A stretch of DNA of 64,000 nucleotides from Bacteroidales bacterium. Lineage in GTDB: Bacteria; Bacteroidota; Bacteroidia; Bacteroidales; F082. Every line of letters starts with the position of its first letter. Positions within the stretch are counted from its first letter, which is position 1. A model generated the notes under the pieces. The model worked only from the letters and a program-made list of their open reading frames with translations. It did no database searches and was not told the DNA's origin. The DNA is taken from NCBI GenBank assembly GCA_017427985.1, contig JAFRRS010000013.1, positions 4,565-68,564 on the forward strand, read 5' to 3'. Positions 1-64,000 of the stretch are shown here, piece by piece. Made by a program: the position numbers and the translations under genes.

Positions 1-300
1 TTTTCGGATTTTTCTTCAAAAACGACTTAAAAGCCTTCTCCGCCGTCTCATATTCGCCTGTAAGTATAAGACAATCAGCGTATTGGCTAAAATATTGAGC
101 CTGTCCGTATTTGTTGTAAAGAGCATAATAAATATCGCGTGCCTCCTCGTAGTTTTTCTTCATGTAATACTCACGCGCCAACGCCTCATCAAATCTCCTG
201 TTCTCGTCAACCGACTGAGCGTCAATGTTTTGCAAAAAAGAAAACATGAAAATGAAGGAAAATGCTATTGTCAGAAACAAAGGGAAACGCAGCGATTTCA
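1..300 (-). CDS. TPR-like secreted protein, 5' part only (gene runs off the window start); the signal-peptide segment is out of frame with the body
   Basis: A minus-strand frame is open from about 290 down to 1. It reads ..QNIDAQSVDENRRFDEALAREYYMKKNYEEARDIYYALYNKYGQAQYFSQYADCLILTGEYETAEKAFKSFLKKNPK, which is TPR-like. The ATG at 298-300 encodes a signal-like MKSLRFPLFLTIAFSFIFMF, but in another frame that stops after 46 codons. The two frames meet at the A6 run 234-239. Confidence 0.4.
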
Positions 301-305
301 TGGCG

Positions 306-779
306 TCACTCCTTCCTCAGTTGGTTCACGACTTCCTTCTGTGCGTCAAACTTTTCCTGAAAATATCTGATTTGAGCCTCCATCACGTCAAGCACCTTCT
401 CCTCTTCACGGGTGTATTGCCATGCTGTCTGCTCGTCGAGAATCTTGTTTTTGATGTCATCGTCCAAATCGGAGAGCTGTTTTCTTGAAAACTTCACGTT
501 ATCCTTTATCTCTTCACTCTGCGTTTCAAACTGTTGCAGATAAGCCTGCAGAAGCTGCATCTCTTCTCTAATGTCTCTGGTTCTTGCCACTGTAGTGTCG
601 AGTGCCTTATAAGCCTTCACAAGATAGTCAAAGTCCTGATTATAAAGCACTTCCACTTGACGCTCCACGACATCCACGCGTTTCTGCATCAACTTGATTT
701 GTCCTGACGGTGACTTGGAATTGCAAGCCACCATCAGAATCAAACCACTGATTGTCAATATTTTACTTAATAATTTCAA
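306..779 (-). CDS. small coiled-coil lipoprotein of unknown function
   Basis: 157-aa ORF with a lipoprotein-type signal MKLLSKILTISGLILMVAC. The rest is heptad-rich and helical. Its start overlaps the serS stop by 17 nt. Confidence 0.7.
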   Translation of the reverse strand: MKLLSKILTISGLILMVACNSKSPSGQIKLMQKRVDVVERQVEVLYNQDFDYLVKAYKALDTTVARTRDIREEMQLLQAYLQQFETQSEEIKDNVKFSRKQLSDLDDDIKNKILDEQTAWQYTREEEKVLDVMEAQIRYFQEKFDAQKEVVNQLRKE

Positions 780-2034
780 AGCCTGTGTATGGTTGAAGTG
801 CTTTTGGAATCAAAATACCGTCTTCTGTCTGGTTGTTTTCGAGCAACGCCGCCACGATTCTCGGGAGGGCGAGAGCGCTGCCGTTGAGGGTGTGTGCCAA
901 ACGGATATTGCCGTCTTTGTCTTTGAATCTCAGCTTCATACGGTTCGACTGGAACGTCTCGAAGCATGACACCGAGCTCACTTCGAGCCAGAGCTGCTGT
1001 GCTGCCGACCACACTTCGTAGTCGTAAGTCATTGCTGATGTCCAGCTCATGTCGCCGCCGCAGAGACGCAGCACATGGAACGGCAGTTCGAGTTTGCGAA
1101 GCAGTCCCGCCACGTGTTCCTTCATCGCCTCAAGGCGTTCGTAAGAGTTGTCAGGATGTGCAATCTCCACGATTTCCACCTTGTCGAACTGGTGCAGACG
1201 GTTCAATCCGCGCACGTTCTTTCCCCATGAGCCAGCCTCGCGGCGGAAGCAGTTGGAGTAGGCGACGCGTTTGATTGGGAGTTCGTTTTCCTGCACTATG
1301 ACATCGCGGAAGATGTTCGTCACCGGCACTTCGGCGGTAGGAATCATGTACATCTTATCGAGCGGCACCGCGTACATCTGAGCCTCTTTGTCCGGCAGCT
1401 GACCGGTGGCGTAGGCCGACGCCTCGTTGACGACGATAGGCGGCTGCACCTCGTAATATCCGTCTTTCACAGCCTCGTCGAGGAAGAAATTGATGAGGGC
1501 GCGTTGCAGACGTGCGCCTTTGCCTGTGTAGAACGGGAATCCGGCACCTGTCACCTTGTTGCCGAGTTCAAAGTCAGCAAGTTTGTATTTGTTGAGAAGC
1601 TCCCAGTGCGGAAGAGCGTTTTTCGGCAGCTCAGGCATCTTGCCTTCCTCGCTCACCACGAGGTTGTCGGCTGCTGTCTTGCCTCTCGGCACCATAGGAT
1701 GCGGAGTGTTAGGAATCTCTACCAACTTCTTCTGAATCAAGTCTTTAAGCTCTTCAAGACGGACACTTTTAACCTTGGTAAACTCCTTCAGTTCGGCAAC
1801 ACGCGCCTTCAACGGAGCAGCCTCAGCCGCCTTTCCCTGCTTGCATAAATCACCCACCTGACGCGCGATGGTGTTAGCCTCAGCCAAAGCCTCGTCGTTT
1901 TCCTGTTGTGTCTTACGGCGCTCATCGTCAAGAGCCAAAATCTCGTCAAGAAGCTCAAACCGCATGAAGTTCTTGATACTCAGACGGTTGATGCATTCTT
2001 CTTTATGTTCTCTAATATAAGGTATCGTTAACAT
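763..2034 (-). CDS. serS: seryl-tRNA synthetase
   Basis: 423 aa with an N-terminal coiled-coil arm. Class II motifs are present: NCFRREAGS (motif 2 region) and TLNGSALALPR (motif 3 region). Confidence 0.95.
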   Translation of the reverse strand: MLTIPYIREHKEECINRLSIKNFMRFELLDEILALDDERRKTQQENDEALAEANTIARQVGDLCKQGKAAEAAPLKARVAELKEFTKVKSVRLEELKDLIQKKLVEIPNTPHPMVPRGKTAADNLVVSEEGKMPELPKNALPHWELLNKYKLADFELGNKVTGAGFPFYTGKGARLQRALINFFLDEAVKDGYYEVQPPIVVNEASAYATGQLPDKEAQMYAVPLDKMYMIPTAEVPVTNIFRDVIVQENELPIKRVAYSNCFRREAGSWGKNVRGLNRLHQFDKVEIVEIAHPDNSYERLEAMKEHVAGLLRKLELPFHVLRLCGGDMSWTSAMTYDYEVWSAAQQLWLEVSSVSCFETFQSNRMKLRFKDKDGNIRLAHTLNGSALALPRIVAALLENNQTEDGILIPKALQPYTGFEIIK

Positions 2035-2074
2035 ATCTAAAAAATTTAACTCGCAAAAATAATAAAAATTTTTA

Positions 2075-2109
2075 AACTTCTAACTAAAAACTCCTAACTT
2101 CTAACTAAT
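2075..2109. repeat. heptanucleotide-periodic spacer AACTTCT AACTAAA AACTCCT AACTTCT AACTAAT
   Basis: Five consecutive 7-nt units were read directly. They fill the gap between the stop of the 610-aa gene (2105) and the serS leader. Confidence 0.8.
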
Positions 2110-3937
2110 TAAATCTCACGTCTCCCATGGTCATCAGCTTGTCGAGGTCCACCTTGTCGGGCTGCCAGGCGCGCACGTGAATCAGAGGCTGTGCACCGCG
2201 CAAATCGACAAGCAGGAAAAGATATCCCACATCGCCGTACGACGACGAGAAATATTCCTGTCTGACACGGATTCCGTAGACATCGTTGGTGTTGTTGGCT
2301 CTCGTGAACGCCGTCTCGGTGAATCTCAGCCTGATGTATTCGTTGTTGCCGAAGCACATCGCGAGGTTTTTCATGTAAGTGTCCTTGTCGTATTTAGTCA
2401 GCTCCGCCTCTTCCTTGGTGAGTTTCAGCGTCAGCCTGTCGGGAATCTCGGTCTTTTTCACCAATCGTCCCACGATAATCAGGGCGTCGTCGGAGTAGAT
2501 GCTTTCAAGGTAACGATGGCGTTTCAGCGCGTATGCCGTCTGGTAGTCCTCAAGGAAATTTATGAGGATAAGCCTCGACTCCTCGGGCCATTTCGTCTTC
2601 GAAACGATGTCGTATTCGGCTTGGTCGGAGAGCCTGAATGCCAGCGAGGTCACGACTTTGTTTATAGTGTCGAAGCGGAACACCACATCCTGCGAGAAAC
2701 CGACAGTGTTTTTGAAATCGAACTGCACCGTGATGCTGCGGCAGAGCACTTCGTCCTTGTATTTCAGCAACTTATACTCAGGTTTGCCTATCACCGTCAT
2801 CTTTCCGTAATGCGACAAGGTGTCGAGCATGTTGTAGCCTTCTGTTGAGAAGCAGTCGCGCACCCGTGTGATGTCGCCGCAACGTAAAGCGTTCTCTATC
2901 AACGACATCTTTTCAAGATAAACGTTCTCGGCGACGCTGCGGTTTTTCTCCACCTTGCGCCACGAAGGCGTCTCCTCCTCTTTTTTCACATTCATCGTCT
3001 TTTCAAGGTCGACGGTGTAGATATTATTCGAAAAACGCGGCACTTTGATGAGTTCTATGGCATTGGACACCGCGATGTTCATCTTCTTGGCGTCCTCCTT
3101 GAAGTCGTAGTTGACTTTTATTTTGAAGCTCTTGAGGTTTTTGTCGTGAAGCGTCACAATCAGCTTGCCGTCACGCACCGTGTTCGGCATGTATTTCCTG
3201 CCGTCGTGGCACTCGCAGCGCAGGTTCACCACGTCTTTCCCGACGGTGTTTTTCACCCTCAGTTTCACGATGATGTCTTCGCCCGAGCTCTCGATTCCAT
3301 TTTCTTTTGGAACGATGAAATTAAACGACTTCAAGATGCCGTCATTGCCGCTTATCTTATTTATAAGCCATTCATAATCAATATTTTGAACAAGAATATT
3401 ACCATCATTGTCCTTCACATCGAAACGGAGTTTTTTACCTTGAGGATGCGCGTAGCAAAGCATCAGGCTCCAGTAATACGACTTCAGCGCGTCTTCCAGG
3501 CAAGCCTCCTCCTCCATCTTGACAGCCTTGTTGATATAATTTCTAATATCATTTTTCCTGTCGTTGCACATCGACCTGAAATCCGAGCGTTTTACACATA
3601 TAAGGTATTGATACTGTTCGTCATCCTCGTCTTCGACGACAGCTTTTTGGCTCGATTTCTCCGCCAGTCTCTCCTTGAACGTCTTGACGATGTTTTCGAG
3701 TTGGTTGTCGCCGTTTCCTGGGAGATATATGGCATGCGAGTCGCAGTTTTTGGCGATATTTTCATAAAGACCGTCCATTGCCTTCTCCGTCGCTTCGTCG
3801 GAAGAGCTGCAAATATTGCTGATTCCATAAAACAGCGTGGTGTCATTCTTTATTGCCTCCACCTCCTTCTGCTTCATCTGCCCGAATGCGATGTTCGACA
3901 AAATGGTGATTATCAGTAACGTACAGAGTTTTTTCAT
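2105..3937 (-). CDS. secreted protein of unknown function
   Basis: 610-aa ORF with signal peptide MKKLCTLLIITILSNIAFGQ. I recognise no catalytic motif. A -7 box TATTTTTG (reverse complement of 3969-3976) lies upstream. Confidence 0.6.
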   Translation of the reverse strand: MKKLCTLLIITILSNIAFGQMKQKEVEAIKNDTTLFYGISNICSSSDEATEKAMDGLYENIAKNCDSHAIYLPGNGDNQLENIVKTFKERLAEKSSQKAVVEDEDDEQYQYLICVKRSDFRSMCNDRKNDIRNYINKAVKMEEEACLEDALKSYYWSLMLCYAHPQGKKLRFDVKDNDGNILVQNIDYEWLINKISGNDGILKSFNFIVPKENGIESSGEDIIVKLRVKNTVGKDVVNLRCECHDGRKYMPNTVRDGKLIVTLHDKNLKSFKIKVNYDFKEDAKKMNIAVSNAIELIKVPRFSNNIYTVDLEKTMNVKKEEETPSWRKVEKNRSVAENVYLEKMSLIENALRCGDITRVRDCFSTEGYNMLDTLSHYGKMTVIGKPEYKLLKYKDEVLCRSITVQFDFKNTVGFSQDVVFRFDTINKVVTSLAFRLSDQAEYDIVSKTKWPEESRLILINFLEDYQTAYALKRHRYLESIYSDDALIIVGRLVKKTEIPDRLTLKLTKEEAELTKYDKDTYMKNLAMCFGNNEYIRLRFTETAFTRANNTNDVYGIRVRQEYFSSSYGDVGYLFLLVDLRGAQPLIHVRAWQPDKVDLDKLMTMGDVRFN

Positions 3938-4020
3938 GATTGAATATTTTTCAATAACATTTAGAATGCAAAAATAAAAAATAGTTTAGAAAGTTGGTGA
4001 AGTTTTTGATGAAAAAGACT

Positions 4021-4575
4021 TCAGAATCCGTAATCGGCTTGTTCCTCGGCAGCGATTAGGAAGTCGTCCTCGTTCGGAAGGACGTATGTTTTTGGTGTCT
4101 TGGAGCAGGTTTTGAGGAAATAATCATGCAGTTGTATCTCGACTTTCTGCATTGTAGATTCGATTTTTGAAGGAGTGAGCCGGCATTCCCAGATGACAAT
4201 CACCTGCCAGCCGTTGTCCTGCAAAACCTGATAATTTTGTCTGTCCCGCTCCTGGTTTCTGCGTATTTTATTAATCCAAAACTCGCGGTTAGTATTCGGA
4301 ATCTTACAGCAATCCGAGTTCACAACTTCCAACTTCTCATTCCTAACTTCTAACTCGACATCGTGTCCGTGCCAGAAGCATCCGTTGACGAAAATCGCCG
4401 TGCGGTAGCGTCTCATCACGATATCAGGTTTTCCTGGAACTCCTTTAACATTAAGGCGATAGCGGTATCCGTGTTGCCACAGCCATTTGCGAACAAGCAA
4501 TTCCGGCTTCGTGTCGCGAGAATGGATGTGCGACATGCATAGGTGGCGTTGGGTGGGGGTCATTTTGTCGGTCAT
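4021..4575 (-). CDS. vsr: very-short-patch repair endonuclease (Vsr) carrying an extra ~16-aa segment
   Basis: Vsr hallmarks are present: SRDTKPEL, GKPDIV, NGCFWHGH ... PNTNREFW..KI..N..RD ... VIVIWECRL. Its start shares 1 nt with the stop of the upstream nuclease gene. Confidence 0.85.
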   Translation of the reverse strand: MTDKMTPTQRHLCMSHIHSRDTKPELLVRKWLWQHGYRYRLNVKGVPGKPDIVMRRYRTAIFVNGCFWHGHDVELEVRNEKLEVVNSDCCKIPNTNREFWINKIRRNQERDRQNYQVLQDNGWQVIVIWECRLTPSKIESTMQKVEIQLHDYFLKTCSKTPKTYVLPNEDDFLIAAEEQADYGF

Positions 4576-6794
4576 TATACAATGTATTTCATCAACTCGT
4601 CTCCTGTTTCGAAGATAGGTGTTCCATCTATGTAATCAGGTAATAATTTGGCGTCCGTAATTATGTCATGAAGACTAATTCTTGTCGAAAGCTGTACCTC
4701 TTCATCAAAGACGTAACATAAATAATTGCCTTGAGGATTTGGATATAATGCTTTTTTCATTCTTTCTTCATCCAATGTAGCATGATGATGAACATGAAAA
4801 ACGCGATATCCTTTGTTTTCAGCATTATATTCATAAAGGATTACGAATTTAACATCCAAACTTGCCAGATAAGTGGGTGATAAAGCACCGTCACGAACAT
4901 CGCTTCCGCGTTTCTTCAAGCGGACATTGTAAAGGTTGGTTCCTTTGTCGTTTTTGCCCATAATCCAATCCAGTTGTTCCTTCGAATGGTAGCAGCCAAT
5001 GAGGAAATGCTGGGTTGGATAGCGTTGAATATGGTGAGTGGTGAGCAGTGACACAGGTTGTATTGCTCTTTCAGGTTGAACAACGGTTGGCAAAACAGTT
5101 CGAGGGTCTTGTCCTAACGAACATTGTTTGCAATAAAAGCCTGTATCAACCAGATTTAGAATATACTCGTTCTCATCATTGTATTTTTTGTCTTTGTCGA
5201 GTGCGAGTGCAAAATACTGTTGTGTATCTGGAATATCATAAGGAGTGTAAACCTTTCCCAACAATTGTTGGAAATTATCTTTTATGAATTCCTCCGCATT
5301 GATTTCTTCACGTGGTGTCATGGCATAGAAATCATACTGCTCTTGGAGAACTTTTTTGATGTTTTCTCGAAATATCTTTCTGATTTCTTGTGTGCGCTCA
5401 CCGGCTCCCAGTACGTAACATGCAAGCACGAAAAGGAAATTGATATTATACGTCTGAAGGATTAGTGTGTCACGGTCAAAGAGTCGATTCTCAAAATGGT
5501 ACGAAATCCTGTGGCTCTTACCATCAATCATCTTCTCCAGTTGTAAATTGGCATTGCTGTAGTTGTTCAGTTGCTCGGCTTGCAGATGTCCGCGAATAAA
5601 GAAATTGGGCGTGATGTTGTAGCCTTCGGTCGTGTTGTCCCGGTATTGCAGGTTTGTCCGCTCAAACGCTTCTGGATCCTGATTAAAGAAATCGATATTG
5701 TATTGGATTACGTTCTTGGCGTACGTGAATTGTTTGTAAATGGAGTCCGGACCAATATCATTGTCATCCTTATAGTATTTGCTGTCACCGATGAAATAGA
5801 TTTGCTTTTTGTCTTCAATCAATGAATTGTCACGATAGATATGGTCGATGATCTTGCCGTCTTTATGTTTCTTAAGTCTATGATCCAGATTGTTGTCGCC
5901 GATGAGCGAGTCGATCATGTCCTCGAACACAAGGTTGAACTCACGAACAAGCATCGCCTGTTCATCCTGATTGTCTTTGCTTTGGACGTATTGGGATTGC
6001 TCGAAAAACGTAAAGAGCAAGTTCCAAAGCTGCACCATCTCATCCGTGAAATACTTACGTCGGTTCTGCCTGAGGACACGTACACCTTTGCCACTTTCTA
6101 TCATGGATTGGATATTTTCGGGTTTGAGCAGCTCATACCCAAAAGCAGGACGGACATTGAACTTGAATTCTTGTGCCAAATAGTTCAATACCGAGTAAAA
6201 TAGCACTATCAGTTCTTCATCAAAATTGATGTCTTTTTGTTTGGTGTGCGGATTGAGATACACTGGAACTCCGTTTTGAATCAGTGCCTTGGTCTTTGAG
6301 ATGGTTTTCTGCCAGTGTATCTTGTTTTGTCCGGAGTGCTTGAGACGGGTAATATAAGTAAATAGGCTCTTGTGTTCCTTGTCGAATTTCAAGAGTGAAA
6401 GGACAATGTCTATCATCGTTTCATTACTCGGACCTTGGTGGGAAACCACGTTTTGCATGATCTCCGCTTCGTCACTTGCCTTGTCCTTGCGTTGAAAATA
6501 GAGTTTAATGGCTCGATATATCCACACGGAAAGACTGAAGACGTTGGCCTTGTGCTCCTGTTTGAGATTGTCAAAATCGATTATCTCTTCCAGTTCATAT
6601 TCGCCGAAGGCTTTCCCGTAAATGATAAACACTTTCGGCAGAATAAACACCGTATCAGGGATTTTGCGCGAAAGGAAATAACCGACATAGGGTATCTTGG
6701 CTTTCCCATCGCGCATCTCCGTGAAATAGTGCGGGTCGAGTATGATGCTCAACCTGTCTTTATCATAGCCGTATTGCTCTATCAGTATCTTCAT
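4575..6794 (-). CDS. McrC-like / LlaJI R2-type restriction endonuclease subunit
   Basis: 739 aa, with a 4-nt ATGA overlap to the upstream McrB-like gene. It has a PD-(D/E)xK-type segment IYFIGDSKYYKD (D-x-K-Y as in McrC). The large size and gene order match LlaJI-type R2 proteins, as far as I remember them. Confidence 0.65.
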   Translation of the reverse strand: MKILIEQYGYDKDRLSIILDPHYFTEMRDGKAKIPYVGYFLSRKIPDTVFILPKVFIIYGKAFGEYELEEIIDFDNLKQEHKANVFSLSVWIYRAIKLYFQRKDKASDEAEIMQNVVSHQGPSNETMIDIVLSLLKFDKEHKSLFTYITRLKHSGQNKIHWQKTISKTKALIQNGVPVYLNPHTKQKDINFDEELIVLFYSVLNYLAQEFKFNVRPAFGYELLKPENIQSMIESGKGVRVLRQNRRKYFTDEMVQLWNLLFTFFEQSQYVQSKDNQDEQAMLVREFNLVFEDMIDSLIGDNNLDHRLKKHKDGKIIDHIYRDNSLIEDKKQIYFIGDSKYYKDDNDIGPDSIYKQFTYAKNVIQYNIDFFNQDPEAFERTNLQYRDNTTEGYNITPNFFIRGHLQAEQLNNYSNANLQLEKMIDGKSHRISYHFENRLFDRDTLILQTYNINFLFVLACYVLGAGERTQEIRKIFRENIKKVLQEQYDFYAMTPREEINAEEFIKDNFQQLLGKVYTPYDIPDTQQYFALALDKDKKYNDENEYILNLVDTGFYCKQCSLGQDPRTVLPTVVQPERAIQPVSLLTTHHIQRYPTQHFLIGCYHSKEQLDWIMGKNDKGTNLYNVRLKKRGSDVRDGALSPTYLASLDVKFVILYEYNAENKGYRVFHVHHHATLDEERMKKALYPNPQGNYLCYVFDEEVQLSTRISLHDIITDAKLLPDYIDGTPIFETGDELMKYIV

Positions 6795-8470
6795 TTAGAG
6801 GAAACGCCCAAGTAATCCATGAATTGTTGTAAGGTCTGCGTTGCTGCTTCTTCATACAAGTCTTTGAATATGAATTTGCTTGTCTGCTCTTTGTCGTCAA
6901 TGGTTGTTTTCTTGTAGAAGAAGTATTTGTTGTTCTCCGTTTCGTCACGCAGCACTTCATACCAAAGATAGAACATCACCTTGCTCTTGAATTCCTTTTC
7001 ATCCACAGAGTGCTTGATAAAGAAGTTTCCCAATTGTTTGTCCTCGCTCTGGGTGAGGTCAAAAATCCTCTTGTTGGCTTCTTTTATAAAGTCAACCCAG
7101 GGATAAGCCTTGTCTCCGATGGTTATTTCAAATGTGCCTGACTTGATATCAGTAGCATAGTTAATAGGGACATACTCCCATTCCCAACGGCGTTTAAACG
7201 CGCTGTCCATGGGAAACAGGCTTTGATCGGAGGTATTCATGGTGGCGAGAATATTCAGGTTAGCGGGCAAGCAGAGTTTTCCGTCTTTAATGCCTTCTGA
7301 ATCCTCTCCCAATTTGTCTATGAGATAGTTTGCCAAGTCTTTGTCTGCTTTGATTTTGTATTCAGAAACTCCACCTTTTCTGTCCAACAGTTGGAATAAG
7401 TCGCCGAAGATTTGTGCGCAGTTCCCGCGGTTGATTTCTTCAATGACGAGATAGGTTTGCTCTGTTGAATGGGTGTAAGCATAAATGTAGGCGTCTGTAA
7501 AGGCTTGCGGAACGAATTCATACACAATCTCCTCATCTTTGCCGGTCAAGGTCTTTTCCTCTTTGGACGTCGGTTTCATGGTAGGCTTGTAGCATCCCAC
7601 AAAAGAAGCATAATCCGTATCCGGATGGAAAGTTGTACGGAAAACATTGGGCAAATCTCTTTCTTCACCACTGTCTAATAGTTCCCCTGTTTGTTTCTTT
7701 ACTTCGTGGCTTTTGCCTGTGCCTGGGGCACCGAAGAAGATTTGCTGGAGAGGAGAATCTATCTTTGTTGTTTTCATGATAGATGGATTGTTAATAGTGT
7801 TAAATAGAGAATGAATATCGACATTAATTAATTGGCATACATCTTCATCAAACTCAACATAAGATGTGTCCGCTTGGTTAACATCATTAGTATAAATCGC
7901 ATCACAATAATCTGAAGTAAATAATGTATTCAGCGCACTTTTTATACCGTCCATATTCTCTTCAGGAATCTGTTTAAATCGAAGAAGCCAAACAATAAAA
8001 GCCAATCTTAACTCAGAAGAACCCAAATAAAAAGAAAAGCAATCATTTAGGTAATCACCCCGATATATTAACACTTGGTCTTGAATGTCCATGACAGGCT
8101 TCCACCCTGAACGTTTGGGGTATAAAAAAGTATTGTATGGGTTTGTTTTTGAATCTTTTACAGATGATTGGGAATAGAAATTGCTGCCACAATCAAAGTC
8201 TCTCCCATTTTGAGAAATACTCAAGAAAAAGTCTTTTGTGCAGTAGTCTTCATTAATTTTCACTATCTCTCCGACATGTGATGCAAATTCATCTCTATTG
8301 GCGGATAGTTTCAAATCGCAATTCTGGCTGTGATTTTTATAAAATAAGTCCAGAGCCGATGCGTATTTTAAGGCACTGACTTTTTGTGTAAGTCCTTGCT
8401 GTTTTTCAGAATCTATGCCAGAAAGCAACTTATAAGCATGTAATACTGTTGATTTTGCCAAATATGCCAT
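6791..8470 (-). CDS. McrB-family AAA+ GTPase (LlaJI R1-type) with an unassigned ~235-aa N-terminal domain
   Basis: Walker A FFGAPGTGKSH is present, along with EEINRGNCAQIFGDLFQLLDR. The McrB signature MNTSDQSLFPMDSAFKRRWEWEYV is also there. Confidence 0.8.
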   Translation of the reverse strand: MAYLAKSTVLHAYKLLSGIDSEKQQGLTQKVSALKYASALDLFYKNHSQNCDLKLSANRDEFASHVGEIVKINEDYCTKDFFLSISQNGRDFDCGSNFYSQSSVKDSKTNPYNTFLYPKRSGWKPVMDIQDQVLIYRGDYLNDCFSFYLGSSELRLAFIVWLLRFKQIPEENMDGIKSALNTLFTSDYCDAIYTNDVNQADTSYVEFDEDVCQLINVDIHSLFNTINNPSIMKTTKIDSPLQQIFFGAPGTGKSHEVKKQTGELLDSGEERDLPNVFRTTFHPDTDYASFVGCYKPTMKPTSKEEKTLTGKDEEIVYEFVPQAFTDAYIYAYTHSTEQTYLVIEEINRGNCAQIFGDLFQLLDRKGGVSEYKIKADKDLANYLIDKLGEDSEGIKDGKLCLPANLNILATMNTSDQSLFPMDSAFKRRWEWEYVPINYATDIKSGTFEITIGDKAYPWVDFIKEANKRIFDLTQSEDKQLGNFFIKHSVDEKEFKSKVMFYLWYEVLRDETENNKYFFYKKTTIDDKEQTSKFIFKDLYEEAATQTLQQFMDYLGVSSK

Positions 8471-8472
8471 AA

Positions 8473-9687
8473 CTATTTCTTTTTAACTTGTATATGATTC
8501 AATAAAGCCATTGCAACGACCCATGCCATAACGGGAGGAACGGCATTCCCTATTACTTTATATTGTGATTGTAGAGGTATTGCATTAAATCTAAAATTAT
8601 CTGGGAAAGATTGAATTCTTGCACATTCTCGTACCGAGTAACGCCTGTTTTCTACAGGATGTGTAATGCCACAATTTTCTGGCTGTGCAGAAGCTGTGAT
8701 GGTACCATTTATTTCACCAAAAGCAAAACGTCTGAAAAATTTCGGTGCATGATATTTCTTGGGATCATCCGCTATTTTCTTAAAACGAGGTGATAGTTTT
8801 TCGTATGGAATATCCTTCCACGAACGTCCTTCAAAAACAACAGAAGGTAATTCATTTTTGGAATACCCTTCATGAAACAATTCCATAGCCTTTTGTCCAT
8901 GTTTGCAGCCGCCAATTAATTCAACAGTATTTTGAGTAGTAACACTATATTCCCAGACGACATCGTCATTTTGTTCATGAACCCCCTGTAATATCCGACC
9001 CAAAAGAAGTTCTTCGTCTTTCCCTGTTAATGTTGACGGAACATTGTTCTTTTGAACCACTTTTAATAATAAATTGAAATCGAATGGCTTCAAATTCAAT
9101 TGCTTATCAATGCCAATTATGAGAACTCTGTATCTTTGTTGTGGAACGCCATAATCACTTGAGCAGACGAGTTTTATGCTTACATCGTAGCCCAACGCTT
9201 CCATTCTGTTTTGGATTTCCTGTGGGACTGTCCTTTCCCCGTCTGGCATTTTCGAAGAGAGAATACCTCTGACATTTTCAAACAAAAATGCCTTAGGGCG
9301 TTTATTTTCATCCGCCTTGGCTCGTATAATTCGTTCACATTCTTCAAACAAGGTTCCTCTCCCATTGGCATCATTAACGCCTTTTCTGCTTCCTGCATTA
9401 GAAAATGGTTGGCAAGGGAATCCTGCAAGCAAAATATCAAAATCTGGAATTTGTTTTGCATCCACATTTCGAATGTCTTCCAACAGACACTTTGCGCCAT
9501 CGTTCACTAATAAAGGATTTGCATTATAACACTTACACGCATCAATATCAAAGTCGTTTGCAAACACAATTTTTGTATTCAATCGTTTATAATCTTTCCC
9601 TAAAAAGGAAAAACCTCCTGCAAAGCCTAAATCAAGACCCCCGCAACCGGAAAAAAGGGATGCAATTTTATATTTTTTCTTGGACAT
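8473..9687 (-). CDS. DNA (cytosine-5)-methyltransferase (MTase 2)
   Basis: Motifs read: I LFSGCGGLDLGF, IV GFPCQPFS, VI FENVRGI, VIII QQRYRVLIIG, IX SVRECARIQSFPD, X IGNAVPP. Confidence 0.9.
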   Translation of the reverse strand: MSKKKYKIASLFSGCGGLDLGFAGGFSFLGKDYKRLNTKIVFANDFDIDACKCYNANPLLVNDGAKCLLEDIRNVDAKQIPDFDILLAGFPCQPFSNAGSRKGVNDANGRGTLFEECERIIRAKADENKRPKAFLFENVRGILSSKMPDGERTVPQEIQNRMEALGYDVSIKLVCSSDYGVPQQRYRVLIIGIDKQLNLKPFDFNLLLKVVQKNNVPSTLTGKDEELLLGRILQGVHEQNDDVVWEYSVTTQNTVELIGGCKHGQKAMELFHEGYSKNELPSVVFEGRSWKDIPYEKLSPRFKKIADDPKKYHAPKFFRRFAFGEINGTITASAQPENCGITHPVENRRYSVRECARIQSFPDNFRFNAIPLQSQYKVIGNAVPPVMAWVVAMALLNHIQVKKK

Positions 9688-9733
9688 AATTATTTGCCTT
9701 TTTTGCTAACTTTAAATTGTTGTATCACAACTT

Positions 9734-10642
9734 CTATTTCAGTAATTTGGAGAAAACGTCTGAATACTTAAGAATATTCTTTCTGATCTCCTTGATATCT
9801 TCATCATTAAAAGTTTTATCTCCTTTTTTCGTTATAAGAACTTCCTTCCCTTCCACTACTTTACTTACACAATGTGCCAATTGATTCCTGATTTCAACAA
9901 TTTCTGCCATATAGTCTTCAAAGAAGTTCGCGCGAGTAGGAGAATATAATTCTTTTGGGATTATATAGTTAACAGCTTTCGCCATTTGGGCTGATTCCAT
10001 ATTAGGTATTACTTCTTGTATCGGTATGCTTTTCCATTTGTGATAGCAAACCTTCTCCTTTTTACCACATCCATCCAAAGCATTCTTTATTCTTTCTTCT
10101 TGTTTTCTTGTTATATGATCGTGAAAAGTTTTTATTAGAATGTCTGTCTCATTCTGGACATAATATTTGTTTATCAAATCTAACATTATACCATCTAATT
10201 CGCTCACTTCAGCCATCACGAGCCCACGTAAATTATTCAAATCTTGAACTTTTCGAATGGTTGTCTGAATAACTACTTTTATCTTGTTTAAAAACAAGTC
10301 TTTATCTCGCCCCGAAAAATAGACACCTTCCAAATCCAAAGCTTGAGCTTTTTGTTTGATCTTTTGAAGCCCATCGGCAGAATAGAACACAACATCCGTA
10401 TAAATTTCTTTGTCTCGGATATTTTTTATCAGTAAATCTCCCGAAGGTTCGGTTTCAAGGTTTAAATCCATTAAAATGAGATCGTAGTTATTATATTGGA
10501 TTGTATCATCTTGTTTGGAATACAAATCCCAATTTAATACCAAACCATAGTCTCCTTCAACAATCTCTTTAAGATCGTCTTCTATGGATTCAGCCCAATC
10601 CGAATCATTTTCAACCCAAAGTATCTGATATTTTAATCTCAT
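9734..10642 (-). CDS. receiver (REC)-like protein with a C-terminal helical HEPN-like domain (R252-N-Q-L-A-H257)
   Basis: The N-terminus reads ILWVENDSD ... DLILMD59LNL ... VVFYS88A, which fits a CheY-like fold. The C-terminal ~160 aa is all-helical and carries RNQLAH (nt 9872-9889). A 2-nt gap separates it from the upstream kinase-like gene. Confidence 0.55.
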   Translation of the reverse strand: MRLKYQILWVENDSDWAESIEDDLKEIVEGDYGLVLNWDLYSKQDDTIQYNNYDLILMDLNLETEPSGDLLIKNIRDKEIYTDVVFYSADGLQKIKQKAQALDLEGVYFSGRDKDLFLNKIKVVIQTTIRKVQDLNNLRGLVMAEVSELDGIMLDLINKYYVQNETDILIKTFHDHITRKQEERIKNALDGCGKKEKVCYHKWKSIPIQEVIPNMESAQMAKAVNYIIPKELYSPTRANFFEDYMAEIVEIRNQLAHCVSKVVEGKEVLITKKGDKTFNDEDIKEIRKNILKYSDVFSKLLK

Positions 10643-10644
10643 AT

Positions 10645-13218
10645 TCAGAATATTATATCTAATTTTAACCCTTTTCCTTTGTTATTGTTTTGAGAACGAT
10701 AGGCCGTATCAATAGAAATAGAGCCTTTCAATTCTTTTTCAACAAACATTTTAGCATTAAACAACCCCAACCCAGATCCTGACGTTGTAGTTACTCCTTT
10801 CTCGAAAATATCCTGTTGATTTTCTAAACTATTTGCAATGCCATGTCCATCATCAAAAATGCTCATTTCAATTTGACTGCCCTTTTGAGAAAACACAACA
10901 TTGAAATGACGAGCTCCGGCTTTGATGGAATTAGAAAGAAGATTGTCAATTAATAGGTTTAACTCTAAAGGACGAAACTTCATAATGCGTTTGCAATTGT
11001 TTGTTTTACAAATGAGATTAATTTCTTCGTAATAATCCGGAAGCACGGATGTCAAATACTGATTTACAAACTCCACAATATCTGCGTCCAAAGATTCTCC
11101 TTCCACGTTAAAATTGGCTTTTGTGGCAAATCTTGAAATGGACAGCACCTTTCTATTTGCCTTGGAAATACGCTCCAACGCTTTAGTGAGATTACCTTTA
11201 TCTATTGTACCCTTATACAACTGTTTGATGATACTGTCCAAAGAATTCTGGATCGTATGCGCATTCAATCTGATATCGTGATGATACTTGATAATTCTAT
11301 CTTTATCGAGATTATCTACCGATTGCAGGAAAAGATTTTGTTTTGTTTTTTGATCAAGTTTTTTCTCTGCTTTTTTTCTCTTTTCTTCTTCCTCTTTTCT
11401 TTTCTGTTCAGCTTCTTTACGAAGCAATTCTTCTTCCCGTCTTTTAAGCTCTGCTTCTTTTGCTTGCAATTCTGCTTTTCGTTTTGCCTCGGCTTCTTCC
11501 TCTTTTTTCCTCTCTGCCTCTATTCTTTTAATTGTTTCTTCTTGGGCTTTGCGTTCAGATTCCTCTCTCTTTTTCTCCGCTTCGATGGCTCTTTGTTCAG
11601 CTTCCTCTTTTTCTTTTCTGAGTTTTCTTATATGTTGTTTTGCTTCGTCGATGCTCAGAAGCATATTTTCATCATTTGTGCTTTCAGCGATTTTCTCAAG
11701 ATCGTTGAGAAATTGAGGTTTTATGTTGTCAATCTCTTCTGGATCAGACAGAATATTTGCAAGATCTTTGTTGTAAGAGACGATTTCAACATTTTTATCA
11801 CGAGTAAGGGTTTTTATGAGTTGAATAAAATCTATCTTACTTCCAATGCTTGAATTAATCAAATAATTGGGATTGTCGTTCTCCTTATCATTTTCGAGTA
11901 GTTCTTTTCTTCTTTCCAGAGCTTCATTGGCATCTTTAAAATATTCTTTTTTCAAAAAAGCTTCGCCCCAAAGCACACCAGAAACATATCTCTCCAATCT
12001 TCTATGAGCAACTTCGAAAAGATTAAAAAGTTGTTGTGAAGTTTGGGTTTCAATCAATCCTCCATCGCGACTTGACACCTCCTTCAGTTCCTCAACATTA
12101 TCTGTCAAGACATCAACCCTGCCAAACAAATCACGTGTTCCAAGAAAACGATTATGTCCTTGTTGTGCACGGTAATCGAGCCCCCAGCTGTCATCTCCGG
12201 TATTGCCAAATGGCATTATCCTAAATCCATTTCTGAATAAAAAAACCGAACCATAATTAACAGGTTCAATGCCCATTAATCTGGTAAAATTATTTTTTGC
12301 AGAACGGTTTAGGAAATAGAGATTGATACTAACATCCTTCAGTTTGTCAAAAGAATTGTTTTTCTCATGAATAGTGTACATCTCGACCCCGCGATCGGTA
12401 AGTGTTGTGGTAATGTGATCGGGAGACAATTTCACATCTATCTGGGTCGTTTTTAGATCAAGAATGCTTGTTATACTATTTTTTAAAATCCCATTGACCA
12501 ACTCTCTTTCGTGTTTGCCTTTCTCAATACAACTCTTATCCTCAGCGAGCTCTCTATTGCACTTTATTTCGATGCCGAAATCACTCGTTTCCGCAAAAGG
12601 ATTGATTAATTTTTCAAGAGAATGCTTGAGATCCAATAAACGTTTCCTGTTCCAAGGCATTTTTTCATCATTCAGCCTTTTAATCTCAAGAATAGTTCCG
12701 TGTGTCTCTTTTTCAGGAAAAATCGCATTAGAAGTAGTTAAGGTATCGTGTCCTACATTAACATTAGCAAATTCTAAATTCTGGTCAATTTCGAAATCGG
12801 TCCAATCAACTTGAATAATTTCAAGCGTGTTTGAAGAAACACTTTTTGTCTTTAGTAATAATTCTTTGCCCAATCGATCACATGAAAAACGCCCAATACC
12901 TTTGGCTCCCGCATAATGACGCCTGATTTTATCTCTATATGATGTTTGTTTGTCATCTGAATCGTTATCTTCAGTACCATCCTTCTTAGCTGAGTACCCT
13001 AAAAAAAGCCATTTCTTTTTTATATCTTTTAAAGACATTCCCTTGCCATTATCTGCAATAATAATTTTGTCGTCAAGGAATTCTATTTCCACTTTTTTTG
13101 CGTAAGCATCATAGGCATTTTTCACCAACTCAAATATGGCCACATTATCATTGATAATTAAATCTTTACCAACAAGATCTTTTAAAGCCGAACTAATTTT
13201 AAACTGCAGCTGTTCCAT
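10645..13218 (-). CDS. dual-GHKL protein: N-terminal MORC/MutL/Hsp90-class ATPase, E/K/R-rich helix, C-terminal histidine-kinase core
   Basis: N-terminal motifs: ELVKNAYDA, ADNGKGM, GAKGIGRFS. Residues 531-622 are almost pure E/K/R/A/Q. The H-box-like segment is YHHDIRLNAHTI (aa 645-656). The kinase core has N-box DNLLSNSIKA, G1 DDGHGI and G2 GSGLGL. No TM segment or signal peptide is present. Confidence 0.65.
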   Translation of the reverse strand: MEQLQFKISSALKDLVGKDLIINDNVAIFELVKNAYDAYAKKVEIEFLDDKIIIADNGKGMSLKDIKKKWLFLGYSAKKDGTEDNDSDDKQTSYRDKIRRHYAGAKGIGRFSCDRLGKELLLKTKSVSSNTLEIIQVDWTDFEIDQNLEFANVNVGHDTLTTSNAIFPEKETHGTILEIKRLNDEKMPWNRKRLLDLKHSLEKLINPFAETSDFGIEIKCNRELAEDKSCIEKGKHERELVNGILKNSITSILDLKTTQIDVKLSPDHITTTLTDRGVEMYTIHEKNNSFDKLKDVSINLYFLNRSAKNNFTRLMGIEPVNYGSVFLFRNGFRIMPFGNTGDDSWGLDYRAQQGHNRFLGTRDLFGRVDVLTDNVEELKEVSSRDGGLIETQTSQQLFNLFEVAHRRLERYVSGVLWGEAFLKKEYFKDANEALERRKELLENDKENDNPNYLINSSIGSKIDFIQLIKTLTRDKNVEIVSYNKDLANILSDPEEIDNIKPQFLNDLEKIAESTNDENMLLSIDEAKQHIRKLRKEKEEAEQRAIEAEKKREESERKAQEETIKRIEAERKKEEEAEAKRKAELQAKEAELKRREEELLRKEAEQKRKEEEEKRKKAEKKLDQKTKQNLFLQSVDNLDKDRIIKYHHDIRLNAHTIQNSLDSIIKQLYKGTIDKGNLTKALERISKANRKVLSISRFATKANFNVEGESLDADIVEFVNQYLTSVLPDYYEEINLICKTNNCKRIMKFRPLELNLLIDNLLSNSIKAGARHFNVVFSQKGSQIEMSIFDDGHGIANSLENQQDIFEKGVTTTSGSGLGLFNAKMFVEKELKGSISIDTAYRSQNNNKGKGLKLDIIF

Positions 13219-14494
13219 GTTGTAGCATATTTAATAAAACTTCCCCCGCCAATTCCGCAAATAAAGGCGGAATGGCATTCCCAATTTGGGTGTAACGGGG
13301 TACTTCCAACTTGCGCATCTTGCCGCCAGTGGTATATTTCTTTTTAATCTCATACCAATCGGGAAACGATTGGATACGGGCACATTCACGAACGGTCATG
13401 ATGCGAGGTTCTGAATAGTGCAAATAGTCATCTGGACTGCCGGTAATGGTCGGAGAGACCACATTGGAATCCAAAATGGTGATGCCACGCTGCTTGATGC
13501 CCCATTGCTCACGTGTCTCTCCGTCAATTCGTTTGCCACGTTGCGGATATTCAGATAGCAAGCGTTTGTAGCAATTGATTTTATCTGGTGTTTGTTTGGC
13601 AAAACTGTGGCTATCTGCTATTCCATGCGTTTCTGGATAGTCGCCTCGCATCAACTTTTGGTATGCCGTCGGTTTCTTCTTGCCATATTTTCCGGAATAA
13701 AAGCCTTTGCGATCTGGTGTGGGTTCTTCTCCGTTGGATCGAAGCAAGTCAGAAATTGCGTCCTGCAAAGTGTTGGTGGACTTTAAGCCTTTTTGCGCCA
13801 GAAACGCATCTCGATTGGCTTTTAACAAACCTTCGAAACAATCAGGCGTTCCTAACTCTTTTCGAATTCCAACAAGAATAAAACGCTTGCGACGTTGAGG
13901 GACACCATACTCTGAAAAATCAATCACATGTGGTTTCACATTGTAACCCAAATCTCCCAACCCACGAATCACTTTGAGGGAATAGGGTTCATTCTCGGAA
14001 GAAGCCGATTTCCCTTTGTCGAAAGCATAAGTGAAGCCTTTCACATTCTCAAAAAGGATCATTTTAGGTCTAACTAAGTCGATGAATTTTATATATGAAA
14101 ACACCAACTGGTTTCTTACATCTTCTTCAACACGTTTGCCAGCCATAGAAAAACCTTGGCAAGGCGGTCCGCCAGCCACTAAGTCCACGTTCCCACGCAA
14201 AGATTTCAGTTGCTCCGAATACTTTTCCAATACCTCGTTGATGTCGTGTTCGGTTTTAGGCAGCCATTCCGGCCAATCAAAGTGGTTCTTGTTATCAATA
14301 AGGTTGTATTTTAATGTTTCAAAAGCAAATGCGTTTTTCTCAATAGCGAACAAGCCATGCCATCCCGATTGATAAAGCCCCAAAGACAAACCTCCACAAC
14401 CCGCAAATAGATCTATTACCGTACGAAACGCCAACTGTTTTCCCTTTTCAACAGAAGACAACTTATTATTACTCTTATAGTTAGCGTTTTTCAT
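13199..14494 (-). CDS. DNA (cytosine-5)-methyltransferase (MTase 1)
   Basis: Motifs read: I DLFAGCGGLSLG, IV GGPPCQGFS, VI FENVKGF, VIII QRRKRFILVG, IX TVRECARIQSFPD, X IGNAIPP. The stop overlaps the start of the kinase-like gene by 20 nt. Confidence 0.9.
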   Translation of the reverse strand: MKNANYKSNNKLSSVEKGKQLAFRTVIDLFAGCGGLSLGLYQSGWHGLFAIEKNAFAFETLKYNLIDNKNHFDWPEWLPKTEHDINEVLEKYSEQLKSLRGNVDLVAGGPPCQGFSMAGKRVEEDVRNQLVFSYIKFIDLVRPKMILFENVKGFTYAFDKGKSASSENEPYSLKVIRGLGDLGYNVKPHVIDFSEYGVPQRRKRFILVGIRKELGTPDCFEGLLKANRDAFLAQKGLKSTNTLQDAISDLLRSNGEEPTPDRKGFYSGKYGKKKPTAYQKLMRGDYPETHGIADSHSFAKQTPDKINCYKRLLSEYPQRGKRIDGETREQWGIKQRGITILDSNVVSPTITGSPDDYLHYSEPRIMTVRECARIQSFPDWYEIKKKYTTGGKMRKLEVPRYTQIGNAIPPLFAELAGEVLLNMLQHGTAAV

Positions 14495-14526
14495 ATCAAA
14501 ACAGATTTACTATATCCCTTAATTTG

Positions 14527-14534
14527 CAAATATA
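14527..14534 (-). promoter_or_regulatory. Bacteroidota -7 box (TATATTTG) for the defence-island operon
   Basis: The reverse complement of CAAATATA matches TAnnTTTG. It lies 32 nt upstream of the ATG at 14494. Confidence 0.45.
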
Positions 14535-14594
14535 AAAATTATTTTTCAAATAAAGTATACAATTTGTACATTTTTTTCTTAACATCAAAACACC

Positions 14595-14623
14595 AAAAAA
14601 AGCCGACGAGTTTCCTCATCGGC
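14595..14623 (-). terminator. rho-independent terminator of rplU-rpmA
   Basis: The minus-strand RNA reads GCCGAUGAG-GAAA-CUCGUCGGC followed by U7. Confidence 0.75.
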
Positions 14624-14672
14624 CTATTTTTCTGTTCGTTTCCAATTGGGCGAATATGATTCGCCCCTACGC

Positions 14673-14945
14673 TTACTCTGTCACCTCGGCGCTTACCGGG
14701 ATAACTGAAACGTAAGAACGGTTTTCTCTCTTCTTACGGAATTCCACGATGCCGTCTGTCAATGCGAACAAAGTGTGGTCCTTGCCCATGCCGACATTGT
14801 CACCTGGATTGTGTTTAGTACCGCGCTGGCGAACGATGATGTTGCCCGCGATGACTGCCTGTCCACCGAAAACCTTAACTCCGAGTCGCTTGCTGTGTGA
14901 TTCACGACCGTTTTCGGAACTACCAACGCCTTTCTTGTGTGCCAT
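14673..14945 (-). CDS. rpmA: 50S ribosomal protein L27
   Basis: The N-terminus [29 protein letters not shown] is the canonical L27 N-terminus. Confidence 0.97.
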
Positions 14946-14969
14946 AATTCTTTAAATTTTTTCGGTTTA

Positions 14970-15281
14970 TTATTCAGTGATGTTTTCAATGCGCACCTTG
15001 CTCAGATCCTGACGGTGGCCGTTGAGAGTCTGGTAACCTTTTCTTCTTTTCTTCTTGAAAACAAGAACCTTGTCTGCTCTCAGATGCTGGATGATCTTAG
15101 CATCTACCTTGGCACCTTCGAGGACGGGGGTGCCTACCCTTGTGCTGCCGTCATTGTCGATCAACAACACCTTGTCGAAGCTGATAGCGCTGTCGACATC
15201 GCCATTCAAGCGGTTGCAGAAGATTTCGTCTCCCTTGCTCACCTTGAACTGCTGCCCTGCTATTTCTACGATTGCGTACAT
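14970..15281 (-). CDS. rplU: 50S ribosomal protein L21
   Basis: The conserved N-terminus MYAIVEIAGQQFKV begins at the internal ATG 15281. A -7 box TATTTTTG (reverse complement of 15319-15326) lies between that ATG and the ORF-track start at 15329. Confidence 0.93.
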   Translation of the reverse strand: MYAIVEIAGQQFKVSKGDEIFCNRLNGDVDSAISFDKVLLIDNDGSTRVGTPVLEGAKVDAKIIQHLRADKVLVFKKKRRKGYQTLNGHRQDLSKVRIENITE

Positions 15282-15366
15282 TAATTTGTATTTATATTTT
15301 TTCAAATTTTTCGGACTGCAAAAATACAACTTTTATTAATACACGCAACAATTTTCTGAAATTAAT

Positions 15367-18300
15367 TTATCTCACCACAATTTTTTGTGTTTGTTCGTTT
15401 AATTTCAAAATGTATACGCCAGTTTGTAAAGACGTTTCAGGAAACGTCTCCACCCCATTTACGCGCCTGCTTGCAATCATGCGCCCCATCACATCGAAGA
15501 TTTGCAGCTCGCCTTCGCCTGTGATAATTATTTCAGCACCATTTTGATAGGCAAAATGCCCCTGCAGAGACGCAAAATTTTGCGTCTCTGCAAACACGAT
15601 TATAAACCTTTCTTGTCTATCGGTTGGCGAACCGATGAAGGTGTAGCGGTTGTTTTCGGTTAAATCAACAACAACATCTTCTAATCTATCGATTAATTTT
15701 ATGTCCGGTAGAGACGTTTCCTGAAACGTCTCACCCAAACGCGAAAAATAAGACGTTTCAGGAAACGTCTCTACGGAAATGGTATATTGTCCCATTTCTT
15801 TCGCCTTGAAATTCAGCGGAATCTCGCCCTGGCGGCTGCTAGAAACCATAGCGTAATCCTTGCCGTCTTGCGGGACGTATAATTTTGTGCTGCCGTCGAA
15901 GACCTGCAATTTCTCCATTGTTTTCTTGCTGTCGAAACGCACTATTGCGCGGTCGATGACGCTGCCACGGTTTCCTTTGCTGAGGTTGATGACTACCTGT
16001 CCTGATTCAGATTTTTGACCGCTGCCTTTGCCTGGCGCTTCGGTGGTGAATGTCAGCGTCTCACCGTCTTCGTCCGCGTGAACGAAGATGCCTTCCATAG
16101 CTTCAACATGGTAATCAGCGCGTTCAGCGAGTACAATTTCGCTGCCGTCGTCGTTCATAACATAGAAATCGCGGTCGATGTAAGCCGTTTCAGCAAACGG
16201 GTTGCCCACGAGGTTCCAGCCTTCCATTTCAGCACCCGGTGTCTTGGTGAGGGTGACCGTACCATCACCGCTGTAATGCTCGCCGTTGAAGGTGAGCGTC
16301 ACATCTTCGCTGTTGGCATAGAGATAGCCTCTTCCCTGCTCAAGGTCGAAATGATAGTGGTCGGATTCATCTGCCTTCCAGTTTTCCCATTCCGCATCGG
16401 CGGCTTGGTTGAAGCGGTATAGGTCGTAGGTGTTTTTGGTGAGGCCATTCACATCTGTTGGGAAGACGTCATTAGCCAAAGGCGAAGCGATGAGGTTCCA
16501 GCCGTCATTGCCATCGGGAGTGTAATGTGCTATGTCGAGAGTGACTGTTTGTTGGGATTCAACTTTCTTGTAAAGCGAAAACGATCCGCCAGTATTTGTT
16601 GTAGAGCAATCGAAACCTATGATCTGTCCGTAAGTATTGTGATATCTAAGATAAGGATAGCTTCCACCGCACCTGAAATCGTAAACGGATGTCCCCTCCA
16701 CCGTCCAGAGACCAAAGCCATCGTTATGGTCATTTGCATTTTCAACTAAATCAACCTTGTAGCAAAAATAATATGCTGCGTATTTTTGGGCTTCAGCGCT
16801 GTAGATAGTCCAACGGTCGTCATTTGGGGCGATGTGCCAAACAATGTCTGTTTGGTCTGTAGTAATCACGTCATCAATCGCAGTAACATTCGTATATTGG
16901 AATACACGGTTCATTAACATGCTGCTCATGGCAGCGCCATCTTTTACAATCAGATAGTCGCCTTCAACAAGGTCTCCGCTGAATAGTTCATAATGGTCAC
17001 CAGTTGGAGTGCCAGGCTCCACAGTGGCACTGACAGTCACGTTGGCATCGGGCATCACGAAGGAAAAAACGCCGTTGTCAGGCTCGATGTTGTAGTCGTT
17101 GCCGCCGTAAGAGAGGGTGGCTGAGGTGAGCTTATAGCCTTCTTGTGCGCCCAGCGTGACGGTATATCCGACACTGCTATAGATGTAGGTGGTATTGCCG
17201 TCGTTATATTTAATGGCATGGTTGCCAAAGCCGATGGCGGTAATGCCGCTCACGTTGTAGATGGTTTCCTCGCCTTTGAGGATGACGCCCTCGCCGAGAG
17301 TGATGGTGCGGGCGCGGCGAGCGCCGTCAATGTCGTTGCCCCTTACACCGCCAGGCACTATGGCACTGGTGGTGTTGTAGTAGTTGTTGGTGTAAAAGCA
17401 CTGATACATGTTACCGCCAATTATTGCGCCACTACTCTCATCGGAGATGACGGCAGTGCCGGTGTAAAGGCAGTTACAGACGATGGTATAGCAATCGTTG
17501 TTATAGAGTTCCGTGTTGTTGCCTACGATGCCGCCATACAAACGGCTAGCCGTTGACTCCACTCTGTTTTCGATGACGGTAGCGCCACTGACACATCCGA
17601 CCACTGAGCCCAGGTTATAGCCCGCGATGCCGGCGTGGCGAGGTGAAACGTCACCACCGGCATAGATGTTGACGCTATTCTCCACGCGGCAGTTATAAAT
17701 GATCCCTGTGTTGAGACCCACGATGCCGCCAACACTAGCTCTCCCAGCGAAGGTACAGTCGGTGAGGGCAACGTTCCTAACGGTAGCCGTAGTGTTATCG
17801 GTATCATAACCAATACGGCCGAAAAGACCGACATTTTCGTCGTTCCAGTTAACCCAGATGCCGCTTATGGTGTGGCCGCCGCCGTCATAAACGCCATTGA
17901 AAGTGTTTGCTAATTGGCGTCCGATTGGGACGTAGTTGTTTTCTGTGCCGTCATAAACCAGGTCGACTGTCTGGAGGAAGAACTTGTCGCTGTAATCGTT
18001 GCCTTCATTGACCTTGGTTGCCAGCCTATCCAAATCAAGGGTTGTTCTTATCAGGAAGGGGCTTTCAGCGGTACCATCACCGCTCCATGGGGCAATTTCG
18101 ATGATGGCTGTAACGGTGACATCCTTGTCGGGCATGTCGAAGGTGTAAACGCCGGCAGTTTCGGTTACAGCGACATCGTTGTTGTTTGAATCTTTCACGC
18201 TGAAACCGGCAAATGCGTAGTCATCGGGTGCAGTGCCGGTGTAATCGAGGGTTAGCGTCTGTGTGGCGCCGCTGAAGATAGGGTTGTTGCTACGACGCAT

Positions 18301-19752
18301 GGCGTAGTTGCCTGTGCCGATTGCGATGATAGCACTGACATTGTAAACGGTCGGGTCGCCCACAATGACGACATCCTCGCCAAGATTGACGGTACGGGCA
18401 CGGCGCGCGCCGTCCACGTCGCTGCTGTTGACGCCGCCGAGGTTGATGTTGTTATAATAGTTGTTGGTGAGATTAGAGCCTGCATTATAACCCGTGATAG
18501 AGCCGATTTTGTCGTCGCCGGTGACAATGGAACCGGTATAGAGGCAATTCTCTATAGTGCCTTCGTCGTTTTTGCCCACTATGCCACCGAAGTACTCGCA
18601 GCCACTCTTGCCATTATTGCTGACAGCAGCGCCGCTGAAGCAGCCGATGACTTTGGCATCGCTGGTATAATTATAACCAACTATTCCACCGTGGTACAAA
18701 GCATTACTGTGTCCGGCATGGATGACAACGCTGTTATTCACGCGGCAGTTCTGCACTGTGGTGAAACCACTTGCATTTCCATTGGAGAAACCAACGATAC
18801 CGCCAACATAATTATATCCCGTGAAGGTGCTGCTGGCAAGGATAACGTTTCGCACAGTGCCGGCAGAAATGCATCCGAAGAGACCGACACTACTGTCGGC
18901 ATCGGTGTTTCCAGTACGGTTGACAGTGATATTGCGGATGTAGCGTCCCTGACCATCGTAGGTGCCAGAGAAACAGGCAAAGTCATTTTCGTTATTGTAA
19001 TAGCCGATAGGGACGTACGTGTCATCACAATTGATGTCCTGTGTCTGCAAGAAAGAGAGGTTTTCACAGTCGTTATTACCGATATTGACGTATGAGGCGA
19101 GCACGGCGAGGTCGCGCTTCGACGTGATGTTATAAGTGTTGGCACTCGGACTGGTGAGCAGGGTAATAGGCGCCAAATCGGTGTAGGTAATTGCAATCCT
19201 GCCAAACGAGCTCCTCGAATTGAAACTCTCCTGCAACTGGTAGGCGTAGTCGAATGACGGATTCATGGGATGGTGGTTAATGTCGCTCATGCCGGTATTG
19301 CCTTCGTTGTTCAACATCTCGATTTTAGTGACAAAATAACGTCCACTGCCGCCGGTAACGGTGTAGGTGATGTATTTGTCTATACTCGGGGCATTGATGT
19401 TGATGCCACCTTGATTGCTGATTATTGCATTGCTGCCTGCCTCCCACTGTAAACGCAGGGTGAAGCCGTCGCTGAAGCTGACAGTGTAGTCGCCTGCACC
19501 ATTGCTCCCTCCCCCGTTATTGAGCGAACTCTCGTCGATATTCATCCAGTATAAGTTCTCATAGCCGTCAAATGGCATGTCGCTGCCATCGGCGCGGGAG
19601 AAGCCAACTTCATAGCAGTGGTAGTTTTGGTTGTAGTTCGCACTGCTGATTCTGTAAATCACGGTTTTGGTAGTAGCTTGTGCTATCTGCCCAAAAGCGA
19701 CTGCCATCACAAGCAGCAACGCTGCAAAAACTCTTGTGTATAAAGTCTTCAT
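15367..19752 (-). CDS. T9SS-sorted GLUG-repeat surface protein (1461 aa)
   Basis: Signal peptide MKTLYTRVFAALLLVMAVAFGQ. There are two GLUG-type modules (VGGIVG...NC...GGIVG). The T9SS-type C-terminus reads ...LQIFDVMGRMI...GVYILKLNEQTQKIVVR. Confidence 0.8.
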   Translation of the reverse strand: MKTLYTRVFAALLLVMAVAFGQIAQATTKTVIYRISSANYNQNYHCYEVGFSRADGSDMPFDGYENLYWMNIDESSLNNGGGSNGAGDYTVSFSDGFTLRLQWEAGSNAIISNQGGININAPSIDKYITYTVTGGSGRYFVTKIEMLNNEGNTGMSDINHHPMNPSFDYAYQLQESFNSRSSFGRIAITYTDLAPITLLTSPSANTYNITSKRDLAVLASYVNIGNNDCENLSFLQTQDINCDDTYVPIGYYNNENDFACFSGTYDGQGRYIRNITVNRTGNTDADSSVGLFGCISAGTVRNVILASSTFTGYNYVGGIVGFSNGNASGFTTVQNCRVNNSVVIHAGHSNALYHGGIVGYNYTSDAKVIGCFSGAAVSNNGKSGCEYFGGIVGKNDEGTIENCLYTGSIVTGDDKIGSITGYNAGSNLTNNYYNNINLGGVNSSDVDGARRARTVNLGEDVVIVGDPTVYNVSAIIAIGTGNYAMRRSNNPIFSGATQTLTLDYTGTAPDDYAFAGFSVKDSNNNDVAVTETAGVYTFDMPDKDVTVTAIIEIAPWSGDGTAESPFLIRTTLDLDRLATKVNEGNDYSDKFFLQTVDLVYDGTENNYVPIGRQLANTFNGVYDGGGHTISGIWVNWNDENVGLFGRIGYDTDNTTATVRNVALTDCTFAGRASVGGIVGLNTGIIYNCRVENSVNIYAGGDVSPRHAGIAGYNLGSVVGCVSGATVIENRVESTASRLYGGIVGNNTELYNNDCYTIVCNCLYTGTAVISDESSGAIIGGNMYQCFYTNNYYNTTSAIVPGGVRGNDIDGARRARTITLGEGVILKGEETIYNVSGITAIGFGNHAIKYNDGNTTYIYSSVGYTVTLGAQEGYKLTSATLSYGGNDYNIEPDNGVFSFVMPDANVTVSATVEPGTPTGDHYELFSGDLVEGDYLIVKDGAAMSSMLMNRVFQYTNVTAIDDVITTDQTDIVWHIAPNDDRWTIYSAEAQKYAAYYFCYKVDLVENANDHNDGFGLWTVEGTSVYDFRCGGSYPYLRYHNTYGQIIGFDCSTTNTGGSFSLYKKVESQQTVTLDIAHYTPDGNDGWNLIASPLANDVFPTDVNGLTKNTYDLYRFNQAADAEWENWKADESDHYHFDLEQGRGYLYANSEDVTLTFNGEHYSGDGTVTLTKTPGAEMEGWNLVGNPFAETAYIDRDFYVMNDDGSEIVLAERADYHVEAMEGIFVHADEDGETLTFTTEAPGKGSGQKSESGQVVINLSKGNRGSVIDRAIVRFDSKKTMEKLQVFDGSTKLYVPQDGKDYAMVSSSRQGEIPLNFKAKEMGQYTISVETFPETSYFSRLGETFQETSLPDIKLIDRLEDVVVDLTENNRYTFIGSPTDRQERFIIVFAETQNFASLQGHFAYQNGAEIIITGEGELQIFDVMGRMIASRRVNGVETFPETSLQTGVYILKLNEQTQKIVVR
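15430..15449. repeat. GAGACG-family hairpin H1 (AGACGTTTC-ag-GAAACGTCT)
   Basis: 9-bp stem with a 2-nt loop, inside the CDS. It encodes ..VETFPETS.. in the sorting domain. Confidence 0.9.
15563..15592. repeat. GAGACG-family hairpin H2, a 30-bp perfect palindrome TGCAGAGACGCAAAA|TTTTGCGTCTCTGCA
   Basis: Read directly. It encodes AETQNFASLQ and is identical to H6. Confidence 0.95.
15711..15732. repeat. GAGACG-family hairpin H3 (GAGACGTTTC-ct-GAAACGTCTC)
   Basis: 10-bp stem. The left flank is GTA, as in the GTAGAGACG consensus. Confidence 0.9.
15751..15770. repeat. GAGACG-family hairpin H4 (AGACGTTTC-ag-GAAACGTCT)
   Basis: 9-bp stem with right flank CTAC. It lies 18 nt from H3. Together the two encode VETFPETSYFSRLGETFQETS. 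Confidence 0.9.
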
Positions 19753-20010
19753 CTAACTTCCTTTTTTTTTCATCGCGTAACCTGCGCCTAATACTCCAAG
19801 GATTAGGAGACCGCTGCCGAGAGGAGCTTCGGCACCGTTATCGTTGTTTAAACCATGGGCTGTCGGCAACCCGAACTCCACATTATCGTATGTGTTAGTG
19901 CGATACAAATCGTTATCGACATCAGACCATTTGAAAAACATGTCGCTCTGGGCTTTTCCGCAGAATCCCATAAACATTAAAACTGCAATTGTTAAAAAGA
20001 ACTTTTTCAT
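19753..20010 (-). CDS. small secreted protein with a C-terminal hydrophobic helix and a KKK tail
   Basis: 85 aa. The signal peptide is MKKFFLTIAVLMFMGFCGKAQ and the C-terminus is APLGSGLLILGVLGAGYAMKKKGS. Its stop codon abuts the ATG of the 1461-aa gene (TAGATG). Confidence 0.6.
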   Translation of the reverse strand: MKKFFLTIAVLMFMGFCGKAQSDMFFKWSDVDNDLYRTNTYDNVEFGLPTAHGLNNDNGAEAPLGSGLLILGVLGAGYAMKKKGS

Positions 20011-20046
20011 TTATTTAATTTTTAATTGTTATTCTCTTTTTTATTA

Positions 20047-20131
20047 GTTTCCTCACCCTTTCAGGGTTCGGAATGACAACAGTCTTTGCTAACCAAACAC
20101 CCTTGTCATTCCGACCGAAGGGAGGAATCTC
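20047..20131. repeat. inverted pair of REP-like units (..CGGAATGACAA / TTGTCATTCCG..)
   Basis: Unit 20047-20078 and unit 20104-20131 are mutual reverse complements with a few mismatches. A 25-nt spacer separates them. The pair sits just downstream of the 2333-aa gene stop. Confidence 0.8.
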
Positions 20132-20133
20132 TC

Positions 20134-23100
20134 CTATTTAATGATTATTTTCTGTACGTTTTCGTTTAATTTCAGAATGTAAACGCCGGTTTGCAGAGAC
20201 GATGTGCACATCGTCTCTGCACCGTTGACGTGTTTCTGTATTATCATGCGGCCCATCACGTCGAAAACTTGCAATTCGCCTTCGCCGTTGATGATGAGGT
20301 CGGTGCCTGATTGATAGGCAAAATGGCCCTGCAGAGACGCAAAATTTTGCGTCTCTGCAAACACAATTGTAAACCTTGATTGTCTATCGGTTGGTGAACC
20401 GATAAATGTGTATCTGTTGTTTTCGGTTAAATCAACAACAACATCTTCTATTTTATCGAATAATTTTACGTCCGGTAGAGACGCGCCATGGCACGTCTCT
20501 ACAGAGATGGTATATTTCCCCATTTCTTTTGCCTTGAAATTCAACGGCATCTCGCCTTGGCGTTCTGAACCGACAATAGCGTAATCTCTGCCGTCTTGCG
20601 GGATATACAATTTGGTGTTGCCGTCGAAGATCTGCAATTTCGTCATGGTGCGGTCGCTGTCGAAACGCACGATGGCGCGGTCGATGACACTGCCGCCGTT
20701 TCCTTTGCCGAGGTTAATCACCAACGAGGCATCATCGCCACGGTTGCCTTTTACGTTTTTCGAACTTGGAGTGAATGTCACAACATCGCCGTCAGCATCT
20801 GCATGAACGAAGATGCCTTCCATCGCGTTAACGGTGGTGCTCATTGCAGGAATAATCTCCGAACCTTCTGCATTCATACAATAAAAATCTTTATCGACAG
20901 TGGCATTCTCACCCCACGGGTTACCCACAAGGTTCCAGCCTTCAAAATCAACATTATCGGTCTTGGTGAGCGTGACCTCGCCGTCGCCGCTGTAAGGTGC
21001 GCCTACAAAGTTGAGAGTCACATCGTCGCTATTGGCGTAGAGGTAGCCTTGACCATTTTCCAAAGCATGGAATGGATTCTCATTGTCATTTTGATGGGAT
21101 TTGTAGTTTTCCCATTCCGCAACGGCCGATTGGTTGAAACGGTAAAGGTCGTAGGTGTTGCTGGTGAGATTATTCACATTCGTAACCCAGGTTTTTCCTG
21201 CCAAAGGAGAAGCGATAAGGTACCAGCCGGTTTTCACGTTGTTGTCAGCGCCATAACCCACGATGTCTTTTGACAAGGTGACTGTATTCGGGGCTGCGGT
21301 GAGATACCCTGGATCGCTATAACCGCCATCAATGTGTGCATATCTAACATCATTGTTATTCCAATCATATGATGTATCCATGCCGCCCTTCAAACTTTGA
21401 CATGCATAAAACATTCCCTCACTATCATCAATATACACTTTGTCAGTGTTCCATAATGTGCTGACATAAATAGTGGTGAGGTCGTAGCAATAGAGGAACA
21501 TGCATGCCATATTTCGTACTTCCGATGTGTTCCACCCAGAAAGGTCTAATGTGGTAAGTTGATGGCATTCGCTGAATAAATATGACATATCTTGTACTGC
21601 CGACGTGTTCCACCTGGAGATGTTTAATGAGAACAGTGCCGTGCAGTGGGAAAACAATCCATCTAAATCAGTGGCTTTGGAGGTATCCCATCCAGAGAGA
21701 TCTAATGTGGTCAGACTTGAGCAGCCAGTGAACATATTACTCATGTCGACCACTTTGGATGTATTCCATTCAGAGACACCCGTAATTGTGGTCAGTTCAT
21801 CGCAACCGAAGAACATTTGCTCCATTGTTGTAACATTTGCGGTGTTCCATCCCGATACATTAATTGTGGTAAGGTTGAAATTGCTGACGAACATCATATG
21901 ACAACTTGTCATATTGTCGGTGTTAACATTGTGAAGGTCAATGCTCGTGCAGTTTTTCATAAAATAGAACAATCTAAAACAACTGCCTGTGAAACTGACA
22001 TTGCCGGTGGCGGTAACACTTGTAACCTCCGTTGTCACGACGTCGTCGCCCCATTTGTTTTCAGAGTTAAACTCACCCCAGTTGAGCGAAAGCGCTCCGG
22101 TGGTGCTGTCGTAGGTGTAGCGCGCCAAGACTTCCACTGTGACAATGGCATCTTCGTCAGCCACAACAAAAGTGTTGCCGGTGATGTAATTGCCGTTAAC
22201 TAAAAACAGCGCGCGCTCTTCATCAGGAACAGTGCCTGTGTAGCTCAATGTGACCTCGGTACCAGTTGTGTAGTATGAAACGTCGTTGAAGCTGGCAACC
22301 GCGGTGGCGGTGGCGGTTATGTCATCGCCGAGTGTGATGGTGTAAACCTGACGAGCACCATCCTGGTCGCTCGAAGCGCTTGAGCCGCCGTTCTCGCTGC
22401 CCACACCTACATTTGAGGCATTTGCTGTGCCTGCCACGGTGCAGTTGTAGTAGTAGTTTTGGCTTAGGTAGTTTCGATTATGACCAACGATTGCTCCTAC
22501 ATATTTACCCACTTCCGGAATACTTGCTTCCAACACAAGACAATTCTTGATTTCTCCATAATTATAGCCTACAATACCACCATAACCATTATGATCAGAA
22601 CCACCATAGGTAATACTTGCTGAACATGTGCAATCCGTAATGATTCCTGCATTTGAATTTAAACCTGCAATGCCTCCGTGATTATCGCAATAAGATCCAT
22701 GGATATTGACGGTGCCCGTAACGTGACAGTTTTGCAGTGTGCCATAGTAGTTTCTGCCGGCGATGCCACCTGTTCTGATTCTACCGTTAATGCGAGTGTC
22801 GGAAAGGGTTAGATTCTTAATAGTTCCATTGCCCAAATAGCCAATTAAACCAATATCGTCATTTAAAGTGTTGTAAATGCGGATACCTCTAACGGTGTAG
22901 CCACAACCATCTAAACTACCATGGAATACATTGTTTAAATTGCCAATGGAAGTGTAGTTGTTCTCAACACTTGTGGCATCGTCCCAGTTTGTAGTGTATG
23001 AATAAGTGATATCGTTGCCCAACTTAAAATGCTTTTTATAGAAAGTGTTGGCTGTGTAGCTATCGGTGCCGTTCACGTTCTTGGCCAATAGGTTGAGACC

Positions 23101-26100
23101 GGTAGTGGTGGTGATGATATATGGATGCTCCTCACTGCCGTCGGCGCCGTCAGCGATACCCCACACGTCGGTGAATGTGGCGCTGACAGTAACATCAGAT
23201 GCTGGCATTTCAAAACTGTTGCCGCTGATGGCATGGATGCTGCCGTCGTCGTATGAGTAAGCTAAGTTATATCCGGTGTTAATAGTGCCAGTATAGCTTA
23301 GTGCGACGTTCTGCGTGGCACCGCTGTAGATAGTGGTAGTGGTGCCGTTATTGTAGCTGATAGCCTTGTTGCCTATGGCGGTGAGGCCACTCAAGCTGTA
23401 AACCGTCTGGTTTCCCGCCAAGGCGATGTTTTCTTCCAATGTGATGACTCGTGCACGACGGGCACCGTTGCAGTCGCTTTGGTTCACACCGCCAATGCTG
23501 GAGGTGTAGTAGTTGTTTGTCAGGGTACCCCCATTATTAGTGCCGACAATGGATCCCCTACTTCCACCATTATGTATAGTACCAATAAAGATGCAGTCTT
23601 TTATAGTGCCTTGATAAGTGTTTCCCGCAATTCCGCCGAAGTTAGATCCGATACCATCAGTGAGGGTGGCTGCACTGACACAGCCACTTATAGTACCATA
23701 AGACTGTTTTCCCACGATGCCGCCATGATAAGACACACCATCTTTACAAAGGCGAATGGTCACATCGTTTTCCACACGGCAATTTGTCACGGTACAATGA
23801 TTAGTTTCTCCAATGATACCACCCACATTTTGAGCGCCGACAATAATGCTATTGGCAAGTATGACGTTCTTAACCGTACCATGACTAACTTCTCCGAATA
23901 TACCTTGATATCTTTTGTCAGTACGGATACGAATGCCGCTTATAGTTTTGTTGTTGCCGTCGAAGTTGCCGCAGAAGTATTTATTAAGGCCGATAGCGGT
24001 GTAGTTGCTCTCGTTTGCGCCCAGACCTTCATAGCTGTATGTGATGTCGGCACCCAATTTGAAATGCTTTCCATTGAAGCTGTTGGAGGTGTAGCCATCG
24101 ATGCCGTTCACATTCTTGGCCAATAAGTCGAGACCTGTGGTGTTAGTAATAATATATGGATGCTCCTCAGTGCCGTCGGCAGCTGGTGTGTTGGTGACAC
24201 CCCACACGTCGGAGACGATGGCGCTCACACTGACGTTATTGTCAGGCATGGTTAGAGTGTTGCCATTGACAGTGGCGTTATTTGTGGCAGTAAAACCGGT
24301 GCATCCGTAACCCAAAGCTGGCACACCAGTGTATCTCAGCTTGACGTTCTGTGTGGCTCCGCTGTAAAGAGTGGTGGTGGTGCCGTCGTTGTAGCTGAGG
24401 GCCGTGGTGCCAATGGCGGTGAGACCACTCAAGCTGTACGCTGCCTGGTCACCTGCGATGGCTATGTTCTCATCCAAGGTGATGACACGGGCACGACGGG
24501 CACCGTCACAGTCGTTGCCGCTGGGGTTTGCTATGCCAACGCCAACGCCCCAAATACCCTCTGTGGTGTAGTAGTTGTTGGTAAGGATGCCTGCGTTTGT
24601 TCCTGCAATGGCACCGTAGTAATTATATGCATCGACGGTGCTTCCAATATATATACAGTCCTTGACGGTACCGGAAGAGGCGTTAGCACCAACGATGCCA
24701 CCATAATAGCGGACGTTAGGCATATCATTTCTGTCGACGATGGCCGCGCTGATGCAGCCGGAGACAGTACCTATGTTCTCACCAACGATGCCTCCATGAT
24801 AAAGAGAAATATAGTCTTTCGGTAATATTTCAACAGAACCTTCTATGCGGCAATTCGTCAAGATACCATTATTCCGACCTGCGATGCCACCGACATTAGT
24901 TTTGCCTTTAAATATGCTGTTAGCAAGGACGACGTTCTTCACCGTGCCATTGATACCGACACTTTTGAATACACCTTGGGAATCGTTGGTAGTGTAGATT
25001 CGGATGCCGCTGATGGTCTTGTTGTCGCCGTCGAATGTGCCGTGGAATTTATAGCTGCCAGTGCCGATGGGAGTATAGTTGCTCTCATTCTCGTCGAGGC
25101 CTTCATAGCCATAGGTGATGTCGGCGCCCAGCTTGAAGAACTTGTTGTTGTATTCATTGCCTCCGTTCACGTTGGATGCCAGCAGGTCGAGTTGAGAAGG
25201 ATACATAATGACGTATGGGTCTTCCTCACTGTCGCCGCTGCCTGTCCAAGGGATGGTAGTCCATTGCGCGTAAAGATCGATGATGGTTCCGTCCTCGGTG
25301 GTGAGACCTAAGACTTCCTGGCTGTTACTGTAGCTATCGCCGTTTCCGCCAGGCTGGGTGTTCCATCCTGCAAAGCTGAATCCCTCGCGACTGAAAGCAT
25401 TGGCGGTGAGATTCTGCGCCACGCCATATTCGAAGACCTGATCGCTCATCGTCCCTGTAACAGGGAAGACAACACTTCCATTCCCATTGAATCGGAAGGT
25501 GTAGGTGCTCCAGCGAATTGGGAAAGTGGTGCTGAGTGAGCCGGTGTAGCTGCCAGTGCCAGTGGCGGTGACAGTGCCGTTGCCAGCCGAGGTGTTGTTA
25601 GCCCATGCTAAGGTGTAGTTAGTGGCCTCAGTGAGTTGCACACGGTTAGAGTTATCCATGATACCTTTATAGAAATACACCGTCGGATGCGGCTCGATGG
25701 CAGTGGTGTTCACCACATATTCGTTTGCCAACCCAGCGAAAGAGGTATTGGTGGCGGCAAGAGTGTAAGTGGCTGTGCAGGTGACACCTGTAAAAGTCTT
25801 GTTGAAACTACTGTTGCTGCCTTGATAATAGTTACCCGAAAGGTCGTTGAAGAGACTGTTGTTGATGCCTGTAATCGCCAAGGTGGTACCCGCCGAAGCG
25901 TTGATGATGCCCTTGTAGGTGATGACGTTGGTGTAGTCGCCTGCGACATATTCCACATCGCCCCATGTTGTATTCAACTTTCTGTACGCTCCCGAGACAT
26001 GCACAATCTCGCTGAACGGCACGCTGATATAGAAAGTGTTGCCTTTGACGTATGGACCAGCTGATACGGTGATGTATGATGTGCTGTTGTTAAAGAGCGT

Positions 26101-27135
26101 CGGCAATGCTATATCGACAGCTTGGATGTGAGCCTTGACGTTCTTGGCATACCAGTCGTCGTCTCCCGAACCCGAGGCGTTGAGGCGAATCACAATGGTG
26201 TCAAATGTCGTGGGCACGATGAGACGGCCGTCGCCAGCACGATAATTCGACTTGAACAATTGTTTTGTGAGGGGGTGGGTCGTTCCGTATCCCCAGGGGT
26301 TGGTAGCGCCTTCATTGCTGCCTACAGTGGTGACGGGGAACGAGTAGTTTCGGTAGGTATCGTCGATGCTTCCGGTATTCATCTCAAATCCTGCCGTGTA
26401 GCGCGAGAGGCTTGGAGTGCCGGGATTACCGTTTTGGGGGTTGAGGGAGGTGCCAGGGCGGCTGTCGCAGCTAACGGTGTTGTCAAACAGTATCTGCAGG
26501 TACTGGTAGCCGTCGTCTGACTCCTTGGCATCGAAGGATAGCGTCATGCGCAACTGGGCACCGATGGCTTGGAAATAGGCCTTGGGTGCGGCATTGTTGA
26601 AATAGTTGCTGCTGAGTGCGTACTTGTATCCGTTGTCTAAATAGCCATCGTCGGTGACCAAATAGGCGCTCGATTGGATGGTGACCGTTTTCTCAGCGAA
26701 GACGCCAGACGTGGGAACACTGGTGCCGTTGGTGAAGGAGCGGTCGTAATAAGCCAGCTGGAATCCGTTGACGTCGAGCACCTCGAAGCGATAGGAACGC
26801 TGACTGGTGCTCTGATATTTGAAAGCCTCGGTACCCGCCGCACTTTCAGTAACTTCCACTATCTTGGTAGTAATGCCTTCAGGGAAGGTGTAGTCGTTGC
26901 TCACTGCAGTGTAGTGCTGTCCGGCATAAGCCGAGAGGTTCACCGTGCGGTATTTGATGGTCTGCTCCGGCAGACTGCTGCCGCTACGCGTGATGGTGAA
27001 CGTGGTTTTGTGGGTGCTGCCGTTGTGCGATGCCTCAATGGTGAAGGTCTGAGCCCAGACAGTCTGTCCAAAAGCGACAGCCGCCATAATCATTATCGTT
27101 GAAATGATCTGCTTGAAAGTAAAAGTTTTTTTCAT
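20134..27135 (-). CDS. giant T9SS-sorted multidomain adhesin-like protein (2333 aa)
   Basis: It has a signal peptide and a Calx-beta-like N-terminus (YRTVNLSAYAGQHYTAV..FPEG). A Listeria/Bacteroides-type repeat is present (GFSFAGWNTQPGG). There are three GLUG modules and BspA-type LRRs (CSSLTTLDLSGWDTSKATDLDGLF). The T9SS C-terminus reads ..LQVFDVMGRMI..GVYILKLNENVQKIIIK. Confidence 0.85.
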   Translation of the reverse strand: MKKTFTFKQIISTIMIMAAVAFGQTVWAQTFTIEASHNGSTHKTTFTITRSGSSLPEQTIKYRTVNLSAYAGQHYTAVSNDYTFPEGITTKIVEVTESAAGTEAFKYQSTSQRSYRFEVLDVNGFQLAYYDRSFTNGTSVPTSGVFAEKTVTIQSSAYLVTDDGYLDNGYKYALSSNYFNNAAPKAYFQAIGAQLRMTLSFDAKESDDGYQYLQILFDNTVSCDSRPGTSLNPQNGNPGTPSLSRYTAGFEMNTGSIDDTYRNYSFPVTTVGSNEGATNPWGYGTTHPLTKQLFKSNYRAGDGRLIVPTTFDTIVIRLNASGSGDDDWYAKNVKAHIQAVDIALPTLFNNSTSYITVSAGPYVKGNTFYISVPFSEIVHVSGAYRKLNTTWGDVEYVAGDYTNVITYKGIINASAGTTLAITGINNSLFNDLSGNYYQGSNSSFNKTFTGVTCTATYTLAATNTSFAGLANEYVVNTTAIEPHPTVYFYKGIMDNSNRVQLTEATNYTLAWANNTSAGNGTVTATGTGSYTGSLSTTFPIRWSTYTFRFNGNGSVVFPVTGTMSDQVFEYGVAQNLTANAFSREGFSFAGWNTQPGGNGDSYSNSQEVLGLTTEDGTIIDLYAQWTTIPWTGSGDSEEDPYVIMYPSQLDLLASNVNGGNEYNNKFFKLGADITYGYEGLDENESNYTPIGTGSYKFHGTFDGDNKTISGIRIYTTNDSQGVFKSVGINGTVKNVVLANSIFKGKTNVGGIAGRNNGILTNCRIEGSVEILPKDYISLYHGGIVGENIGTVSGCISAAIVDRNDMPNVRYYGGIVGANASSGTVKDCIYIGSTVDAYNYYGAIAGTNAGILTNNYYTTEGIWGVGVGIANPSGNDCDGARRARVITLDENIAIAGDQAAYSLSGLTAIGTTALSYNDGTTTTLYSGATQNVKLRYTGVPALGYGCTGFTATNNATVNGNTLTMPDNNVSVSAIVSDVWGVTNTPAADGTEEHPYIITNTTGLDLLAKNVNGIDGYTSNSFNGKHFKLGADITYSYEGLGANESNYTAIGLNKYFCGNFDGNNKTISGIRIRTDKRYQGIFGEVSHGTVKNVILANSIIVGAQNVGGIIGETNHCTVTNCRVENDVTIRLCKDGVSYHGGIVGKQSYGTISGCVSAATLTDGIGSNFGGIAGNTYQGTIKDCIFIGTIHNGGSRGSIVGTNNGGTLTNNYYTSSIGGVNQSDCNGARRARVITLEENIALAGNQTVYSLSGLTAIGNKAISYNNGTTTTIYSGATQNVALSYTGTINTGYNLAYSYDDGSIHAISGNSFEMPASDVTVSATFTDVWGIADGADGSEEHPYIITTTTGLNLLAKNVNGTDSYTANTFYKKHFKLGNDITYSYTTNWDDATSVENNYTSIGNLNNVFHGSLDGCGYTVRGIRIYNTLNDDIGLIGYLGNGTIKNLTLSDTRINGRIRTGGIAGRNYYGTLQNCHVTGTVNIHGSYCDNHGGIAGLNSNAGIITDCTCSASITYGGSDHNGYGGIVGYNYGEIKNCLVLEASIPEVGKYVGAIVGHNRNYLSQNYYYNCTVAGTANASNVGVGSENGGSSASSDQDGARQVYTITLGDDITATATAVASFNDVSYYTTGTEVTLSYTGTVPDEERALFLVNGNYITGNTFVVADEDAIVTVEVLARYTYDSTTGALSLNWGEFNSENKWGDDVVTTEVTSVTATGNVSFTGSCFRLFYFMKNCTSIDLHNVNTDNMTSCHMMFVSNFNLTTINVSGWNTANVTTMEQMFFGCDELTTITGVSEWNTSKVVDMSNMFTGCSSLTTLDLSGWDTSKATDLDGLFSHCTALFSLNISRWNTSAVQDMSYLFSECHQLTTLDLSGWNTSEVRNMACMFLYCYDLTTIYVSTLWNTDKVYIDDSEGMFYACQSLKGGMDTSYDWNNNDVRYAHIDGGYSDPGYLTAAPNTVTLSKDIVGYGADNNVKTGWYLIASPLAGKTWVTNVNNLTSNTYDLYRFNQSAVAEWENYKSHQNDNENPFHALENGQGYLYANSDDVTLNFVGAPYSGDGEVTLTKTDNVDFEGWNLVGNPWGENATVDKDFYCMNAEGSEIIPAMSTTVNAMEGIFVHADADGDVVTFTPSSKNVKGNRGDDASLVINLGKGNGGSVIDRAIVRFDSDRTMTKLQIFDGNTKLYIPQDGRDYAIVGSERQGEMPLNFKAKEMGKYTISVETCHGASLPDVKLFDKIEDVVVDLTENNRYTFIGSPTDRQSRFTIVFAETQNFASLQGHFAYQSGTDLIINGEGELQVFDVMGRMIIQKHVNGAETMCTSSLQTGVYILKLNENVQKIIIK
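20192..20221. repeat. GAGACG-family hairpin H5, a 30-bp perfect palindrome TGCAGAGACGATGTG|CACATCGTCTCTGCA
   Basis: Read directly. It encodes AETMCTSSLQ, at a position homologous to H1. Confidence 0.95.
20330..20359. repeat. GAGACG-family hairpin H6, identical to H2
   Basis: The sequence is TGCAGAGACGCAAAATTTTGCGTCTCTGCA. Confidence 0.95.
20475..20502. repeat. GAGACG-family hairpin H7 (GTAGAGACGCGCCA|TGGCACGTCTCTAC, one mismatch)
   Basis: It encodes VETCHGASL, at a position homologous to H3/H4. Confidence 0.9.
21435..22040 (-). repeat. BspA-type leucine-rich repeat block inside the 2333-aa CDS (approximate bounds)
   Basis: The protein shows repeated ..C..LTT(I/L)(D/N)(L/V)SGW(N/D)TS.V..M..MF units. 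Confidence 0.6.
22160..25260 (-). repeat. three tandem ~1.03-kb GLUG modules inside the 2333-aa CDS (approximate bounds)
   Basis: Each module begins (S/E)EE(D/H)PY(V/I)I... followed by ...LDLLA(S/K)NVNG. Antisense ORFs at 23066 and 24101 share the N-terminus MPFTFLAN and lie exactly 1035 nt apart. Confidence 0.7.
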
Positions 27136-27174
27136 GTATAATTTTTACTATTTATCTTGATTTTTTTGAGGTCG

Positions 27175-27182
27175 CAAAAATA
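27175..27182 (-). promoter_or_regulatory. -7 box TATTTTTG upstream of the 2333-aa gene
   Basis: The reverse complement of CAAAAATA matches the box. It lies 40 nt upstream of the ATG at 27135. Confidence 0.4.
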
Positions 27183-27311
27183 TACCAAAAAAACATCGGG
27201 GATTTTATTCTCGATGTATAACATTTTATTTTACGTGTACAAGGTGTTTTAATTTTTAGAATTGAGACAATAATTTTATTATTTTTGCGCCCTCAAATAC
27301 TAAAAGGAATA

Positions 27312-28346
27312 ATGAAGGAAATGCAGTTTTCGGCAGTGGTGATGACGACGCTGATGGCGTTGGCGCTGGTTTTCATGTTACCGACCAAGGTCCATGAAGA
27401 CCGTGTGGCAAATCGCTCGCGCTGGCTCATGACAGGCGGTCTCGTGCTGATTGGAGTGCAGTTCCTCATCCAATATCTCAGCGGCATGCGCACCTCAAAT
27501 ATGACGCATGCCGTGATGGTGAATCTGGTGCATTTCATCCCCGCCGCAGTGCTGATGTCGCTCAACGTCATCAACCTGGAACGCCAGGGGCGCATCAAAC
27601 GCATCGAATGGATAATCGGCGCGGCGACATGGGTCGTGGCGACGGTGCTTGTGCTCTGCAAATCGCTTGTGGCGGCGAGCGTGATTTACGGAATCATGCA
27701 GATTTACTACAGCTACATACAGCTTCACGAGATGTCGCGCCTCGAGTTCATGCTCGACGAATATTACGACGACGGTCGCCGCGGACTGCTGTGGTGGATG
27801 AAGCTCACCATAGTGAACCTGTCGCTCACCACAGTGATGGTGCCTCTCATGATTTTCAGCCAAGACTGGCTTTTGACGAGCTTCGCCCTCGTTCTCTTCA
27901 TCGGAATATTTTACATGTGGTTCTGCTTCGTGCGCTACGTCGTCTCAGGCGCGTCGAGTCATCTGCAGGAAGCTGAGCAGAGCGCCGAGCAGGAGCAACA
28001 CGAGATATCCGCGACAGCTGAATCGCTGCAAAGAGTTGAAAAAGCCGTGGAAAAATGGACGGCGGCGGGCGGACATCTGCACAGCGGCACCACCAAGCCT
28101 ATGGCGGCACAGGAGATGAAGCTGCCGCAATACCTGTTGTCGGCATGGATCAAGGCGCAAGGCTACGCCTCTTATTCAAAATGGATCACCACATTACGCG
28201 TTGAAGAGGCGAAAAACACCATCAGCGCGCATCCCGAATGGTCAAACGAGGCCGTCGCCGACCACTGCGGCATCAGCCGTTCCCACTTCCAGCGAGTGTT
28301 TCTGGAAATTACTGGCGTGACGCCCACACAGTTTCAGAAAAACTAA
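27312..28346 (+). CDS. membrane-anchored AraC-family transcriptional regulator
   Basis: It has about 6 N-terminal TM helices and a C-terminal AraC HTH (AVADHCGISRSHFQRVFLEITGVTPTQF). The ORF-track TTG start at 27285 overlaps a TATTTTTG -7 box. I therefore prefer the first ATG at 27312. Confidence 0.75.
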   Translation: MKEMQFSAVVMTTLMALALVFMLPTKVHEDRVANRSRWLMTGGLVLIGVQFLIQYLSGMRTSNMTHAVMVNLVHFIPAAVLMSLNVINLERQGRIKRIEWIIGAATWVVATVLVLCKSLVAASVIYGIMQIYYSYIQLHEMSRLEFMLDEYYDDGRRGLLWWMKLTIVNLSLTTVMVPLMIFSQDWLLTSFALVLFIGIFYMWFCFVRYVVSGASSHLQEAEQSAEQEQHEISATAESLQRVEKAVEKWTAAGGHLHSGTTKPMAAQEMKLPQYLLSAWIKAQGYASYSKWITTLRVEEAKNTISAHPEWSNEAVADHCGISRSHFQRVFLEITGVTPTQFQKN

Positions 28347-28350
28347 CTGA

Positions 28351-28815
28351 CTAACTGAACAACTTCAAAAACGCACGACACCCTTCTGTTATATCTCTAA
28401 ACGTTGTCTCAAAATCCCCAGTGTACCACGGGTCTGCCACATCGCGATGCTTGCCTGCGTAGCTCATCATGAGCGAAATTTTATGTTCAGTGTCCTCACC
28501 AAGCATTCTCTTCAAATTTCTTAAATTATTCTCATCCATTGCGATGATGTAATCGTAATAATCATAGTCTTTTCTGGTAATTTGCCTCGCCTGCCGTGAG
28601 TTGAATTTTATGCCTTTTTGAGTCAAAATCCTCTTCGCCGGCGGATAGATGTCATTCCCGATTTCCTCGGTCGATGTCGCCGCCGACGCAATCTCAAACT
28701 CCCCTGCCCTTCCAGCCTTCTCGACCATATCTTTGAAAATAAACTCCGCCATCGGGCTCCGGCAGATATTGCCATGGCAAATAAAAAGAATGCGATGATT
28801 TTGCATAAGAATCAA
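28351..28815 (-). CDS. low-molecular-weight protein-tyrosine phosphatase
   Basis: The P-loop ILFICHGNICRSPMAE (C-X5-R-S) is present. The DPWY acid loop is also there. Confidence 0.9.
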   Translation of the reverse strand: MILMQNHRILFICHGNICRSPMAEFIFKDMVEKAGRAGEFEIASAATSTEEIGNDIYPPAKRILTQKGIKFNSRQARQITRKDYDYYDYIIAMDENNLRNLKRMLGEDTEHKISLMMSYAGKHRDVADPWYTGDFETTFRDITEGCRAFLKLFS

Positions 28816-28819
28816 TCAA

Positions 28820-29233
28820 TTAACAAACCGACAACAATTCTCGTCCTATTTCATGAACGCCATCGACAATACGCTGACGTTGCGCTGGACGCGGATTGCG
28901 CAAGCCGTTGGCATAATGAGATAAAAGCCGTTGGTTTATACCAGTAACACGGCTCAATGCAGCCATTTTTGCATACGGCTCACAAGCATGAAGCAGCGAC
29001 GCCACATCAACATAATTATAATCAAAAGTATAATCGCCTGTGACTAGCCATTGTGGAACGAAATCGCCGTCTTGAAGCATGCCGTCTATATGAAAACGGA
29101 GCGTGTCGGAAATCTCCTTTTTCAACTCATTGATGTCATGAGCGGTAACAACAACAGAACCTGGCACATTATCGCCCAATGCCGCACAGAAGTTCTTCTC
29201 AATCCATTCGATATTAACTTTAATTGTTTCCAT
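28820..29233 (-). CDS. HicB-like antitoxin-fold protein with a C-terminal HTH (orphan)
   Basis: The N-terminus METIKVNIEWIEKNFCAALGDNVPGSVVVTAHDINELKKEI resembles HicB/UPF0150-type proteins. The C-terminus LSRVTGINQRLLSHYANGLRNPRPAQ looks like an XRE-like HTH. The assignment is from memory only. Confidence 0.4.
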   Translation of the reverse strand: METIKVNIEWIEKNFCAALGDNVPGSVVVTAHDINELKKEISDTLRFHIDGMLQDGDFVPQWLVTGDYTFDYNYVDVASLLHACEPYAKMAALSRVTGINQRLLSHYANGLRNPRPAQRQRIVDGVHEIGRELLSVC

Positions 29234-29376
29234 AAAATATATCAAAATATCAATCCACCCATTAAATTAACGATGCAAAGATATAAAAAATAATATCATG
29301 AAAAGAATTTCTTGAAAAATTTTTGCCAAAACAAGATTTTCCACGCAGTGATTGGAAAATCTCTGGCCACATGCAT

Positions 29377-29418
29377 AAAAAAACTGTGCCACACTAACAG
29401 TTTTGTAGAATGGCACAG
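29377..29418 (-). terminator. rho-independent terminator after the 71-aa gene
   Basis: The minus-strand RNA reads CUGUGCCA-(19-nt loop)-UGGCACAG followed by U7. Confidence 0.6.
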
Positions 29419-29455
29419 TTTGGTTTACACTTCTAAATTAACATTTAGTTGATGC

Positions 29456-29671
29456 TTATTTTTTCGAAACATCAAACCAAGCTTTGTTAACGCATGTTTT
29501 GGACAAATCTTGACCATACTTGTTTTTAAAGGCATCAAATACTTTCTGTTTACCTTCGTTCGTGTTAAACAAATTGCCAAATGTGTCGTCAATCTCAACC
29601 GACGCTCCTGGTGACAGCTTCACTCCGTTTGAATTAACCACACTTTTTAATAATACTTTAAATAAACCCAT
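29456..29671 (-). CDS. small conserved-looking protein (71 aa), function unknown
   Basis: The ORF reads MGLFKVLLKSVVNSNGVKLSPGASVEI...YGQDLSK. It resembles a small Bacteroidota family (DUF6140-like, from memory) and has its own terminator. Confidence 0.45.
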   Translation of the reverse strand: MGLFKVLLKSVVNSNGVKLSPGASVEIDDTFGNLFNTNEGKQKVFDAFKNKYGQDLSKTCVNKAWFDVSKK

Positions 29672-29734
29672 AATATAAATTATTAAATACCCTACTCACT
29701 TTAATATCGGCTTTTCGGACACTCCGATAATATA

Positions 29735-30265
29735 TTATTCTATACCTCTCGATGAAATCACTTCCGTTATATCTGGATTAAAAATAACTTCGACTTTAAC
29801 ATAGCCTTCACCATAAAATGTCTTTGCCTTGCATCTTAATAATGCCTTATAACCTAACATATATGGTTCAAAATTATTTTTGAAATCGTTTGCTTTATGT
29901 ATACAACCATCTCTTGCCTCCACGCATTTATAATACATTTCATAAGCTTTTTCTATTTCCTCCTCAGAACTCGACGAACGCCATTTTGTTAATTTATTAT
30001 AGTAATAATCTACGTAATCCACAAAAGAATTGTAGTCCTCTTCAATTTTTTGATATTCTGGATCTTCTGTGTAGTCATTTATATACACCGGTTCTATTTT
30101 ATTTATTTCAATATTAGTAATCTCTGTGTTTTCTTCTTCAAAGATATAGTTCTTAAATAGTTTTTTCATTCTTCGTTCAGTAGAATTACATGAAGCCAAA
30201 GCGATTAACATTATTAATGCTACAAATAGCATGATCATGTTTTTAGAAATTAGTGTGTTTTTCAT
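29735..30265 (-). CDS. lipoprotein of unknown function
   Basis: 176 aa with a lipobox LIALASC. The gene is AT-rich. Confidence 0.6.
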   Translation of the reverse strand: MKNTLISKNMIMLFVALIMLIALASCNSTERRMKKLFKNYIFEEENTEITNIEINKIEPVYINDYTEDPEYQKIEEDYNSFVDYVDYYYNKLTKWRSSSSEEEIEKAYEMYYKCVEARDGCIHKANDFKNNFEPYMLGYKALLRCKAKTFYGEGYVKVEVIFNPDITEVISSRGIE

Positions 30266-30346
30266 TTGATTTAATTTTTTAGTTAAACATTAATTTGATT
30301 GTTACCTTAGTTTTGACAATAAAAAAAACCGTGAAACTTTTTGTTC

Positions 30347-30460
30347 TGAAACTGAGGTTCGGCAAAACCTTTACTACTGAACAAGAAAGCCCACGGTAAT
30401 CGTGAGCGTTTCTCCTTTCTTGAAGTAGTAAAGAACTAAAATTTGCCGATTTCAGTTTCA
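30347..30460. other. 114-nt long imperfect hairpin (candidate sRNA, leader structure or MITE-like element)
   Basis: Nested complementary arms were read by eye: TGAAACTGA/TCAGTTTCA, TCGGCAAA/TTTGCCGA, CTTTACTACT/AGTAGTAAAG, CAAGAAAG/CTTTCTTG and CACG/CGTG. Confidence 0.7.
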
Positions 30461-30545
30461 ACAAGAAAGCGAAAACGCCTTTTTATATGTCTTTAAATTC
30501 TTTTACTTTTTTCTGTTTCTTATTATTCTTTTTAGATTTAACCCT

Positions 30546-30591
30546 GCAAAGATAGGGATTTTTTTGAACAAAACAAAAATATTTTTGAAAA
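30546..30591 (-). promoter_or_regulatory. promoter module copy 1 (-7 box TATCTTTG at 30547-30554)
   Basis: The sequence is GCAAAGATAGGGATTTTTTTGAACAAAACAAAAATATTTTTGAAAA. About 90 percent of it recurs at 31980-32026. Confidence 0.5.
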
Positions 30592-30605
30592 AGTGGCTGA
30601 CAATT

Positions 30606-30678
30606 CGAAAAAACAAAATCCAACCGCCTTTTTAGTAGAGTAGCACCGTAATCGGGTTAGCAAACTACAAAGGCGGTT
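30606..30678 (-). terminator. putative terminator of the DUF1016 gene
   Basis: AACCGCCTTT (30622-30631) pairs with AAAGGCGGTT (30669-30678). A T-rich run follows on the minus strand. The 37-nt loop is large. Confidence 0.4.
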
Positions 30679-30837
30679 TCTCTTTTATATCACCACACTA
30701 ATATTCTCCGTTATCTCTCCGTTTCCGAATGGCATTATATCCTATTTCAGGCAATGGAGTTTGTTGCCCTCCAATTTGAGTGATGTCATCACAAAATGTG
30801 ATGAGATACCAGCATTACACGTTGTCTTCACAACTCA

Positions 30838-31866
30838 TCAGCCTTGGACAATCCTTTTTAGTTCCTCCTCGGTTGGCATATATAATTTGTATTGAGAAGA
30901 GAAAAGCTGTTTGCTTTCTGAAAGCATTGAATACTCGACAACTGTCTTGTCATTTTGCGAACATAATATAATACCAATAGTTGGATTGTCGGTTTCTGTT
31001 CGTTTCTGTTTCTCATAAAGTCGCACATACATATCCATCTGGCCGACATCCTGAGGCGTCAAAACACCAGTTTTCAAATCAATCAAAACAAAGCATTTCA
31101 AAATATAATTGTATAAAACCAAATCAACGTAGTAATGCTTTCCTGCTTCGGTCGTTATTCTCTGCTGTCGAGCTACAAAAGCAAATCCTTTGCCAAGTTC
31201 AAGCAGGAAATCCTGAAGCTTGCTTATCAAAGCCTTCTCCAAATCGGCTTCCAGATAATCGGAATTCTCTTTAATATCAAGAAATTCAAGAACATAAGGG
31301 TCTTTCAAAAGTTTTGAAGGAGATACATTGACATTATTCTTTTCTGCTTCGTGTTTGACAACATCCTTGTTATGGCTTGCAAGCAGTCGCTGATAATAAA
31401 ATGAGTTTATTTGTCTTTCAAGTTGTCGCGAACTCCAGCCGTTATCTGCAGCCTCTTTTAGATAAAACGTTCTAACTTTTTCATCTTCAACACGAAGCAA
31501 AAGGCGATAATGTGTCCAACTCAATTCGCCACGCAGTGCGTGACCAATTGGAAACATCATATAAAACTGCCTGATATACTTCAAGTTAGTTATTCCAAAT
31601 CCTTTACCAAACTCTTTTGTTAAAGCAACAGATAATTTCTCAATAATTTGTTTGCCATATTCAGCACGACCACTACCATTCTGTTCCTGCATCACAATTC
31701 GTTTCCCTATCAGCCAATAAGCCTGAACCATAGCAGTATTTACACTGCTTGCCACGTATTTTCGTGCAGCGTGCAAAATGTTACTGATGTCGTTGATGTA
31801 ATCCGTTGTTTCTTTGATGTTTAATAACGAAACATCTTTCTTTTCGTAAAACTCATTTTTTGCCAT
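30838..31866 (-). CDS. PDDEXK nuclease-fold protein, YhcG/DUF1016 family (copy 1)
   Basis: The C-terminal core reads YYVDLVLYNYILKCFVLIDLKTGVLTPQDVGQMDMYV...PTIGIILC. Confidence 0.75.
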   Translation of the reverse strand: MAKNEFYEKKDVSLLNIKETTDYINDISNILHAARKYVASSVNTAMVQAYWLIGKRIVMQEQNGSGRAEYGKQIIEKLSVALTKEFGKGFGITNLKYIRQFYMMFPIGHALRGELSWTHYRLLLRVEDEKVRTFYLKEAADNGWSSRQLERQINSFYYQRLLASHNKDVVKHEAEKNNVNVSPSKLLKDPYVLEFLDIKENSDYLEADLEKALISKLQDFLLELGKGFAFVARQQRITTEAGKHYYVDLVLYNYILKCFVLIDLKTGVLTPQDVGQMDMYVRLYEKQKRTETDNPTIGIILCSQNDKTVVEYSMLSESKQLFSSQYKLYMPTEEELKRIVQG

Positions 31867-31979
31867 ACTTTTTTATTTTTTAATTATTAAACAATAAAAT
31901 ATACTATCGCAATCATGCGAATCCTCATCCCATTCAATCTGTTTTACGATGCTATTTTAGTTTCGATTCTAATTCAAGC

Positions 31980-32026
31980 GCAAAGATAGGGATTTTTTTT
32001 GAACAAAACAAGGCTATTTTTGAAAA
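31980..32026 (-). promoter_or_regulatory. promoter module copy 2 (-7 box TATCTTTG at 31981-31988)
   Basis: It matches 30546-591 in the same orientation. It lies upstream of the DUF1016 copy 1 start. Confidence 0.5.
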
Positions 32027-32031
32027 TTGTT

Positions 32032-32262
32032 GAGATTCCTCGCACTTCGTGCTCGGAATGACAAATCATTATTAATTAATTCTGTGGCGCGGCATGCGAG
32101 AACCCGCTAATTCAAAGGAACCATCAAGCCGCGCCTTAATGATACCACCATTATACCTGTCATTCCGAGCGCAGCGAGGAATCTCAATTTGTTTGTCGGA
32201 GATTTCTCCGCTTCGCTGCGGTCGAAATGACGAGTTGAAAATATTGCTTTAGTCGAAATGAC
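32032..32262. repeat. cluster of REP-like units (GAGATTCCTCGC..CGGAATGACA types)
   Basis: Units 32032-32063 and 32158-32185 form an inverted pair. The pair encloses a GGCGCGGC/GCCGCGCC stem. A GAGATTTCTCCGC..GGTCGAAATGAC unit lies at 32199-32231, with a partial copy at 32252-32262. Confidence 0.8.
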
Positions 32263-32273
32263 GGCTGGAAGTG

Positions 32274-32318
32274 CAATCCTGTTAATCTTGTTAATCCTGT
32301 CTAAAAAATCAATCCTGT
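32274..32318 (+). repeat. 9-nt tandem repeat CAATCCTGT TAATCTTGT TAATCCTGT CTAAAAAAT CAATCCTGT
   Basis: Read directly from the sequence. Confidence 0.85.
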
Positions 32319-32367
32319 CAGAAGAAATTTTTTCTGCTTTTTCTGTTGTTTCTGCGTGAGAATTTAT

Positions 32368-32375
32368 TAATTTTG
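32368..32375 (+). promoter_or_regulatory. -7 box TAATTTTG for purL
   Basis: It matches TAnnTTTG and lies 20 nt upstream of the ATG at 32396. Confidence 0.5.
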
Positions 32376-32395
32376 CGCCTTGAAAATTTCATATC

Positions 32396-35300
32396 ATGAT
32401 AATCTTTTTCAAAACCCGTCAGAACACTGTCATCGCTGTTGAAAGCGTTGAAAATCACAATGATAACGACATCAAGAAGTTTAACTGGCTCTTCGGCGAC
32501 GCCACAAAAATCGAAGAAAATGTCGTCAAAGGCTTCTTCTTCGGACCGCGCCGCGAGATGATAACACCTTGGAGCACCAACGCCGTCGAAATAACTCAAA
32601 ACATGGGCATTCGCGGCGTTTCTCGTATCGAGGAATTCCATCCCGTCGAGGAAAACGACAACAGCTTCGACCCGATGCTGCAAAACAAATACCACGACCT
32701 CGACCAGAACGTGTTTTTCATCGACCGCAAGCCTGAGCCGCTGAAATATATCACCGACATCGACGCATACAACAACGAGGAAGGACTCGCACTCAGCCAG
32801 GAAGAGATTGATTATCTGAAAGGTATAAGCAAGAAGATAGGCCGCGCCCTCACCGACTCGGAGGTCTACGGCTTCGCACAGGTCAACTCGGAGCACTGCC
32901 GCCATAAGATTTTCAACGGCACCTTTATTATTAATGGCAAGGAGATGCCCGACACGCTCTTCGCACTCATCAAGAAGACCTCGAAGACCAACACCAACCG
33001 CCTCGTTTCGGCATACAAAGACAACGTCGCCTTCATCCTCGGACCGAAGGTCGAGCAGTTCGCGCCGGCAACACAGCACAAAGCCGACTTCTTCAAAATC
33101 AAAGATATAGACACCGTTATCTCTGTCAAGGCAGAGACACATAACTTCCCGACGACCGTCGAGCCGTTCAACGGAGCCGCAACAGGCACCGGCGGTGAGA
33201 TCCGTGACCGTCTCGCTGGCGGTAGAGGCTCTATCCCGTTAGCAGGAACAGCCGTTTACATGACTTGCTACCCTCGTAACGACGAGAGCCGCGAGTGGGA
33301 AGACAACTTCAAAGCACGTCCGTGGCTCTATCAGACTCCTGAAGAGCTGCTCATCAAGGCATCGAACGGCGCATCAGACTTCGGAAACAAGTTCGGGCAG
33401 CCGCTCATCAACGGCTCGCTCCTTACCTTCGAACATAGCGAAAACGACAATAAAACCAACGACTATGGCTACGACAAGGTCATCATGCTCGCAGGCGGTA
33501 TCGGATTCGCTCCAGCCGACGACAGCATGAAGGAAGACCCAGAGCCGGGCGACCTCATCATCGTTTTGGGCGGCGACAACTACCGCATCGGTATGGGCGG
33601 CGCCGCGGTCTCGAGCGTGGGTACCGGACAATATTCCAACGCCATCGAGCTCAACGCCGTGCAGCGTGCCAACCCGGAGATGCAGAAACGTGTGGCTAAC
33701 GTCATCCGCGCCATGGTGGAAAACGACAGCAACCCTGTGCGTTCGATCCACGACCACGGCGCCGGCGGTCACCTCAACTGCCTCAGCGAGCTCATCGACA
33801 AGAGCGGCGGCACGGTCTATGTCGATAACCTCCCGGTCGGCGACCCTACCCTTTCCGACAAGGAAATCATCGGAAACGAGTCGCAGGAACGCATGGGACT
33901 ACTTGTAAATAAACAAGATACGGAGATCATCCGTCAGACAGCCGAACGCGAACGCGCACCTTATTATATGGTTGGCGAATCGACCGACGACCAGCGCCTG
34001 AGATTTGTCCGCAAAAACGGCGTCAATCCTATCGATTTGAGCCTCTCCGACTTCTTCGGAAGCGCTCCAAAGACCGTCCTGACCGACAACGACGTCGATT
34101 ACAAATTCAAGAAAATAGAATATCAGAATAATAAGTTCGAAGATTACCTCAAGAAGGTGCTTCAACTCGAAGGCGTGGCTTGCAAAGACTGGCTCACCAA
34201 CAAGGTTGACCGCTCGGTTACAGGTCGCGTCGCCTTGCAGCAGTGCGCCGGCGAGGTGCAGCTTCCACTCACCGACCTCGGCATTATGGCACTTGACTAT
34301 CAAGGTGTTAGAGGTATCGGAACAGCCCTCGGTCACGCTCCTGCAGCGGCTTTGATAAGCCCTGAAGCAGGCTCGAGATTGTCTGTTGCTGAGTCACTTA
34401 CCAACTTGGTGTGGGCACCGATTGAGGAAAACCTCAAAGGCGTTTCATTGAGTGCCAACTGGATGTGGCCAGCCAAGAACCCGGGCGAGAACGCACGACT
34501 CTATCGCGCTGTTAAAGCGTTGAGCGACTTTGTGTTAGCTCTCGGCATCAACGTCCCGACAGGTAAAGACTCCTTGTCGATGACGCAGAAATACAAGAAC
34601 GGTCAGAAGGTCCTCGCTCCTGGCACCGTCATCGTGACGGCAGCAGGCGAAGTCACCGACATCCGTAAAGCCGTTAAGCCAGTGATTGTCAACGACAAAG
34701 ACACTGAGATTCTGTACATCGACTTCTCGAAAGACGCATTCAAACTCGGCGGCAGCAGCTTCGCACAGATTATCAACAGAGTCGGCGAAAATACTCCAGA
34801 CATCGTTGATACTGAATACTTTAAGAAGTGTTTCAACACCTTACAGAAGCTCCTTGAGCAGAAACTCGTCCTTGCAGGTCACGACGTGTCGGCAGGCGGC
34901 TTGATCACCACTTTGCTTGAGATGACGTTCGCCAACAACGAAGGCGGTATGGACATCGACCTCAGCGCTTTCGCAGGCAACGACCTCATCAGCGTGGCAT
35001 TCAGCGAGCAACCGGCTGTCGTTATCCAAGTTAGAGATAAGAAAGTCAAGGAGTTACTCGACAAAGAAGGCGTTAAATATGCCGTCATCGGCAAGCCAAA
35101 CAGCAAGCGCAGTATTTCGTTGAAGAAAGATAAAGAAGCTTACGAATTGGATATCAATGCTTTACGCGACCTCTGGTATAAGAGTTCATATCTCCTCGAC
35201 AGAAAACAGAGCGGCGAAGCGAAGGCAAAAGAACGTTTCGAAAACTATAAGAATCAAGCACTTAAGTTCGATTTCGGCAGTTTCACAGGCAAGGCCAAAG

Positions 35301-36091
35301 ATTTGGGCATCGACATGCACCGTCGCACTCCTTCGGGCATAAAAGCCGCCATCATCCGTGAAAAAGGCTGCCAATGTGACCGCGAAATGGCTTATGCGCT
35401 CTACACCGCCGGATTCGACGTCAAGGACGTGCACATGACCGACCTCGTAAGCGGACGCGAAGACCTCAGCGACGTGAACATGATAGTGTTTGTTGGCGGT
35501 TTCAGCAACTCCGACGTTCTCGGTTCGGCTAAGGGCTGGGCAGGAGCATTCCTCTTCAACGAGAAAGCTCGCAAAGCTCTCGAGAACTTCTACAAACGTC
35601 CTGACACCATGAGTCTCGGCGTCTGCAACGGCTGCCAGCTCATGACCGAGCTCAACCTCATTTACCCTGACCACGACAAGCATCCGCACATGATTCACAA
35701 CGACTCACACAAGTTCGAGTCTGGATTCGTGAACGTAAACATCGAGGACAGCAACAGCATCATGCTCTCGACGCTCAAAGGACGCCGTCTCGGTGTGTGG
35801 ATTGCTCACGGCGAGGGCAAGTTCAACTTCCCTTACGGCGAAGAGAAATACGACATCGCGATGCGTTACAGCTACAGCGGATACCCAGCCAATCCTAACG
35901 GTTCGCCATGGTCGGCAGCGGCCATCACCTCCGCCGACGGCCGTCATCTCGCGATGATGCCTCACCTCGAAAGAGCTTTCTTACCATGGCAGTGGGCGTA
36001 CTATCCAGACGACCGCAAAAACGACGAGATAGCACCATGGATTGAGGCGTTTGTGAATGCGAGGGAATGGATAAAGAAAAATAAGAAGTAG
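32396..36091 (+). CDS. purL: phosphoribosylformylglycinamidine (FGAM) synthase, single-chain form
   Basis: 1231 aa. It has duplicated AIR-synthase-like halves and a C-terminal glutaminase with [10 protein letters not shown]. Confidence 0.97.
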
Positions 36092-37204
36092 TTACATCAA
36101 CTTCTTCAAATCCTCCATATCCGGCAAGGCTTCCCGAAGTCTTGCCGGAAGTTCTTTTGATGTACGATAAGTCGCGACACCCATTGGTTTCGAGGTATCT
36201 GAAAACGATAGTTGTACAATCTCTTCATTTTTCGATTTACACAAAATTATCCCAATTGACGGATTCTCATCTGGGAGTTTCACATATTTATCCAATGCTG
36301 CAAGATAAAAATTGAGTTTCCCAGTATATTCAGGCTTAAACTCACCTCTTTTTAATTCAAAAGCCACCAAGCTTCTCAGCTTACGCGAATAAAAAAGCAG
36401 ATCGACGAAATATTCCTTTCCTGCCACTTCCACTCGGAACTGATTGCCGATGTAAGCGAAATCGGAGCCAAAAGCCATTATAAAATTCTTGATATTTCTG
36501 ATGATCTCGTTTTCAATAACACGTTCATCAACTACATCATCATTTTCAACATCAACAAAATCAATCACATAGTTATCTTTAAATGACTGCAGTGCCTTTT
36601 GTTTAAACTTCGGTTCAGCAAGCGTCGTCCCAAAATTAGTCTGATGAATTTTGCCTTCTTTCTCGTAAAGGTTTTCGTTGATGTGGTATCTTGTTGTATC
36701 AACATCCCAGAACTCAGATGCACATCTTCTGATATAAAACAATCGCTCTTTAAATGATTTAGTTTTCGATAATATTACATTATGATTCGTAAAACTAACA
36801 TTTAAAAAAGCATTCAAATCGTCGTCGGTAAATTCGTCAGTTGACAACTGACGAATTTCTAACTCTTTGACTATTATACTATTAAAATCGCCAGTTGACA
36901 ACTGGCGATTTTCAAACACATCTTTCCAGCTCTCATAAAAAGTTCTCATCAACTTAATATTTGATTCTGAATATCCCCTTAATCCCGGCAACTCCTTTTG
37001 CAAAAGTTCGGAAATGATTTTTATGGCATTACTACCCCACTTCGCCGAACGGCTGTTGATGGAAATGAACCGCCCGATAGCGTAATTAAGGTACAAAACC
37101 TCTTTGTTGACATGTTGAATCGCGCGATAACGGCTCTGCGTTATGGCATCTTTCAAGGCTTTCACCGCCTGCAAATAATCTTGTGTAATCATTAAAGATT
37201 CCAT
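36092..37204 (-). CDS. PDDEXK nuclease-fold protein, YhcG/DUF1016 family (copy 2)
   Basis: The core reads YFVDLLFYSRKLRSLVAFELKRGEFKPEYTGKLNFYL...PSIGIILC. Its stop codon directly abuts the purL stop. Confidence 0.75.
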   Translation of the reverse strand: MESLMITQDYLQAVKALKDAITQSRYRAIQHVNKEVLYLNYAIGRFISINSRSAKWGSNAIKIISELLQKELPGLRGYSESNIKLMRTFYESWKDVFENRQLSTGDFNSIIVKELEIRQLSTDEFTDDDLNAFLNVSFTNHNVILSKTKSFKERLFYIRRCASEFWDVDTTRYHINENLYEKEGKIHQTNFGTTLAEPKFKQKALQSFKDNYVIDFVDVENDDVVDERVIENEIIRNIKNFIMAFGSDFAYIGNQFRVEVAGKEYFVDLLFYSRKLRSLVAFELKRGEFKPEYTGKLNFYLAALDKYVKLPDENPSIGIILCKSKNEEIVQLSFSDTSKPMGVATYRTSKELPARLREALPDMEDLKKLM

Positions 37205-37354
37205 AAATTTTAAATTACATAGTTAAACAAAAATAAAACGATAATATCAACTTATCGTTTGAGTTTCATGTTACAAAAATACAAAAAATATTTAAAAAAA
37301 GCAACTTTTTAACTTTTTTTTCTTCCAAATTGATTTGTATTTCATTTTTATTCT

Positions 37355-37362
37355 TATCTTTG
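37355..37362 (+). promoter_or_regulatory. -7 box TATCTTTG
   Basis: It matches TAnnTTTG. It lies ~320 nt upstream of the lipoprotein ATG at 37682. Confidence 0.45.
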
Positions 37363-37369
37363 TACCGTT

Positions 37370-37620
37370 GTTAGCTAAGTTGTTAACAACAAACATATTA
37401 AGAAAAGGCGTTGTACTACGCTTTATCTGCGGAAAACAGAATCTCGCAAATTCAAACCGTCTGCACGATAAGGCAAAGCTAACGCCCATTAGTTGCTTAT
37501 ACATTCCTTATTGTATATTCTAACAGCGTGGGCTTCAGCATTGCTTATTCTCAGACGGTGGGCAATGCGAGAGCCTTGTTTTCGGGATGAGCAATAGTTC
37601 TGACTCCCGCGCTTCTTTTT
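37370..37620 (+). ncRNA. candidate structured leader or ncRNA (unclassified)
   Basis: Nested long-range helices were read by eye. GAAAACAG (37432-39) pairs with CT(T)GTTTTC (37574-83). TCTCGCA (37443-49) pairs with TGCGAGA (37566-72). ACCGTCTG (37456-63) pairs with CAGACGGT (37552-59). The T-run 37612-37621 follows a weak CGGGA/TCCCG stem. Confidence 0.35.
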
Positions 37621-37681
37621 TATATGTTTCCAAAGTAATCTTTTAATTAGCGTTTGGGGAGTAACGCATAAAGGAGGTTTT

Positions 37682-38593
37682 ATGATAAAATCAAAAATAA
37701 TAATGCTGTTTATAACAACGGCATTGTTACTATCTTCATGTGCCACTTATCTTGACGTCAAAGGGGTAGCGTATCAATCAATTCGCTCGGAAAATTATGC
37801 CGACACGAAAGAGATTCCATCAGATGTATCTATTGTGGTTTATTGCAATATAGATGCTTCAGGTTTGTTTGATGTAACAATTTTGAACAACACTGACAAG
37901 GTTATGACCATTGACCGGACTAAAACTTTTTTTAGCGATGGAACTGGCAATTCGATTACTTACTATGACCCGACCATCATAGCAAACTCACAATCTGTAA
38001 CACAGGGTAATACAACAGGAGGCAGTGTTAATCTTGGTGCCATTGCCGGAGCTGTTGGTGTAGGCGGTGCTTTAGGCACTGCACTAAGCGGTGTTACCGT
38101 TGGTGGTGCTAACAGCACTGCCACAACTAACACTAACACCACTTATGTTATTGATCAACCACAAATACACATACCTCCTCATGGTTTATCTTCTTTGGGA
38201 AGGGTTTTTCAAATCTCAGGCATTGGAAAAGGATTCCTTAGCCAAGCTATTAATTCCACATCTCAAGATGTTAATAATTCTTTTACACCAAAACAGACTT
38301 ACGCATCCGTCAACTTATGTGTTTCATATTCGACAGACAATGAAACATTTGAAACTATAGTAACAGACATCTATGCAAACAGTCTATTGGTCAGCAAAGT
38401 TAGGACAACTGGCAAAGTTAACGATGCATTGAGAAGAATTTATACCTATAAAAACGATGCGTTGTCAGAATCATGGTATTTATTGTTTTTCGAATCAAAA
38501 GCTGGTGATAGCAACAATTATTTCGAATGGCCACAAGAATATAGGGGCAATAATTTTTATTCAGAAACAAAATCTTTTATTAATTACAAATAA
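37682..38593 (+). CDS. lipoprotein of unknown function with a Gly/Thr-rich middle
   Basis: 303 aa with lipobox LLLSSC. AAGGAGG at 37671-37677 sits 4 nt before the ATG. Confidence 0.6.
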   Translation: MIKSKIIMLFITTALLLSSCATYLDVKGVAYQSIRSENYADTKEIPSDVSIVVYCNIDASGLFDVTILNNTDKVMTIDRTKTFFSDGTGNSITYYDPTIIANSQSVTQGNTTGGSVNLGAIAGAVGVGGALGTALSGVTVGGANSTATTNTNTTYVIDQPQIHIPPHGLSSLGRVFQISGIGKGFLSQAINSTSQDVNNSFTPKQTYASVNLCVSYSTDNETFETIVTDIYANSLLVSKVRTTGKVNDALRRIYTYKNDALSESWYLLFFESKAGDSNNYFEWPQEYRGNNFYSETKSFINYK

Positions 38594-38595
38594 TC

Positions 38596-39120
38596 ATGAA
38601 AAAGCAAATATTTAAAATAATAGCACTTTTGCTAACAATAGCAATGCTGTCATCGTGCAGCACGCAAACTTTTATTGTTCATGGCACTCCAGGTACAGTT
38701 ATTTCTAATTCAAACAACGAAGATATTGCTGTTATTGATAAAACAGGGCAAGCAAATATTACTTTGGAAAGAAAACCTTATTCACATTATCTATTGGCAA
38801 AATCTCCAAATTCTGATGTAAAGGTCCCATTCGCCTTAGATTATAAAAACCATAATAGAAATCTTCCGAACAGCCTAATATGCGTAGGAGCTGCCGCCAT
38901 ATCGTTAGCAATAGCAGTAACGGCTGGTCAGGGAGAACCAATGAATATTCCTAATCTTGTTATCGGTATAGTAGGTGTAGTAGGAAGTTATATGGCTTTT
39001 ATTAAAATCATGACAAATTCTGGTAGGGAAAACGACGTTTATCGCAATTATGATTATTTACCGAATCAAACAACAAATAACGATTTGATAATTAACAACA
39101 ATACTAAAATCACAGAATAA
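38596..39120 (+). CDS. lipoprotein/membrane protein of unknown function
   Basis: 174 aa with lipobox AMLSSC and two C-terminal hydrophobic helices. A 2-nt gap separates it from the upstream gene. Confidence 0.6.
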   Translation: MKKQIFKIIALLLTIAMLSSCSTQTFIVHGTPGTVISNSNNEDIAVIDKTGQANITLERKPYSHYLLAKSPNSDVKVPFALDYKNHNRNLPNSLICVGAAAISLAIAVTAGQGEPMNIPNLVIGIVGVVGSYMAFIKIMTNSGRENDVYRNYDYLPNQTTNNDLIINNNTKITE

Positions 39121-39219
39121 GAATTTCGTTTAAATTAGTGCCGGAGGCACGACACCTTATTTACCCCGCACAAGCGCAGCGCAGTGTGGGGGCCTCGCAG
39201 AGAAAAACCAAACAATAAT

Positions 39220-39255
39220 GGTGAGGCGCGCCGGAACGGCGCGCCTCACCATTTT
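39220..39255 (+). terminator. strong rho-independent terminator
   Basis: The stem GGTGAGGCGCGCCG-gaa-CGGCGCGCCTCACC (14 bp) is followed by ATTTT. Confidence 0.85.
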
Positions 39256-39346
39256 GATATATATCACATCCTATCACAAATCGCCCCAGGCGTTGCCTGG
39301 GGCTAATAGGATGGCGTGCCTTCAGCACGCTTTGGACTCAACAGAT

Positions 39347-39694
39347 TTACTCCATTTCTGAAATCATTTTTTCAATAAAAGGTTTCATTGTCGGGATATC
39401 ATTTTGTATAGTTTCCCATAATTGGTCTGGACGAATTTTATAATACCCATGAACCAAAACATGACGCATTCGCTCAATGTCATCCCAAGGAAGTTCATTA
39501 TGTTCAATGCGAAATTCTTTTGTCAGCATGTAAACTGCTTCACCAATAATTTCAACTTGTTTAACAAATCCATAAAACACAATAGGATCAGTTGAAACCT
39601 CTTCAAATGTATGCTTTTCTTTTGATGAAAGTATTACATTTATAGAGTTCAATATGTGCTCTAACCTTTCCTTATCCCTAATTTTCTCTCTCAT
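39347..39694 (-). CDS. hepT: HepT-like HEPN toxin (DUF86)
   Basis: 115 aa with an Rx4H motif in ERMRHVLVHGYY. It overlaps the upstream NTase gene by 17 nt. Confidence 0.8.
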   Translation of the reverse strand: MREKIRDKERLEHILNSINVILSSKEKHTFEEVSTDPIVFYGFVKQVEIIGEAVYMLTKEFRIEHNELPWDDIERMRHVLVHGYYKIRPDQLWETIQNDIPTMKPFIEKMISEME

Positions 39695-39983
39695 AAATCA
39701 AAATCTTATCTCTATTTGCACTCTCAGCTGCACTCGGTATCAAACATCCTTCCTCAACAAGGTCAACGCGACGATTTAACACCTTTTCAAGCATTCCCAT
39801 CATGTGAGAAATCGTCATCAATGAAATCCTTGCATTTTTATCATATCTGACAAGAATATCCACATCACTTTCAGAAGTCTCCTCCCCTCTTGAAAACGAA
39901 CCAAACAGCCATGCTTTCAAAACAGGTTGTGTTTTGAAATAATTGGCAATTAAATCGGTCATTTCCAGTGTATGTATACTCAT
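39678..39983 (-). CDS. mntA: MntA-like minimal nucleotidyltransferase antitoxin
   Basis: The motif LFGSFSRGEETSESDVDILV (GSxxRG..DxD) is present. I prefer the internal ATG (MSIHTLEM..). Confidence 0.8.
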   Translation of the reverse strand: MSIHTLEMTDLIANYFKTQPVLKAWLFGSFSRGEETSESDVDILVRYDKNARISLMTISHMMGMLEKVLNRRVDLVEEGCLIPSAAESANRDKILIYEREN

Positions 39984-40048
39984 TGTATTATTGTTGATTT
40001 TGCAAAAATACAAAATAATTACAATTTCGTCAAGTTTTTTCTGTTTTT

Positions 40049-41047
40049 TTATCTCATCAGCTTATATATCATCTCCCGATACAAATCCTTTTGACTTATA
40101 TCGCCGACGTTGTATCCTTTTGATTTCAAATCAAATTCCCTTAAAACGGCAATGTTTTCAACGCATTTTTTGATATTGTAACGTCGGGCGGCCTCGAAGT
40201 AATCGTCGACAAAGAAGGGACTTACACCTAAAACACTTGCAACGTTGTTTTTCGATTTGTCGGTGGCGTAATGCAGCTTCAGGAGCTTGCAGTAATAGGC
40301 GTAAAGCATTATCACTGTGGCGATTAGCGGATTTTCTTTTGTGTTGTCGCCGAAATAATTGATGATTTGAACCGCCTTGGGGAAGTCGCCATAGCTGATG
40401 GCTTTCTGAAGCTCAAACACATTGAAATCCTTGGAGATTCCGATGTTGTACTCCACGTCGAAATCGTCGATTTCTTTTTTCTGAGGCACCGCAACCATCA
40501 GCTTTTCCAACTCGTTGCGCACCTTCAGCAGGTCGGTGCCGAGATAGTCGGCGAGCATCTGGCAGGCTTTGTGCTGAATCTTATAGTTGCGCCCGCTGAG
40601 ATAATTGACAATCCATTTCGGGATGTCGCGGTCGTATAGCTTCTTCGACTCGAACAAAACATAGTCTTTGTCTAATGTTTTCGCGAACTTCAGACGCTTG
40701 TCGAGCTTTTTGTATTTGTAGTTTAAAACTAAAATCGTGGTCTCAGGAATCATCTCCAAAAACGGTTCCATCGACTCGATATTTTTCACGTCTTGAGCTT
40801 CTTTTACAATGATTACCAAGTAGTTACCCATCATCGGGAAGTTGCGCGCCTGCGTCACGATGTCGTGCACATTGACGTCCTTTCCGTAAAGGATAATCTG
40901 GTTGAAAGCCTTGTCGGCTTCATCCAGCACGGTGCTCTCGATGGCGTCGCTGATTGAGTCGATGAAATACGGCTCCTCACCCATCAGAAAATACACCGGA
41001 TGGTAAATCTTGTTTTTGATGTCCGAAAGAATCTGCTCGTAGGTCAT
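40049..41047 (-). CDS. holA: DNA polymerase III delta subunit
   Basis: 332 aa. The N-terminus YHPVYFLMGEEPYFID and the overall layout are typical of HolA, from memory. Confidence 0.75.
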   Translation of the reverse strand: MTYEQILSDIKNKIYHPVYFLMGEEPYFIDSISDAIESTVLDEADKAFNQIILYGKDVNVHDIVTQARNFPMMGNYLVIIVKEAQDVKNIESMEPFLEMIPETTILVLNYKYKKLDKRLKFAKTLDKDYVLFESKKLYDRDIPKWIVNYLSGRNYKIQHKACQMLADYLGTDLLKVRNELEKLMVAVPQKKEIDDFDVEYNIGISKDFNVFELQKAISYGDFPKAVQIINYFGDNTKENPLIATVIMLYAYYCKLLKLHYATDKSKNNVASVLGVSPFFVDDYFEAARRYNIKKCVENIAVLREFDLKSKGYNVGDISQKDLYREMIYKLMR

Positions 41048-41817
41048 CAGAACTGCAAGTGTTTGACTGTCAGTTTGTTTTCTATAATCTGATGTAATGC
41101 GTCGATGCCTATCTTGATGTGCTCGTCAACGAACATCGAGCTCACTTTCTTGTCGCTTGCCTCAGTTTTCACGCCTTCAGGAATCATCGGCTGGTCGGAA
41201 ACGAGGAGCAATGCGCCTGTTGGAATCTCATTGGCAAAGCCGGCGGCAAAGATGGTAGCAGTCTCCATATCGACCGCCATGCAACGTGTCTTGTGCAGAT
41301 ATTCCTTAAATTCTTCATCGTATTCCCACACGCGTCTATTTGTTGTATAGACGGTACCTGTCCAGTAGTCGTGACCGTGGTCGCGGATGGTTGTCGAGAT
41401 AGCTTTCTGCAGCGAGAAGGCCGGCAGCGCAGGAACTTCAGGCAAGAGATAGTTGTTCGACGTTCCTTCGCCACGGATTGCAGCGATAGGCAGGATGAGG
41501 TCACCGACCTGGTTTTTCTTCTTCACACCGCCGCATTTTCCCAGGAAAAGCACGGCTTTCGGATGAACAGCGCTCAGCAAATCCATGATTGTGGCAGCGT
41601 TGGCGCTTCCCATTCCGAAGTTGATCATCGTGATGTCGCCTGCCGTGGCGCAAGGCATCGAGCGGTCGCGGCTCACTATCGAGACGTGGTTCCAGAATGC
41701 AAAAAGCTCCAGATAATGAGAGAAATTCGTCAAAAGAATATATTCCCCAAACTTGTCCAGCGCTTGTCCAGTGTAGCGTGGCAGCCAGTTTTCCGTGATT
41801 TCCTGTTTCGTCTTCAT
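41047..41817 (-). CDS. AMP nucleosidase (short PNP/UDP-fold form)
   Basis: 256 aa with a PNP_UDP-type core (NFGMGSANAATIMDLL, VDMETATIFA). The N-terminus ENWLPRYTG matches Bacteroidota AMP nucleosidases as I recall them. Confidence 0.65.
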   Translation of the reverse strand: MKTKQEITENWLPRYTGQALDKFGEYILLTNFSHYLELFAFWNHVSIVSRDRSMPCATAGDITMINFGMGSANAATIMDLLSAVHPKAVLFLGKCGGVKKKNQVGDLILPIAAIRGEGTSNNYLLPEVPALPAFSLQKAISTTIRDHGHDYWTGTVYTTNRRVWEYDEEFKEYLHKTRCMAVDMETATIFAAGFANEIPTGALLLVSDQPMIPEGVKTEASDKKVSSMFVDEHIKIGIDALHQIIENKLTVKHLQF

Positions 41818-41878
41818 AACGTATAATTTTTTGCAAAGATAGGTTAAATTTTCTGTATTTTTGCAAAAATTTTTGAAA

Positions 41879-42655
41879 ATGGCAATATTATTTGAAAATC
41901 TGGTTTTCGGGCCGATTCATAGTCGCAGGTTGGGTAACTCGCTGGGTGTCAATTTGATGCCGGTGATTGGAAAGATTTGCACCTTTAACTGTGTTTATTG
42001 CGAATGCGGCTGGAATCCGGAGAAAAGAAACGAGCGCCCGCATCTGGCGACACCGCAGGAATATGAGCAAACACTGGAGAATGCGCTGAAAGAACTCGTC
42101 GGGACGACAAAAGAACCCGACAGCATCACGTTTTCAGGCAACGGCGAGCCGACACTGCATCCTGATTTTCCGGAAATCATCGACATAACCGTAAGACTAC
42201 GAGACAGATACGTTCCGAAAGCCGTCATCAGCGTGCTGACGAACGGCACGAGGATTCACGACGAGAAAATCTTCAAGGCACTGCATAAAGTCGACAACAA
42301 CATCTGCAAACTAGACGGCGGCACCATCGACACAATTAATAAGGTGAATCTTCCAAACGTAAAAATCAATCTCGAGCAATACATCGAAGACCTGCAACGC
42401 TTTGACGGTCAAGTGGTTATACAAACGCTTTTCCTACGCGGAGAGCACAATGGCGAGATAATCGACAACACGACGGAAGAGGAAATCAACCTCTGGCTCG
42501 ACCATCTTAAAAAGATAAAACCAAGAAAAACAATGATTTACGTCATCGACAGAGAGACTCCCGAGAAAAACCTCGAGAAGCTTTCAAAAGAAGAGATGAG
42601 CAGCATAGCCGAAAGAGTTAAATCATTGGGTTTCAACGTGGAATATTATTCATAA
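41879..42655 (+). CDS. radical SAM protein
   Basis: The CxxxCxxC motif occurs in GKICTFNCVYCECGW. The ORF-track TTG start overlaps the -7 box TATTTTTG (41856-41863). I therefore use the ATG at 41879. Confidence 0.8.
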   Translation: MAILFENLVFGPIHSRRLGNSLGVNLMPVIGKICTFNCVYCECGWNPEKRNERPHLATPQEYEQTLENALKELVGTTKEPDSITFSGNGEPTLHPDFPEIIDITVRLRDRYVPKAVISVLTNGTRIHDEKIFKALHKVDNNICKLDGGTIDTINKVNLPNVKINLEQYIEDLQRFDGQVVIQTLFLRGEHNGEIIDNTTEEEINLWLDHLKKIKPRKTMIYVIDRETPEKNLEKLSKEEMSSIAERVKSLGFNVEYYS

Positions 42656-42735
42656 AATATTTTTAAAAATTTTAGTTCCTATTAAAAAAATTGCTAAATT
42701 TGCAACGCAAAAAATGTAAATAAAAGTTAATCATC

Positions 42736-43344
42736 ATGAATAATAAGAAACTGACTATCATCAACATCGCATTGGCACTCGTCTCGTGCGTGTTAGTCTA
42801 CTTGATTTACAAAAGCATCAGCGAGCCTGTAGTTTTTGAAAACACACGTAAAGAAAGAGAAGTAAAAGTTGTGCAGAGCCTCAAGGACATCAGAAGCACA
42901 CAAACCCTGTTCAAACAGACTTACAACAGGTTCACCGCCGACTTCGATTCTCTCATCAACTATATCCAGACTGGCGAACTTCCAGTCGTAAATATCATCG
43001 CTGACCCTAACGATACAACTTTCACGAAGACCATCAACGACACAGTGGGTTACATCTCAGTTTATGACTCATTGTTCAAGAAAAGAGAAAACTTCGACAT
43101 CAACAGCATCAAAGTTGTCCCTTATTCACAAAACGATATCTTCGAACTCCAGGCAGGTTACATCACCCGCGGCGGTTTGAAAGTGGCTGTGTTCGAGGCA
43201 AAGACACCTTTCAACACTTATCTTTGGGATCTCGACCAGCAGAGAGTCAACAACCTGAGAGCCGAGCAGGAAGACCTTGAAAAATACGCAGGTCTGAAAG
43301 TCGGTTCGATGGACGAGGCCTCATTAAACGGTAACTGGGAATAA
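42736..43344 (+). CDS. membrane-anchored protein of unknown function
   Basis: 202 aa with a single N-terminal TM helix (LTIINIALALVSCVLVYLIY). Confidence 0.55.
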   Translation: MNNKKLTIINIALALVSCVLVYLIYKSISEPVVFENTRKEREVKVVQSLKDIRSTQTLFKQTYNRFTADFDSLINYIQTGELPVVNIIADPNDTTFTKTINDTVGYISVYDSLFKKRENFDINSIKVVPYSQNDIFELQAGYITRGGLKVAVFEAKTPFNTYLWDLDQQRVNNLRAEQEDLEKYAGLKVGSMDEASLNGNWE

Positions 43345-43345
43345 T

Positions 43346-43900
43346 ATGTCTCCGGAGACCGCAAACGTGAACAAACAAGAAACAACCATCCAGCATTCGT
43401 TGGATGGTTTTTCGTATGTTTTGGTGCCAGCCGCCCTTTATCAGGAAGATTTAAAAGAGAAATATCTCGACTTTCTCGGACTTATGAAAGAAGGCTGCGT
43501 CGTATGCACCGATTACATTGAAGCAGCAGATGCGTACAACGTGTACTGCCTTCCAGAAAAGAAGGAGTTTCGTCATCCCACAAGCATACTTTTGGAGAAT
43601 CTGATAAAGGAAAACAAAGAGCGCACCGACGACGCCCGCATCTATCTGAACATCAAAGACCAGCAGTTCGAGATGATAGTTTTGAAAGGAACCAAGTTGT
43701 TGTTTTACAACACTTTCCGTTTCAAGACGAAAGAAGATTTCCTTTATTTCCTGCTTTTCTCGATAGAGCAGCTGCATCTTGAAGCCGAGTCGGTGCCGGT
43801 ATATTTTCTCGGCATGATTGAGGAAGACTCGAAGCTTGTGGAATTCACCTCGCGTTACGTGCGCGACATCCGTTTCAAAAAAGAGATAAAATGCGAATAA
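43346..43900 (+). CDS. hypothetical protein (DUF3822-like, from memory)
   Basis: 184-aa ORF. It is tightly coupled to the upstream gene (1-nt gap) and to downstream rsmD (10-nt overlap). Confidence 0.45.
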   Translation: MSPETANVNKQETTIQHSLDGFSYVLVPAALYQEDLKEKYLDFLGLMKEGCVVCTDYIEAADAYNVYCLPEKKEFRHPTSILLENLIKENKERTDDARIYLNIKDQQFEMIVLKGTKLLFYNTFRFKTKEDFLYFLLFSIEQLHLEAESVPVYFLGMIEEDSKLVEFTSRYVRDIRFKKEIKCE

Positions 43901-44442
43901 TAAGAGGAAGACACCAGAGACGACAGATTGTGGCGCCCGACAACCTGCCAACACGCCCTACCACCGACATGGCGAAGGAGAGTCTGTTTAACATCCTTGA
44001 AAATCAAATAGATATAGAAGAGACAACGGCTCTCGACTTGTTTGCGGGCACGGGAAACATCTCTTACGAACTCGTTTCGAGAGGCTGCCCGCATGTCACT
44101 GCCGTCGATGAGAACAGCAACTGCGTGAAATTCATCAGAGAGACTGCCAGCAAGCTGAATATGAACGAGTTATCGGTTGTGAAATCGGACGTTTTCAGGT
44201 TTCTGCCGATGCACAAGGCGAAATACGACTTGATTTTCGCCGACCCGCCATACGACTGCAAGCATTATGACCTGCTTGTCGATTTGGTTTTCCAGAATGA
44301 GCTTCTGAAAGAAGACGGCATCTTCGTTGTGGAGCACGACAGGACTATTGATTTCTCGGGGCATCCGAATTATTATGACCATAGAAAATATGGGAAGGTT
44401 AATTTTACTTTTTTTAGTTTAGAGTGTAGTGTTGATAGTTAA
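43891..44442 (+). CDS. rsmD: 16S rRNA (guanine966-N2)-methyltransferase
   Basis: The motifs LDLFAGTGNISYE (SAM motif I) and LIFADPPY are present. Confidence 0.85.
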   Translation: MRIIRGRHQRRQIVAPDNLPTRPTTDMAKESLFNILENQIDIEETTALDLFAGTGNISYELVSRGCPHVTAVDENSNCVKFIRETASKLNMNELSVVKSDVFRFLPMHKAKYDLIFADPPYDCKHYDLLVDLVFQNELLKEDGIFVVEHDRTIDFSGHPNYYDHRKYGKVNFTFFSLECSVDS

Positions 44443-44462
44443 GTAATTTAAAAGTTTAAGAT

Positions 44463-46055
44463 ATGAAAGTAACCATTAAAACTTTAATCACTTTGGTGAT
44501 AATCGCGATGACGATGAGCATTAACGCTCAGGTCAATGTTGACGAATACGAATTTGAAGGCGCGAACTGCACCAGCATCATGGTGGGCAAGGACGCCTCC
44601 ACCGACGGCTCGGTGATGACATCGCACACATGCGACAGCCGTTACCGCACCTGGATGCGCTGGGAGAAAGCCACCAACAACGAGAAAGGCGCGACGATGA
44701 AGGTCTACAAAGGCACCATGCACACCGCCGACCCATACGACAGCCGCGGGGTGAAGGAAGCAGGCGAGATTCCGCAGGCAGCGCACACCTTCGCCTACCT
44801 CAACACTGCTTATCCATGCTTCAACGAGAAACAGCTTGCCATCGGCGAGACCACATTCTCAGGTCCTGACACTCTCGTGAACAATAACGGAATGTTCATG
44901 ATTGAGGAACTCGAGCGCGTGGCGCTGCAGCGTTGTGACAACGCCCGCGACGCCATAAGACTCATCGGCGAGCTCATCAAGGAATACGGATACGGCGACG
45001 GCGGCGAGGCAATAACCATCGCTGACACCAAAGAGGTGTGGCTGATGGAAATCATGGGCGAGGGCCCGAAGAAAATCGGCGGCATCTGGGCGGCGCAGAG
45101 AGTGCCTGACGGCGAAGTCAGCGTCTCTGCCAACATCCCGAGAATAAAATACTTGGACAGAGACAACAAAGACTATTTCATGTGCTCCGACAACGTCGAG
45201 AAGGTGGCGAAGAAATACGGCCTCTGGGACGGCAAGGAAGAGTTTATATGGTACAAGGCTTTTGCAAGCAGCTACTCCAACGGCAAGAACTTCCGCGAGC
45301 GTGAGTGGTTCATCTTCAACGAGCTGGCTCCGTCGTTGAACCTCGACAGAGACGCACAGGACATCCCGTTCTCAGTGAAGCCGGAAAACAAAGTCGACGT
45401 GCGCGACGTGATGAGGCTCCTCCGCAGCTACTACGAAGGCACCGACATGGACCTCACGCGCAACCTCAAAATCGTGAGCCGCAACGGCGACACCATCGTC
45501 TCCCCTACCGCCAACCCGTGGATGGGCGGCAACGAGCAGAAGGTTTACAATATGCTGAAACCCGGAACTATTGAATTTAAACGCGGCGTAGCGATGTCGT
45601 GGTGCTCGTATTCTTTCGTGGCTCAGCTCCGCGGCTGGATGCCTGACGAAATCGGCGGCATCTGCTGGATGGGCGTCGAGAACCCGGGACAAAGCCCGAG
45701 AATCCCTGTTTACAGCGGCAGCACCGAGATGCCTTCATGCTTCAACAGATGCGGTCACGACCATTTCGACGAGAGCACCGTTTTGTGGCGCTACAGAAAA
45801 GCCAACAAGCTCGCCCAAGTCAACTGGGGATTGTGCAAAGACTTGATGTACAGCAACATACAGCGTTATGAAGACAAGGCGATGATTGAGATGCCTGAAC
45901 TCGAGAAAAGAGTTGAAAGTCTCCTCAAAGATGGCAAAAAAGACGAGGCAGCGAAAGAACTGAACCGTTACACCGCCGACTTCGAGGCTGCAACAGCAGA
46001 AACATGGAAGGAAATGGAACACAAATTCTGGGAGAGATTCTGGACCGGATTCTAA
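44463..46055 (+). CDS. C69-family dipeptidase
   Basis: A signal peptide is followed by the nucleophile context GANCTSIMVGKDASTDGSVMTSHTCD. Confidence 0.85.
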   Translation: MKVTIKTLITLVIIAMTMSINAQVNVDEYEFEGANCTSIMVGKDASTDGSVMTSHTCDSRYRTWMRWEKATNNEKGATMKVYKGTMHTADPYDSRGVKEAGEIPQAAHTFAYLNTAYPCFNEKQLAIGETTFSGPDTLVNNNGMFMIEELERVALQRCDNARDAIRLIGELIKEYGYGDGGEAITIADTKEVWLMEIMGEGPKKIGGIWAAQRVPDGEVSVSANIPRIKYLDRDNKDYFMCSDNVEKVAKKYGLWDGKEEFIWYKAFASSYSNGKNFREREWFIFNELAPSLNLDRDAQDIPFSVKPENKVDVRDVMRLLRSYYEGTDMDLTRNLKIVSRNGDTIVSPTANPWMGGNEQKVYNMLKPGTIEFKRGVAMSWCSYSFVAQLRGWMPDEIGGICWMGVENPGQSPRIPVYSGSTEMPSCFNRCGHDHFDESTVLWRYRKANKLAQVNWGLCKDLMYSNIQRYEDKAMIEMPELEKRVESLLKDGKKDEAAKELNRYTADFEAATAETWKEMEHKFWERFWTGF

Positions 46056-46093
46056 GGGAACCCCATTCAGAAAGAAACAATCTCAAAATAAGA

Positions 46094-46127
46094 AAAGGCT
46101 TTGATGAACTCAAAGCCTTTCTTTTTT
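46094..46127. terminator. bidirectional terminator between convergent genes
   Basis: The stem AAAGGCTTTGA-tgaac-TCAAAGCCTTT (11 bp) is flanked by A-rich and T-rich runs. Confidence 0.75.
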
Positions 46128-47568
46128 ATGGTAAAAACCTTTTAATCTGATAAATCAAATCGGACGCTTTCTTGAACAGCGAGAAGCCTTTCCTTGATTT
46201 CTCCTTCACGACGTCAACAGCGCCTTTTGCCTTGTCGATCACCGATGGCGACTGGTCCTCAAAGACCTCATCGAGGTTATGCTCCCCGATTTTCCCCTCC
46301 ACGTTGTTCAAAAACTCCTCCAAATTCCAAGGCTTCGCCGCCGAAGTCTTTTTCGGCTTCATTCCTTTTGAGATTTTCTCCATATATTCCTCGCCGTAAC
46401 GCGCATCGTAGTACGCCTTCAAAATGTAGAAAGGCTTGTCCTGGTCAGGGTTTTCCTCCCTCTTCGCATTTTGAATCTCTGTCCTTTTGCTAATAAAACT
46501 CTGCGGAAACTGGTTAAACGGCTTGCAAACAGGATAGACTTCCAACAGAAGATGCTCCACAATCTCCTGCGAATGAATCATCGTATAAGCCTTTATCTCA
46601 TGGATGAACGACTGGTCGTGGATGATGTCCTTAAGCTTCAATCCGAAATAGTGAAGAAGCAGTTTCTCGTATTCCCAGATGACGCCAGGCATGATGTTTT
46701 TGTCTCTCTCAATGGCCTGTTTCCTCTTTTCGACATCGAAAATCATAGCCCACGGCTCCACATTCATCGCGAAAGGACAATGTGCCATCTCCCACAAGTC
46801 CAAATCATCGAGGATGTTTTTGAAAATATGGTAAATCTGGTCGCGTTTCTTTATCTCGGGCGCGTATTTCCATTCTATTTTCTTCTCCACGAACTCCCAC
46901 ACGTGCGCGTCGACTTTTCCGAACTTGTTCATCCTAGCCAGTTGGTCGTAAGCCTCGAGTTTCTCTTCAAGAACCTTGATTTCCAAGTCCTGGCTGATGG
47001 TGCATTTGTAGCAATCGAGTTGTGTTTCAAGAACTTTTCTCGTTATTGAGCTCGCGTTGAAGTCATCGAGTCCGCGCTCGATTTGCAGGCGCAGGAAGTT
47101 AGGATATGTCATTCCAGGCTCTTCCGACAGCGCAATCAGTTCTTCGACGCCTTTTATCAGCTCCTCGGGGTTGTTGTCGACCATGATTCTCTGGCGGTCG
47201 GCATCAGAAGCCTCTTTCAACACTTTCTCGAAGCTCTCGCGCATCGCCTTCACGCTGTCGTGCAAAGTCTTGACATACATCTTCATGAGAGTGTCGTCGT
47301 CATAAATCCCGCCACCATTGTTCGCGCTTTCCGCTTGCTCGGTAAGTGCGCGAGAATAAGCGTCGGAGATTTTCACGGCTATGTTCTCGTCGTTCATCTT
47401 CGCATAGAAAGTGTTGACATCGGGCGACGTCTCCATGAGTTCGAGAAGCCTGTTATAGTATTTTTCCGCTTCGTCGTAATATTTTCCAGTAATATTACGG
47501 TTTTTCATGTCATCAAGGATATTCTTGTAGCCTTGCTTGATCGATTCAGCCATTTGTTTTTCCATCAT
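46126..47568 (-). CDS. cytoplasmic helical protein of unknown function
   Basis: 480-aa ORF with backbone-like GC content. It has no signal peptide and no motif I recognise. Confidence 0.55.
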   Translation of the reverse strand: MMEKQMAESIKQGYKNILDDMKNRNITGKYYDEAEKYYNRLLELMETSPDVNTFYAKMNDENIAVKISDAYSRALTEQAESANNGGGIYDDDTLMKMYVKTLHDSVKAMRESFEKVLKEASDADRQRIMVDNNPEELIKGVEELIALSEEPGMTYPNFLRLQIERGLDDFNASSITRKVLETQLDCYKCTISQDLEIKVLEEKLEAYDQLARMNKFGKVDAHVWEFVEKKIEWKYAPEIKKRDQIYHIFKNILDDLDLWEMAHCPFAMNVEPWAMIFDVEKRKQAIERDKNIMPGVIWEYEKLLLHYFGLKLKDIIHDQSFIHEIKAYTMIHSQEIVEHLLLEVYPVCKPFNQFPQSFISKRTEIQNAKREENPDQDKPFYILKAYYDARYGEEYMEKISKGMKPKKTSAAKPWNLEEFLNNVEGKIGEHNLDEVFEDQSPSVIDKAKGAVDVVKEKSRKGFSLFKKASDLIYQIKRFLP

Positions 47569-47583
47569 AACCTGTTCCTCCTT

Positions 47584-48273
47584 TTATCCTTTGATGTTGA
47601 TGATTTCCTTATATTTTTTCAGCTGCTTCTCAATGTCCTCGTCGCTGTAAGGCATGAGGCGGCGGTATCTGTTTTCCCTGACAAGATTAGGGTCGATGCG
47701 TCTTCCTTTTGACCAGGCCTTGAAGTATTTCTCGTTTCTTTCGTTGCGCTCCTGCATCTCCTTTTTAATGTCGACAACGAATTTCTGCATGTAATACTTA
47801 TATTTTCCAGGCACCACGGCGTTGGTGTAGACATCGATTTCGTCGAGATGGTTCCATTCGTCGAGAAGAGCCTTTCCTCCAGCTTCGTCGTAATAAATCT
47901 CGTTGTTGTTCTGGTTTGTCAACTCGGTAATCTTAGTCCCCATATCGATGACCGATGAGTTTGAAAGTCCGGTTTTTGGGTATTTTTCAATCTCGTCGAG
48001 AATCTTGTCGGCACATTTTTTGCGCACCGGATCATCCACCTCTTTATAGTATTCGCTTTCCATCTCGTACTGGTCCTGCCATGCGGCGAAGGCACAGTCG
48101 ATGTTGAGTGAGCCCAGGTTGTCCTTGATTTCCTCGAAGCTGTCGTATTTATACATCAAATCCCTGAGATTCGACTCAGCCTCGAACGAATGTTTCTTCT
48201 TGGGATTGTTGGCGTACCGTTCAACCCTTGCGTCGTAATACGCACGATACTCTTCCATTCTTTTGTCAGCCAT
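47584..48273 (-). CDS. cytoplasmic protein of unknown function
   Basis: 229-aa ORF, 15 nt upstream of the 480-aa gene. Confidence 0.55.
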   Translation of the reverse strand: MADKRMEEYRAYYDARVERYANNPKKKHSFEAESNLRDLMYKYDSFEEIKDNLGSLNIDCAFAAWQDQYEMESEYYKEVDDPVRKKCADKILDEIEKYPKTGLSNSSVIDMGTKITELTNQNNNEIYYDEAGGKALLDEWNHLDEIDVYTNAVVPGKYKYYMQKFVVDIKKEMQERNERNEKYFKAWSKGRRIDPNLVRENRYRRLMPYSDEDIEKQLKKYKEIINIKG

Positions 48274-48348
48274 AATTACAGATTTAGTTGTTTGCCTGAC
48301 TGCAAATTTACGGAATTTTTCGAATAAAACAAGTTTTGTTTTAAAAAA

Positions 48349-48921
48349 CTATATCATCCTGATGTTGTTGACAAACATATTGACTGCAATCGCCAGTAAA
48401 ATCACGCCGAAGAACTTGCGAAGTATAAAGATGAGATTCTGGCCCAAGAGTTTCTGTATTTTGTCAAGATAGCGAATCACGATGTAATCGAGGGCGATAT
48501 TCAGGAGCAAGCCTATCAAGATGTTGACGATGGCGTAGTCGGCGCGCAGCGACAGCAGACCGGTCAAGGCACCGGGACCGGCTATCAGCGGGAACGCCAC
48601 AGGCACTATGCTCGCTCCTCCGTTGTTGTTCTCGTTTTTTATAATCTCACGTCCGAGAATCATTTCCACGGCGAGGACGAAAAGCACGAACGAGCCAGCC
48701 ACCGCAAACGACGCCGAGTCGATGCCGAACAGCCTCAGCAAGCCGTCGCCCGCGAAGAAAAACGCCAGAAACAAGCCCAGAGCCACCAGACAGGCCTGCC
48801 CCGCCTTGATAACCTTGTCCTGTTCCCTCATGCTAACAAAAATCGGGATGGAGCCGAAGATGTCGATGATGGCTGCCATCACGAAGAAAGCACCGAATAT
48901 TTCTACGAAGTTGATGTTCAT
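48349..48921 (-). CDS. MarC-family (UPF0056) membrane protein
   Basis: Multi-TM protein starting at the internal MNINFVEIFGAFFVMAAIIDIFGSIPIF. The 23-codon extension in the ORF track is read through a REP unit (..SIPLRFSRNDE..). Confidence 0.78.
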   Translation of the reverse strand: MNINFVEIFGAFFVMAAIIDIFGSIPIFVSMREQDKVIKAGQACLVALGLFLAFFFAGDGLLRLFGIDSASFAVAGSFVLFVLAVEMILGREIIKNENNNGGASIVPVAFPLIAGPGALTGLLSLRADYAIVNILIGLLLNIALDYIVIRYLDKIQKLLGQNLIFILRKFFGVILLAIAVNMFVNNIRMI

Positions 48922-48942
48922 TTTTATACTTGTTTCGTTTTC

Positions 48943-49028
48943 GTCATTTCGACTGAAGCGTAGCGGAATGGAGAAATCTCCTGCAAACACATGAGATTTC
49001 TCCGCTCCCTACGATCGGTCGAAATGAC
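48943..49028. repeat. inverted pair of REP-like units (GTCATTTCGAC...GGAGAAATCTC / GAGATTTCTCC...GTCGAAATGAC)
   Basis: Units 48943-48980 and 48993-49028 were read directly. They belong to the same family as 32199-32231. Confidence 0.85.
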
Positions 49029-49035
49029 GGGGTTA

Positions 49036-50349
49036 TTACATGTTTCTGCAGATATAGTGATAATGCGGGCCGAAGCGTTTGAATGCGGCTTCATCGAGTT
49101 CCTCCTGATATTTCGGGTGGGCTACTGAGATGATGAGCCGTGCGCGTTCCTGCAGCGAGCGTCCGTAGAGGTTCACTGCGCCGTATTCTGTGATAAACCA
49201 ATGGATATGGTTGCGTGTGGTGACAGCGCCGGAGCCCAAATCGAGAGCAGGCACGATCTTGTTGATACCTTTTTTGGTTGTCGAAGGCATCGCTATGATA
49301 GCCTTGCCGCCTTGGGCGCGCGACGAGCCGTAAACGTAGTCGATCTGACCGCCCACACCTGAGTAAATCTTGTCACCCAGCGAGTCGGCGCACACCTGCC
49401 CTGAAAGGTCGATCTGGATTGCCGAGTTGATAGACGTCATCTTTGGCTGCTGCGCAATGACAAACGGGTCGTTGGTGTATTCCACGTCTTTCAGCAAGAC
49501 CTCGTGGTTGCCGTCGATGAAGTTATAAATCTTCTGCGAGCCCATCACGAAGGTGGAGACGATTTTGCCTTTGTCGAGCTTCTTGTTGTCACCGGTGATG
49601 ACGCCTTCTTTCACCAAAGGCAAGATGCCGTCGGAGAACATCTCGGTATGGATTCCGATGTTCTTGTGGTTATGAAGACACGAAAGGATGGCGTTAGGGA
49701 TGCTACCGATACCCATCTGGAGGCAGGCGCCGTCCTCGATGAGCTCAGCGCAATAACGCCCTATGGTCTTCTCCACTTCGTTCGGCTCAGGCATATCGAC
49801 AGTGAGCAACGGGGTGTCGTCTTCAACGAAAACATTGATTCTGCTGATGTGGACGAGCGCGTCGCCGAAAGTGCGCGGCACGTGTTTGTTGACAACCGCG
49901 ATGACGAACTCGGCACTCTCCATTGCCGCCAAGGTCGCGTCGACGGAAGAACCTAACGACACATAGCCGAACTTGTCGGGCGGACACACCTGAATCATAG
50001 CGACGTTGCATTTGATATATTTCTCGCGATAGAGTTTCGAGGTCTCGCCAAGAAACACCGGGATGTAGTCTGCAAGACCTTTCTGCACGCTCTCGCGGAC
50101 GTTGGCGCCGACGAAGAAGGCGTTGTGCTGGAAGATACCCTCAAACTCCGGATTGACGTATGGGGCCGCGCCCTCGGTGTGAAGGTGGTGGATATAAACG
50201 TTTTTCAACTCTCCTGCCCTTCCGCGGTCACAGAGAGCCTTCACCAGACACTGCGGCACACTCGACACCGAACTGATGTGAACATGGTCGCCCGATTTTA
50301 TGACTTTCACGGCATCAGCCGCTGAAACTGCTTGATATTGTTTCCTCAT
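49036..50349 (-). CDS. acetyl-CoA hydrolase/CoA-transferase family enzyme (4-hydroxybutyrate/succinate CoA-transferase-like)
   Basis: 437 aa with LQMGIGSIPNA, HTEMFSDG and SGVGGQIDYV. Confidence 0.85.
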   Translation of the reverse strand: MRKQYQAVSAADAVKVIKSGDHVHISSVSSVPQCLVKALCDRGRAGELKNVYIHHLHTEGAAPYVNPEFEGIFQHNAFFVGANVRESVQKGLADYIPVFLGETSKLYREKYIKCNVAMIQVCPPDKFGYVSLGSSVDATLAAMESAEFVIAVVNKHVPRTFGDALVHISRINVFVEDDTPLLTVDMPEPNEVEKTIGRYCAELIEDGACLQMGIGSIPNAILSCLHNHKNIGIHTEMFSDGILPLVKEGVITGDNKKLDKGKIVSTFVMGSQKIYNFIDGNHEVLLKDVEYTNDPFVIAQQPKMTSINSAIQIDLSGQVCADSLGDKIYSGVGGQIDYVYGSSRAQGGKAIIAMPSTTKKGINKIVPALDLGSGAVTTRNHIHWFITEYGAVNLYGRSLQERARLIISVAHPKYQEELDEAAFKRFGPHYHYICRNM

Positions 50350-50361
50350 GATGATAATCTA

Positions 50362-53300
50362 CTATTTAATGATTAAACGTTCTGTAAAGACGCAAGATTT
50401 TGTGTCTCTGCCATCATAATTGACGCGAATAATATACATTCCAGGATTCAATTCTGAAACATTGATTTCCGTTTCGGTTGATGTCAGAACCTTGCGACCT
50501 GTAATGTCGTAAATTTCAATGCGTTGTTGAGACGCAAAATTCTGCGTCTCTATGGGCAAATGATGATTTGACCCTACGAATATGATATCATGGGCTGGGT
50601 TCGGGTAAACCGAAATCGTCACATCGCCGTTTTCTGCAATGCCATCAGGGACGAAATTCATTGTGACATCGAACTCGAAATCGACATGTTGTCCGTCGCT
50701 GGTGGCGCGCATAACGAGGTGTGCACTGCCACTTTCATTTGTAAGACGTGTCATATTGAGAGCCTTGCCGTCCATATTCGCCTCGAGCGCGTTCTCGTTG
50801 GAATTTGAGACGATGCTGTAAACGATTGCCTCGTCTGGGTCGTCAGGGTCGGATGCCACGCCTTCGAGATTGACTTCAATTGTCTGCGGGAACTCGCTGA
50901 AGACCACGTTTTCCACAGGATTCACAATATATGGCGGCAAATCCTGAGGCACGCCAGGAGCTGTCCCGTTGAAGTCGTCGATGCAGAAATAAGCCGGAGT
51001 CAACATTCCGTAGGCGTTTCCTTTAGTTGATGAGAGGCTGAATGAGATGGTGTGAACGGCACCGAGCTGGCTGAGGTCAAACCACTCCCATGTGTCGACG
51101 ACGTAATCTTCATCGTTGTTGTCAAAACGATAATCCGCCAAGTAAAAATCAAGTGTTCCAACGACTTGGCCGCTTGCGTTTTTGCCTGTCGCGGTAAGCT
51201 TGAACCAGTCAGGGTCGTTGCCTGTAGTGCCGCCAAATGGTGTTGAAGACGCGTCTCCCTCGACGACGCTCTGATAAGCCCAAAGGTTGTTGGTGACATA
51301 ACATCCAGTGATGGCATGTGCCTGACCGTCAGAGGCATAGACATCGGTCTGTGCGCCGAATGTGTAAGCGACACCGTATTGTGCCGTGCTGTTGTGACCG
51401 CCGGCAGTCACCGCGGTGTATTGTGCATCCATGCCTGTCTGCGTCAAATCAGTGTGGTTTGAAGCGGTGAATCCGCCCCAGAAATATGAAGAGTAATAAT
51501 TCGTGAAGATCCAGCCGCCGCTGAACATCTCGTTCTCGCCTTCACTGCCAATCCAGTAGCCGCTTGTGCCAATCTCGACATCTTCAAATGAGGCGGTCCC
51601 GACTGTCACCACGACTTCAACGCCCGACACGCTGACGTTCATGTCGACGTGCTTGCCGTTGCTTGTGGCACGGATAACCAACGTCTTGTTTGTGAACGCG
51701 TTAGCGGTGTTTCTTGTCACCGTAAGCATGTCGTCATCGTCGATTGAGGCGGTGATTTCCGACGGGCAGCTCTGCACCGTGATGACGATGAAAGCGTTGT
51801 TGTTGTCGGGGTCGTCGAAAGTGTCGCTGAGGTCGAAATTCAGACTCTCCGGATAGCTCGTGAAGTTGATTGGAGCGAGCTGGTTTGCAACGACAGGCGG
51901 CAAATCCTCGGCGACGCATTCCACCGAGAAGCTTGTCTGCACCGATTGTCCTGCGCTTTCGGCATTGAGCGTGATTGTAGCTGTTCCGCCAGTGCTTGCG
52001 AGACGTGTGACGGTTAAAACCTTATTGTTCAAAGTCGTTGAAACGAGTGTCGGGTTGCTGTTTGAAGCGACGGTGATAACGATGTTGTTGTTCGGGTCGT
52101 CAGGGTCGTTGAAAGTGTTGGTCAGGTTGACGGTCTGGCTTGCCGGATATGTGTTGAAAGTGATGTTGCTGATTGGGTTTGCCACGACTGGCGGAAGGTT
52201 TGTTCCTGAAGCGTATTCGTCGGCACCGGCACAAGGTGTTGAAGCTGAACGGTTCTGCTCGTCGATGTCTTTCGGAACGTATGAAAGCGGGTTCGCGACT
52301 GTCAAGCCATCAGCTGAAGTGACATGTAAGTCGCTGGCACCCACGAAGTTAGGCGTGCAGAGACTTGAATGCGTGTCGAAACCGGTAGCCGTTGTCCAGT
52401 CGCCCAATGTGGCGCAGTTTGTGGAAGCGAAATACCCAATATTGCTTCCCGAAAACTGGATGCGGTTGTAGTCGCTCATGCGGCTTTCGACGTTGTTGTT
52501 GAAGCGGAAAACATAGCCGTTTGATGAAGTGTTTACAAGCAAATTGTTGTAAAAATTGAAGTTTGTTCCGTTTTTCTGAACGAAAATGTTTCCATTGTTA
52601 CCTGTTCCGCTGCATTTGATGGTGTTATGCGCAAAATCGACATAAGCGCAGTCGTTGTAGTCGATGGAGAAAGCATAACTGTTGCTGCTCGCGTTAGAGT
52701 TCAAATTGATGATGTTGTTTCTGATAATCACGTGGTTGTCGGCTGTTCCAACGCAAGGACGAATCGCGAAAACAGTGGAATAGCTCGTCGTGCGGGTGAC
52801 GTTCATAATGTTTTTCTCAAAAACAGCGCTGTTGTAGCATTGGAAAACGTCAATAGCCCTGTAATCCGTCTTGAAATCGTTGGCGTTGACAATGGTGTTG
52901 CCACGAATGATAATATTATGGTAAAAAGTAGGGTAAATCGACTTGAACTGTTGGTTTTCGAAGTAGCAGTTTTCGATGAGCAGACCTTCGTTGAACTGGC
53001 TCATGTTCTTACCTTGGACGTAAAGCGCGATGCAGCCGTTGATGAACTGGCAGCCCACGAACTGTGTGTCGTGGTTGATGATGCCGTCGCCGTTGTTCAT
53101 GTGGACGAGGTTTTTGTCGTTATCGCTTGAATTTGTAGGCACTTCGACGCCCACGAAGCGCACGTTTTCAAAGCGGTCATAGTCGCATTGTCCGTCAAAC
53201 ACCAGCAGTCTTGCCTTTGACGTCGATGTCGTTGTCAGCGTCATGTTTTCGAAAGTGACGTAGTCGGCGCCACTGAGTTTGAGTGTGCTGTTGTCGGTGT

Positions 53301-53604
53301 AGCCGGCGTTGCTTGTCACCACGACTTGCTGGTTGTCGGCGCCCATGCCTCTGAAAACCACGCGGTTGGTAGCCGATGCGCCGTTGATTTGGTTGATTGT
53401 CACGTATTCTTCATAAGTCCCCGGGGCGATTTCAAAAATCACCTGACCCGACACGCCTGCCGACAACGCCGAGGCCGCCGCGCTGAGCGAGGTGTAGTTG
53501 GGGTTTTGTGAAGAATTGCTGTTGATGGTGTAAGTGCCTGACAATTGGGCATTTACGATTGTCGCAAAAAGAAGCGACAGTGCTAAAAAGAAACACTTTT
53601 TCAT
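50362..53604 (-). CDS. T9SS-sorted surface protein: N-terminal parallel beta-helix repeats, Ig-like repeats, DUF4465-like domain
   Basis: It has a signal peptide and repeated N..F..N beta-helix rungs. The DUF4465-like block ASFEDVEIGTSGYW..FWGGFTASNHTD..AQYGVAYTF maps to about nt 50964-51609. The T9SS C-terminus reads VYPNPAHDIIFVG...MYIIRV...RLIIK. Confidence 0.75.
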   Translation of the reverse strand: MKKCFFLALSLLFATIVNAQLSGTYTINSNSSQNPNYTSLSAAASALSAGVSGQVIFEIAPGTYEEYVTINQINGASATNRVVFRGMGADNQQVVVTSNAGYTDNSTLKLSGADYVTFENMTLTTTSTSKARLLVFDGQCDYDRFENVRFVGVEVPTNSSDNDKNLVHMNNGDGIINHDTQFVGCQFINGCIALYVQGKNMSQFNEGLLIENCYFENQQFKSIYPTFYHNIIIRGNTIVNANDFKTDYRAIDVFQCYNSAVFEKNIMNVTRTTSYSTVFAIRPCVGTADNHVIIRNNIINLNSNASSNSYAFSIDYNDCAYVDFAHNTIKCSGTGNNGNIFVQKNGTNFNFYNNLLVNTSSNGYVFRFNNNVESRMSDYNRIQFSGSNIGYFASTNCATLGDWTTATGFDTHSSLCTPNFVGASDLHVTSADGLTVANPLSYVPKDIDEQNRSASTPCAGADEYASGTNLPPVVANPISNITFNTYPASQTVNLTNTFNDPDDPNNNIVITVASNSNPTLVSTTLNNKVLTVTRLASTGGTATITLNAESAGQSVQTSFSVECVAEDLPPVVANQLAPINFTSYPESLNFDLSDTFDDPDNNNAFIVITVQSCPSEITASIDDDDMLTVTRNTANAFTNKTLVIRATSNGKHVDMNVSVSGVEVVVTVGTASFEDVEIGTSGYWIGSEGENEMFSGGWIFTNYYSSYFWGGFTASNHTDLTQTGMDAQYTAVTAGGHNSTAQYGVAYTFGAQTDVYASDGQAHAITGCYVTNNLWAYQSVVEGDASSTPFGGTTGNDPDWFKLTATGKNASGQVVGTLDFYLADYRFDNNDEDYVVDTWEWFDLSQLGAVHTISFSLSSTKGNAYGMLTPAYFCIDDFNGTAPGVPQDLPPYIVNPVENVVFSEFPQTIEVNLEGVASDPDDPDEAIVYSIVSNSNENALEANMDGKALNMTRLTNESGSAHLVMRATSDGQHVDFEFDVTMNFVPDGIAENGDVTISVYPNPAHDIIFVGSNHHLPIETQNFASQQRIEIYDITGRKVLTSTETEINVSELNPGMYIIRVNYDGRDTKSCVFTERLIIK
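50387..50409. repeat. GAGACG-family hairpin H8 (degenerate: AAAGACGCAAGA|TTTTGTGTCTCT)
   Basis: It has two mismatches plus one G-T pair. It encodes GRDTKSCVFTE in a different frame from H2/H6. Confidence 0.7.
50529..50550. repeat. GAGACG-family hairpin H9 (GAGACGCAAAA|TTCTGCGTCTC, one mismatch)
   Basis: It encodes IETQNFASQQ, between the first two strands of the sorting domain. Confidence 0.85.
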
Positions 53605-53644
53605 TTTAATTTAATTTTAATCCCGAAATAAATTTAACAATATC

Positions 53645-53780
53645 GCTTGGCAAGGTCTTCTGACTCGCCCGAGTCTGCCGCCTTCCCATCTTTCGACAGT
53701 GGCTTGATTGACAGACCTTTACGCCGGACTTACAGCAGCGGGTACTGTTGCCGATTCCCACGGCATTCCCTTTTCCAAAG
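53645..53780 (-). promoter_or_regulatory. cobalamin (B12) riboswitch
   Basis: The minus-strand RNA reads ..GGAAAAGGGAAUGCCGUGGGAAUCGGCAACAGUACCCGCUGCUGUAAGUCCGG..GUCAAUCAAGCCACUGUCGAAAGAUGGGAAGGCGG... It contains AGGGAA, the GGUG-GAA-UCC-like stem, ACCCGC.GCUGUAA, the B12 box GCCACUG and GGGAAGGC. Confidence 0.85.
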
Positions 53781-53786
53781 CGGCTG

Positions 53787-53794
53787 CAAAGGTA
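53787..53794 (-). promoter_or_regulatory. -7 box TACCTTTG driving the riboswitch transcript
   Basis: The reverse complement of CAAAGGTA matches TAnnTTTG. It lies just upstream of the riboswitch 5' end. Confidence 0.5.
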
Positions 53795-53995
53795 CAAATA
53801 TTTTTCTCGTCAGATATCATATTTCAGATAATTATTTTTCAGATAAAAAATATCGTTATCTTTGCACCGACAAACACTCTATCCCATGTCAAAGACTGAC
53901 GATTTCAAAACAAACCGCACTATTCGCAAAGTGTCATTGCCGGCTGACGGCGACAGACTGTTGGAGGTTTTCGAGGCGACGAACGTTTAGCTTAT

Positions 53996-54275
53996 CAGAA
54001 AATTACAGAAAAGAAAAAACTTTCCCTTACCGCCCAAATCGGCATCGCGCTCGTGCTGGCGGTGATAGCGGGCGTGCTGCGGCGGCATCGACCGCATCAT
54101 CGACATGGGACGCACAGTGATGTCGGTCACAGGCGACTATCTGATAAGCGTCAACGAGGTGGAAATCAACGATTACTGCACTTATTTAAACATTGTCGAC
54201 AATGCCAAGGCAAATGATGATTCGCCCCGACGTTATGTCTTCCGCTCGCCCGAAGGTGAGATAAAAGAGTTTTAA
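53996..54275 (+). pseudogene. remnant of a dicarboxylate/amino-acid:cation symporter (DAACS) gene with a large internal deletion
   Basis: An N-terminal-like frame (ITEKKKLSLTAQIGIALVLAVIAGVL) joins a C-terminal-like frame near 54070-54090, with a +1 shift. The C-terminal frame reads GIDRIIDMGRTVMSVTGDYLISV.. (compare GltP GIDRILDMARTALNVVGNAL). No intact ORF remains. Confidence 0.55.
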
Positions 54276-54278
54276 TAT

Positions 54279-55190
54279 TTAATACGCGTGCATTCCGCCA
54301 AGGAGATTGACACCGAAGTAGGTCATCAGCACAAAAAGAAATGCGAAGATGTTGAAAATGTGATAGTTAAGAGGTTTCTGCAAGAATCTTATCTTGCCTC
54401 TGTGCAACGGAATCGCATAAACTATCAGCGTTATCAGCGACCAGGTCTCCTTCGGGTCCCACGACCAGTAATTACCCCATGAAATGTTAGCCCACACCGA
54501 ACCAATCATGATTCCGAAAGCGAGGCACATCACACCTGGATAATGCAGCTGACGCGACACTTTTGCCATACGCTCTATTTCAAACATCGAGTTTTTGTTG
54601 CAAATCCTGACAATCACAGCAGCCAAGCCGTTGATTAACATAAAGGCGAGCAAGGCGTAGGCAACCATAATTATCGCGACATGCAGACCGAGCAATGGCG
54701 ACGAGAGCACCGGCATCAACGGAGTGATTTTCGGGTTTGCCGAACTCATCACCGCGACGAGCATCATCAATCCGCTGACAATCAATCCAGTGGCGACAAT
54801 GTTGACCCTGCCGTCTTTCTTCAAAGCCATTATGCCGGCGATTAGCAGCGACACCCATGCCATGAAATGCTGTGTCTCGGCGCTGCTGGCAAGCGGAATG
54901 TGACCGGCAACTATCCAGCGCAGGATTATTAAAAATGTCAAAAATGCAAAGATTATCCAATTTATTGATAATGAGATATTTGCAAGCGATTTTGGCATGT
55001 TTTTTCCAATAGCCGTGAAAACGCAATACAAAACGAAGAACACCAATCCAAAGAACAATGAGCCATACGCCACGTAGTTGTATTTTGACCAGACGTTGTA
55101 GATGTAAATGTCACCCAATTCGGCAGCGACATCTTTCGGTAAAGTCTTGAGTTCCTGAGCGTTAGCCATTGTGCCGAACATCAGCATCAC
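54279..55190 (-). CDS. ccsA: cytochrome c biogenesis protein CcsA/ResC family
   Basis: Multi-TM protein with the Trp-rich heme-handling motif WGNYWSWDPKETW. Confidence 0.75.
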   Translation of the reverse strand: MMLMFGTMANAQELKTLPKDVAAELGDIYIYNVWSKYNYVAYGSLFFGLVFFVLYCVFTAIGKNMPKSLANISLSINWIIFAFLTFLIILRWIVAGHIPLASSAETQHFMAWVSLLIAGIMALKKDGRVNIVATGLIVSGLMMLVAVMSSANPKITPLMPVLSSPLLGLHVAIIMVAYALLAFMLINGLAAVIVRICNKNSMFEIERMAKVSRQLHYPGVMCLAFGIMIGSVWANISWGNYWSWDPKETWSLITLIVYAIPLHRGKIRFLQKPLNYHIFNIFAFLFVLMTYFGVNLLGGMHAY

Positions 55191-55630
55191 AAACAGAATG
55201 ATTTCTGAATCCAGAACTGTTCGAGAGCCACCTCGCCGCCACGCTCGATTTCGTGTTCGAATTCGCCAGTCTCTTCGGCTTCCATCTCCACCGCCACCTC
55301 GTTGCCGCCATGCTCAAACTCAATCTCGCTGCCCATCGTCCAGCCATGACCGAAGTCATAACCTATATTAATAACAACATGCGGCAGGTCGACTCTACCA
55401 TGACCTGGAGAGTCTTTGTAACGGTCGGGATGCGAGTAGCGGAAGATGTTATCGCTATAAAAATTGCGGGTATAAACAGCCTCGCCGTAGCCTCCAATTG
55501 TTAATTTTGACTTTGTAACTTTTTGATTTTCAGTAGAGATTGTGTCGTTTTCAGCAGCTTTTGCATCTTCCGTCAAGGAGAAGGAAATCAAAGCCGTCAG
55601 AGCGAAAAATGATAATAAAAACCTTTTCAT
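55187..55630 (-). CDS. secreted protein resembling the N-terminal third of an outer-membrane beta-barrel; possibly truncated
   Basis: 147 aa with a signal peptide. It contains GGYGEAVYTRNF.. and ends ..EQFWIQKSFCL, overlapping ccsA by 4 nt. The truncation is inferred from length only. Confidence 0.35.
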   Translation of the reverse strand: MKRFLLSFFALTALISFSLTEDAKAAENDTISTENQKVTKSKLTIGGYGEAVYTRNFYSDNIFRYSHPDRYKDSPGHGRVDLPHVVINIGYDFGHGWTMGSEIEFEHGGNEVAVEMEAEETGEFEHEIERGGEVALEQFWIQKSFCL

Positions 55631-55911
55631 TTCCTAAAAAATAACCTTTTAATTCACGATGCGAAAATAGTTCACATCAAAAAGTGCCAGGGTCACCATT
55701 TTTAGGTATTTTGAGGTTTAGGAGTCATTATTTTAGGGGATTTTTATTTATAAAAAATTATTTCTTTTGTAAATTGTTGCTTTTCAATACATTGCAATAA
55801 ATATTAAAAATTTTTTAAAAAAATCTCAACTTTTTTGTAGTTTATATTATAAACTTGTTTATCTTTGCAGCGTCGTTTAAGACATAAAGTGCACTTAAAA
55901 TTATTTGATGA

Positions 55912-55974
55912 TTTAAAAATTTAAAATTCAAAGATTCAAATTTACAATTAAAACTAACAATTTAAAATTTAAAA
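55912..55974 (+). repeat. heptamer-periodic AT-rich leader (nine units of ~TTTAAAA/ATTCAAA type)
   Basis: The units TTTAAAA ATTTAAA ATTCAAA GATTCAA ATTTACA ATTAAAA CTAACAA TTTAAAA TTTAAAA sit directly before the ATG at 55977. Confidence 0.8.
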
Positions 55975-55976
55975 CT

Positions 55977-56561
55977 ATGGAAAACAACATTGAAAACAAA
56001 GAAATGACAGCTCAGCAGAGCCTCGGAATCATCACCGAGATGATGAACAACAGCCGCAAATCGATCCTTCAAGACAGCGGCAAGCACTTTATCCTTTGGG
56101 GAGTGCTGCTTATCGTGGTCTCAATCGTCAACTACGAGCTTTGGCACATCACCGGCAACCCGGCGTGGAACTGCCTGTGGTTTGCAATGCCTGCGATAGG
56201 CTTCCCTGTCGTACGAATCCTCGAAAGGAAAAATTCAGATGTTCCACAGAGCTACCTCAACAGGCAAATCGGTGCGATATGGCTCGCCTACTGTATTTTC
56301 GCGCTTACGATCAGCATTATCGCGATGCTGGCTGTCCCGATGCCCATCACACTCGTTATTGTAATCGCCTTTGGCTTTGCCGAATGTATCTCAGGAATAC
56401 TTTTGAAAAACTGGGCGATTATCATCAGCGGCTTCATCCTCGGTGTCGGCGGTGCCGTAGCTGCGGCGATGCTTTTCTCTGCAGAGCAATTGCTGATATT
56501 TACAGTCGGTGGAATTATCCTTGTCGCCACTGGCTTGATTGTCAAATCCCAATACAAATAA
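55977..56561 (+). CDS. integral membrane protein of unknown function
   Basis: 194 aa with 4-5 TM helices. Confidence 0.6.
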   Translation: MENNIENKEMTAQQSLGIITEMMNNSRKSILQDSGKHFILWGVLLIVVSIVNYELWHITGNPAWNCLWFAMPAIGFPVVRILERKNSDVPQSYLNRQIGAIWLAYCIFALTISIIAMLAVPMPITLVIVIAFGFAECISGILLKNWAIIISGFILGVGGAVAAAMLFSAEQLLIFTVGGIILVATGLIVKSQYK

Positions 56562-56564
56562 GCC

Positions 56565-56846
56565 ATGTTTCCGAAACTTGACCCAATATTGCATTCCGAG
56601 CTGAGGCTGGCGGTGATGTCAATCCTGGCTGGTGTCGACAGTGCCGAGTTCAGCTACATCAAGAAGCAGACCGGCGCCACGTCGGGCAACCTCAGCGTGC
56701 AGCTTGACAAGCTCAGCGCGGCGGGCTACATCAGCGTCGAGAAAGGCTTCAAGGGCAAGGTGCCTTGCACGACCTGCAAAATCACACAGGCAGGACTCGC
56801 AGCCTTCGAAAACTACGTCAACTCACTGAAAGAGTACCTCATTTAA
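56565..56846 (+). CDS. small winged-helix transcriptional regulator
   Basis: 93 aa reading LHSELRLAVMSILAGVDSAEFSYIKKQTGATSGNLSVQLDKLSAAGYISVEK. Confidence 0.6.
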   Translation: MFPKLDPILHSELRLAVMSILAGVDSAEFSYIKKQTGATSGNLSVQLDKLSAAGYISVEKGFKGKVPCTTCKITQAGLAAFENYVNSLKEYLI

Positions 56847-56868
56847 GACTTAATACATAAAGATTTTT

Positions 56869-56900
56869 GGGGGACAAAGTGATTTTTGTCCCCTTTTTTT
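56869..56900 (+). terminator. rho-independent terminator
   Basis: The stem GGGGACAAA-gtgatt-TTTGTCCCC is followed by T7. Confidence 0.85.
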
Positions 56901-56970
56901 GTTATCTTTGCAGTCATAAACCGCAGTAAAATGGCGCTATTTGAATTTTTTTAAAAATTTTTTTAAAAAT

Positions 56971-57017
56971 ATCGTACACGATATAAAAATATTTTGTAAT
57001 TTTGCATCGTGAACGAT
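56971..57017 (+). promoter_or_regulatory. two ATCGTnnACGAT palindromic operators bracketing a -7 box
   Basis: The first operator is ATCGTacACGAT (56971-56982). The -7 box is TAATTTTG (56997-57004). The second operator is ATCGTgaACGAT (57006-57017). Confidence 0.55.
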
Positions 57018-57055
57018 ATAATTCAAATCAATATTAACAATTAAAATTTATAATT

Positions 57056-57511
57056 ATGGACAAACAGAAATCAATCGAAGCATTGCAGTTCTTCGTGACA
57101 GGCCTCTCGGAAGGCGCTTTCGTACACAAAGTACAGGGACAGATTTTCAACTCGGAAAACTTCAACAAACTCGGCGAGAAATACATCGGCCACTACAATG
57201 AGGAGATGGAATGGGTTGAGAAATTCATCGACCGCATCATCGACCTCGGCGGCTGCCCGAAAGTTGAGAAACACGACGCTCGCGAGCTGATTTGCGATCC
57301 TCTGGAATACGTCAAGGCTGACCTCGCCATCCAAGTGCAAGGCGTGGAAATCCTACGCAAATGCATGGCAACAGTGGCAGACGACCCAACGACTTACGAC
57401 ATGCTGAAAGCCTACTTGCTCGACGAAGAGGAAGACCAGTATTGGAGTGAGGAACAACTCGAGCTTATCGAGAAAATCGGCTACCAGAACTGGCTCATCA
57501 AGCAGCTGTAA
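57056..57511 (+). CDS. ferritin-like / bacterioferritin-like protein
   Basis: 151 aa with a four-helix ferritin-like pattern (..HYNEEMEWVEKFIDRIIDLGG.. ..LLDEEEDQYW..). Confidence 0.65.
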   Translation: MDKQKSIEALQFFVTGLSEGAFVHKVQGQIFNSENFNKLGEKYIGHYNEEMEWVEKFIDRIIDLGGCPKVEKHDARELICDPLEYVKADLAIQVQGVEILRKCMATVADDPTTYDMLKAYLLDEEEDQYWSEEQLELIEKIGYQNWLIKQL

Positions 57512-57526
57512 TCAAGAAATGCTGAA

Positions 57527-57967
57527 ATGAGACCCGAGTTCCTTTTGGAAAACCAGCTCTGTTTTAGGCTCTATACCGCTTCGCGCCTTCTCACACAGGC
57601 CTATCATCCGCTGCTTTCTGAACACGGATTGACTTACCCGCAGTACCTGGTGCTGCTGGTGCTGTGGGAGAAGGACGCCCAGCCGGTGAACGACATCGCC
57701 AAACGTCTTTATCTGGAGACCAACACGGTGACGCCGCTCATCCAACGTATGGAAAAGGAAGGCATCGTCACGCGTTCTAAAGGCGAGAAAGATGCCCGTC
57801 AGATGATTGTCCGATTGACCAAGAAAGGCTGGGATCTTCAGGTTGAACTCGTTGATGTCCCAACAGCAATGGGCAACGCCGTCATCTGCGAAAGCGTCAA
57901 TACTGAGACCGCTCCCGAGCTGTTCAAGATGTTGGACGACATAATCGCAAAGCTTAAAACAAAATGA
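57527..57967 (+). CDS. MarR-family regulator, OhrR-type
   Basis: It has the N-terminal LENQLCFRLYTASR (the reactive-Cys context of OhrR) and a wHTH core. Confidence 0.8.
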   Translation: MRPEFLLENQLCFRLYTASRLLTQAYHPLLSEHGLTYPQYLVLLVLWEKDAQPVNDIAKRLYLETNTVTPLIQRMEKEGIVTRSKGEKDARQMIVRLTKKGWDLQVELVDVPTAMGNAVICESVNTETAPELFKMLDDIIAKLKTK

Positions 57968-58584
57968 AAAAAGGTATAATCTGCATGGCCGTCGGTCTGC
58001 TTTTGGCTCTGGCGTCATGCGTTCAAAACAATGGAAAAATGACTACGATTTATGATTTCAAAGCCCTCTCAAACAGAGGCCGGGAAGTGGATATGGCCCA
58101 GTATAAAGGTCAGGTCCTGATGATTGTCAACACCGCCTCGAAGTGCGGCTTCACCCCGCAATACGACGGTTTGGAGGCTCTTTATCAGAAATATAAAGAC
58201 CAGGGATTCGTCATTCTCGGCTTCCCATGCGACCAGTTCAAACACCAGGAACCGGGTACCGACGAGGAAATCGCAGAATTCTGCCGCATCAACCACGGCG
58301 TCACATTCCCTCTGATGAAGAAAATCGACGTGTTTGGCGAGAACGCCGACCCTATCTTCAAATATCTCACCACCCAGGTTCCTGATGAAGAGGTCCACGG
58401 ACTGAAAGACAAGGCCACTATGAAACTCGTCGACAGCATAAGCAAGGCCGACGGCCGCAAGCCGGGCGAAATCCGCTGGAACTTCACCAAATTCCTCATC
58501 TCAAAAGACGGCAGCGTAATCAAACGTTTCGCTCCGACAACAAAACCTGAAGAGATGGAGGACGACATCAAGGCGATGCTGTAA
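57964..58584 (+). CDS. glutathione peroxidase-family protein (Cys type) with a lipoprotein-like signal
   Basis: The motifs NTASKCGFTPQY, LGFPCDQF and WNFTKFLI are present. It overlaps the MarR gene by 4 nt. Confidence 0.9.
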   Translation: MKKGIICMAVGLLLALASCVQNNGKMTTIYDFKALSNRGREVDMAQYKGQVLMIVNTASKCGFTPQYDGLEALYQKYKDQGFVILGFPCDQFKHQEPGTDEEIAEFCRINHGVTFPLMKKIDVFGENADPIFKYLTTQVPDEEVHGLKDKATMKLVDSISKADGRKPGEIRWNFTKFLISKDGSVIKRFAPTTKPEEMEDDIKAML

Positions 58585-58606
58585 AGATTTTTATTATCTT
58601 TGCGGC

Positions 58607-59416
58607 ATGGAATTTTGTGATAACTATGTCATAATAGACAATAGCCTCGACCGCTTGACCGAGCCGGCGATGGGCGATTACATCACTCATGCCTATTGTT
58701 CGGCAGGCATATGCGAGATATGGTACAACGACGCGTGTTTCAACCTCCACAAGGGCGACAGCATGATTATCGTGGCGAACCGGTCTGTTACAAAGGTCGT
58801 TCCTTCGCCCGATTTTCAGGTTAAAGTGATTTATGTGGAGATGGGATTCCTGCAGGTGTGCGCTCCGCATTCCAACTACGGCACGCGCGGAGGCTTGTCG
58901 CTTTACATCGACCCGATTATGCGGCTCAACGATGACGAGCAACGTCGCTGTGAGCGCGACTTCGACGATGTTTTCCATCGCGTGGAGCATCCGCACAAAT
59001 ATTTCCATGGCGACGAGATGTCGGTGGCGCTTCAGCTGCTTTTCATTGACTTTTTCGAGTTCCATTCCAGAATATACGGCGACGTCGACCTCTCGGCGCA
59101 GACCACCTCGGTGATGAACCGTTTCGTCGATATGCTCGACAACGGCGACTACAAGAAATCGCGCGAGGTGGCATATTTCGCGTCGGAGCTCTGCGTCAGT
59201 CCGAAGTACCTCTCCGAGGTGTGCAAAAAAGTGAGCGGCTATTCGGCCAACTACTGGATCAACCGCTACGCCGCCATCGAGATCTCCCATCTTTTAAAAG
59301 ACAGAACCCTTTCATTGACAGACATTTCCGACATTTTCGGCTTCTCGTCGCTGTCGCATTTCTCCAGATTCGTGCAGAACAATTTAGGAGCGTCGCCGAG
59401 TTCGTTTAGAGAATAA
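58607..59416 (+). CDS. AraC-family transcriptional regulator
   Basis: The C-terminal double HTH reads ..ASELCVSPKYLSEVCKKVSGYSANYWINRY.. ..FGFSSLSHFSRFVQNNLGASPSSF. A -7 box TATCTTTG (58595-58602) ends only 4 nt before the ATG, so the mRNA may be leaderless. Confidence 0.8.
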   Translation: MEFCDNYVIIDNSLDRLTEPAMGDYITHAYCSAGICEIWYNDACFNLHKGDSMIIVANRSVTKVVPSPDFQVKVIYVEMGFLQVCAPHSNYGTRGGLSLYIDPIMRLNDDEQRRCERDFDDVFHRVEHPHKYFHGDEMSVALQLLFIDFFEFHSRIYGDVDLSAQTTSVMNRFVDMLDNGDYKKSREVAYFASELCVSPKYLSEVCKKVSGYSANYWINRYAAIEISHLLKDRTLSLTDISDIFGFSSLSHFSRFVQNNLGASPSSFRE

Positions 59417-59464
59417 CCGCAAAATTTGAAAATTTTACCTCAAAATGTGTAACGGCCATATTAA
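59416..59464 (+). promoter_or_regulatory. conserved ~49-nt upstream module, copy A
   Basis: The sequence ACCGCAAAATTTGAAAATTTTACCTCAAAATGTGTAACGGCCATATTAA matches 63312-63360 at about 41 of 49 positions. It is followed by a -7 box TAATTTTG. Confidence 0.5.
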
Positions 59465-59523
59465 TTTATGGTGGTAATTTTGCATTGTCAAATTAAACAT
59501 TTAAAATTTAAAGATTTAAGAAT

Positions 59524-60369
59524 ATGCAGAATATCAGATTATCGAACGGCGTTGAGATGCCGGTTTTGGGTTACGGAGTGTTTCAGGTGCCGCCACAAGA
59601 GGCGGAAAGATGCGTAAGCGACGCATTGTCAGTGGGTTATAGACTTATCGATACAGCTCAGGCTTATGCCAACGAAGAAGGCGTGGGCGAGGCTGTCGCG
59701 AAAAGCGGCATCAAACGCGAGGACATTTTCATTGTGACGAAGGTGTGGATCAGCAACAACGGCGAAGAGAAGGCGGCTAAAAGCATCGACGAGAGCCTTC
59801 GCAAGCTGAAGACCGACTATATCGACCTTTTGCTCATCCATCAGGCCTACGGCGACGTATTCGGCACCTGGAGAGCCATGGAAGACGCCTACCGCGACGG
59901 CAAGCTCCGCGCAATAGGTGTGAGCAACTTCCAGCAGGCACGTTTCTTCGACTTTACGCATTACGTGGATATGAAGCCAATGGTCAATCAGCTGCAGTGC
60001 AATGCCATGATACAGCAAACCGGCATCGAGCCTACGCTCAACGAGTTCGACACCAAGATGATGGCATGGGGACCGCTCGGCGGTCAGGGCGTGGACGGCA
60101 TCATCAAGAGCGAATTGTTAGGCGGCATCGGCGCAAAATACGGCAAGACCGCATCGCAGGTGGCACTACGCTGGCTCACACAGCGCGGCATCGTGGCAAT
60201 TCCGAAATCAACACATAAAGAAAGAATGCAGCAGAATCTCGACATCTTCGACTTCGAGCTCACAGCAGAAGATATGAAGCAAATCGCCACGATGAACCAG
60301 ATGGACACCGGCGCCATCAACTTCAGCGATATTAATTTTGTGAAGTATTTGATTGAGACTTACGGTTAG
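59524..60369 (+). CDS. aldo/keto reductase
   Basis: 281 aa with LIDTAQAYANE, YIDLLLIHQ and IPKSTHKERM. Confidence 0.9.
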   Translation: MQNIRLSNGVEMPVLGYGVFQVPPQEAERCVSDALSVGYRLIDTAQAYANEEGVGEAVAKSGIKREDIFIVTKVWISNNGEEKAAKSIDESLRKLKTDYIDLLLIHQAYGDVFGTWRAMEDAYRDGKLRAIGVSNFQQARFFDFTHYVDMKPMVNQLQCNAMIQQTGIEPTLNEFDTKMMAWGPLGGQGVDGIIKSELLGGIGAKYGKTASQVALRWLTQRGIVAIPKSTHKERMQQNLDIFDFELTAEDMKQIATMNQMDTGAINFSDINFVKYLIETYG

Positions 60370-60373
60370 TAAA

Positions 60374-60408
60374 TTGACAATTGATAATTGAAAGTTGATA
60401 ATTGATAA
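60374..60408 (+). repeat. heptamer tandem TTGACAA TTGATAA TTGAAAG TTGATAA TTGATAA
   Basis: Read directly. It fills most of the 48-nt spacer between the reductase stop and the next ATG. It places stop codons in all three frames. Confidence 0.9.
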
Positions 60409-60417
60409 GGATAGGAT

Positions 60418-61539
60418 ATGAAAAAATTAGCATTATTCGCATTAGCGATGCTGATGCTGGCCGCTTGTGGAACTAAATCCATTAAAGAAAACGAAAAACC
60501 TATGGATACTCTCACTTTCAACGCTGAGCAGGCCGCTTTTATGTCAGCAATCGCCTGCAACGAAGCAAAAGCTGACTATATTGCTTTAGCAGATGCCATC
60601 AACGGCGGACTCGACGCCGGTTTGACAGTCAGTCAGGTGAAGGAGGCTCTGAGCCATCTTTACGCTTACACAGGATTTCCACGCTCTTTGAACGCTCTCG
60701 GCACCTTGCAGAAGGTGCTTGAGCAGCACAAAAACGAAGGCAAAACCACCATCCAAGGCGTAGATGCCTCGCCATTGCCAAAAGATTTCGACGCTTTGAA
60801 AGTCGGCACCGAGGTGCAGACCAAAGTCAGCGGCCGTGCCTTCGACTATGCTTTCTGTCCGGCTGAAGATTACTATCTGAAAGCACATCTTTTTGGTGAC
60901 ATCTTCGCCCGCGACAACCTCACCTATGCCGACCGTGAACTCATCACTGTGAGTGCTTTGAGCGGATTGGAAAACGTGATGCCGCAGCTTCAGGCACATG
61001 TGCGCGGAGCGTTGAACATGGGAGTCACTGAAGAGCAGCTTAGAAACATTCCTGTGGCATTGAAAGCCAATGGCTTAACATCAGAAGCATTGCGTTGTGA
61101 ATCAGCTATCGCCGCTGCTGTTGACGGAAAAACCGATGTCGTTTGTTCACAATCGGAGTGGCCTATTGGTGAGCCGAATACAATGTTTGAGAAATATTTC
61201 ATCGGCAACAGCTATCTTGCTGTCCTCGACCCGTCGGTTGGTTTGTGCAACGTCACATTCGAGCCTGGTTGCCGCAACAACTGGCACATCCATCACGGAG
61301 CGGTGCAGGTGCTGATGTGTGTGAGCGGTCGCGGATGGTATCAGGAGTGGGGCAAGGAGCCTGTCGAGCTGAAACCTGGCGTTGTCATAGCCATCCCCGA
61401 AGGCGTGAAACACTGGCACGGTGCCGCCACCGACTCATGGATGCAGCACTTGACATATCACGCCGACGCAAAGCCGGGAAACAGCACGGAATGGCTGGAA
61501 GAGGTTGATGACACGCAATATAATTCAGTTATTAGATAG
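60418..61539 (+). CDS. carboxymuconolactone decarboxylase (AhpD-like) - cupin fusion protein with a lipoprotein signal
   Basis: The signal reads LAMLMLAAC. The CMD-type helical half contains ..LSHLYAYTGFPRSLNA... The C-terminal cupin contains NNWHIHHGAVQVLMCVSGRGWYQEWG. Confidence 0.78.
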   Translation: MKKLALFALAMLMLAACGTKSIKENEKPMDTLTFNAEQAAFMSAIACNEAKADYIALADAINGGLDAGLTVSQVKEALSHLYAYTGFPRSLNALGTLQKVLEQHKNEGKTTIQGVDASPLPKDFDALKVGTEVQTKVSGRAFDYAFCPAEDYYLKAHLFGDIFARDNLTYADRELITVSALSGLENVMPQLQAHVRGALNMGVTEEQLRNIPVALKANGLTSEALRCESAIAAAVDGKTDVVCSQSEWPIGEPNTMFEKYFIGNSYLAVLDPSVGLCNVTFEPGCRNNWHIHHGAVQVLMCVSGRGWYQEWGKEPVELKPGVVIAIPEGVKHWHGAATDSWMQHLTYHADAKPGNSTEWLEEVDDTQYNSVIR

Positions 61540-61565
61540 TACGGATAAGGCTGCCTTATCCGTAC
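61539..61565. other. perfect 12-bp hairpin GTACGGATAAGG-ctg-CCTTATCCGTAC
   Basis: Read directly. It starts at the last base of the stop codon of the CMD-cupin gene. No clean T-run follows. Confidence 0.7.
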
Positions 61566-61599
61566 AGGTTTAAGTTTGAAGTTTTGGAAGAAAATTACT

Positions 61600-62217
61600 A
61601 TGAAAGCATTACTTATTAACGGAAGTCCACATGCAAACGGCTGCACCGCTACAGCATTGGACATAGTGGCAAAAGAACTGGAAAACAACGGCATTGAAAC
61701 AGAAATCGTTCATGTAGGTAATAAAAACATCCGCGGCTGCATAGCCTGTTTCAAATGCCAGCAAACAGGTCGCTGCGTGTTCGACGACATGGTCAACGAG
61801 CTGGCTCCGAAGTTCGAACAAGCTGACGCTTTGGTCATCGGCTCCCCGGTGTATTACGCCGGAATGGCCGGTACCATGAACTCATTCCTCGACCGATTCT
61901 TCTTCAGCACACCATTCGAGAAACGCATGAAAGTCGGCGCCGCTGTCTGCTCGGCACGTCGCGCAGGCACCACCGCCACTTTCGACCAGATGAACAAGTA
62001 TTTCACTATCAGTGAGATGCCTATAGCGGCAGGACGTTATTGGAACATGGTGCATGGTTACACACCTGAAGACGTGATGGCTGATGCTGAAGGCGCACAG
62101 AACCTCCGTATCCTCGGTCGCAACATTGCATTTCTCGTAAAGGCCATCGCTGCCGAAAAGGAAAAGAACGGCTTGCCGGAGAAGGAAGAGACTGTTTACA
62201 CGAATTTTATCAGGTGA
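61600..62217 (+). CDS. FMN-dependent NAD(P)H oxidoreductase / iron-sulfur flavoprotein-like
   Basis: MKALLINGSPHANGCT (flavodoxin-like fold) is followed by a Cys cluster RGCIACFKCQQTGRC. I prefer the internal ATG at 61600. Confidence 0.8.
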   Translation: MKALLINGSPHANGCTATALDIVAKELENNGIETEIVHVGNKNIRGCIACFKCQQTGRCVFDDMVNELAPKFEQADALVIGSPVYYAGMAGTMNSFLDRFFFSTPFEKRMKVGAAVCSARRAGTTATFDQMNKYFTISEMPIAAGRYWNMVHGYTPEDVMADAEGAQNLRILGRNIAFLVKAIAAEKEKNGLPEKEETVYTNFIR

Positions 62218-62234
62218 TAGCTTAATAGAAGAAG

Positions 62235-62390
62235 ATGTACAGCCTAAAATATAAAGTAACCACAAGCACCTGCGACAGCGAGGGACGGCTGAAACTGTAT
62301 TCGGCACTGCAGATGATGCAGGACTGCTCGGAGATGTGGATCGACTCGACGGCGGTATCATCATTTCAATGGCTTTGGGCAATGAAGTGA
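62235..62390 (+). pseudogene. 51-codon remnant resembling an acyl-ACP thioesterase N-terminus
   Basis: It reads MYSLKYKVTTSTCDSEGRLKLYSALQMMQDCSEMWIDS.. and then stops. Full-length family members are ~250 aa. The assignment is from memory. Confidence 0.35.
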
Positions 62391-62421
62391 GCGTGATTAT
62401 GGAGTTTATCAACTAATCGTC

Positions 62422-63345
62422 ATGAAAACAAAAAAAATCATCAAGTCATCTGCTGCTCTCGGTCCGGCTCTCATCATCCTTGCCGGGATATTTTGGGGCA
62501 GCATGGGAATTTTCGTGCGGCATCTGGCCGAATATGGCTTCACACCAATCCAGATCGTCTGTATCCGTGTGGTGCTTGCCGCACTGCTGTTTTGCGTGAT
62601 ACAGCTCATCATCGACCCCAAGGGCTTCCACATCGCTCTGCGCGACATACCGCTCTTCCTGGGCCTCGGACTCGGCAGCATACTCTTCTTCACGGTGTGC
62701 TATTTCACCGCCATCTCGATGATGACGCTCTCCACGGCGGCCATCCTGCTCTACACCTCGCCAATATGGATTATGCTGATGTCGTTGCTGTTTTTCCACG
62801 AGAAGCTGACCGGACGAAAAGTCATTGCCCTTATTTTAGCCTTTGGCGGCTGCGTTCTGGTGTCGGGCATCTCGGGCGGCGGACTGACTCTGGTGGGACT
62901 CCTTGTCGGACTCGGCTCCGGCATCGGTTACGGACTTTACAGCATCCTCGGCACCGTCGCCCTGCGGCGTTATTCGCCCTACACCGTCACCACCTGGACG
63001 TTTATCATTGCGGCCATTGGCTCGATTTTTATAAGCCATCCTGCCGATATGGTTGAGAAAATCTCTGCCGCATCATCTTTTTCTGGACTGTTGGGCTTCA
63101 GTTTGCTTACCGCATTGGTGACGGCAGTGATTCCGTTCCTCGCCTATACGCTCGGCCTGCGCAGTGTTGAAGCCAGCAAAGCGGGAATCCTCGCCACAAT
63201 CGAGCCGATGGTCGCCACACTGTTCGGAATATTGGTCTTCTCCGAACCCTTGACCCTTATGTCGGGACTCGGTGTGCTGCTGATTCTGGCGGCGGTGGTG
63301 ATTCTAAATTTACCGCAAAATTTGAAAAATTTACCTCCAAATTGA
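62422..63345 (+). CDS. EamA/DMT-family transporter
   Basis: 307 aa with 10 TM helices in two EamA halves. The last ~11 codons (LPQNLKNLPPN) are read through upstream-module copy B. Confidence 0.85.
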   Translation: MKTKKIIKSSAALGPALIILAGIFWGSMGIFVRHLAEYGFTPIQIVCIRVVLAALLFCVIQLIIDPKGFHIALRDIPLFLGLGLGSILFFTVCYFTAISMMTLSTAAILLYTSPIWIMLMSLLFFHEKLTGRKVIALILAFGGCVLVSGISGGGLTLVGLLVGLGSGIGYGLYSILGTVALRRYSPYTVTTWTFIIAAIGSIFISHPADMVEKISAASSFSGLLGFSLLTALVTAVIPFLAYTLGLRSVEASKAGILATIEPMVATLFGILVFSEPLTLMSGLGVLLILAAVVILNLPQNLKNLPPN

Positions 63346-63360
63346 TAATTGCCATTTTAA
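63312..63360 (+). promoter_or_regulatory. conserved ~49-nt upstream module, copy B
   Basis: The sequence is ACCGCAAAATTTGAAAAATTTACCTCCAAATTGATAATTGCCATTTTAA. It is followed by a -7 box TATTTTTG (63372-63379). Confidence 0.5.
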
Positions 63361-63425
63361 TAATTTTTTTGTATTTTTGCAGTGAGATATAGCTTAGTAG
63401 CTTGATAGTTTAAAAGATTAAATTT

Positions 63426-64000
63426 ATGAAAAGATTAGCAATCATCGCAGCCTTAGCTGTGCTTTTGGCATCGGGCTGCTGCCCTAAACAAGTAAAACAA
63501 GACACGATGAAACAGCAACTGACATTAACCCAAGAGTGGGACAAGGTGTTCCCACTGAGCGAGAAAGTAAACCACAGCAAAGTAACGTTCGAAAACCAGT
63601 ACGGCTTGACACTCGCCGCTGACCTTTACACTCCCAAAGAGGCGGAAGGCAAACTGGCTGCCATTGCCGTCAGCGGACCGTTCGGCGCCACAAAGGAACA
63701 GTCGAGCGGACTTTATGCTATGCGTATGGCAGAACATGGTTTTGTTACATTGGCATTCGACCCCTCCTACACCGGTGAGAGCAGCGGAGAACCCCGTCGC
63801 ACAGCTTCACCCGACATCAACACCGAGGACTTTATGGCCGCTGTAGATTATCTCTCGCAGCTGGAGAATGTGGATGCCGACCGCATCGGCATCATCGGCA
63901 TCTGCGGCTGGGGTGGCATAGCCCTCAACGCTGCCGCCGCCGACCCTCGTATTAAGGCTACGGTGGCAAGCACCATGTACGATATGTCGCGTGTAAGTGG
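63426..64000 (+). CDS. alpha/beta hydrolase (dienelactone-hydrolase-like, Cys nucleophile), 5' part; runs off the window end
   Basis: It has a lipoprotein-like signal LLASGC and ..IAVSGPFGATKEQ... The elbow is IIGICGWGG (GxCxG). The frame is open to 64000. Confidence 0.75.
   Translation, partial: MKRLAIIAALAVLLASGCCPKQVKQDTMKQQLTLTQEWDKVFPLSEKVNHSKVTFENQYGLTLAADLYTPKEAEGKLAAIAVSGPFGATKEQSSGLYAMRMAEHGFVTLAFDPSYTGESSGEPRRTASPDINTEDFMAAVDYLSQLENVDADRIGIIGICGWGGIALNAAAADPRIKATVASTMYDMSRVS

Follow-up and report, generated by a model that had tools for sequence, protein, structure and literature searches.

A cobalamin riboswitch heads the gene of a giant protein with a BtuJ-type domain and a T9SS sorting domain in a Bacteroidales genome

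The window analysed here, by which we mean the whole stretch of 64,000 nucleotides of Bacteroidales DNA, contains a single Rfam match: a cobalamin riboswitch (RF00174) on the minus strand at 53805..53633, which cmscan scored at 82.7 bits (E 7.6e-19, against a gathering score of 31.5) over positions 1-189 of the 189 in the model. The start codon of a 1080-aa gene (53604..50362, minus strand; ATG at 53604..53602) begins 28 nt 3' of the aptamer end, and on the same strand there follow the genes of a 437-aa CoA-transferase of the acetyl-CoA hydrolase/transferase family (49036..50349) and of a MarC/NAAT-family membrane protein (48349..48990). A preliminary description of this DNA had already located a cobalamin riboswitch at 53645-53794, which interval lies within the Rfam match, and the two short motifs that it named there, the B12 box GCCACUG and a -7 promoter box, were found at 53703..53697 and 53794..53787, respectively (both minus strand).

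The B12 box, the P1 helix, and the L5 loop could all be placed within the aptamer (53633..53805, minus strand), and the leader also contains the GGGAA/GACC core. Directly 5' of the aptamer stands the sequence TACCTTTG (53787..53794, minus strand), a pattern match to the Bacteroidota -7 box TAnnTTTG that is unchanged and in the same position in all nine aligned leaders—this one and eight of its orthologues from congeneric species—and that, according to a pattern scan, is the sole consensus -7 box on the minus strand from 53794 to 48380. The P1 register given by Rfam overlaps this box, and we dropped that register for a P1 of our own reading just 3' of the box (53781..53775 pairing with 53650..53645, by duplex check), which helix pairs in 9/9 leaders. 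A duplex search among the nine found that the best P1 sequence differs in the leaders L015, L016, and L017, the duplex being GCUU(U)GG/CCAAGC here, CGGAUUCGGG/CCCGACUCCG in L015, and UCA(A)UGG/CCAUGA in L017; and because the sequence differs yet pairs, the helix is conserved, which is compatible with a transcription start right after the -7 box. Neither RNAfold on the single leader nor RNAalifold on the nine recovered the riboswitch fold, and the Rfam alignment together with targeted duplex checks was used in their place.

Between the aptamer and the gene, the nine-leader alignment and folding placed an A/U-rich hairpin (53602..53632, minus strand) as the putative expression platform, whose 3' arm extends to the start codon and whose loop, CGGGA (53625..53621), complements the CCCG of the L5 loop (53742..53739). 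Both loops are invariant in the nine leaders, so that their complementarity has no covariation support, and the hairpin is very weak by itself. In eight of the nine leaders 26-30 nt separate the aptamer from the ATG, too short a stretch to accommodate a terminator. The layout is that of the kissing-loop, translation-blocking cobalamin riboswitches, by analogy with which we infer the mechanism of this one.

The 1080-aa protein, read from its N-terminus, starts with a Sec signal peptide (residues 1-20, MKKCFFLALSLLFATIVNA, followed by Q; 53545..53604, minus strand, like all the coordinates in this paragraph), which, as read from the translation, is of the signal peptidase I type (…VNA before Q) and without a lipobox. 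There follows a right-handed parallel beta-helix (residues ~21-410; 52375..53544), which accounts for 40% of the protein and which AlphaFold2 modelled over residues 21-468 with a pTM of 0.83 and a pLDDT mostly between 80 and 93; this part was modelled on its own because the Foldseek search with the full-length model was swamped by multi-Ig matches. Two Ig/cadherin-like modules come next (residues ~470-565 and ~568-662; 51619..52197), recognised as beta-sandwiches in the AlphaFold2 model and by Foldseek matches to multi-Ig/cadherin chains; then the DUF4465, or BtuJ-type, domain (residues 705-878; 50971..51492; PF14717, E 1.6e-52); then a third Ig/cadherin-like module (residues ~888-985; 50650..50943), with a weak match to PF16184 (Cadherin_3, E 0.0044); and finally a T9SS type A C-terminal sorting domain (residues 999-1080, with the stop codon; 50362..50610), of which residues 999-1068 match PF18962 (Por_Secre_tail, E 1.9e-12) and the NCBIfam model TIGR04183 (E 1.8e-10). 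The signal peptide, the beta-helix, the DUF4465-like block, and the sorting domain had all been recognised in the preliminary description, whose account of the protein is borne out in these four respects.

The Foldseek matches of the beta-helix, all at the level of the fold (TM 0.4-0.5, 10-13% identity), comprise the GH136 lacto-N-biosidase LnbX, PL6 lyases acting on chondroitin or alginate, CE8 pectin methylesterases, the adhesin PfbA, and phage tailspikes. Residues 1-467 gave no Pfam match, so none at the family level to PL6, GH136, or CE8. This part of the protein may span the surface layer as a spacer, bind glycans or cells as an adhesin, or be an enzyme. As a candidate relative we considered BtuL (BT1955), a lipoprotein from operon 2 that is described as beta-helix-like (PMC13616437).

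With respect to the DUF4465 domain (IPR027828), its fold is that of BtuJ1 (BT1491) and BtuJ2 (BT1957), surface- and vesicle-borne lipoproteins whose affinity for cobalamin is in the nM-pM range (PMC12751083; review PMC13616437), and six more divergent members also bind B12 (PMC13398666). The hallmark of the B12 contact is an HI-loop containing Tyr245 in BtuJ1, with the motif MNTPSY there and GTPAYF or NTPAY across the family (PMC12751083, PMC13398666). Against the PDB, the domain matched BtuJ1 (9QPM/9FCT, E 1.6e-25), D5EK51 (9HMU, E 1e-18), and BtuJ2 (9I2L, E 6.7e-08), with 4JQR and 4E9K also among the matches; while phmmer, run with the whole 1080-aa protein against all PDB chains, returned DUF4465 entries only. 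The suggestion in the preliminary description that the domain was of the BtuH kind, which had been flagged there for checking, is in this way corrected to BtuJ1/BtuJ2, the BtuH structure 7BIZ not being among the phmmer matches. Foldseek likewise returned 9HMU, 9FCT, 9QPM, and 4JQR at a TMt of ~0.5; the confidence of the AlphaFold2 model (pLDDT) is low in DUF4465, and the domain assignment therefore rests on sequence. The HI-loop motif reads LTPAYF, with Y872 aligned to Tyr245 of BtuJ1; in the DE-helix W775 is aligned to Tyr146 of BtuJ1, at which position the unliganded 4JQR also has a Trp, with Y777 shortly after. In 26 orthologues Y872, W775, and Y777 are unchanged. The 1080-aa protein is a member of the DUF4465 family, and carries a predicted B12-binding domain of the BtuJ type.

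A survey of 60 related genomes found orthologues of the 1080-aa protein, at 53-78% identity, in 11 species of the same genus, ten of them full-length and one truncated after DUF4465. The riboswitch heads a co-directional string of genes at 11/11 of these loci and stands directly upstream of the orthologue at eight; in G026 and G008 it precedes an extra DUF4465 gene, itself 5' of the orthologue, and in the split forms of G022 and G031 it likewise stands before a DUF4465 gene. The family as a whole gave 667 matches; among the 120 listed many are near-full-length at 66-98% identity, all of them carry both PF14717 and PF18962, and the named ones are 'Bacteroidales bacterium' MAGs.

Two variants met in the survey are recorded for their own sake. 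In G029 (L028, 1142-2307) the riboswitch precedes the gene of a 321-aa deletion form of the orthologue, in which residues 1-55, 659-736, and 885-1080 are directly fused, so that the beta-helix is lacking and most of DUF4465 is gone, the CoA-transferase gene coming next. In G034 (L007, 1098-1189) the cobalamin riboswitch is preceded, ~85 nt further upstream, by a TPP riboswitch that lies on the opposite strand and diverges from it.

The assembly from which the window comes (2.49 Mb, 98.9% complete) contains three cobalamin riboswitches. One of these, on contig 21, drives btuB (Plug and TonB barrel) and btuG (DUF5074), which pair tblastn found to be the sole copies in the genome; the encoded BtuG is a lipoprotein, with a lipobox and the surface export signal FSCKKDEE. 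Within the window tblastn found no homologue of either gene, in agreement with the preliminary description, which had noted that no btuB was adjacent; its further statement, that the riboswitch controlled this protein rather than a transporter, holds locally but not genome-wide, where btuB-btuG has a riboswitch of its own on another contig. Two genes for the sortase PorU score above the NF033707 cut-off, and sorting domains number ~80 above the Pfam cut-off, or 93 at E<=0.001. The genome also encodes a methylmalonyl-CoA mutase (MM_CoA_mutase), an OAM-type B12 subunit, and BtuF with a FecCD permease, and CbiC was not found in it; this gene content fits a B12-requiring corrinoid auxotroph, the auxotrophy being read from one marker (CbiC). 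On contig 15 (28326-28691; L041) the B12-binding subunit of an ornithine/lysine-aminomutase type adjoins a subunit of 3-oxoacid CoA-transferase, with BtuF and FecCD ~9 kb away, which neighbours suggest a B12-dependent pathway of amino-acid fermentation.

The third cobalamin riboswitch (114 bits), on contig 20 (245835-248593; L004, 1836-4597), drives two T9SS-tailed proteins alone. The first, of 395 aa, consists of two ~140-aa repeats and a sorting domain and has a faint match to DUF4430 (transcobalamin C-terminal-like); close homologues with more repeats bear the precomputed annotation PF14478, and we regard the protein as a candidate B12 binder of an uncharacterised bacterial family. The second, of 430 aa (P0122; L004, 3305-4597), begins with a 240-aa domain that we call X ('GPYxPAAGQ'), with the motif …PAxxQxGtTA…FAVFENGF…VEVSSDG and with no Pfam or PDB match, profile search included. 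Residues 885-1080 of the 1080-aa protein, that is, its third Ig module and sorting domain, are 66% identical to the C-terminus of this 430-aa protein. Within the sorting domain the coding stretch 50387-50550 (minus strand) encodes …IETQNFASQQ…, and the near-identical IETQNFASLQ and VETQNFVSVQ occur in the two contig-20 proteins. Domain X has 49% identity to an N-terminal domain fused to DUF4465 and a sorting domain in G038 (L039, 10564-12252), and it heads nine DUF4465 proteins (1234-2569 aa) that are among the 150 closest representatives in a database search described below. The eight of these inspected were all without a T9SS sorting domain, and most start with an N-terminus of the …LEDRRLLA type, from which our guess is that they come from Planctomycetota.

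We propose that the locus carries a B12-repressed gene for a T9SS-exported corrinoid-capture protein, located at the surface or released, that feeds BtuG-BtuB; to which reading we assign a probability of roughly 0.78. Transcription would start just 3' of the TACCTTTG box, and the leader would fold as a cobalamin aptamer. With a cobamide bound, the CCCG of L5 would pair with the CGGGA loop of the A/U hairpin and translation would be blocked, so that the 1080-aa protein would be made at low B12. Sec would take that protein, with its signal peptidase I site, over the inner membrane, the T9SS would recognise its type A C-terminal domain, and PorU would remove the latter, leaving the protein anchored at the cell surface or free. 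The BtuJ-type jelly-roll of DUF4465 would capture the corrinoid, with the beta-helix and the Ig modules as an extended arm or an adhesin. The corrinoid would then pass to BtuG, the lipoprotein, and BtuB, its TonB-dependent partner, encoded elsewhere under their own riboswitch—which hand-off, since btuB and btuG are not adjacent, is proposed by analogy only—and be imported by BtuF/BtuC for use by methylmalonyl-CoA mutase and an aminomutase. Four observations agree with this reading: members of DUF4465 bind B12 in experiments (PMC13398666, PMC12751083), the riboswitch goes with the gene at every orthologous locus examined, DUF4465 proteins with a sorting domain are encoded in btuB operons of other families, and the genome has PorU sortases together with its many sorting domains. 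Against it weigh the Trp in place of Tyr146 of BtuJ1 and the low model confidence of DUF4465, which leaves the geometry of the pocket tentative.

The place at which such a protein would act allows of two versions. The cargo with type A sorting domains is either anchored or released, and the 1080-aa protein, once freed by PorU, might be a soluble 'cobalophore', or a sequestrant that starves competitors, instead of a tethered antenna for BtuG-BtuB. The lack of linkage between its gene and btuB-btuG in this genome would agree with such a carrier, as would the siderophore-like role proposed for BtuJ on vesicles (PMC12751083); but a 1000-residue arm of beta-helix and Ig modules resembles a surface stalk more than a diffusible carrier, and the sequence does not discriminate between the tethered and the released fate. 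We regard the released form as rather unlikely, although it agrees with all the observations.

A different division of labour would make the beta-helix the working head of the protein—for binding or cleaving glycans, or for adhesion, perhaps to B12 producers or to mucus at times of B12 scarcity—with DUF4465 as an accessory and with B12 binding unneeded. The enzymes, the adhesin, and the tailspikes among its Foldseek neighbours would suit that role, and the related genome G049 has homologous modules in further giant proteins, away from riboswitches. Those neighbours, however, are matched at the level of the fold only and no catalytic motif was identified, whereas the binding motif of DUF4465 is conserved and the split forms in relatives keep the riboswitch before the DUF4465 gene; we consider it improbable that the beta-helix is the functional head, and hold to the corrinoid-capture reading.

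As to the genes downstream, the CoA-transferase (PF02550, PF13336), which is closest, below the cut-off, to the butyryl-CoA:acetate and 4-hydroxybutyrate CoA-transferases, begins 12 nt after the 1080-aa gene. A pattern scan found no -7 box between the two genes, nor did a scan for terminator-like sites, uninformative overall, give one there. The CoA-transferase is probably a co-transcribed passenger of the 1080-aa gene, and the MarC gene (PF01914, E 2.9e-30), which accompanies the CoA-transferase in relatives, probably ends the transcription unit. G024 (L046, 7173-9320) has its orthologous riboswitch, which shares 87% identity with that of the big gene in G002, 28 nt 5' of the CoA-transferase ATG, with MarC and then the orthologue of the 1080-aa gene coming after; G026 and G031 carry the pair of CoA-transferase and MarC on the opposite strand, in convergent orientation, and G002 and G011 lack it and have a tRNA next. 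In some species the expression of the CoA-transferase and MarC may possibly be B12-repressed. That this pair should be the selected target of the riboswitch, in a metabolic response to B12 shortage with the big gene as the passenger, would accord with the gene order of G024 and with the 12-nt gap, devoid of a -7 box, in the window, but is highly improbable in view of the four genomes in which the pair is convergent or absent while the riboswitch still stands before the DUF4465 or big gene.

The association of DUF4465 with a T9SS tail extends beyond this genus. In three other Bacteroidales families, proteins with DUF4465 and a C-terminal sorting domain are encoded within riboswitch-controlled btuB operons: in G038 the riboswitch is followed by a 563-aa DUF4465 protein with the sorting domain, a 464-aa protein with the sorting domain, and a TonB receptor; in G044, by a 606-aa DUF4465 protein with the sorting domain, a TonB receptor, and BtuG (DUF5074); and in G059, by a TonB receptor and a 332-aa DUF4465 protein with the sorting domain. 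An exhaustive HMMER search with the DUF4465 domain gave 3009 cluster representatives, the best 150 of which we screened with an HMM made from the sorting domains of the genome studied here. Of those 150, at least 77 end in a T9SS sorting domain—the T9SS-tailed form of DUF4465 being thus common in sequence space—while ~10 are lipoprotein-like, and many are of 1500-3000 aa with two to five copies of DUF4465. In the literature on the T9SS together with cobalamin riboswitches or BtuG we found no paper describing this arrangement, and the DUF4465 papers do not mention the T9SS. There is nothing unfamiliar in the riboswitch, the binding domain, or the secretion signal taken singly; it is their combination, and the size of the protein, that we did not find described.

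A wider reading, which we offer tentatively as a possibility of less than even weight, is that this uncultured lineage has rebuilt its whole extracellular cobamide relay on the T9SS, two riboswitches driving three T9SS cargo heads in replacement of the lipoproteins BtuH, BtuJ, and BtuK. Those heads would be the BtuJ jelly-roll on its beta-helix arm, the tandem transcobalamin-beta-domain-like (DUF4430-like) repeats, and the 'GPYxPAAGQ' domain; at least two of them would be B12 binders of uncharacterised families and might be released as diffusible cobalophores, and a B12-repressed CoA-transferase would tie the regulon to fermentation.

In gut and rumen communities fitness depends to a large degree on B12 scavenging, and the current model of that process—BtuB, BtuG, BtuH, BtuJ, BtuK, and vesicles—derives, to our knowledge, from one species without a T9SS. 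The present results suggest that many T9SS-bearing Bacteroidota deliver the same binding domain by another export route, on larger modular arms, and sometimes from stand-alone riboswitch units; if so, the place and mode of corrinoid capture would change, the binder being tethered far from the membrane or else released. The locus supplies candidates for new B12-binding families and would add a nutrient-regulated class to the T9SS cargo. We see in this a useful extension of known B12 scavenging and no new principle.

Among the known systems, BtuJ1 (BT1491) and BtuJ2 (BT1957) of Bacteroides thetaiotaomicron share with the 1080-aa protein the domain family, the Tyr of the HI-loop TP(A/S)YF, the cobalamin riboswitch, and an extracellular place as partners of BtuG-BtuB, the last of which is for our protein the proposed role. 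The BtuJ proteins, however, are lipoproteins of ~250-300 aa, with an SPII signal and a lipoprotein export signal, encoded inside btuB operons and loaded onto vesicles, whereas the 1080-aa protein has an SPI signal, a T9SS sorting domain, an added beta-helix, and three Ig-like modules, and is encoded in a riboswitch unit of its own apart from btuB-btuG; the surface-lipoprotein feature that it lacks belongs to the BtuJ members that have been studied and not to the Pfam family. BtuH (BT1488, BT1956; PDB 7BIZ) is likewise an accessory surface B12 binder of the same loci, with Ig/PKD spacers, but its binding fold is unrelated to DUF4465, and no sequence match between its structure and the 1080-aa protein was found.

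The type A cargo of the T9SS, exemplified by the gingipains and HBP35 of Porphyromonas gingivalis, has the same plan of a Sec signal, a modular body, and a C-terminal domain of ~80 aa, in which domain the YPNP and terminal K motifs are common to that cargo and to the 1080-aa protein; PorU, too, is present here. We found no paper on T9SS cargo that captures a vitamin or is controlled by a riboswitch. The regulatory logic, together with the allocation of tasks, is that of the riboswitch-controlled btuB-btuG(-btuH/J/K/L) loci of Bacteroides, in which surface capture proteins feed a TonB transporter capped by BtuG; but in contrast to those loci the genome studied here has three riboswitch units on three contigs, and its accessory proteins are all T9SS-tailed instead of lipid-anchored, BtuG being the sole lipoprotein.
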